Shown: one piece after another, positions 1 to 26,335 of the stretch
How the letters are laid out: each line of letters opens with the position of its first letter
How positions within the stretch are numbered: position 1 is the first letter of the stretch
Source of the DNA: an uncultured archaeon
GTDB lineage: Archaea; EX4484-52; JAADEF01
NCBI GenBank assembly: GCA_964407715.1
Contig: CAYOWP010000013.1
Location: forward strand, 1 to 26,335
DNA: 26,335 nucleotides
Direction of reading: 5' to 3'
Translations under genes and position numbers: made by a program
Notes under the pieces: model-generated
Seen by the model: only the letters and a program-made list of their open reading frames with translations
Told to the model about the DNA's origin: nothing
The model's database searches: none

Positions 1-2
1 TT

Positions 3-1085
3 ACCAACATCACAGTGAAAGGTTCAGATACTTTAAAGAATAATGGGATTTTAGTTAATTGGGCAGATCATAGCACATTTACCAATATAATCTCAAATGA
101 TAATTATGCTGGAATGTATATTGATGCTGTTTATTATTCTACCTTTAAAAATATAACAGTGAACAATAACTATTATGGTATTTATCTTTTTGATGATTGT
201 GATTATGATACACTTACAAATATAACAGCAAAGAATAACTATTATGGAATTTATGTGCCTTATTATATGTGGGAGGTTATTATCGCAAATTCTACTATAT
301 CTAATAACACAGAATGTGGGATTTATTTATGTGACGCTTCTGATAATTATCTTTACAATAATTTTTTAAACAATATGAACAATACATATATTTGTGATCC
401 ATCTTCAAATCCAAATTACTGGAATACTTCATTGCACTCTGGCACTAATATAGTAGGAGGGTCTCTCATAGGAGGTAATTTCTATGCTACCCCTTCAGGA
501 ACGGGATACTCGCAAATATGCAATGACACTGATAATAATGGAATATGCGACCAACCATATGTAATAGCATCTGGGAACATAGATTATTATCCTCTAGCGT
601 TATCAAAGACATATCCTTTAAATCCAAAAATCTATGTGGGAGAGCAATTGGCATGGAAATATGACGGATTCTTTACTAAAAGCGCAAAGATAGATATAAC
701 TCCTTACATACTTAATTATATCAACAATAATTGTTCTGGAACATTACCATGTACAATTCCAATAACATATAAAGCAGATTCTCGTGGAGGTATTAATATT
801 GTTGGGGATATCATATATAGAGGATATGTGGTAAGGGTCGAGAACATACTCTTTGAGAATGCAGGAATAAAGAACATAACTATCTATAGCAATGATTATA
901 AGAAAGTATGCTATACAAATCTCTCAAAGATATATGTTTTACCTCCTGGAGGAATAGGCATTTTCAGGATACCTTGCGATATACTGTGCAATAACATAAA
1001 AGACATAATAGTTGAAACCACGTGTGGTGTAAAGGATAAGCTATCAAGTCATCCTATAAGAGACAAGATTTTGTGGTGTGGATAA
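3..1085 (+). CDS. NosD/CASH right-handed beta-helix cell-surface protein, 5'-truncated by the window edge
   Basis: Repeated 'NITxxNNyYGIYl' beta-helix rungs. The cap 'GTNIVGGSLIGGNFY...CNDTDNNGICDQPY...NIDYYPL' is typical of archaeal NosD-domain surface proteins. The frame is open upstream of the GTG at 15 (ACC AAC ATC ACA), so the real start lies outside the window. Confidence 0.8.
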   Translation, partial: TNITVKGSDTLKNNGILVNWADHSTFTNIISNDNYAGMYIDAVYYSTFKNITVNNNYYGIYLFDDCDYDTLTNITAKNNYYGIYVPYYMWEVIIANSTISNNTECGIYLCDASDNYLYNNFLNNMNNTYICDPSSNPNYWNTSLHSGTNIVGGSLIGGNFYATPSGTGYSQICNDTDNNGICDQPYVIASGNIDYYPLALSKTYPLNPKIYVGEQLAWKYDGFFTKSAKIDITPYILNYINNNCSGTLPCTIPITYKADSRGGINIVGDIIYRGYVVRVENILFENAGIKNITIYSNDYKKVCYTNLSKIYVLPPGGIGIFRIPCDILCNNIKDIIVETTCGVKDKLSSHPIRDKILWCG

Positions 1086-1092
1086 ATAAAAG

Positions 1093-1455
1093 TTATTTTC
1101 TTATAACAAAAAGTTTATAAAACATATAGGGAGACCATTTATGAATCCTATGGTATAGGATTCTTTTAATACTTTTAAAATGGTGAAGGGATCTATCTAA
1201 AAATAGAATATCTATAATCAAAAGCGAAAGAATTTCTATTTTATTGAGTAAAAGAATTGTCTTTATCTCAGGAGCTTTTGTTAGGGCATATATAATCCAC
1301 ATAATTACATACCAAATAGATATAATGAGGGTTATTTCTCTTACATTGTTCTCAAATATACTTTTTTGTAATGGAGATTTGCAATGTATACATCTATCTC
1401 TATTTATTGGCGTAGGAAGAGAGCAAACTCTACATACAATCATTTCCTCTTTCAT
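1093..1455 (-). CDS. Hypothetical membrane protein with N-terminal zinc ribbon
   Basis: CRVC...CIHC motif followed by two hydrophobic segments; GGAGGT SD upstream on the minus strand. Confidence 0.65.
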   Translation of the reverse strand: MKEEMIVCRVCSLPTPINRDRCIHCKSPLQKSIFENNVREITLIISIWYVIMWIIYALTKAPEIKTILLLNKIEILSLLIIDILFLDRSLHHFKSIKRILYHRIHKWSPYMFYKLFVIRK

Positions 1456-1592
1456 TTAGTTTTACCTCCCTTCACAATATTAGAAACAAAAATTTATTTA
1501 TGCATCTGGCTATAAAAATATTTATGTAATGATATTATCATCTTGATATAATGCTATACAATATATTGTGGTCATGAAAAAAGTGAATTCAT

Positions 1593-3167
1593 ATGAGAGA
1601 TAAAAAGGAGCAAGAGGAAATCATCTTAGAGAGATACGATTTAGAGGCAGATGGAGTTAAGGCAGAGATAATAATAAAAAGAAGTATTAAGGATTATGTT
1701 CCTCATTACATATTGAATAAGCAAGAGATTTCAACTGCTGTTAAGGCAATTTTGGAGACAATCAGAGATGAAATAATCCAGGATATAGATTTGTCAGTTA
1801 GAGAATTTGTTGATCCTTCTTTTTATTCACGTGTAAAGGAGAAATTTAGAAAGAAAATTCAAAAAGAACTTGATAAATATTTGCCATATTCATCTGATGA
1901 AGAGAAGAAACATCTTACAGGTATCTTATTGCATGAGATGTTAGGATTGGAGGATATAGAGATTCTTTTAGTGGATAATAATATCGAGGAGATTGTGGTA
2001 AACTCACATAATGAGCCTATTTGGGTATATCATAAAAAATATGGATGGTTAAAGACAAATATATTTGTGGAGAGTGAAGAGAAAATTTATAATTTTGCCT
2101 CTGCTATTGGAAGAAGAGTTGGCAGACAAATCACAAACCTAAACCCTCTAATGGATGCTCATTTACCTACAGGAGATAGAGTAAATGCAACTTTGTTTCC
2201 TATTTCAACAGAGGGAAACACACTTACAATAAGAAGATTCTCGCGAAATCCATGGACAATAATACATTTTATAGAAAGCAAGACCTTAAGCGTTGAGGTT
2301 GCTGCTTTTTTATGGACTGCTATTCAATATGAAATGAACCTTTTGGTTGCTGGGGGAACAGCATCAGGAAAAACCTCTATGCTTAATGTTCTCATGCCTT
2401 TCATGCCTCCAAATCATAGAATTATCTCCATAGAGGACACTCGCGAGATAAATCTTCCAAGCTTTTTACATTGGGTTCCATTATCATCTCGTGAACCAAA
2501 TCCTGAAGGAAAAGGAGCAGTGACTATGTTAGATTTGTTGGTAAACTCTCTTAGAATGAGGCCTGATAGGATAATAATAGGAGAAATAAGAAGAAAGGAA
2601 GAGGCAGAGGTTATGTTTGAGGCAATAAGAACAGGTCACAGTGCATATGCCACATTTCATGGTGACAGAGCAGAGGAGGTTTTTAAGAGATTGCTAAATC
2701 CACCAATGAGCTTGCCTCCTTCTGTGCTAAGCGCCTTACATCTTATAGTTGTTCAGTTTAGACATAGAAGATTAGGCATTAGGAGAACATTGGAGATAGC
2801 AGAGATAATTCCTGCAGAGGAGAAAAGTAGTTTTAATATAATTTATAGATGGAATGCTAAGCAAGATATCATTGAACGCTTTAATAAGCCATACAGGATA
2901 ATGGAAGATATCTATTTATATACAGGGATGAATGAAAAAGAAGTAGAGGAGGAGCTTAAAAAGAAGATAAGCATCTTGGAATGGATGAGAAAGAACAATA
3001 TAAAGACCATAAATTCTGTTGGTAAGGTTATTGCAGAATATTATAGAGATGAGGCATATCTTATGGAATTTATTAATAAAAAGAGATTGGATGAGGAGGA
3101 TTTCAAAGAATTGTTTGGAGATGACATTTATAAAGAATGGAAACAATCTTTAAAAACATCTGGATGA
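1593..3167 (+). CDS. Type II/IV secretion (CpaF/TadA/VirB11-family) pilus assembly ATPase
   Basis: Walker A GGTASGKT, Asp box SIEDTRE, LRMRPDRIIIGEIR (Walker B), His box TGHSAYATFHG. Confidence 0.95.
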   Translation: MRDKKEQEEIILERYDLEADGVKAEIIIKRSIKDYVPHYILNKQEISTAVKAILETIRDEIIQDIDLSVREFVDPSFYSRVKEKFRKKIQKELDKYLPYSSDEEKKHLTGILLHEMLGLEDIEILLVDNNIEEIVVNSHNEPIWVYHKKYGWLKTNIFVESEEKIYNFASAIGRRVGRQITNLNPLMDAHLPTGDRVNATLFPISTEGNTLTIRRFSRNPWTIIHFIESKTLSVEVAAFLWTAIQYEMNLLVAGGTASGKTSMLNVLMPFMPPNHRIISIEDTREINLPSFLHWVPLSSREPNPEGKGAVTMLDLLVNSLRMRPDRIIIGEIRRKEEAEVMFEAIRTGHSAYATFHGDRAEEVFKRLLNPPMSLPPSVLSALHLIVVQFRHRRLGIRRTLEIAEIIPAEEKSSFNIIYRWNAKQDIIERFNKPYRIMEDIYLYTGMNEKEVEEELKKKISILEWMRKNNIKTINSVGKVIAEYYRDEAYLMEFINKKRLDEEDFKELFGDDIYKEWKQSLKTSG

Positions 3168-3176
3168 GGAGAGAGT

Positions 3177-4034
3177 ATGTTTAGGATAAATGAGAATATC
3201 TTGAGAAGAAGCTCTTTTTTATATCCCATCGCAAACAAATTAGCAAAGTCTTTTAGACACCTCAATATCTATTTATATCAAGCCGAGGTACCTTTAAATT
3301 TGGTTGAATATATTGCATATTCTCTTTACTCCTCTTTACAGATTACTTTTTTCTTTTTTGCTTCTTTGTTGATATTATATTTCTTCACCAAAGAGATCAT
3401 ATTTTTGAAAATACTTCCCATATCCATTCTATTCTTTTTTATGTTTTTTTATACTCAACTTTATAGACCTAAAGTTTATGCATTAAGAAAGGCGAGAAAG
3501 ATAGAAGAGGAGCTTCCATATGCGCTTAGACACATGCTTATTCAAATAAGATCAGGAGTGCCACTTTATCAGACCCTCGTGTCATTAACAAGGGATTATG
3601 GAGAGTTAAGTGAAGAGTTCAAGAAAATTATTAAGAAAATCAATGCGGGATATAGCGAATCAAAAGCATTAGAAGAAAGCATATTAAGAAGTGCATCTGA
3701 TAAATATCGCAAATCTTTTTGGCAGATACTCAATGCTATAAAGACAGGGACAGATATTGAAAGACCTTTGGAAAATGTTGTAAATGAAATCATAAATGAG
3801 CAAATCATTACAATAAAGGATTATGGAAGACAACTAAATCCTCTAACACTCATATATATGATGATAGCAGTGATCATGCCATCCTTAGGAATTACTTTTT
3901 TGATGATAATCTCTTCTTTTGCAGGATTTTCTCTCAATAAAGGAATCTTTATAGGGATTATTATATTCTCAATCTTTTTCCAATGGGGTTTCCTTAATTT
4001 GATAAAAAGCAAAAGACCAACAATCAAGATATAA
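3177..4034 (+). CDS. Type II secretion system F-family (TadB/TadC-like) pilus platform protein
   Basis: 'IEEELPYALRHMLIQIRSGVPL...YGELSEEF' T2SSF signature; several TM helices; directly after the ATPase. Confidence 0.9.
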   Translation: MFRINENILRRSSFLYPIANKLAKSFRHLNIYLYQAEVPLNLVEYIAYSLYSSLQITFFFFASLLILYFFTKEIIFLKILPISILFFFMFFYTQLYRPKVYALRKARKIEEELPYALRHMLIQIRSGVPLYQTLVSLTRDYGELSEEFKKIIKKINAGYSESKALEESILRSASDKYRKSFWQILNAIKTGTDIERPLENVVNEIINEQIITIKDYGRQLNPLTLIYMMIAVIMPSLGITFLMIISSFAGFSLNKGIFIGIIIFSIFFQWGFLNLIKSKRPTIKI

Positions 4035-4045
4035 GGTGCTTTTAA

Positions 4046-5137
4046 ATGACATTTAAGTGGCTAATAAAAAGAAGGCATAGGAAAGATTTGGAGGAGATAA
4101 AAAGAAAAATAGAAAATGTGGAAAAGGAGGCAAAAAGAAACAAATTCAAAAGATATGTGGTTACGCTTTATTATTTACTTCCAAATTTTTATAAAAGAAA
4201 GATAGAGGAGGAAGCACGATATTCAAACATAGAAGATTATCCTTATTATTATTCCCAAATATCAATAATCTCTTTTTTGCTACTTTCTATATTTCCCATC
4301 TATCTATTTTTAATTAAGGTTTCTTTCATATTTCCTGTTTTGCTTTTTATTTTCATGTTAATAGCATCTTTATTAATTCCTTATTTTTCCTTGATAATGT
4401 CTGCTGAAAGTAGAAGAAAAAGGATAGAGAAATATCTTCCAGATTTCTTGATTCTTGTATCTTCAAATATGAAATCAGGTCTTACTATTGATAAAGCCAT
4501 CCTTTTTGCATCTCGGAAGGAATTTGGTGAGCTCAGTGAGATTACAAGAAAAGCAGCATATGAGATTTATAGCGGTAAAGATGTTGATGATGCACTTTTG
4601 GATATGTCATCTTATATAAAATCACAAATTTTTAATAAAACAATAAAATTGCTAATTCAGGGATTAAGAGCTGGAGGAAACATTGCAAAATTGCTTGAAG
4701 AGGCCGCAAATGATATTCGCAACACAGAGCTATTACAGAAGGAGATCAAAACTACTGTTATAACATATATCATGTTTATATTCTTTGCTGGTGTTATAGC
4801 ATCTCCTGTGCTCTTCGCAATATCTGTTTTTCTAATAAATTCTACAATGTCTATGTGGAAGATTGATGTTTCAATGGAGGAAATGCTCAAGGAATATAGT
4901 GTTATGAATATCATGACCATACACAAGCCAAAGATAAATGTTCAAATGTTTGAGATATTTTCCCTTATCTCGCTCATGATTACCACTTTTTTTGCTGGTT
5001 TATTGATTTCCATAATTCAAACAGGAGGATATAAAAATGCATTGAAATATTCTCCTATTTTCATGCTCCTAAGCATCGCAATTTATTATGGCGCATATTA
5101 TCTTTTATCTTATTTATTCGGAAACATGTTGATATAG
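4046..5137 (+). CDS. Type II secretion system F-family (TadC-like) pilus platform protein
   Basis: 'IEKYLPDFLILVSSNMKSGLTIDKA...FGELSE' and 'GGNIAKLLEEAANDIR' signatures; multi-pass membrane protein. Confidence 0.9.
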   Translation: MTFKWLIKRRHRKDLEEIKRKIENVEKEAKRNKFKRYVVTLYYLLPNFYKRKIEEEARYSNIEDYPYYYSQISIISFLLLSIFPIYLFLIKVSFIFPVLLFIFMLIASLLIPYFSLIMSAESRRKRIEKYLPDFLILVSSNMKSGLTIDKAILFASRKEFGELSEITRKAAYEIYSGKDVDDALLDMSSYIKSQIFNKTIKLLIQGLRAGGNIAKLLEEAANDIRNTELLQKEIKTTVITYIMFIFFAGVIASPVLFAISVFLINSTMSMWKIDVSMEEMLKEYSVMNIMTIHKPKINVQMFEIFSLISLMITTFFAGLLISIIQTGGYKNALKYSPIFMLLSIAIYYGAYYLLSYLFGNMLI

Positions 5138-5161
5138 AGGAAAGGAGAAAGGCATTTTCTT

Positions 5162-5464
5162 TTAGACATATACTATCTCCTTTTTTATATTCTCTTTTAT
5201 TTCTTTTATCCTTATGGATTCTATTCCATAAGGAGTGAGTATATCTACTTTTCTACCAAATATATTTTCAAGAAAATCTATTAGTTTTCCTACATTTTCA
5301 AATGTTGCCTTTCCTTCCTCAAACTCCACAATAACATCTATATCGCTTCCTTTTTTTAATTCATCTCTTATTGCAGAGCCAAAAACACCTATTTTCTTAA
5401 CACCAAACTTTTTTATTTCTGTTAAATTTCTACTTAATATTTCAATAATTTCTTTTGATTTCAT
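5162..5464 (-). CDS. Minimal nucleotidyltransferase (MNT/MntA-type antitoxin)
   Basis: 100 aa; 'FGVKKIGVFGSAIRDE...SDIDVIVEF' GS...DxD motif; 'LENIFGRKVDIL'; ends EIVYV. Confidence 0.9.
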   Translation of the reverse strand: MKSKEIIEILSRNLTEIKKFGVKKIGVFGSAIRDELKKGSDIDVIVEFEEGKATFENVGKLIDFLENIFGRKVDILTPYGIESIRIKEIKENIKKEIVYV

Positions 5465-5536
5465 AATATCTATATTTGAAAAATGATAGTTTAAAAAAAT
5501 TTGGTTAAAAAAGAAAATAATAGAGATCTTTACAAC

Positions 5537-5911
5537 TTATTCAATTAGAACCGCGTTAACCACTCCTTCCTGACCAGGTCTGGATGTAACCTTTGCTTTA
5601 CCTAATTCAGTTTGAATAATGGCTCCTTTAGTAATTATTTTCTTTTTTACAAAGTGCATATTTGCTTTGTTTTCTATCACATCTAATATCTTTACCTTTT
5701 GAGCTTTGCCATCTTTGTTAATGATAGCATAATCAACAGAAACAGCTCTAACCTTTATATTTCCTCCCCTCACTCTAATAACTTTTATTTTTGGTTCACC
5801 TATTGTTGTATATGTTGGCTCTCTTCCTATTTCATATTTCTTATGCTTCCTATTTCTATGGTATAAACCACCTGTCTTTTTTCTCCTTGATCTACTATGC
5901 CACACAGCCAT
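5537..5911 (-). CDS. rps8e: 30S ribosomal protein S8e (eS8)
   Basis: MAVWHSRSRRKKTGG, RVRGGNIKVR, IITKGAIIQTELGKAKVTSRPGQEGVVNAVL. Confidence 0.97.
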   Translation of the reverse strand: MAVWHSRSRRKKTGGLYHRNRKHKKYEIGREPTYTTIGEPKIKVIRVRGGNIKVRAVSVDYAIINKDGKAQKVKILDVIENKANMHFVKKKIITKGAIIQTELGKAKVTSRPGQEGVVNAVLIE

Positions 5912-5947
5912 AAAGAATAAAATGATAGGTAATTTTAAATAATTTTT

Positions 5948-6387
5948 TTAACGCAAAAGTATTTTCTAAAAGGTTTTAGAGAAGTTAACCAAATTAAGGC
6001 TAGCTACTCTCAAACCTCTTTAGAAGATTATCTGCTTAGATGTGTTCTGTTGGAGCGTAATGTTTCCTCTTAACCAAAAATTTTTTTAATAAGATTGGTT
6101 AAAGGGAAGATATTACCATACCAAGCACATAAGAGCATGCTAACCTTTCTTCATGTTATCTGCTTCCTAAACGCTCGAAGAGGTTAGCATGCCATAAAGT
6201 GCCTTTGACATGGTATACTTCCCCTTAACCATATTTATTAAAAAATTGGTTAACGCGCAAAATCGCTAACACAAAGGCATTGCAGCATGCTATCCTCTTT
6301 TCGAGTTACCTGCTCTAAGACCTTTGGAAAAGCGATGTTCTTTGCGTTAACCATTTTATTAAAAAAATTTTTGGTTAGCGTGAAGAT
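5948..6387. repeat. Palindromic repeat array A: three hairpin units (5948-6075, 6097-6230, 6248-6352) separated by TTAACC-(A/T-rich)-GGTTAA linkers
   Basis: Arms read directly from the sequence: GCATGCTAACCT (6135-6146) pairs with AGGTTAGCATGC (6181-6192), and GGTTAACGC (6248-6256) pairs with GCGTTAACC (6344-6352). Linkers at 6070-6102, 6225-6253 and 6347-6378. Confidence 0.9.
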
Positions 6388-6390
6388 TCA

Positions 6391-6921
6391 TTATTCAATC
6401 CATAAGCAACCTTCTCTATCAAAAGAAGGAGCATATTTATCGCATAGATATGGGATTGCATATCCATTCTCAATAAGAAAATCATTAATATCTGTTCCGT
6501 TAAATATAACATATCCCAACAATCTATGATATTTATCACGTTCATATTTTTTATCTTGCAAGATAATAATGCTCTTGTTTTCTAACATTTCTTTTAGCAA
6601 TGAAATACTCTCATGATAACATCTTATGAGTATTGACATATTTTTCACATGATATTTAAATAACCATTTATTTACTCTCTCCTGAGGAGCAAGATCAGGA
6701 AAATCTATGCATTTTAATCTTAAACGTTCAACTCTACTTGTATTTAACACATAAACTTCAAAGGTATCACCATCTATCACTTTTAAAACCTTTGCATAAA
6801 GCATATATTGCCTTTGAGAATTAACCTTCTCATTAACATATAAAACGCTTATAAAAATCAATAGAAACACAAATATACAGCAAACTAGAAGGAATATCCT
6901 CATGAGAGATTTTCTCCTCAT
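6391..6921 (-). CDS. Thermonuclease (staphylococcal nuclease-like) with N-terminal membrane anchor
   Basis: 'KVIDGDTFEV', 'RLRLKCIDFPD', 'RDKYHRLLGYV', 'INDFLIENGYA'; hydrophobic N-terminus. Confidence 0.88.
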   Translation of the reverse strand: MRRKSLMRIFLLVCCIFVFLLIFISVLYVNEKVNSQRQYMLYAKVLKVIDGDTFEVYVLNTSRVERLRLKCIDFPDLAPQERVNKWLFKYHVKNMSILIRCYHESISLLKEMLENKSIIILQDKKYERDKYHRLLGYVIFNGTDINDFLIENGYAIPYLCDKYAPSFDREGCLWIE

Positions 6922-8240
6922 AAGTCAATCACATTTCCATTATATGATAGTATTGCTGTTTTTCCTATTATATAACCCTCTTCCTTGCCCAATTCTGCTA
7001 AAGCAGAGGTTTTGCTAAGATCTCCATGGCTTGGAATCAAAAACTCTGGGTTTAACCACCTTAGAATATCACGAGAATCCTCTCTGCGTGCATGACCAGA
7101 AACATGGATTCCATCTATGACTCTTACCCCTTTTTCTTGCAAATTCCTCTCCAACACAAATCTGTTAGCGATGTTTACGGGATGAGGAATGGGATTTGAA
7201 GAAATAATTACAGTATCATTTTTATCCCACATATAAGGATACTCTCCTCTTGACATTCTTGTTAGCACAGCATCATATTCTCCTTGATTTCCTGTTAAAA
7301 TTACGAGATATTCCTCTTTATTCTGCTGGATCTTTTTTAGAACCTTTATAATCTTTTTTCTATGATAATAAATGGGAATATCCTTTACATCTATAAGATT
7401 TAATTTACGAGCGCATCGAACATAAAAATCTAAGCTCCTACCAAGCATTATCACTTTTCTTTCTCCTTTGTTTGCTTCTATTACAGAGTTTAACCTTGCA
7501 ATATGAGAAGAAAAAGTAGTGAAAAATACAGCCCCTTTGCTTTCTTCATAAGATTCTTTGATAACTTCTTTCACCATATATCTTGCCAAATTTTCAGATA
7601 ATGTTTTTGATTTTTCATCAGCCCTTAGGCTTTCCATAATGAGAACCTTTAATCCTTCTTTTCCAATCTTTTTAAATTGTCTTTTAGGAAATGGCTTTTC
7701 TTGTTTCAGAACAGGTGAAAAATCTATTTTATAATCATTAAGATAAGCCACATTTCCCTCTTTAGTTCTCAATAAAACCATAGAGCTATAAGGGATGCTA
7801 TGCGTAACATATATAAATTCTATACTCATTCCCTTTTTTCCTATTTTTACTTGTTGATTATAATCCAAACATTTCAATCTTTTAATAAGATGCTCTCTTC
7901 CTTGCTCCTTAAACATTTCTTTTAAAAGAAGATGGGTGTAAGGGGTTGCATAAATTGGGGCATTATATCTCTCAGCCATTATAGGGATAGCACCTATATG
8001 ATCAAGATGCCCATGCGATGGCACTATTGCAACAACCTTCTTACCTTTAAGAATAGAGTCATCAGGGATTGCAGAATATTTTATTAGTTCTCTATAGCTT
8101 GCATTTCTCTCTTCTTCTTCCATAAGAATTATTTTATCCATATTAAATCCCATATCAAAGATTACAACTTCCTTCTCATGCTCTATTGCAGTCATATTTC
8201 TTCCAACTTCATCATAGCCCCCAAGAGTGTATATTCTCAT
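6918..8240 (-). CDS. rnj: Ribonuclease J (archaeal beta-CASP MBL-fold RNase)
   Basis: 'LGGYDEVGRNMT', 'SHGHLDHIGA', 'THSIP', 'TTFSSHIARL', 'HVSGHA', 'IPSHGD'. Confidence 0.93.
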   Translation of the reverse strand: MRIYTLGGYDEVGRNMTAIEHEKEVVIFDMGFNMDKIILMEEEERNASYRELIKYSAIPDDSILKGKKVVAIVPSHGHLDHIGAIPIMAERYNAPIYATPYTHLLLKEMFKEQGREHLIKRLKCLDYNQQVKIGKKGMSIEFIYVTHSIPYSSMVLLRTKEGNVAYLNDYKIDFSPVLKQEKPFPKRQFKKIGKEGLKVLIMESLRADEKSKTLSENLARYMVKEVIKESYEESKGAVFFTTFSSHIARLNSVIEANKGERKVIMLGRSLDFYVRCARKLNLIDVKDIPIYYHRKKIIKVLKKIQQNKEEYLVILTGNQGEYDAVLTRMSRGEYPYMWDKNDTVIISSNPIPHPVNIANRFVLERNLQEKGVRVIDGIHVSGHARREDSRDILRWLNPEFLIPSHGDLSKTSALAELGKEEGYIIGKTAILSYNGNVIDL

Positions 8241-8253
8241 TTGTATTCCTCCC

Positions 8254-9063
8254 TTAATTGATTAAATCATCAAATTTGAATTCACTTGATGAAGTATCGC
8301 TTTCCTCTTCCTTTTCCTTTTTATTTTTTTTAGTTTCTTCTTCTTTTTTTAAAGAGAGAACAAAACTTTCTTCTTCACCAGATTTCTCTGAGATCATCTC
8401 CTCAACTTTTCTTAAATCATCAATGATATTTGGAACAGTGTCTTTAAATGCGCTCTCTAATGCGTTTATTTTTGGCTCTAATTGATTTATTCTCTCATCT
8501 AAAGATGCAATTGTTTTTTCTATGTTCTCTAATTTCTCATTTATTTGAGAGCTTAAATTATCTGTAAATTCCTTAAGTTTCTTATCCATATTTTCTATAT
8601 TTACTTTTAATTCATTTAACTCCTTTATATCCTTTTTTAGATTTCCATACTTCTTTTCTATTATTAAATCCACAAGCTCTTCCATTTCTATTAGCACCTT
8701 TTCCAATATCGTATTTACCAAGGATTGAACATCTAATTGATGCGAGATGTTTTGATTTGATTGCTGAGGAGGTTGTTGCAACTCTGCTTTTTGATGCGTC
8801 TTTGGAGGGCTAAGAGGAAATGATGCAGGTGGTGGAGGAGGAGAAAATCTTGTAGATAAGGTTGCGGATTTTATTAAATCATTAAGTATAGAATCTATTT
8901 GCTCATAAGACAATCCATGAGATTTAAGATATGCTGCAACTTCATTTTCTGTCTTTCCTGATTTTAAAAGCCTATATGCAATTTCCCTATATTTTTCCAA
9001 ATTCTTCACATGTTGTTGAGAATCCTTATTCTTTGAGGATGAAAATATTGAAAATTTGACCAT
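8254..9063 (-). CDS. Hypothetical protein: small helical N-domain, Pro/Gln-rich linker, long coiled coil
   Basis: 269-aa ORF with PPPPP linker, heptad-like C-terminal half and acidic tail; co-oriented with rnj. Confidence 0.75.
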   Translation of the reverse strand: MVKFSIFSSSKNKDSQQHVKNLEKYREIAYRLLKSGKTENEVAAYLKSHGLSYEQIDSILNDLIKSATLSTRFSPPPPPASFPLSPPKTHQKAELQQPPQQSNQNISHQLDVQSLVNTILEKVLIEMEELVDLIIEKKYGNLKKDIKELNELKVNIENMDKKLKEFTDNLSSQINEKLENIEKTIASLDERINQLEPKINALESAFKDTVPNIIDDLRKVEEMISEKSGEEESFVLSLKKEEETKKNKKEKEEESDTSSSEFKFDDLIN

Positions 9064-9098
9064 AATTATTTAAGTATTTAAAACATTTAAATTATTTT

Positions 9099-9422
9099 AT
9101 GAATGATAACCGAAAAAGGTTTCCAAAACCGAAATGGCAAATACGAATTGCTGAGAAAAGAATTTCTATGTTGTTCTCATTGGCAGAAAAGGCTGCATTA
9201 AAAGGCGAGAAAGAATTAGCAAGGAGATATGTATCTCTTGCAAGAAGGATAGCAGAGAAGGTTAATCTTAGAGTTGGAAGAAGATATGGGAAGAAGTTCT
9301 GTAGGAGATGCAACACCTTTTTTACATCAGACACATTAAAGGTTAGAGTAGATAAAAACACAAAATCAATACTTTATATATGCAAGGAATGTGGATATAT
9401 TAGGAGATATCCATACAAGTAA
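9099..9422 (+). CDS. rnp4: Ribonuclease P protein component 4 (Rpp21)
   Basis: 'IAEKRISMLFSLA...LARRYVSLARRIA' plus zinc ribbon CRRC...CKECG and RRYPY. Confidence 0.93.
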   Translation: MNDNRKRFPKPKWQIRIAEKRISMLFSLAEKAALKGEKELARRYVSLARRIAEKVNLRVGRRYGKKFCRRCNTFFTSDTLKVRVDKNTKSILYICKECGYIRRYPYK

Positions 9423-9428
9423 TGGATA

Positions 9429-9956
9429 TTATGATGTTTGTGGTGGAGTTATGCTATAGCTCTCAAGAAGTTCCTTTAATCTCCTGTTAAATTCCATTAC
9501 CAATATTCTGCTCTCTTCTTTATACTGAAAAATTTTCTTTTCATAAAATACAACATGCCATATTCTTCGCAGAATTTCGTAAAGAATTGTTTGCTGAAAT
9601 ATGTTGTCTTGAGGATATTCTGTGAAAAAACGAGGCTTCATTGCTATCGAAATTGTACCATAGCCGCTCTTATCTATCTTTCCAGCTATATTTATATCGA
9701 ATCTCAGATATGAATATATATCGAATTCCTTTATAACTCTCCACCCAACTTTGAATTTAATATTCCCTTCTTTTGTTTCCCAATCAGATACCATTTCCAT
9801 TATATGGCTTTCAGGAACAGAAAAAATCTCTTGTAATAGGTGATAAATTTCTATACATATCTTAGATGGAATTCTACCAGACCACATTAAATATAGGTTC
9901 CTTCTTGGCTCAAAGATATAATCCCTTATTACCATCCTAGACTTTGCCCATACCAT
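9429..9956 (-). CDS. Hypothetical protein
   Basis: 175-aa ORF filling the space between genes; no motif recognised. Confidence 0.7.
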   Translation of the reverse strand: MVWAKSRMVIRDYIFEPRRNLYLMWSGRIPSKICIEIYHLLQEIFSVPESHIMEMVSDWETKEGNIKFKVGWRVIKEFDIYSYLRFDINIAGKIDKSGYGTISIAMKPRFFTEYPQDNIFQQTILYEILRRIWHVVFYEKKIFQYKEESRILVMEFNRRLKELLESYSITPPQTS

Positions 9957-10000
9957 TCTCTCACAAAATTAATATATTATTAACATCTTAATATAATTTT

Positions 10001-10342
10001 ATGGTGGAAAATGTATTTTCTTTTTTAGGAATAATAATGTTTTTTATAGGAGTCAGTATGTTTTTGTTGAGTTTTAGATTGGCTCTTTCCTCTTCAGCCA
10101 TGACACTATCTCTTATAATAAGCATTTTGCTTATCTCAAGTGGGATATACTTAATATTTATTTCTCTACCGTGGTATGTCATACTCAGAAAATTTGTGGG
10201 ATTAATAATATTCATTTTTGGATATTTTATGGTGTTTATATACCCAGGAGAAAGCGATTATCAGCCACCAGGATATACCATGTTAGGTGTGATTGGAGGA
10301 ATATTGTTCCTCATAATAGGAATATATCTTCTTATATTTTAA
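10001..10342 (+). CDS. Hypothetical four-TM membrane protein
   Basis: Highly hydrophobic 113-aa ORF with a short loop PGESDYQPPG. Confidence 0.7.
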   Translation: MVENVFSFLGIIMFFIGVSMFLLSFRLALSSSAMTLSLIISILLISSGIYLIFISLPWYVILRKFVGLIIFIFGYFMVFIYPGESDYQPPGYTMLGVIGGILFLIIGIYLLIF

Positions 10343-10362
10343 GTTTAGAGGGTATAGAAATC

Positions 10363-10857
10363 ATGAAAAAAAGAATTTGTCTTGTAAATGAATTGGGAGA
10401 AATAATAGGATATGAAAATCACGAGGTAGTCCATGATCCTAATTTTCCAAAGATGCATTTATCTGTTGCAGTTTTAGTAATATTAGAACCAGGTGATAAG
10501 ATAGGATTAAAAAAGATGAATATGAATGAGGAATATCCAATGCTATATGATTTTGCATATCATGATCATGTATATGAGAGCGAGCTAATAGATGAAAAAA
10601 TAAAAAATGTGATTAAGAATTTTTGTGAGAAATGCAGGGCTGAGATTTCTGACTACATATATTTTTATCAGTATAAAAAAATAAATGCAGAATATGAATT
10701 TTGCAAGGTAATATCTATTTTTTCACAAAAAGAAATAAAAAAAGAAACTCTCCATTATATCTCTTTGAAGAATCTAAAAAATAGGGATTTGTTTACTCCG
10801 AGGGTTTATGGATTTATAAAATATCATCTTCCACATATAATAAATAGATTGGGTTAG
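10363..10857 (+). CDS. Degenerate Nudix / type 1 isopentenyl-diphosphate isomerase-like protein (start moved from 10171 to ATG 10363)
   Basis: 'ICLVNELGEIIG...VVH...MHLSVAVLVI...YPMLYD...H...EYEFCKV...FTP' follows the IDI-1 layout. The longer track ORF overlaps the upstream membrane gene. Confidence 0.65.
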   Translation: MKKRICLVNELGEIIGYENHEVVHDPNFPKMHLSVAVLVILEPGDKIGLKKMNMNEEYPMLYDFAYHDHVYESELIDEKIKNVIKNFCEKCRAEISDYIYFYQYKKINAEYEFCKVISIFSQKEIKKETLHYISLKNLKNRDLFTPRVYGFIKYHLPHIINRLG

Positions 10858-10860
10858 TGA

Positions 10861-11283
10861 TTATATGGGTTTCACAGAATTTCTTGCTCCACATGCCTCA
10901 CATTTTATGAACATAACTCTATTTTCTTTTATAAGTATTGTATCTGGCTTTGAGCAAATAGGGCATAGAACATAATTTTTGACGAATCTATTAAATTTCT
11001 CATTAATTACCTTGTTTGAGAATTTTCCTAAGAGCACAAGATTTTCACCATCAATATAGCCCTGGGTACCTATTTCCTTAAAAAGATATTTTGCAACCAT
11101 CTTTTCATCTCTTCTTATATATTTGCATGATGAGACAAAATTTTTAATGATTGTTCTATTACCTATAATTGTAGAATTAAGTACTGGAATTTCCCATCTT
11201 TCACTATCCTCAAATACTTTCTCTGGTAATGATTTATATGCTTTTTCTAAGAGTTCTTCATAATTATATCTATTTTTTGCCAT
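10861..11283 (-). CDS. eif2b: Translation initiation factor 2 subunit beta (aIF2-beta)
   Basis: 'YEELLEKAY...ERWEIP...GNRTIIKNF...YVLCPICSKPDT...CEACGA'. Confidence 0.95.
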   Translation of the reverse strand: MAKNRYNYEELLEKAYKSLPEKVFEDSERWEIPVLNSTIIGNRTIIKNFVSSCKYIRRDEKMVAKYLFKEIGTQGYIDGENLVLLGKFSNKVINEKFNRFVKNYVLCPICSKPDTILIKENRVMFIKCEACGARNSVKPI

Positions 11284-11342
11284 AGTTATATTGAGATTCT
11301 CATAAATTTTTAAAATTTTTATTATATTATTAAATTTTAGGA

Positions 11343-11367
11343 CTAAACCAGCAAAGTGCTGGTTTAG
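11343..11367 (+). promoter_or_regulatory. Perfect 11-bp stem-loop in the rps15 leader
   Basis: CTAAACCAGCA-AAG-TGCTGGTTTAG, ending 7 nt before the GGTGAT SD of rps15. Confidence 0.6.
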
Positions 11368-11384
11368 ATCTAAGGGTGATAAAC

Positions 11385-11786
11385 ATGGATGACTTGAAAT
11401 GGGTTGAGTATAGCAAGGAGGAAGTTGAAAAATTAGTAGTAAAACTTAGGAAAGAGGGATATCAAGCTGCGATGATAGGTCTTATTTTGAGGGATCAATA
11501 TGGGATTCCTTCAGTAAAGAAGATAACTGGCAAGACCATAACTAAGATACTGGAAGAGCATGGATTGGCAAGCGAGATACCAGAGGATCTATACAACTTA
11601 ATAAAAAGAGCAGTGAGGGTTGCGAATCATTTAGAAAAACATAAAAAGGATAAGCATTCTGCGAGAGGATTGCAAATCTTGGAGAGTAAAATTAGAAGAT
11701 TAGCAGAATATTATAAAATACAAGGTAAATTACCTAAGGACTGGAAATACAGCAGGGAATTAGCAAAATTGATTGTAAAAGAATAG
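11385..11786 (+). CDS. rps15: 30S ribosomal protein S15 (uS15, S15P/S13e); likely start ATG 11385
   Basis: '[15 protein letters not shown]', '[13 protein letters not shown]...[30 protein letters not shown]'. The GGTGAT at 11375-11380 looks like an SD, so the track's GTG at 11376 is probably not the start. Confidence 0.95.
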
Positions 11787-11817
11787 CATATTTTCTTCTT
11801 ATTTTTTATTTGTATAA

Positions 11818-11892
11818 GGGGTCGTAGGGTAGCTTGGTCCATCCTTCCGGCCTTGGGAGCCGGGGACCCCGGTTCAAATCCGGGCGACCCCA
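11818..11892 (+). tRNA. tRNA-Pro (anticodon UGG), no encoded CCA
   Basis: Acceptor GGGGTCG/CGACCCC-A; anticodon arm CCGGC-CT-TGG-GA-GCCGG; T arm CCCGG-TTCAAAT-CCGGG. Confidence 0.97.
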
Positions 11893-11896
11893 TTCT

Positions 11897-13048
11897 CTAT
11901 TGAGATATAAGAATATGGATATGCTCTCCATATTTTTTTAGGAGTTCTTCTTTTGAACCGCTTTTCATATGTTTTATATCCTCTATCAATACATCCAATG
12001 GGATTTTTATCATAAAATGAGGTTTACATTTTTTTGGATCTATATAAGTTGGAGAATGAGCATTCATATCTACTTTTAATACAACCTCTATATTTCTTTC
12101 TTTAAATAGACGCAGAATATTATCTGTAACAACACCAGAAAGATATTTGAAAAATGAGGAAACATCAGTATTTCTTACTCTGAATATGATTGGAACTATA
12201 TAATATTTATTCTCAAATTTTACTTGTTTATATCTTGTTTTGGCATTTTGAAGTATAGAATAATACAAATCTTTTATATTTTTTGAGATTAAACTTTTTA
12301 TGTTTTTTTGTTTATTGAAATATATTTCTTGAGGAATTACAATTGAATAAATGATATAATCATAAGGGAATCTGCTAAGCGCTATCAGGTTTTCTGTTAG
12401 ACGCTTTGGGTTTATATGTAAATTTCCTGTTTTGCTTTCTCCAACTACAAGTACACTTACCTTGCTATTTCTATATTCATAACTGATTTGAAATACAAAA
12501 TCAAATTCTCCTTTGGTTATGATATTCCCTGAAGGTTTATTATATATAAGGAGATAATTGCTATGATTTAGGGCATTGATTCTCTTTTGGAGAACATATC
12601 TTTTTGATACAATTTGTTCAACAATAGAGACATCATATGATTTCAAATATTTTCTTGAATACTCTTCCATATATTCAGGAAGAATGTTCTTAAATATTCT
12701 TATAGTGCCTATCTCTGCATAAATCTCTCCAAGTCTCCCTCTTATGAAATCTGATAGCGTATACATTCCTTCTCCATCTCTCTTTAATATCTTATTAATA
12801 TTTTGAAAATTTTCTATTTTTCTATATATTATCCTGTTATTGATATCCTTTAATGATGCCAAGTCGATTATTTCTCTTGTTGATGAGATCTCGGATGAGC
12901 CATTATATCCAACAATAACCTCTAAAGTGAGAAGATTTCCAGTGAGAGCATAGGAAGGCTCTATATATGGAAGCTTTTTTTGAGTTATATTTCCTTCAGA
13001 GTTTTTTATCAAGGAGTATTCCTCAAAGATAAAAGGTTTTTTCCGCAT
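11897..13048 (-). CDS. Hypothetical protein with putative PD-(D/E)XK nuclease motifs
   Basis: 'GRLGEIYAE' (motif I-like), 'GEFDFVF' (motif II), 'VVGESKTG' (ExK motif III). Confidence 0.6.
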   Translation of the reverse strand: MRKKPFIFEEYSLIKNSEGNITQKKLPYIEPSYALTGNLLTLEVIVGYNGSSEISSTREIIDLASLKDINNRIIYRKIENFQNINKILKRDGEGMYTLSDFIRGRLGEIYAEIGTIRIFKNILPEYMEEYSRKYLKSYDVSIVEQIVSKRYVLQKRINALNHSNYLLIYNKPSGNIITKGEFDFVFQISYEYRNSKVSVLVVGESKTGNLHINPKRLTENLIALSRFPYDYIIYSIVIPQEIYFNKQKNIKSLISKNIKDLYYSILQNAKTRYKQVKFENKYYIVPIIFRVRNTDVSSFFKYLSGVVTDNILRLFKERNIEVVLKVDMNAHSPTYIDPKKCKPHFMIKIPLDVLIEDIKHMKSGSKEELLKKYGEHIHILISQ

Positions 13049-13086
13049 AAAATTATTTAAAACACAATCTTTAAAAATTTAACTCT

Positions 13087-14097
13087 ATGGTGTATGTGAA
13101 TTTAAAAATGAACTCTATAAATTATGAAGAATTCACAATCATTGATAAAGAATACTTAAAAAAGAAAAATCTTTATGGTAAAGATCCTTTGGAGAGGGAT
13201 TTTAGTGAGGTATTGGATAAAGGAGTTATTATTTTGGATAAACCTTCTGATGTAACTTCTCAGGATTTGGTGATTCATATAAAGAGAGCATTAAATATAA
13301 ATAAGGCATCTCATGTAGGCACATTGGATCCAAAGGTTACTGGAATTTTACCTATCTTGCTAAATAGAGCAGTTAAGCTAAATCACTATCTTTCAAAACA
13401 AGATAAGGAATACGTTGTTTTGATGAACATACACAAAGAGATGGAAGAAGATAAAATAATCTCTATATTGAAGGGTTTTGAGGGAGAAATTAATCAATTA
13501 CCTCCAAGAAAATCAGCAGTTAAAAGAAAGGTTAGAAAAAGAAAGATTTATGCCATAGAGATATTGGAAATAGACTCGAATAGATATGTATTATTTAAGG
13601 CTAAGGTGCAAGCAGGGACGTATATCAGAGCATTATGTAGGGATTTTGGGAGAATAAGCGGTGTGGGAGCCCATATGCAAGAATTAAGAAGAACAGAGAG
13701 TTTAGGATTTAATGAGAAGGAAGCAATAAATTTTTATGATTTTTATGAGAGGGCATATCTTTATTCCACATTTAATAAATATGAACCTTTACGAGATATA
13801 ATAATTCCAGTTGAGGAAGTTATCTTCAGAAACTTTAAACCAGTATATGTCAAAGATGAGGCTGCATCATCAATAGTATATGGAGCAAAATTGTTTCCAA
13901 GAGGAATTATAATGCATCATAATAGAATAAAAAAAGGAGAGATTGTTGGAGTTTTTACATTAAAAAAAGAATTGATAGGATTGATGAAAACCACTATTGA
14001 TTTCAATAATTTAAACTTCTCATCCAAGAAACCTGTTGCTATACCTGAAAGGATATTTATAACGCCTAAGGAGATGCCAAGATTGTGGAAGAAGTGA
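13087..14097 (+). CDS. cbf5: H/ACA RNA-guided pseudouridine synthase Cbf5 (archaeal TruB family)
   Basis: 'ILDKPSDVTS', catalytic 'HVGTLDPKVTG', 'QLPPRKSAVKR', 'AGTYIRALC', 'GAHMQELRRT', C-terminal PUA domain. Confidence 0.95.
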   Translation: MVYVNLKMNSINYEEFTIIDKEYLKKKNLYGKDPLERDFSEVLDKGVIILDKPSDVTSQDLVIHIKRALNINKASHVGTLDPKVTGILPILLNRAVKLNHYLSKQDKEYVVLMNIHKEMEEDKIISILKGFEGEINQLPPRKSAVKRKVRKRKIYAIEILEIDSNRYVLFKAKVQAGTYIRALCRDFGRISGVGAHMQELRRTESLGFNEKEAINFYDFYERAYLYSTFNKYEPLRDIIIPVEEVIFRNFKPVYVKDEAASSIVYGAKLFPRGIIMHHNRIKKGEIVGVFTLKKELIGLMKTTIDFNNLNFSSKKPVAIPERIFITPKEMPRLWKK

Positions 14098-14100
14098 AAA

Positions 14101-15555
14101 TCACTCATTTAAAAGAACCTTTACTGTTCTTGCAAATGCTGGACGTGTGATAAATACTCCAATCAATACACCAACAATAGTAGTAAAAGCAAAGCCTTTT
14201 ACATTTGCAAATGAGCTCATTAGCAAAGGCGTCATTGCTCCTATGGTAGTGGCTGCTGATGAGAAAATTATAAAGAATGCTCTCTTAAGTTTTAATCTTA
14301 AACTTTCTTTTTCTCTTTTCTTCTTAGCCTCATCAATCACAACGATTTGATCATCAATTCCAGTACCAATAGCAGCAACAATACCTGCTATTGCCGCTAA
14401 ATCAATTGTCCAAGATACCAAAGCTGCAAAGCCCAAGATTGCTGTGACCTCTGTAATTGATGTAAGAATCATGGGGATAACAATTCTCGGATCCTTATAA
14501 ACAATGAATATCACTAAGGAAACAAAAATCAGAGCAAAAACAATAGCATAAATTGAAATCTTCAAGAAGTCTCCTCCTAAGGTTGGAGATATCTCTTGTA
14601 TCTCCACTATTTTAACACCTACAGGAAAACTGCCTGATTGAAGGATTGCAGTTAATCTTCTCATATTTTCAATTGCTTCTTCTTTTGTTTTACCTCCACC
14701 TGTTATTTGCGGATTAGTTGTTGCTACTCCTTTTAAATCTGCATCTATATAGAGTTTATCTACTATATTATCATCTAACACAAAAACTATTTGCTCATTT
14801 AGATGCTCTCCAATAGGCACCATATCATCTGTAAGTATTTTCATATTCTCTGCTGCTTTTTGAGAAATTGTAACTGTGAATCCATACCTATATCCTCCTT
14901 CGGCTCTCACTATAGAGGAATAGGAAGCTCCTGTTAATACGCTTTTTATGTCCTCTCCAGAAAAAGCCTCTATCCATAGTGTTACTTCATCTTGTGTCTT
15001 ATTTATGTATCTTATATTAAAATCCTCTACTTTAAATGTCTCATTCACATGTATTGTTTGATTTTTATATATTATGGTGTTATTTTCACCATTATTCAAT
15101 GTGAATATCTTTCGTTTCAATCTAAAGGAATAAGTATTGTTTGATGATTTTTTCGCTTTTCTCTCAATATATGCCTTAAACACTCCCTGCTTCTCTATAA
15201 GTTGTTTTAAATCTTCCTCTGTTGCTCCTGCCAATGATAAATCGATATAATATTCACCATTTATCTCTACAAGAGAGGATTTGGATTCCTTGAGTCCAAA
15301 GGTTGATATTCTGTTAAGCAATATCTGCATAATTTTTTGAGCATTTTCATATGTGGGTATGTCTGGTTTTATTATGGCAGTTACTCCTCCCTCTAAATCA
15401 ATACCTTTCTTTATGTTTGTGTGTAATGTAAAGGTACCTTTTTCAGAGATTGAGAGAGAAGGTCGAATGAAGATTATGGATAGTAATATTACCATGAAAA
15501 CCAAGATGATTCTATAATCCTTTATTAAAATTTTTATTTTATCTTCCAATTCCAT
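14101..15555 (-). CDS. secD: Preprotein translocase subunit SecD
   Basis: 'KKGIDLEGG', 'ISPTLG', 'IDLAAIAGIVAAIGTGIDDQIVVIDE', 'GFAFTTIVGVLIGVFITRPAF'. Confidence 0.95.
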   Translation of the reverse strand: MELEDKIKILIKDYRIILVFMVILLSIIFIRPSLSISEKGTFTLHTNIKKGIDLEGGVTAIIKPDIPTYENAQKIMQILLNRISTFGLKESKSSLVEINGEYYIDLSLAGATEEDLKQLIEKQGVFKAYIERKAKKSSNNTYSFRLKRKIFTLNNGENNTIIYKNQTIHVNETFKVEDFNIRYINKTQDEVTLWIEAFSGEDIKSVLTGASYSSIVRAEGGYRYGFTVTISQKAAENMKILTDDMVPIGEHLNEQIVFVLDDNIVDKLYIDADLKGVATTNPQITGGGKTKEEAIENMRRLTAILQSGSFPVGVKIVEIQEISPTLGGDFLKISIYAIVFALIFVSLVIFIVYKDPRIVIPMILTSITEVTAILGFAALVSWTIDLAAIAGIVAAIGTGIDDQIVVIDEAKKKREKESLRLKLKRAFFIIFSSAATTIGAMTPLLMSSFANVKGFAFTTIVGVLIGVFITRPAFARTVKVLLNE

Positions 15556-15559
15556 TTAA

Positions 15560-16429
15560 TCACCTATTTATTTTATTCAAATAGATCCTTAAAATGGAGG
15601 CATTTTGGAACCATGTAAATATGATATCAGCAAATAAACCTGCTAAAATAACCATCGCTATTCTATCTAAGGTAACAGAAGTTGAAAATAAGATAAGCGA
15701 TATCATCGCAACCATAGATGTTAAAGTCATTGTTAGCCCTGTTTTTGATGAATGAACTAAAGCATCTTTGATATTTGTTGGTCTTTCTTTTAGAGTACGT
15801 GTAGTGAGCAATATGTCAGTGTCTATTGAATATCCCATTAATATTAAGAGAGAAGACAATGTACCCATTGTTAGAGGGATATTGAGGAGATTCATGACAA
15901 CAATTGCAAAAAGTATATCACTAATCCCAGCAAGTATTATTGCCATGCTTGGAACAAAGGATCTAAATATAACAAATACAACTATTGTGACAATAGAATA
16001 GGAGATAATCAATAGCTTAACTGCATTTTTCCAGAATGTCTCTGCCATTGATGACTGTACAGTTCTCTTCGATAGAACCTTAGCTTTCATTTCTTTAAAT
16101 ATCTCAGCATTTATCTCTGATGGATATTCAACATACAATAACTTTTCTGATTCTACATTTCTTATGCTTATTCCAGGATATTCCTTTTCTAATGTCTTTA
16201 TTATCTCATTTACAGAATCCACATCATCATATTTTACAACATATTGATATCCTCCAGCAAAATCAACTCCTCTCTTGATTATATCTCCTGTTGTATAGTA
16301 CTGATAAAATAAGAAACATAGCATTGCTATTATAATGGTGGTGGAGATTATGATGTTAATTTTATAGAGCTCAAAAAATTTATTTGCGAGTTTTTCATAA
16401 CACTCTACAAATTTTTTTCTTACACTCAT
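15560..16429 (-). CDS. secF: Preprotein translocase subunit SecF
   Basis: 'RGVDFAGG', 'FRSFVPS', 'LMGYSIDTDILLTTR', 'TGLTMTLT', 'DIIFTWFQNA'. Confidence 0.95.
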   Translation of the reverse strand: MSVRKKFVECYEKLANKFFELYKINIIISTTIIIAMLCFLFYQYYTTGDIIKRGVDFAGGYQYVVKYDDVDSVNEIIKTLEKEYPGISIRNVESEKLLYVEYPSEINAEIFKEMKAKVLSKRTVQSSMAETFWKNAVKLLIISYSIVTIVVFVIFRSFVPSMAIILAGISDILFAIVVMNLLNIPLTMGTLSSLLILMGYSIDTDILLTTRTLKERPTNIKDALVHSSKTGLTMTLTSMVAMISLILFSTSVTLDRIAMVILAGLFADIIFTWFQNASILRIYLNKINR

Positions 16430-16484
16430 AAGTTAATATTTTAGAGCATTTATTTAAAAAATTACAAGTAAAATTGGGATAGCA

Positions 16485-17222
16485 TCATAAAGATGTGGCT
16501 GAGCATAGATCTCTAAAAGTAATGGCATTCTTTGGTGCATAGGCATTAAAATCATTATTAAAGTAAACATAAACCTCTTCAAAATCTTCAGAATTTATTT
16601 TCCTTAATACCTCTCTTAGATATTCTTCGCTATAATCATCTTTATACCATCCTGATATTCCATGAAACCTAACATATCCAATGTGAGATGTGCAAATAAC
16701 ATCATCTGGCAATCCTTTTGCACTTACACTAGTAAATATTAGGTTTGAATCTCTAAGCTTTTCATATACCTTTTCGTTCCACCATGATATATGCCTAAAT
16801 TCGATAGCATTCACAAACTTCATGTATGGAGATAGAGCATCTATTATTCTTCTTAAAAACTCCTCATTATACTTTATGGAAGGAGGTAGTTGAATAAGAA
16901 CAGCACCTAACTTTTCTTTAAGTACAGATATTTCCTCATAAAACTTTTCCAATTCCTTTTCTATATTTCTGAACTTTCTTATATGCGTAATTTCTTTATT
17001 CATCTTAACCGAGAACAAAAATCCCTCTTTTGCTGATTTATACATCCTTTTCATTGTACTTTCTTTTGGAAATCTATAAAATGTTGAGTTTATCTCGACA
17101 GTATCAAATACTGATTGATAATATTTAAAGAAATCACTTGGTTTTGCATCTTCAGGATAGAATCTTCCTTTCCAATGAAAATAGAAAAATCCTGAACATC
17201 CTATGTGAAATTTTCTTACCAT
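16485..17222 (-). CDS. DUF72 (YecE-like) family protein
   Basis: 'IGCSGF...W...FYP', 'FDTVEINSTFYRFP', 'LIQLPPS', 'AIEFRHISW', 'YVRFHG', 'YVYFNND'. Confidence 0.92.
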   Translation of the reverse strand: MVRKFHIGCSGFFYFHWKGRFYPEDAKPSDFFKYYQSVFDTVEINSTFYRFPKESTMKRMYKSAKEGFLFSVKMNKEITHIRKFRNIEKELEKFYEEISVLKEKLGAVLIQLPPSIKYNEEFLRRIIDALSPYMKFVNAIEFRHISWWNEKVYEKLRDSNLIFTSVSAKGLPDDVICTSHIGYVRFHGISGWYKDDYSEEYLREVLRKINSEDFEEVYVYFNNDFNAYAPKNAITFRDLCSATSL

Positions 17223-17304
17223 ATTAAAATATATATTTTAAATTTTTCCAAATATATATTTATGAATATTCATCTCCAAATTTAATTGGATAAGGTGATA
17301 AGGA

Positions 17305-17631
17305 ATGGTACATGGTATAATAGGGATTGAGAAAGATTCATTAGTAGAATTAATTCTTCATGAAAAACCACTTATGATATTGTTAGGTTTAAAATATTCA
17401 GGAGGTAAGGCATATCCTGCTATGCTATCAAAATATGCTGATTGCACATACTCACATACTGTGAAAATACTTAATGTCTTAAAAGAAAATGGTCTTATCA
17501 ATTTCGAAAAAGACGGGAGAATAAAATATGCAATCCTAACAGAGAGAGGAGAGGAGGTTGCTTTTCTTTTGGATCAGATTTATCAGAAACTAACGAAGAT
17601 ATCAAGAGAGATAAAAAGAAATCAGGAATAA
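17305..17631 (+). CDS. Winged-helix (MarR-like) DNA-binding protein
   Basis: 'LSKYADCTYSHTVKILNVLKENGLINFEKDGRIKYAILTERG'; AGGTGAT SD upstream. Confidence 0.85.
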   Translation: MVHGIIGIEKDSLVELILHEKPLMILLGLKYSGGKAYPAMLSKYADCTYSHTVKILNVLKENGLINFEKDGRIKYAILTERGEEVAFLLDQIYQKLTKISREIKRNQE

Positions 17632-17636
17632 TGAGA

Positions 17637-17711
17637 TGGGTCGGGCCGGATTCGAACCGGCGACCTCCACCGTGTGAGGGTGGCGTCATAACCAGACTAG
17701 ACCACCGACCC
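17637..17711 (-). tRNA. tRNA-Val (anticodon CAC), no encoded CCA
   Basis: Reverse complement gives acceptor GGGTCGG/CCGACCC-A, anticodon arm CCACC-CT-CAC-AC-GGTGG and T arm GCCGG-TTCGAAT-CCGGC. Confidence 0.97.
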
Positions 17712-17765
17712 TTCTCAGAGATATAATGGACTGCTGTATTTTAAATAAATTAAATTTAGAATGCT

Positions 17766-18494
17766 CTATTCCTCTCTTTTTTTCTCCTTAAGGTATTCAC
17801 TCGCCAGTATTGCTCGCTCCTCTGGTGATAGCTCCTTAGCCAAGTTTTTAAATGTCTCAACATTTGCTTCCAGTTTTCCTTGCTCTTTAGCCTTAATTAA
17901 CTCTTTTATTCTTTCAAGTTTTTTCCTCTTTTCCTCTCCTTTTGCTTCTTTTATTATTGGACGAAGAACTATATAATATAAGAGCCCACCTATGATTCCT
18001 AATATGACTATTTTTGGTAGTGTTGCGGTCATGTAATCTATGATCCAAGGAGGAACGAGTTTATATGAGAAAGGAGAAGCCATTATAAGATACATTCCTC
18101 CCAGCACTGCTAACCCCAAAAATACATACAAAGCATATTTTTGTATTTTCCTTAATGTATCCTCATATACTATATCTTCTTTCATCTTTGGATGAATGAT
18201 TACTTTACATGCCATATAGAGAACAACAATTAATCCAAAAAATATGAGCAATAGAGATGTCATATTTGAGATGATGTTGAATATCATCTCCTTAGTATAG
18301 GGATTATAAAGGGCAATTATTGACATTGCAAGACTTAGAATTGCTTTAATCTTATTTAATTTTTTGCCTTCAAATACACCACTAATGCTTATAGCAATAA
18401 AGAAAAAAAGGTATAAGAATATAAATGATAAAATATATTTTCCTGTCTCCGAATATATAAAGTAATCTATGATATAATCCCAAAAGTACACCAT
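17766..18494 (-). CDS. Hypothetical multi-pass membrane protein with charged C-terminal tail
   Basis: About five hydrophobic segments followed by a K/E-rich helix. Confidence 0.7.
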   Translation of the reverse strand: MVYFWDYIIDYFIYSETGKYILSFIFLYLFFFIAISISGVFEGKKLNKIKAILSLAMSIIALYNPYTKEMIFNIISNMTSLLLIFFGLIVVLYMACKVIIHPKMKEDIVYEDTLRKIQKYALYVFLGLAVLGGMYLIMASPFSYKLVPPWIIDYMTATLPKIVILGIIGGLLYYIVLRPIIKEAKGEEKRKKLERIKELIKAKEQGKLEANVETFKNLAKELSPEERAILASEYLKEKKREE

Positions 18495-18550
18495 AAAACA
18501 TATAATATGTACAAACTTATATATCTTTAATTTGTATATAATTTATAATT

Positions 18551-19318
18551 ATGGGGTTGTTTGCAGGTAGTGAGGCAGAGAGGAAAGGCAATGCGAGAGG
18601 AGAGGTTGAGAGAGTAACAACAGGGGTTATAGGTCTTGATAGCAAAATGGAAGGAGGATTTGTAAAAGGCTCTGTTAATTTAGTAGTAGGGAAGGCAGGT
18701 ACAGGCAAAACACAATTCTGTTCTTCTTTTATATATGCAGGAGCCAAACAAGGAGAGAGAGGTTTATACATTACAACAGAGGAATCTGTAGATGGTATAA
18801 AAAATGATATAAAAGCCATGTTTGGATGGGATTTTGATGAATTGGAAAGACAAAACCTTGTAAAGTTTATCTCAATAAAACCAGTATTTCCAGAGAGAAC
18901 AACAGAAGATATTACCATGATAACCCGTAGTTATATTCTTAATGTGATAAATAAAATATCCTTTGCTGTAAAGGAATTAAATGCTCAGAGATTGGTTATA
19001 GATTCTATTTCTGTGTTGGAGATGTTTATAGATGATAAATACCTTGCAAGAGTTTCATTGATGAGCCTTACAGATAAATTGAGACAGCTTGGCGTAACAA
19101 CTGTAATGAGTGGAGAAATACCTGAGACATCTGAAGGACTGAGCGGTTCTGGGATTATAGAGTATTTGGTAGATAGTGTAATAAAATTGGATTTTGTTCC
19201 TGTTTCTGAGGAATTTAAGAGAACATTGACTATAAGGAAGATGAGAAGAACGAATCATTCCACATTAATACATCCATTTGAGATTACCAAGGAAGGAATG
19301 AGGATAATAGAGATATAA
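18551..19318 (+). CDS. KaiC-like (RecA superfamily, RAD55-type) single-domain ATPase
   Basis: 'ERVTTGVIGLD...GG', Walker A GKAGTGKT, 'YITTEES', Walker B 'RLVIDSIS', 'IRKMRRTNHS...PFEITKEG'. Confidence 0.92.
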   Translation: MGLFAGSEAERKGNARGEVERVTTGVIGLDSKMEGGFVKGSVNLVVGKAGTGKTQFCSSFIYAGAKQGERGLYITTEESVDGIKNDIKAMFGWDFDELERQNLVKFISIKPVFPERTTEDITMITRSYILNVINKISFAVKELNAQRLVIDSISVLEMFIDDKYLARVSLMSLTDKLRQLGVTTVMSGEIPETSEGLSGSGIIEYLVDSVIKLDFVPVSEEFKRTLTIRKMRRTNHSTLIHPFEITKEGMRIIEI

Positions 19319-19320
19319 CC

Positions 19321-20226
19321 TTAATCAATATAGATTCTTGTGTTCTTCCCAACTCTTTCAAGTTTTATTAATCCTCTTTTCTGTAATTCAAGTAAAATCC
19401 TGCTAACCTTTGCTTTTGAAAATTTTGTCTTTTTGACAATATCTTTGTGTTTACATCCATTACCCAATTCTCTTATTACCTCCAATACCAATTTCTCATC
19501 ATCTTTTAACACGCTTATTATCTTTTTCTCCTGATTCTTTCGGTATAGAAGAATTAGATATGCTGCAATAGATGCGAATAATATGAGAGCTGCTACAATA
19601 ACATACAAAAAGACATAGGATCTTTTCTCTGTTATTATGATTTGCTCTTGTTTTGGTATCTCAAACAAAACAGAGAAATCTATTTTTTCTCCAAGTTTTG
19701 GTTTCTTAATTTTCCATTCTACAATGATTCTCCTACCAGAAGGGTCAACAGATAATCTGAAATTAGTTGGATTAATACTGCTTCCTATTTGATTCTCTGC
19801 AATAAACGCTTTTTGTGGTAAGATTACTTTTATCTCTAAATTTTCTGTGAAATCCAAAATTGGTTTTGAGAAAGCAAACTCATATATTTTACCAGCAGGT
19901 TTGATGCTTTTGGATGAGAGGAATATTAAATTGAATGTGGTGTTCTTAGTGGTTATATGAGATGGAATATCACAAAGAATCTCATTTCCTATGTTCAATC
20001 TTTTTATATAACACTCCACTGGAATGTTATTCAAAGAAGCATGTTCTATTTTCCTTACCTCTCCTAAGAAAGCATAACTAATTTTATTTTTGTTATATTC
20101 CTTATAATTTATGGAGATATTATATACAACCCATGTATTGTTCACTATACTTACTTCGATTTTTTCATTTGTTATTGGAACCTGATATGAAATCCCAAGA
20201 TTAAAGAAAATCATGAGAACTAACAA
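19321..20226 (-). CDS. Membrane-anchored protein: extracellular beta-rich domain, one TM helix, C-terminal winged-helix
   Basis: Signal-like N-terminus, TM 'VFLYVIVAALILFASIAAYLILLY', then 'LKDDEKLVL...KDIVKKTKFSKAKVSRILLELQKRGLIKLERVGK'. Confidence 0.8.
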   Translation of the reverse strand: MLVLMIFFNLGISYQVPITNEKIEVSIVNNTWVVYNISINYKEYNKNKISYAFLGEVRKIEHASLNNIPVECYIKRLNIGNEILCDIPSHITTKNTTFNLIFLSSKSIKPAGKIYEFAFSKPILDFTENLEIKVILPQKAFIAENQIGSSINPTNFRLSVDPSGRRIIVEWKIKKPKLGEKIDFSVLFEIPKQEQIIITEKRSYVFLYVIVAALILFASIAAYLILLYRKNQEKKIISVLKDDEKLVLEVIRELGNGCKHKDIVKKTKFSKAKVSRILLELQKRGLIKLERVGKNTRIYID

Positions 20227-20246
20227 GATAAGAAACTTAAGATGTT

Positions 20247-20705
20247 TTAAACCTTTAATACGACACCACCCAACCCATATGATAAAATTTTATGCATAAA
20301 GTCAGCAATAGAATTTAATGATTCCTGAAGATCCTGCAAAGACAGTTCATATTTTTCTGGGGCTATTACCTCGATGGATGAAGGTGCATAGTTCATTATA
20401 ACTTTAAATGCATTCGATAGCTCATTGATATGCACTACCACCTCTGCAACAACTGAAAATACATGAGAAATGCCTTTTTTCTTGATGTTCTCAGGCGCAT
20501 CCAACTTTTCTGCATCCTCTATAAGATATTTCTTGATGAATACTCCTTCCTCTTTACCCAAACTCTCAATATGCTTTTTCATAGCCTCATTAGCAACTTT
20601 TTCATTTATAGCTTGAACCTCAAACAACATCCATAGTTTTAATGGATATCTCTCCTCTATGCTTTCATCAAATTTTGGATTTTCATATTCTTCCATAATT
20701 AACAT
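20247..20705 (-). CDS. Hypothetical protein
   Basis: 152-aa ORF with 'MLFEVQA' and 'MNYAPSSIEVIAP'; resembles uncharacterised archaeal proteins; no function recognised. Confidence 0.7.
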   Translation of the reverse strand: MLIMEEYENPKFDESIEERYPLKLWMLFEVQAINEKVANEAMKKHIESLGKEEGVFIKKYLIEDAEKLDAPENIKKKGISHVFSVVAEVVVHINELSNAFKVIMNYAPSSIEVIAPEKYELSLQDLQESLNSIADFMHKILSYGLGGVVLKV

Positions 20706-20742
20706 AAATAAATGCCAAAGTATTTAAAAGTTTTGAGAGATT

Positions 20743-21240
20743 GGCATTGTCTAGCATTGTCCAATAATTCTTTATTGTTAAGCGGAAACATAACCTCTCA
20801 AAGAAGCGTATGGGAGCAGTTAACCCTTTGAATATGACTATGCTTCCCGTTAACAAATTGTCCAACAATTTTTGATAAGGATTTGTTAACGAGAAAATTC
20901 GTTCTTACAATCGCATTAGAGCATGCTATCCTTATCTTAAGGGGTTAGCTGCTTCCTAAACGCTTTATAAGGTTTGCTGCTCTGATGTGCTTCTTTAAGA
21001 GGTTACTTTTCCGCTTAACAAAATTTTGTTAATAAGGGAGTATTGGACAATGCCGCATTGTCTAATAATGTAGTTTGAGAAATTTGGTTAATGAGAAGAT
21101 ATTGCCATTCACTCAAGGATGAGAGTATGCTAACCAAACTTTCTAATAAAAAAGGTTGATGGAAAGTGTTGCATCTTATCAAAAGTTTGAAAGCATAATA
21201 ACCTGGCTAAAGGTTAACTGCTTTGAAATTTGTTAACAGA
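20743..21240. repeat. Palindromic repeat array B (same arm family as 5948-6387) containing a ~300-bp nested inverted repeat
   Basis: GCATTGTCCAATA (20754-20766) pairs with TATTGGACAATGC (21041-21053), and TGTTAAGCGGAAA (20776-20788) pairs with TTTCCGCTTAACA (21008-21020). Forward arms start at 20777, 20885, 21086 and 21154. Confidence 0.9.
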
Positions 21241-21272
21241 GAGATTTAAATAAAATATATTAAAGGCTATTT

Positions 21273-21422
21273 CTATCCTCCTAATATTGATTTCACAACA
21301 TCTTTTAATAAACCTCCCATTTCATGGGTTATCTTTATTAGAGCAATTAAAACTATGGATAAAATCAATAAATATCCAATCAACTTTATAAGAGTCATGG
21401 CTTTTCCTTTAAGTTTTATCAT
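21273..21422 (-). CDS. Small pilin-like protein with class III-like signal (49 aa; start moved to ATG 21422)
   Basis: MIKLKGKA|MTLIKLIGYLLILSIVLIALIKI...; GGTGA SD just upstream. Confidence 0.6.
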   Translation of the reverse strand: MIKLKGKAMTLIKLIGYLLILSIVLIALIKITHEMGGLLKDVVKSILGG

Positions 21423-21903
21423 TTTTTTCACCTTTTTCTTCTTTTTTTGTGGCCTTTTTAATGCAATTTTCAAAGCAACTTTTATAGTTTGCATCTAATG
21501 CGCACTCTTGAGAGCATTTGATCTTGAGAGAGGGATTATCTATCTCTATCCCGGGATTTTTTGCCTTTTCTTTTGCTTTTAACACTAAAAGAATAAGCAT
21601 CATTGCAATTAACATGCATAAAAGGAGGTAGAAGATGGTTTTTAATGCAAAAAAACCTCTTTTTTTATTTTTTGCAATATAAAACACCAATAATCCAGAG
21701 AAAAATGGTAGAGCATCTTTTATCTGGTCATATACCTTTTTTTCTGTCTCTAATGCATCTTTTGATGAAGAAGTGAGAACATAATATACAGAAAATATAA
21801 GTATAAATACAGAGATTGCTGCAATGATAATCATAACCAATGTTGATAGAGATAACGAAAAGCCTTTCTTTTTCCTTTTAAAACGGTAATTTGACCTTAA
21901 CAT
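21409..21903 (-). CDS. Pilin-like protein with two tandem class III signal peptides and a Cys-rich C-terminus
   Basis: KRKKKG|FSLSLSTLVMIIIAAISVFILIF and KNKKRG|FFALKTIFYLLLCMLIAMMLILLVL; GGAGGT SD; CSQEC...CFENC. Confidence 0.7.
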   Translation of the reverse strand: MLRSNYRFKRKKKGFSLSLSTLVMIIIAAISVFILIFSVYYVLTSSSKDALETEKKVYDQIKDALPFFSGLLVFYIAKNKKRGFFALKTIFYLLLCMLIAMMLILLVLKAKEKAKNPGIEIDNPSLKIKCSQECALDANYKSCFENCIKKATKKEEKGEKNDKT

Positions 21904-22048
21904 TGGAAATACCTCCTATCATTTCTAATGCCTTATCTTTCCATGCTATGAGCAACAAAATTATTATTGAGAGAACAATGAACCCAAGCAATATAGCAAT
22001 GAGTGTATTTATGCTCATTTCTCCTTTTATTTTTTTGACATATCTCAT
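21878..22048 (-). CDS. Small type IV pilin-like protein (56 aa; not in the ORF track)
   Basis: Manual translation: MRYVKKIKG|EMSINTLIAILLGFIVLSIIILLLIAWKDKALEMIGGISNVKVKLPF*. Confidence 0.7.
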   Translation of the reverse strand: MRYVKKIKGEMSINTLIAILLGFIVLSIIILLLIAWKDKALEMIGGISNVKVKLPF

Positions 22049-22085
22049 AAAAATAATATTAAGATTTTATGTGCTTATATATTTT

Positions 22086-22181
22086 ATGAATGGTATCAAT
22101 TTCCTTAGAGATGTAATGATTGCTATTTTTTTGGTTATCCTGCTATTGATAATAACATATAAATTGCTCAATTGGTTATGA
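22086..22181 (+). CDS. Very small hydrophobic, possibly pilin-like peptide (31 aa)
   Basis: MNG|INFLRDVMIAIFLVILLLIITYKLLNWL*; this is the 3' part of track ORF 21891-22181. Confidence 0.4.
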   Translation: MNGINFLRDVMIAIFLVILLLIITYKLLNWL

Positions 22182-22191
22182 TGGGGAGAAA

Positions 22192-22368
22192 ATGAAGAAA
22201 ATAAAGAGATGCGCCTCCGCCATAGAGGGGATGGGAATGTATTTGATTGCAATAGTCTTGGCTATTCTTACCATTATTACTCTCCTCTATGTAGGAGGAG
22301 ATTTGGTCAGCAGGTTATATAATTTCTTTGATAATTTCTTTAAAAGTTTCTTTCAGAATTTTTTATGA
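22192..22368 (+). CDS. Small Flp-like pilin (58 aa; not in the ORF track)
   Basis: Manual translation: MKKIKRC|ASAIEGMGMYLIAIVLAILTIITLLYVGGDLVSRLYNFFDNFFKSFFQNFL*. Glu at +5; GGGGAG upstream. Confidence 0.6.
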   Translation: MKKIKRCASAIEGMGMYLIAIVLAILTIITLLYVGGDLVSRLYNFFDNFFKSFFQNFL

Positions 22369-22404
22369 GATAATTGGTTGTATTATTTGCATGGTGGGAA
22401 GGAC

Positions 22405-23301
22405 ATGATAGATAAATTTTCAAAAATATACAGAATATGTACTAAATTTATAAGTAATAAAAGAATTCCTGTAAACATAATTATATCTTCAGGTGGCTCA
22501 AGGGGTTATGCTGCTTTTGCTATTTTTGAAAAGATAATAGAATATTATGGTAATGAAATAGAGATAAAAGAGATGGCAGGAAGTAGTATAGGAGCAGTGC
22601 TTGTGGGTATTTTCGGGAAAGCAGAGAGAAGGAAAATTGAAAGTCTTCATGAATATAAAAAATTCTTTTCAAGGATGACAAAAAAACAATTTCTTAAATT
22701 GTATGCTCCAGCAGATCCGAGAAGAGGTTTAGTTTCCCATTCTCGTATAAAAAAGTTTTTTTATGAAGAGCTCGGGATTATGGAGAATATAGAAGATCTC
22801 GATGTGAAAGTAACTATAGCTGCTACTAGAATACCACAGATGAAAGTGGAATATTTAAGGGAAGGACCTTTAATTGATGCTATAATGTGTTCTATATCAA
22901 TACCAGGAATCTTTCCCTCTTATATTTATAAGGGAAATCATTATTTAGATGGAGGGATAAGGGATCCCATTCCATGGAGAGCAATAAGGAATGAGAAATA
23001 TGCAAAGAATATTGTTATAGATTTGTATGGAGGGAGGACACATTCTTATAAAAATAACTATAAAGAGAATATCTATAATAATCTTATGATAAGTTTAGAT
23101 GCTTTATTAGAGGAAATTTCTGCTTTATCTATAAGAGAAATAAGAGGGAAAGAGAACTGGTTTATTTTTTCACCATTTGCAAACAAAGAGGTTAAAGTAT
23201 ATTCAACATTTGATTTTGTGAAATTTAAAGAGATTTATAAAATTGGATTGGAAGAATGGGAAGCCAAACAAGAGATATTTGAAAAATGGCTCAGAGCATA
23301 A
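22405..23301 (+). CDS. Patatin-like phospholipase (likely start ATG 22405)
   Basis: Oxyanion motif SSGGSRG, nucleophile elbow GSSIG, 'SISIPGIF', catalytic DGG. Confidence 0.92.
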   Translation: MIDKFSKIYRICTKFISNKRIPVNIIISSGGSRGYAAFAIFEKIIEYYGNEIEIKEMAGSSIGAVLVGIFGKAERRKIESLHEYKKFFSRMTKKQFLKLYAPADPRRGLVSHSRIKKFFYEELGIMENIEDLDVKVTIAATRIPQMKVEYLREGPLIDAIMCSISIPGIFPSYIYKGNHYLDGGIRDPIPWRAIRNEKYAKNIVIDLYGGRTHSYKNNYKENIYNNLMISLDALLEEISALSIREIRGKENWFIFSPFANKEVKVYSTFDFVKFKEIYKIGLEEWEAKQEIFEKWLRA

Positions 23302-23336
23302 ATCGTGATAAGAAAATTATTATAACCACTCCAATT

Positions 23337-24104
23337 TTAGAAAGGAAATCTTCTATAAAAATAAATATACAAAGGTAAAGTGAGTAAATAAATTATTATT
23401 TTATGAGATTTTCTCATTTTTTCTTTCCACTCGTCTTTTGGTTCTATTTTGTTTACTTCTTTTAATCTAATTCTGTTTCCTTCTATTTGGTGAGATTTTA
23501 CATTTAGATTTGATAAATACTTCTCTTGATATTCCTCATTAATCATGCTGCATATCTTTTTTAAATAATGTAGCGGTTCTGATACAAAGTCCTCATATCT
23601 CAGTAATATTTTATTTGGAAAATTTCTTATCCAGATTCTTATTTTTATATTGTACCATATCCAAAATATAATAAACCTAAATAACTTATTATATTTTACA
23701 TAATATCTATAAATTGAACCACAAGGATTTCTAATAAGGTGGATAATGAGCACCTTATCTCTTACCTTATATAGATGAGTTAATGGTTGCAATTCCTTTG
23801 ATGAGTCAACTATATATTGCTTCTTTGATATTTCTAAGATTTTATCATAATAATCAAAATAATATTTGATTTTACATTCGTGAAATACTTTTTTCCAAAT
23901 TTCACATTTATTCCATAATTTATTGCAAGAGCATTTGTGTGAAGAAACATCAATCTTATCTCTATTTAATCTCTTGATGAAGGTATATAATTCTCCTATA
24001 CCTATGATATTTGGATGAACTGAAAGAGCAATATCTAATATCGTGCTTCCACTATGTCCACAAGAGAGAATATAAATATATCTTATATCTCCTTTATTGA
24101 GCAT
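23337..24104 (-). CDS. Sulfotransferase family protein
   Basis: 5'-PSB-like 'SCGHSGSTIL', 'IVDSSK', 3'-PB 'IHLIRNPCGSIYR', 'LRYEDFVSEP'. Confidence 0.85.
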   Translation of the reverse strand: MLNKGDIRYIYILSCGHSGSTILDIALSVHPNIIGIGELYTFIKRLNRDKIDVSSHKCSCNKLWNKCEIWKKVFHECKIKYYFDYYDKILEISKKQYIVDSSKELQPLTHLYKVRDKVLIIHLIRNPCGSIYRYYVKYNKLFRFIIFWIWYNIKIRIWIRNFPNKILLRYEDFVSEPLHYLKKICSMINEEYQEKYLSNLNVKSHQIEGNRIRLKEVNKIEPKDEWKEKMRKSHKIIIYLLTLPLYIYFYRRFPF

Positions 24105-24122
24105 ATAATCCTCTCCTATTTA

Positions 24123-25013
24123 TTAGATTTTATCTATTATCTTTTTATATTTTTCTTCTAAGAATTTTCTTATTTCATCTGGAACAAGATCAAAATTGCC
24201 TTGTCTTACTTTTGTTGCTGATAATTCTTCCATTTCTTTACCAAGTTGTATGACCTCATATCCAACTTCCCTTCCAATATATACTTTGTTTATGTCAGGA
24301 ATCTTTATTATTTTTACTTTATTTCCCATAACTGCTTTTATCATCATTTCTCTTTCTTTTACAGTAAACGGATTTTTCTCATCCCTTTTTGTGTCTCTTA
24401 TAGCTATCAAAACTTTTTCACCTTTCTTCAGAGCATGCTCTACCAATGCCTTATGACCATTATGAAAAGGCTGCCATCTACCAATATAAAGAGAATACGT
24501 CTCTTTAAATTGATCCAAATAATCCAATATTTTGTTTACGCACTCCTCTACACTTTCTTTTTCTGTGTTCACAACAATCTCTGCATTTTTAGGCTCCTCA
24601 TAAGGATCATCAATCCCTGTAAAGTTCTTAATTTCTCCTTTTAATGCTTTTTTATACATTCCTTTTACATCCCTTTTTATACATGTATCTAAGGAACATT
24701 TTAAGTATACAAGCACAAATCTACCTCCATTACTCTCAATGATTTCCCTTATTTTCTCTCGTGTTTTTTCATATGGACTTACAAAACTTGCTATTACATC
24801 AACCCCATTTCTATTAAGTAATGATGCTATATAAGCCACTCTTTCAAGATGTTTTTCTCTATCCTCCATTGAAAACCCTAAATCTTGTGATATTATCTTC
24901 CTCATCTCATCTCCATCAAGATGCTCAGCATGTATTTTTTCTTTTAAAGCATTTGCCAATGTTGTTTTACCACTACATGGCAAACCTGTGAGCCATATGG
25001 TCGTGCCTTTCAT
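24123..25013 (-). CDS. cysC: Adenylyl-sulfate kinase fused to a C-terminal HxGH (cytidylyltransferase-like) domain; likely start ATG 25013
   Basis: 'IWLTGLPCSGKTT', 'LDGD', 'RDVKGMY...GEIKNFTGIDDPYEEP', then 'YIGRWQPFHNGH...IAIRDT...NPF...LSATKVR'. Confidence 0.92.
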   Translation of the reverse strand: MKGTTIWLTGLPCSGKTTLANALKEKIHAEHLDGDEMRKIISQDLGFSMEDREKHLERVAYIASLLNRNGVDVIASFVSPYEKTREKIREIIESNGGRFVLVYLKCSLDTCIKRDVKGMYKKALKGEIKNFTGIDDPYEEPKNAEIVVNTEKESVEECVNKILDYLDQFKETYSLYIGRWQPFHNGHKALVEHALKKGEKVLIAIRDTKRDEKNPFTVKEREMMIKAVMGNKVKIIKIPDINKVYIGREVGYEVIQLGKEMEELSATKVRQGNFDLVPDEIRKFLEEKYKKIIDKI

Positions 25014-25093
25014 ATATCCCACCTAAGTAATAGGTGATATATAAAATAAAACATGTTAAAAATTTAAAACATTAATGGTATTATATTCGCTAT

Positions 25094-26263
25094 ATGGATA
25101 AAAAGAAATTTAAAATTGCTTATGTTACTTATGCAAATATTCCCTCTAAGCATGCACATTCTATTCACATAATGGAGATGTGTTCCTCTTTGGGCAAGTA
25201 TGTTGATTTAACTTTGGTTATTCCTTTTTTTGCTTCTCATCATGTATATCCTTCAGATATCTTTGAATATTATGGTGTTAAGAAAACATTTAAAATTAAG
25301 AGGATTTATGTGTTGGATTTCCTTTTCTTTACACGATATCTACATAGATTAGCATCTCTCCTTTTCCATTTACATGATTTCCTTTTTTCATTTATTTCAT
25401 TATTTTATCTTTTGATTGTGAAAGAGAGATATAACCTCATATATACTCGCGACCCACATGTTGCATTCGTTTTTTCTTTTTTTAAGCCTGTTATCTATGA
25501 AACACATGCTTTCACAAAATCTTCTTTTTATCATATCTTAGAGAGAAATATGCTGAAGAGAATCTTATATATTGTTTACTTGACTCCTTATTTGAAGTAC
25601 CTTTACGAGATCTACTACAAATTTAATACTCCTTCATCAGTTATTCATGATGCAGTAAATTTAAAGAAGGTTTCAAATATAAAACCCAAAAAACTACCAA
25701 AAGATAAGCCAATAATTGGATATATTGGTAGTGTAGAAACCTTAGGATCAAAAAAAGGTATAGAAATAATATTAGATGCTGCTAAAGAGATTAAAGAGGC
25801 TATATTCTATATCATAGGCTTTAAAACAGATGATGAATATAAGAGATATAAGGCATTAGTGGAGCAAAGAAATTTAAAGAATGTGATTCTTCTAAAAAGA
25901 CTTCCACATAAAGAGGCAATATCTTATCTAAAATCATTTGATATTGCCTTACTCCCTTTACCTCGAACAACATTCAATGCATATTTTACTTCACCTATGA
26001 AGCTCTTTGAATATATGGCTGCAAAAAAGTGCATAATTGCAAGTGACCTGCCCTCTATAAGAGCAATTATTTCAGATAATGAATGTCTTTTCTTTAAACC
26101 AGGAGACTCAAAGGATTTAGCAAATAAGATAAGATATGCTTTGAAGCATAAAAAAGAGTGCAATAAAAAAGCCCAGAATGCATATAAAAAAGTTATGAAA
26201 AACTATACATGGGATAACAGAGCGAGAAAGGTGTTAGAATTTTTAAAATTTTGGGCTAATTAA
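25094..26263 (+). CDS. GT4-family (GT-B) glycosyltransferase
   Basis: 'IGYIGS...KKGIE', 'FDIALLP...TSPMKLFEYMAAKKCIIASDLPSI', 'YTWDNRA'. Confidence 0.92.
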   Translation: MDKKKFKIAYVTYANIPSKHAHSIHIMEMCSSLGKYVDLTLVIPFFASHHVYPSDIFEYYGVKKTFKIKRIYVLDFLFFTRYLHRLASLLFHLHDFLFSFISLFYLLIVKERYNLIYTRDPHVAFVFSFFKPVIYETHAFTKSSFYHILERNMLKRILYIVYLTPYLKYLYEIYYKFNTPSSVIHDAVNLKKVSNIKPKKLPKDKPIIGYIGSVETLGSKKGIEIILDAAKEIKEAIFYIIGFKTDDEYKRYKALVEQRNLKNVILLKRLPHKEAISYLKSFDIALLPLPRTTFNAYFTSPMKLFEYMAAKKCIIASDLPSIRAIISDNECLFFKPGDSKDLANKIRYALKHKKECNKKAQNAYKKVMKNYTWDNRARKVLEFLKFWAN

Positions 26264-26271
26264 AATAGTTC

Positions 26272-26335
26272 ATGAAAAACTTTCCAAACTTCCTAATAGT
26301 AGGAGCAGCAAAAAGTGGAACTACCTCTCTATACT
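26272..26335 (+). CDS. Sulfotransferase, N-terminal fragment (runs off the window)
   Basis: Manual translation MKNFPNFLIVGAAKSGTTSLY is the classic PAPS-binding 5'-PSB motif. Confidence 0.85.
   Translation, partial: MKNFPNFLIVGAAKSGTTSLY

Follow-up and report, generated by a model that had tools for sequence, protein, structure and literature searches.

The window analysed here is a 26,335-nt contig (C13) of a 16-contig archaeal genome assembly of 898,521 bases that is rated 92% complete. Between a gene for ribosomal protein S8e (rpS8e, 5537-5911, minus strand; Pfam PF01201, E 1.6e-38) on the left and a gene for an SNase-like nuclease (6391-6921, minus strand; Pfam PF00565, E 9e-9) on the right it carries an array of inverted repeats, and the question is what kind of element this array is. 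An initial annotation, made from the sequence of the window, had recognised the hairpin-forming arms without assigning them to a family and offered as candidates an archaeal REP/BIME-like element, substrates of an ssDNA recombinase, and a structured-RNA or guide array. The reading that we prefer, with a probability of roughly two in three, is that the array represents a single cluster of a selfish repeat family, lineage-specific and non-coding, with kinship to MITEs and a BIME-like layout.

Composition of the array

Repeat finding gave many inverted pairs together with recurring head and tail words in the gap. Both this search and a profile built from the genomic arms agree with the initial annotation that the space between the two genes is tiled by inverted arms of ~49 nt; their heads read GGTTAA and their tails (G/C)TAACC. 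The profile recovers five full arms within 6027-6352 at genome-wide E values of 1.5e-6 to 4.6e-3. From left to right these are a type 0 arm at 6027-6075 on the minus strand (nhmmer, 17.9 bits, E 0.0046), a type 1 arm at 6097-6145 on the plus strand (26.4 bits, E 9.9e-6), a type 0 arm at 6182-6230 on the minus strand (29.0 bits, E 1.5e-6) and two type 1 arms, one at 6248-6295 on the plus strand (25.8 bits, E 1.6e-5) and the other at 6305-6352 on the minus strand (28.5 bits, E 2.1e-6). They are separated, in the same order, by an AT-rich head-to-head linker of 21 nt (6076-6096), a long tail-to-tail linker of 36 nt (6146-6181), a second AT-rich head-to-head linker of 17 nt (6231-6247) and a short tail-to-tail loop of 9 nt (6296-6304), which belongs to the modal class with 51 linkers of 9 nt genome-wide. 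The head-to-head linkers were read from the linker table and the sequence, and the long linker was assigned from its length class and from a weak profile match at 6155-6173, where it holds a 'mini-arm' (~6155-6173).

At the left edge, the short arm that had been placed at 5948 is found as a degenerate one (5948-5990, plus strand). Its alignment is limited to the tail half (local nhmmer match at 5962-5990, envelope 5948-5990, E 0.008), and at the genome-wide threshold the arm is not recovered. Next to it is a partial arm, again a tail half (5998-6025, minus strand; local nhmmer E 0.027), which had been absent from the first list of arms. At the right edge an AT-rich linker leads into a possible truncated arm head from 6373 (6353-6387, plus strand); this head, also proposed earlier, shares a 17-nt, 82% direct repeat with 6095-6111, but the profile match there is not significant (E 4).

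Copy number and placement in the genome

When the region was searched by BLASTN against its own genome it matched 219 places, spread over all contigs, and the arm profile gave 553 matches genome-wide. The latter count includes contig C9, which is a duplicate of part of contig C8; without C9 the genome measures 854,509 bp (~0.85 Mb) and holds 518 arms of 49 nt in 139 intergenic clusters. Further genomic copies of the arms, on which the initial annotation had made its proposal depend, are thus plentiful. The clusters contain 1-15 arms, have no fixed relation to genes and overlap ORFs by 1.3%. Together they account for 33,492 bp, which is 3.9% of the 854,509 bp and 25% of the non-ORF DNA (counting as ORFs those of at least 90 aa).

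On dividing the intergenic gaps by type, 47 of the 139 divergent gaps (34%) were found to be occupied, against 51 of the 564 gaps of other types (8-10%), giving an odds ratio of 5.1 (p 5e-12). This excess may reflect insertion tolerance, a choice of AT-rich targets or use by the host, which are not separable here; the 9-bp target duplications described below are AT-rich.

Arm types, orientation and linkers

The repeating module is an arm of ~49 nt that is conserved at its head (GGTTAAC-GGGAA) and at its tail (GCA-GCTAACC). These two ends show almost no variation, and the information content at positions 13-38 is 0.2-1.6 bits, in most cases under 0.9. Clustering of the arms (C9 included) gave two sequence types, with 323 and 230 members. 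Genome-wide, the orientation of arms inside clusters alternates strictly, and the types alternate too, 313 of the 387 adjacent inverted pairs being of different type. Tail-to-tail linkers are bimodal in length (8-14 nt with a mode of 9, and 35-41 nt with a mode of 37), the long class being made up of the 9-nt loop, a 19-nt mini-arm (an arm without its middle) and 9 nt more. The head-to-head linkers are AT-rich and measure 15-25 nt (mode 22), and T-run and TTTA-like words recur in them. By themselves the arms do not form palindromes: the DNA fold of an arm gives -3.01 kcal/mol compared with -2.81 kcal/mol for shuffles, and its own termini are paired in 75 of 408 cases. It may be noted that conserved ends with drifting middles, taken with the 34% occupancy of divergent gaps, could reflect a function in the host, an observation that runs against a selfish reading.

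Folding potential and partner matching

Every neighbouring pair of arms is able to form a hairpin or cruciform of ~105-135 nt. Compared with shuffles, a 451-nt region reaches z values of -12.0 (plus strand) and -12.2 (minus strand) in folding, so the hairpin potential is far above chance and alike on both strands. The minus strand, on which the initial annotation had seen several mismatches of one unit turn into G-U pairs, is the more stable by 6.9 kcal/mol (about 5%), a gain that does not pick a strand.

The same annotation had taken the middles of the arms to be unit-specific, each mirroring that of its partner, and this part does not survive a comparison with chimeric hairpins, native hairpins being no more stable than chimeras of the same arm types. 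In a first test the natives came out as less stable (-35.7 against -41.5 kcal/mol) because the two arm types were mixed in it, and it was this test that exposed both types. When chimeras are built from arms of matching type, the share that is weaker than the native hairpin comes to 0.508 for short-loop units (n=70), 0.510 for long-loop units (n=52) and 0.515 for head-to-head units (n=104). Within the array, the unit at 6097-6230 folds at -51.0 kcal/mol against swap means of -40.2 and -42.0 kcal/mol, with 8 of 120 and 18 of 120 swaps as good or better. The unit at 6248-6352 folds at -36.1 kcal/mol against a same-type swap mean of -42.1 kcal/mol, and 83 of the 120 swaps are as good or better. 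The middles of different-type arms have an identity of 0.395 when the arms are adjacent and 0.404 when they are drawn at random. Partner matching as compensatory evolution was rejected, as no difference between natives and chimeras is left once type is controlled, and the argument for a REP/BIME-like element that had been built on partner-matched middles falls with it.

Covariation and the possibility of an RNA array

For the covariation analysis an alignment of 54 short-loop units was used, these being the 54 of 70 different-type pairs that lie in the fetched loci. RNAalifold at default settings gave no consensus structure for the 54 units, and relaxing the settings brought out no more than the two stems that are conserved in sequence. 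Counted pair by pair, 87.5% of the cells are paired. Changes on both sides affect 8 pairs, compared with 6.6 in shuffles, and 138 of the 500 shuffles are as high. Significant covariation, the lack of which the initial annotation had considered beforehand, is therefore not seen in these units. The two conserved stems hardly vary. G-U pairs occur in the inner stem (18 of the 54 units at one pair). The hairpins exist because the arms are inverted and have conserved ends, and do not come from compensatory change.

These results bear on the reading by which one strand would be transcribed into structured small RNAs or a processed guide array, with the hairpins as the product and the middles as the source of specificity. 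The strong folding (z about -12) and the G-U pairs in the inner stem speak for it, and archaeal promoter or terminator words could lie in the AT-rich linkers; yet we consider it very improbable. Apart from the equal folding of the two strands, the alignment result, the shuffle-level count of both-side changes and the absence of partner-specific matching, no Rfam family reaches its gathering score in the array. A scan of the whole window at the gathering threshold returned only two tRNAs, the best match in 5850-6450 has 27.8 bits against a threshold of 94, and the best matches by E value are plant and animal microRNA precursor models that lie far below their thresholds. Orientation of the clusters, as given by arm type, was also compared with co-directional neighbour genes and shows no bias (12 with, 17 against). 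Same-type middles from different clusters are 54.5% identical and are hence diverged homologues, not spacers; the guide or spacer idea was rejected, the middles being homologous within type and not unrelated to one another. The RNA candidate of the initial annotation was accordingly set aside, and the evidence, all of it drawn from sequence, points to a DNA repeat rather than to a structured RNA or guide array.

TIR-bounded relatives and turnover of clusters

In one sub-family, whose arm heads differ slightly, the elements have a 16-nt terminal inverted repeat (TIR) at their boundaries. The core of this TIR occurs 105 times in the genome (C9 included). Flanks of 9 bp matching at 8 or more of the 9 positions are present at the element boundary in 9 of the 36 TIR pairs, and in 0 of 36 at each of 8 other offsets. 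A total of 13 copies, 134-390 bp long, have duplications that match at 7 or more of the 9 positions. Given the 16-nt TIR and the 9-bp target-site duplications, these sister copies are true, transposed MITEs, a tie that the initial annotation had not noticed. The shortest of the TIR copies consist of one hairpin unit between two TIRs, and longer ones hold up to four arms or are nested. The window itself contains such a MITE of three arms, related to the array, at about 20755-21055 (plus strand; arms at 20777-21019; TIR match). It sits within the end of another copy, into which it has inserted, and is flanked on either side by an identical 10-nt word.

Most large clusters look different. No TIR lies within 60 bp in 49 of the 55 clusters of four or more arms, and the array at 5948-6387 likewise has no outer TIR, its inversion being limited to the arms themselves. 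A search for target duplications at the ends of TIR-less clusters gave only chance-level matches in AT-rich DNA. Only in its TIR-bearing sub-family does the repeat qualify as a MITE.

Recent duplication inside clusters was gauged from near-identical (at least 90%) arms of the same type. Such pairs make up 9 of 237 at a distance of two arms (i/i+2), 7 of 129 at four (i/i+4) and 4 of 64 at six (i/i+6), against 27 of 4000 between clusters. The identity of same-type arms is 0.60 within clusters and 0.545 between them, and with so slight an excess most clusters are not recent tandem duplications. Other assemblies of array DNA differ from ours in places. A contig from sequencing run X2 is without ~28-30 nt of the long linker of the unit at 6097-6230, between 6150 and 6199, the missing piece being the mini-arm module. 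Compared with contig C11, a metagenome contig from the same organism shows an indel of ~96 nt and clusters of mismatches inside the array on C11; outside that array there are 8 mismatches over roughly 2,200 aligned bp. Contigs of other runs end at the array of 5948-6387, and the differences seen in X2 and at C11 could be artefacts of repeat assembly.

Search for a mobilising enzyme

The initial annotation had suggested looking for a co-occurring HUH/RAYT transposase or a tyrosine recombinase, and neither was found in association with the repeats. A six-frame search of the 92%-complete genome detected nothing for Y1_Tnp (PF01797) at a cut-off of E <= 1, while the control matched in 10 of 14 genomes. 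The only tyrosine recombinase (contig C1, 72424-72912) is solitary and has no tie to the repeats. The same kind of six-frame search gave nothing at E <= 1 for DDE_Tnp_IS1, DDE_Tnp_1, Transposase_mut, DDE_Tnp_ISL3, rve and DDE_Tnp_IS1595, and sub-threshold matches only for the TnpB zinc-ribbon family. Eight ORFs are flanked by arms on both sides, of which 5 have Pfam domains unrelated to transposition and 3 have no family or transposase signature. Multi-copy ORFs were considered as a parent IS and rejected; they encode beta-helix/NosD-like, AAA_14/DUF4143 and tail-fibre-like surface proteins or are of unknown kind, and none is transposase-like.

The TIR, which starts with GGnnnTG, resembles together with the 9-bp duplications the pattern of the IS1 family, for which the domain search was negative here. 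Outside this genome the TIR word gave single, unpaired matches at 32 genome loci and in 88 viral stretches of unrelated taxa, and among 112 TIR-word loci (32 genome, 80 viral) none had an inverted partner or an arm. The searches also returned no match to a known IS, MITE or Rfam family.

A different account of the missing enzyme is that the family is an archaeal counterpart of REP/BIME systems that works without a RAYT. An undescribed enzyme would recognise or cleave the GGTTAAC and GCTAACC ends and build alternating arrays of two types, and these would be kept in a third of the divergent promoter gaps for their effects on transcription or topology. Such an enzyme could be host-encoded, could have its gene in the 8% of the genome that the assembly lacks, or could come from a partner or a virus. 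We hold this account to be rather improbable.

Distribution in other genomes and the possibility of host use

For the phylum, 42 genomes of 0.5-2.2 Mb were available, all from one order and many of them fragmented, so that repeats may be under-assembled in them. BLASTN found the family in 0 of 40 relatives. An arm pattern gave 112 matches in its own genome, 0 in the 41 other phylum genomes and 0 in the reversed control. The covariance-model search of related genomes that had been proposed with the initial annotation was also carried out, and it too found the family in 0 of the 41 other phylum genomes, among which the same genus is represented. Beyond the phylum, a strict form of the arm pattern had 0 matches in 185,579 species genomes, though it may be noted that this form catches only 17 arms in their own genome. 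Only two metagenome contigs had multiple arm matches, both 99% identical to this genome, and the sequencing runs that contain array DNA are labelled as hydrothermal vent metagenomes, with no RNA run among them. Going by these searches, the arm family is private to this organism. In three relatives the region upstream of rpS8e has no arm, but the neighbour there is not an orthologue of the SNase-like gene and so these are not true empty sites.

These distributions have to be weighed against the possibility that the clusters are DNA used by the host, with the arm ends bound by a DNA-binding or architectural protein, or with the linkers and hairpins serving as promoter, terminator or insulator modules. 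Several properties would suit such a use, namely the excess in divergent gaps, the near-invariant heads and tails around variable middles, the alternation of two arm types at fixed spacing as in a paired binding site, and the AT-rich head-to-head linkers with their T-run and TTTA-like words. The absence of the family from the 41 other phylum genomes implies that no conserved function is required, however, and the arm-free regions upstream of rpS8e in the three relatives go the same way. The spread of cluster sizes over 1-15 arms, in no constant relation to genes, also fits poorly, the divergent-gap excess can be explained by insertion tolerance or the choice of AT-rich targets, and a candidate binding protein was not found. 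We therefore regard host use as unlikely, while noting that it is compatible with a selfish origin.

Proposed origin of the array

Under the preferred reading of a selfish, MITE-related repeat, the family would have been seeded by transposition, with the transposase supplied in trans. The TIR and the 9-bp duplication suggest that this transposase was of the cut-and-paste DDE type, and it is probably absent from the assembled 92% of the genome. TIR-less clusters such as that at 5948-6387 would then have grown and shrunk as whole modules were locally duplicated, deleted or recombined. The clusters may persist mainly in divergent, promoter-side gaps, owing either to tolerance of insertions there or to the AT richness of the targets.

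Archaeal genomes of the small, symbiont type are regarded as streamlined, and here a single private repeat family makes up a quarter of the non-coding DNA. On the practical side, the repeats of this family break assemblies.

Comparison with known systems

Like CRISPR arrays, the clusters consist of short, regularly spaced repeats in non-coding DNA. The repeats are inverted here and not direct, what would be the spacers are linkers of 9-37 nt that fall into a few fixed classes, and there are 139 loci; a CRISPR repeat model scored 17.1 bits in 5850-6450 against a threshold of 38.

The layout is closest to that of REP/BIME elements, and to this extent the candidate named in the initial annotation stands. 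BIMEs are described, in passages of PMC2817692 and PMC3733652, as alternating in orientation, with two unit types and few linker classes; REP units, in the portion of PMC3733652 that bears on them, are 20-40 nt long and carry a GTAG or CGTC tag at one end; and REPINs, in the available text of PMC3116915, are inverted doublets that form long hairpins. The arms of the present family are likewise high-copy, extragenic and alternating, with two types and few linker classes, and their doublets also form long hairpins. This last likeness to the REPINs of PMC3116915, as far as that account goes, would favour a true REP/BIME-REPIN system in which the arms are ssDNA substrates of a RAYT-like Y1 (HUH) transposase that copies inverted doublets. 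We nevertheless judge such a system to be highly improbable. The arms are 49 nt long as opposed to the 20-40 nt given in that portion of PMC3733652. Their ends are GGTTAA and TAACC, with no GTAG or CGTC tag at either end, and singly they are not palindromes. The Y1_Tnp search, with its working control, detected no RAYT gene in the genome, which is 92% complete. On these grounds taken together the REP/BIME assignment proper fails even though the layout agrees. The host is an archaeon and not one of the enterobacteria or pseudomonads in which REP/BIME elements are at home, and related copies carry TIRs and 9-bp target duplications. To our knowledge, enzymes of the IS200/IS605 type make neither TIRs nor 9-bp target duplications. 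REPs favour the 3' ends of genes, whereas the clusters here favour divergent, promoter-side gaps.

Among prokaryotic MITEs, examples are the Correia/NEMIS, RPE and Sulfolobus SM elements. The class is reviewed in PMC11602168 and PMC10969869, and in the available text of the census in PMC11602168 MITE families are taxon-specific. The present elements share with it that they are small, non-coding, intergenic, multi-copy and taxon-specific, and the sub-family of 134-390 bp adds the TIR and the target duplications. Most of the family, with 5948-6387 included, differs from MITEs in having neither an outer TIR nor a detectable target duplication and in forming alternating arrays of up to 15 arms when TIR-less, and no parent IS or transposase was found for the arm family. 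In density it exceeds what the same census gives, in its available text, as the archaeal maximum (146 MITEs per Mb) and as the share reached in endosymbionts (up to 1.23% of the genome), with about 600 arms per Mb and 3.9% of the genome here, the counting methods being different. The family combines MITEs, with their TIRs and target duplications, and BIME-like alternating arrays of two unit types, classes that are as a rule treated separately. It does so in an archaeal genome with no RAYT found, and it could show how alternating arrays form.

Assembly redundancy and contig linkage

In the assembly to which the window belongs (G000), the 44,012 bp contig C9 repeats a portion of C8 in reverse complement, and all of its ORFs are 100% identical to their C8 counterparts. 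This duplication is assembly redundancy, and all genome-wide counts in G000 are inflated by C9 unless it is excluded. Also, a metagenome contig (L032) has the beginning of C1, in reverse orientation and at 99.9% identity, joined to that of C11 (99.1% identity), and could serve to scaffold these two contigs.

Nested MITE and the gene beside rpS8e

Within the region 20745-21090 of the window, a TIR-bounded MITE of ~300 bp is nested, its insertion site being the terminal repeat of another copy. An identical 10-nt word was found on either side of it, and another arm starts at ~21085. Just downstream of the rpS8e gene, a minimal nucleotidyltransferase of 100 aa (NTP_transf_2/Polbeta; 5162-5464, minus strand) is present, which may represent the MNT component of a toxin-antitoxin-like pair.

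Paralogous proteins

Three copies of a 110-aa ORF, 99-100% identical, were found at C2:111212-111544, C3:39137-39469 and C14:18572-18904; no match was obtained in Pfam or NCBIfam, and PHROG gave only a weak match (E 0.0032) to a PHROG of unknown function. In C14, this ORF begins ~70 bp away from the end of a MITE. A separate family of large paralogues, which share 51-81% identity and carry NosD and right-handed beta-helix domains, is encoded in the window (114-1085) and at C3:37241-39127, C10:16892-18421, C10:33854-36403 and C8:5676-7947; its members are probably surface proteins. A MITE immediately adjoins one of these copies. Another group, of five paralogues of ~400 aa (C10:13385-14632, C11:16363-17805, C1:29852-31246, C5:59865-61073 and C7:39577-40674), falls in no Pfam family. 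These proteins matched PHROG tail-fibre-like repeats, and we regard them as candidate adhesins rather than transposases.

Follow-up and report, generated by a model that had tools for sequence, protein, structure and literature searches.

The mature pilins of bacterial Flp/Tad systems are about 50 amino acids long and comprise little beyond one helix, and their processing motif is G|XXXXEY. The small archaeal pilins known so far carry a single N-terminal signal. In the literature searched, prepilin peptidases are not known to do more than trim a short leader from the N-terminus. Small archaeal type IV pilins that EppA or PibD processes have a short K/R leader, which is cut off after G, ahead of a hydrophobic helix; they are very small once mature and are assembled by an ATPase with split TadC-like platform genes (PMC10117864, PMC4858521). 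The Epd pilins of Methanococcus, of the DUF361 class, are of this kind. PibD is reported to accept leaders down to 3 residues (PMC10117864). Under the models of a further study, few type IV filament systems are found in DPANN archaea (PMC13705601).

Here we describe a gene from an uncultured archaeon that resembles these small pilins in its parts and differs from them in its plan. It lies on a contig of 26,335 nucleotides (GCA_964407715.1 CAYOWP010000013.1:1-26335), the whole of which we call the window. The short K/R leader with G ahead of a helix recurs in it, as do, on the same contig, an ATPase gene and split TadC-like platform genes. Unlike Epd-type pilins, the encoded protein matches no pilin model and has, beyond two membrane segments, another complete signal. 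If a class III-type signal is defined as a short basic leader ending in G/A directly ahead of a run of at least about 20 hydrophobic residues, such a signal occurs twice within the 164 amino acids (Table 1). The Flp motif G|XXXXEY is absent from both modules: at +5, module 1 has L and module 2 has K, and there is no E-Y at +5/+6 after G14 or G83. The earlier note on this DNA had recognized two class III-type signals in one ORF, and all the parts that it listed were found in the sequence; its 13-residue middle hydrophobic stretch corresponds to residues 65-77, LPFFSGLLVFYIA. We consider it very probable that this is a real, selected gene of a DPANN archaeon that encodes two tandem pilin-precursor modules (a "double prepilin"). 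On sequence grounds, a short hydrophobic segment starting at an invariant Pro links the two modules.

Table 1. Features of the double-prepilin gene and of other genes in the window
Feature	Residues or length	Position	Strand	Remarks
Double-prepilin gene	164 aa	21409..21903	-	ATG start, single ORF
Leader 1	1-14	21862..21903	-	7 K/R, no D/E; KRKKKG (KKKG), then F15; class III-type site
Hydrophobic helix 1 (by hydropathy)	15-43 (end approximate)	21775..21861	-	29 residues, starts FSLS; AF2 helix 19-44 at low confidence
Polar loop	44-64	21712..21774	-	predicted extracellular; 4 K/R and 5 D/E
Hydrophobic return segment (by hydropathy)	65-77 (13 aa)	21673..21711	-	LPFFSGLLVFYIA; Pro66 invariant
Inner leader	78-83	21655..21672	-	KNKKRG, ahead of F84; second class III-type site
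Hydrophobic helix 3 (by hydropathy)	84-108 (end approximate)	21580..21654	-	25 residues, starts FFAL
Cys head		21460..21519	-	C130-x3-C134-x8-C143-x3-C147; two predicted helices
Upstream pilin-like gene	56 aa	21878..22048	-	KKIKG, then EMSINTL...; overlaps start of 164-aa gene by 26 bases
Downstream single-helix gene	49 aa	21273..21422	-	MIKLKGKA, then MTLIKLIGYLL...; overlaps end of 164-aa gene by 14 bases
Flp-like gene	58 aa	22192..22368	+	divergent; KRC, then ASAIEGMGMYL...; dN/dS 0.01 (G003 vs G004)
Type IV filament ATPase, FlaI/TadA-like	524 aa	1593..3167	+	PF00437 5.1e-34; NCBIfam FlaI 3.9e-85, below equivalog cut-off
Two TadC/FlaJ-type platform genes		3177..4034, 4046..5137	+	PF00482 6.3e-16, 2.3e-18
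NosD/beta-helix protein		15..1085	+	ahead of ATPase; runs off window start
Minimal nucleotidyltransferase	100 aa	5162..5464	-	MNT-type, PF01909
KaiC/ArlH-like ATPase		18551..19318	+	single-domain
Winged-helix membrane protein	301 aa	19321..20226	-	C-terminal domain DUF7343/MarR-like
Patatin-like phospholipase	307 aa	22378..23301	+	directly adjoins Flp-like gene
Sulfation and glycosylation genes		23337..25022	-	set continues on the plus strand
Sulfation and glycosylation genes		25094..26263	+	set continues on the minus strand

The genome comprises 898,521 bases in 16 contigs, is 92% complete and has a GC content of about 31%; the window is its contig C13. It carries the archaeal markers Cbf5 with a DKCLD domain, S8e and eIF-2 beta, and the host is a DPANN (Nanobdellati) archaeon. 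Near-identical DNA is present in runs labelled hydrothermal vent metagenome (in run X2, 0.74 of the sampled words), and a small share of it in one run labelled sediment.

Homopolymers sit exactly at the junction between the two modules: a T7 run on the plus strand at 21660-21666 (A7 in the coding sense), an adjoining A7 run at 21649-21655 and a T6 run at 21668-21673. Such a position is what one would see had two neighboring genes been merged by a homopolymer miscount in assembly or sequencing. The earlier note had offered an indel of this kind, or an internal start with slippage, as an alternative and had proposed verifying the homopolymer in reads. We compared assembled contigs instead of raw reads, from two other metagenome runs (X2 and X4) that are filed as separate samples and studies. 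The X2 contig (record 3) spans 21283-21803 with 3 substitutions and the X4 contig (record 7) spans 21651-21801 with no substitutions, and both cross the A7, T7 and T6 runs without an indel. A contig of run X1, the possible source sample, contributed no more than a dissimilar piece of 35 bases. Both other reading frames contain stops at the junction. Homologues, to which the earlier note had also pointed as a check, keep the fusion as a single ORF in all 7 cases found, with different junction sequences, and no split form was present among the 5 candidates scored in a search for shorter relatives. An artefact of merging is, on these results, extremely improbable.

A related idea is that the second module is also made separately, as an ordinary prepilin with a leader of 11-12 residues. 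The TTG at 21690-21688 (L72), which had been described as out of frame, and the GTG at 21687-21685 (V73) are in fact both in frame, 10-11 codons before G83, and could serve as such a start. However, the equivalent region of G001, G003 and G004 contains no in-frame ATG, GTG or TTG (3/3 homologues with DNA compared), and a clear ribosome-binding sequence was not seen. Separate production of the second module is highly unlikely, and internal initiation as a conserved mechanism was rejected, the in-frame start codon being confined to the window among the DNA compared. Between G003 and G004, the double gene as a whole has a dN/dS of 0.106; taken singly, the first module has 0.09 and the second 0.11.

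Together, 1.84 billion representative proteins and the searched genomes yielded a small family of 8 sequences, and its alignment has 8 rows (the window protein and 7 homologues). P0002 (175 amino acids) shares 63% identity with the window protein across 97% of the query. A search of 41 related genomes gave full-length matches without stops in G001 (36% identical) and in G003 and G004 (26%), and P0005, P0006 and P0007 were added by a profile search of the 1.84 billion representatives; P0006 comes from a contig of 586 bases and P0007 from one of 901. Scans of metagenome and genome contigs for further loci with their neighborhood yielded the G001 contig alone, and nothing for P0005. This profile search returned only 8 matches at E up to 1e-3, of which 6 belong to the family, the window's own protein included. 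The proteins P0008 (899 amino acids) and P0009 (1503 amino acids), which are long and repetitive and matched at E 1e-4 to 5e-4 over many stretches, were left out. In a profile search of 42 genomes of the order, the full-length form was confined to family f1 (G000, the host genome, with G001, G003 and G004) and was not found in G002 (85% complete).

All 8 members share I34, P66 and the four Cys. In the polar loop, 15 of the 21 residues are identical between the window protein and P0002, and the return segment measures 11-16 residues in every member except P0007, where it has about 36. The N-terminal K-G is kept in 7/8; the remaining member, P0006, lacks a leader, although a miscalled start is possible on so short a contig. 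G003 and G004 have the leader MKG, which suits the tolerance of PibD for 3-residue leaders indicated in the section of the report cited above (PMC10117864). The inner site [KR][GA] is likewise present in 7/8 members. The exception is G001, which belongs to the same genus and has the noncanonical inner sequence FKSSLG despite a canonical N-terminal KVKG.

The search of 42 genomes also gave partial matches in 22 genomes of other families, with E values of 1e-4 to 4e-7. At the loci inspected (13 genes at 8 loci, picked from profile matches and hence not an unbiased sample), these were free-standing genes of 84-117 amino acids, often in tandem arrays, and 13/13 had an N-terminal [KR][GA] class III signal followed by one helix, about 22 polar residues and a CX3C-led Cys-rich head. 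Free-standing genes of the sister families, such as those at L026 (1492..1791), L030 (five in tandem), L034 and L038, thus resemble the fused modules in their basic [KR][GA] leader, their stretches of about 22 hydrophobic and about 22 polar residues and their Cys-rich head. They differ from the fusion in that each is a single module with 6-9 Cys and has neither a return segment nor a second leader; their function is uncharacterized. The L030 locus (G013:C12, 1501..3016 [+]) holds five tandem paralogues of 85-110 amino acids, all Cys-rich and with class III signals. At L038 and in its relatives, a 48-amino-acid pilin-like gene is paired with an 88-amino-acid Cys-rich gene, which is the gene order of the window in unfused form.

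By profile comparison, both modules are homologous to these free-standing Cys-rich pilin-like genes and to each other. In hhalign, the second (C-) module matched the 13 free-standing genes at 96.7% probability (E 3.8e-10, 58 columns), in an alignment that starts at the basic motif and lays the inner RKRKKG on the N-terminal signal (RK[GA]/KKG), helix on helix and CX3C on CX3C. The first (N-) module matched the free-standing genes at E 9.3e-9, and the two modules matched each other at E 8.4e-7. The families of the downstream gene and the Flp-like gene, single helices of like composition, gave probabilities of 0.3-7% against the modules and the upstream gene, and these low scores let them serve as negative controls; the Flp-like family reached 47% against the free-standing genes. 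When alignment columns were shuffled within blocks so that the hydrophobic/polar pattern was preserved, 0/60 shuffles came up to the observed score in all 5 pairs compared (in one of them, 58.1 versus 22.9 ± 2.9 for the shuffled columns). In P0006, the inner site and the residues after it stand in the same register as in one free-standing gene. The reading of the inner KRG as a signal motif, made in the earlier note, thus agrees with its alignment onto the N-terminal cleavage motif of free-standing genes. Together, profile homology and shuffles show the ORF to be a tandem fusion of two prepilin-type modules, in which the inner motif is a signal that has been kept and not a basic loop arisen by chance. 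No other fused form of the free-standing Cys family was found among 7997 candidates (longer proteins), a result that carries little weight.

Motif counting says less. In a crude set of 3621 ORFs of 40 amino acids or more, many of them spurious, 34 had an N-terminal [KR][GA] followed by a hydrophobic stretch (about 30 of which look genuine, by a crude count, in this 0.9-Mb genome) and 19 had an internal one. Both sites occur together in this ORF alone, against about 0.18 expected under independence. By itself the pair of motifs is only weakly beyond chance, and the stronger support comes from homology, not from counting.

It could be asked whether the protein has anything to do with pili, being instead a small polytopic membrane protein whose motifs are cytoplasmic basic loops and whose neighbors are unrelated membrane peptides. 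No pilin or class III model matched the 164-amino-acid protein (Pfam at E up to 0.01, NCBIfam at E up to 1), only sub-threshold matches to unrelated families being returned, and none matched the three small neighboring genes at E up to 10. The crude scan found an internal [KR][GA]-plus-helix site in 18 other ORFs of the genome, and the pilus ATPase and platform genes stand 16 kb away. Against this, the matches of both modules to genes that have textbook class III signals at the N-terminus and heads rich in Cys score far higher than shuffles, the N-terminal K-G with its helix persists in all but one of the family members, and pilin-like genes accompany the gene in a conserved cluster. We therefore regard the absence of any pilus role as unlikely.

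Within this cluster, the upstream gene matches the C-module at E 1e-7 and the free-standing Cys pilin-like genes at E 1.4e-6 (hhalign), scores that place it in the same superfamily as the modules. The downstream gene showed no significant similarity to the other compared families in hhalign; its dN/dS is 0.047 (G003 versus G004). A longer reading of the latter from an ATG at 21494 (21273..21494 [-]) would add 24 very basic residues and enlarge the overlap to 86 bases; homologues favor the start at 21422. The order of small, double and small gene is conserved in G001, G003 and G004. The divergent gene, whose G/C-then-AIE-type start is reminiscent of Flp, holds the same place in G003 and G004, and none was seen beside the G001 copy. 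All four cluster genes are under purifying selection, with dN/dS of 0.01-0.20 in the single pair compared (G003 versus G004).

The ATPase and platform module is on the same contig as the pilin-like cluster. Elsewhere in the genome there are two more strong T2SSE matches (E of about 1e-35) and some weaker ones. A single candidate for the prepilin peptidase, a GxGD aspartyl protease, was found in the genome: a PibD/FlaK-like protein of 301 amino acids (G000:C1). PF01478 aligned to it over positions 1-103 of 104 with 20.8-23.6 bits, under the cut-off of 26.5, and FlaK_Arch matched at E 1.4e-8, again under the curated cut-off; inspection of the sequence by eye showed an Asp in YCDLK and a GEGD motif.

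Several further genes in the window and elsewhere were noted in passing. A NosD/beta-helix protein precedes the filament ATPase, and a minimal nucleotidyltransferase, possibly half of a toxin-antitoxin-like pair, follows the platform genes. Nearer the pilin-like cluster, a KaiC/ArlH-like ATPase is convergent with a gene whose end is 2 bases from its own and whose product combines an outer domain with a single membrane helix and a winged-helix domain; the two may be a membrane-bound regulator pair. On the other side of the cluster are a patatin-like phospholipase and a set composed of an APS kinase-cytidylyltransferase-like fusion (299 amino acids), a sulfotransferase (255 amino acids) and a group-1 glycosyltransferase, which could make sulfated surface glycans. 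In a crude ORF scan of the genome, contigs C2, C3 and C14 were found to hold three copies of a 110-amino-acid class III-signal gene with the leader MRTKTKKA; the first 43 residues are identical in two copies and differ at one position in the third. Contig C6 encodes giant proteins of 929 and 908 amino acids that share the pilin-like N-terminus MKRRG, then TVSFSIGSL.... The 110-amino-acid copies and the giant proteins look like recent duplications of surface genes.

How the chain lies in the membrane was judged from hydropathy and charge counts. The inner loop contains only K/R and no D/E in 8/8 members, and the N-terminal leader is likewise K/R only across the family, except for a single D/E in the P0007 leader; loop, linker and head have mixed charge. 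This pattern fits an in-out-in-out course in which the return segment crosses the membrane, an arrangement that we infer from the charges and from the homology of the head to heads that are necessarily outside the cell in the free-standing genes. The earlier note had suggested that the middle stretch could return the chain to the cytoplasm; the charge pattern agrees with that suggestion, whereas the shortness and marginal hydrophobicity of the segment speak less clearly for it and leave the topology a matter of inference.

The full-length AF2 model was poor (pLDDT 60.2), with the helices broken at 79-82. For the C-module, AF2 with 17 aligned sequences gave pLDDT 74.5, with a predicted helix at 82-115 (pLDDT of about 93 over the core) and a head of two helices, 124-134 and 140-157, each with one CX3C (pLDDT of about 84). 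Foldseek found 0 matches to the C-module model in the PDB. With VIA-align, all matches were long helices that tied at Z 5.0 or less, and none stands out; the archaeal pilus subunit 8fk7_A (Z 4.8) is among them, within the tied background. The best ESM Atlas scores were 0.80, to DPANN clusters, and are a lead only. The Cys head has the C-x3-C ... C-x3-C sequence pattern of the small Tims, on two predicted helices that may be antiparallel, and Tim8-Tim13 (3cjh_A) aligned with it over 44 residues at Z 4.8 and rmsd 2.6, tied with dozens of unrelated helices. In small Tims the spacer between the CX3C motifs is 11-16 residues, whereas in the Cys head it is 8, and no homology is claimed.

From these elements we postulate the following course of processing. 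The precursor would insert with its N-terminus inside, helix 1 leading out, the return segment in and helix 3 out again, so that both leaders would face the cytoplasm and the loop and Cys head would lie outside. The one PibD/FlaK-like candidate peptidase of the genome probably removes leader 1. More tentatively, the same enzyme may also cut after G83, which would free an 81-amino-acid Cys4 mini-pilin for the Tad/Epd-like ATPase and platform of the same contig. Two cuts would leave a 69-amino-acid membrane hairpin of helix 1, loop and return segment, so the first product would be such a hairpin and not an extractable subunit. The chain as a whole, inner cut included, can be put forward as a possibility of about the same tentative standing: a polyprotein whose three-span precursor would yield an exported Cys4 mini-pilin and a retained hairpin, 1:1.

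Nearly as likely is that the inner site stays uncut, which would make the product a three-span membrane protein with a tethered second pilin-like module. Its role would be, for example, that of a base or anchor subunit, or of an assembly or priming factor for the adjoining small pilins. To our knowledge, no tethered pilin of this kind has been described. The choice between this plausible reading and the inner cut turns on the same few features. Cleavage is favored by the inner motif, canonical in all members except G001 and in the register of the free-standing genes, and by the orientation of the helix, which the inferred topology makes right. A single candidate enzyme apparently serves some 30 varied KG/KA/RG sites (34 crude matches), and an exposed, rightly oriented inner site would then probably be cut too. 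Yet only 5-6 residues separate the return segment from helix 3, a very short turn that may block access, and the inner motif of G001 is degenerate. A basic stretch followed by a small residue ahead of a helix would also be expected from the positive-inside rule and a tight turn. Conserved gene fusions mostly act as fusions. The two modules are equally constrained, as are the loop and the return segment with Pro66, which suits a single folded membrane unit, and the overlap of the gene with both small neighbors suggests a fixed complex. Finally, the candidate peptidase scores under both curated cut-offs, and the inner cut would be without precedent: the literature searched described no protein with two class III signals, no polyprotein made of pilins, and no prepilin peptidase that cuts internally or behind a leader with membrane segments.

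With its second signal placed beyond two membrane segments, this conserved natural substrate would allow a test both of internal action by prepilin peptidases and of the limit on leader length. Should the inner cut be real, it would be the first internal substrate site for these enzymes, and the mini-pilin would be the first pilin from a polytopic precursor. Should the site stay uncut, the protein would present a membrane-tethered pilin module, a part undescribed for type IV filaments. DPANN archaea rely on contact with other cells, yet their surface machinery is poorly understood, and the finding adds to it in either case. With a family of 8 sequences, the double prepilin is a lineage-specific curiosity and not a general principle.

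Among characterized systems, the mitochondrial Arg5,6 precursor offers a parallel to the proposed processing. There, as reported, one chain gives two products when MPP, the same peptidase that trims the N-terminus, cuts at an inner copy of the signal (PMC8734313). The two cases differ in protease class, compartment and type of substrate, and the comparison is an analogy only. Judged by its sequence, the double prepilin is new in architecture, and its modules are of the known class III pilin-like type.
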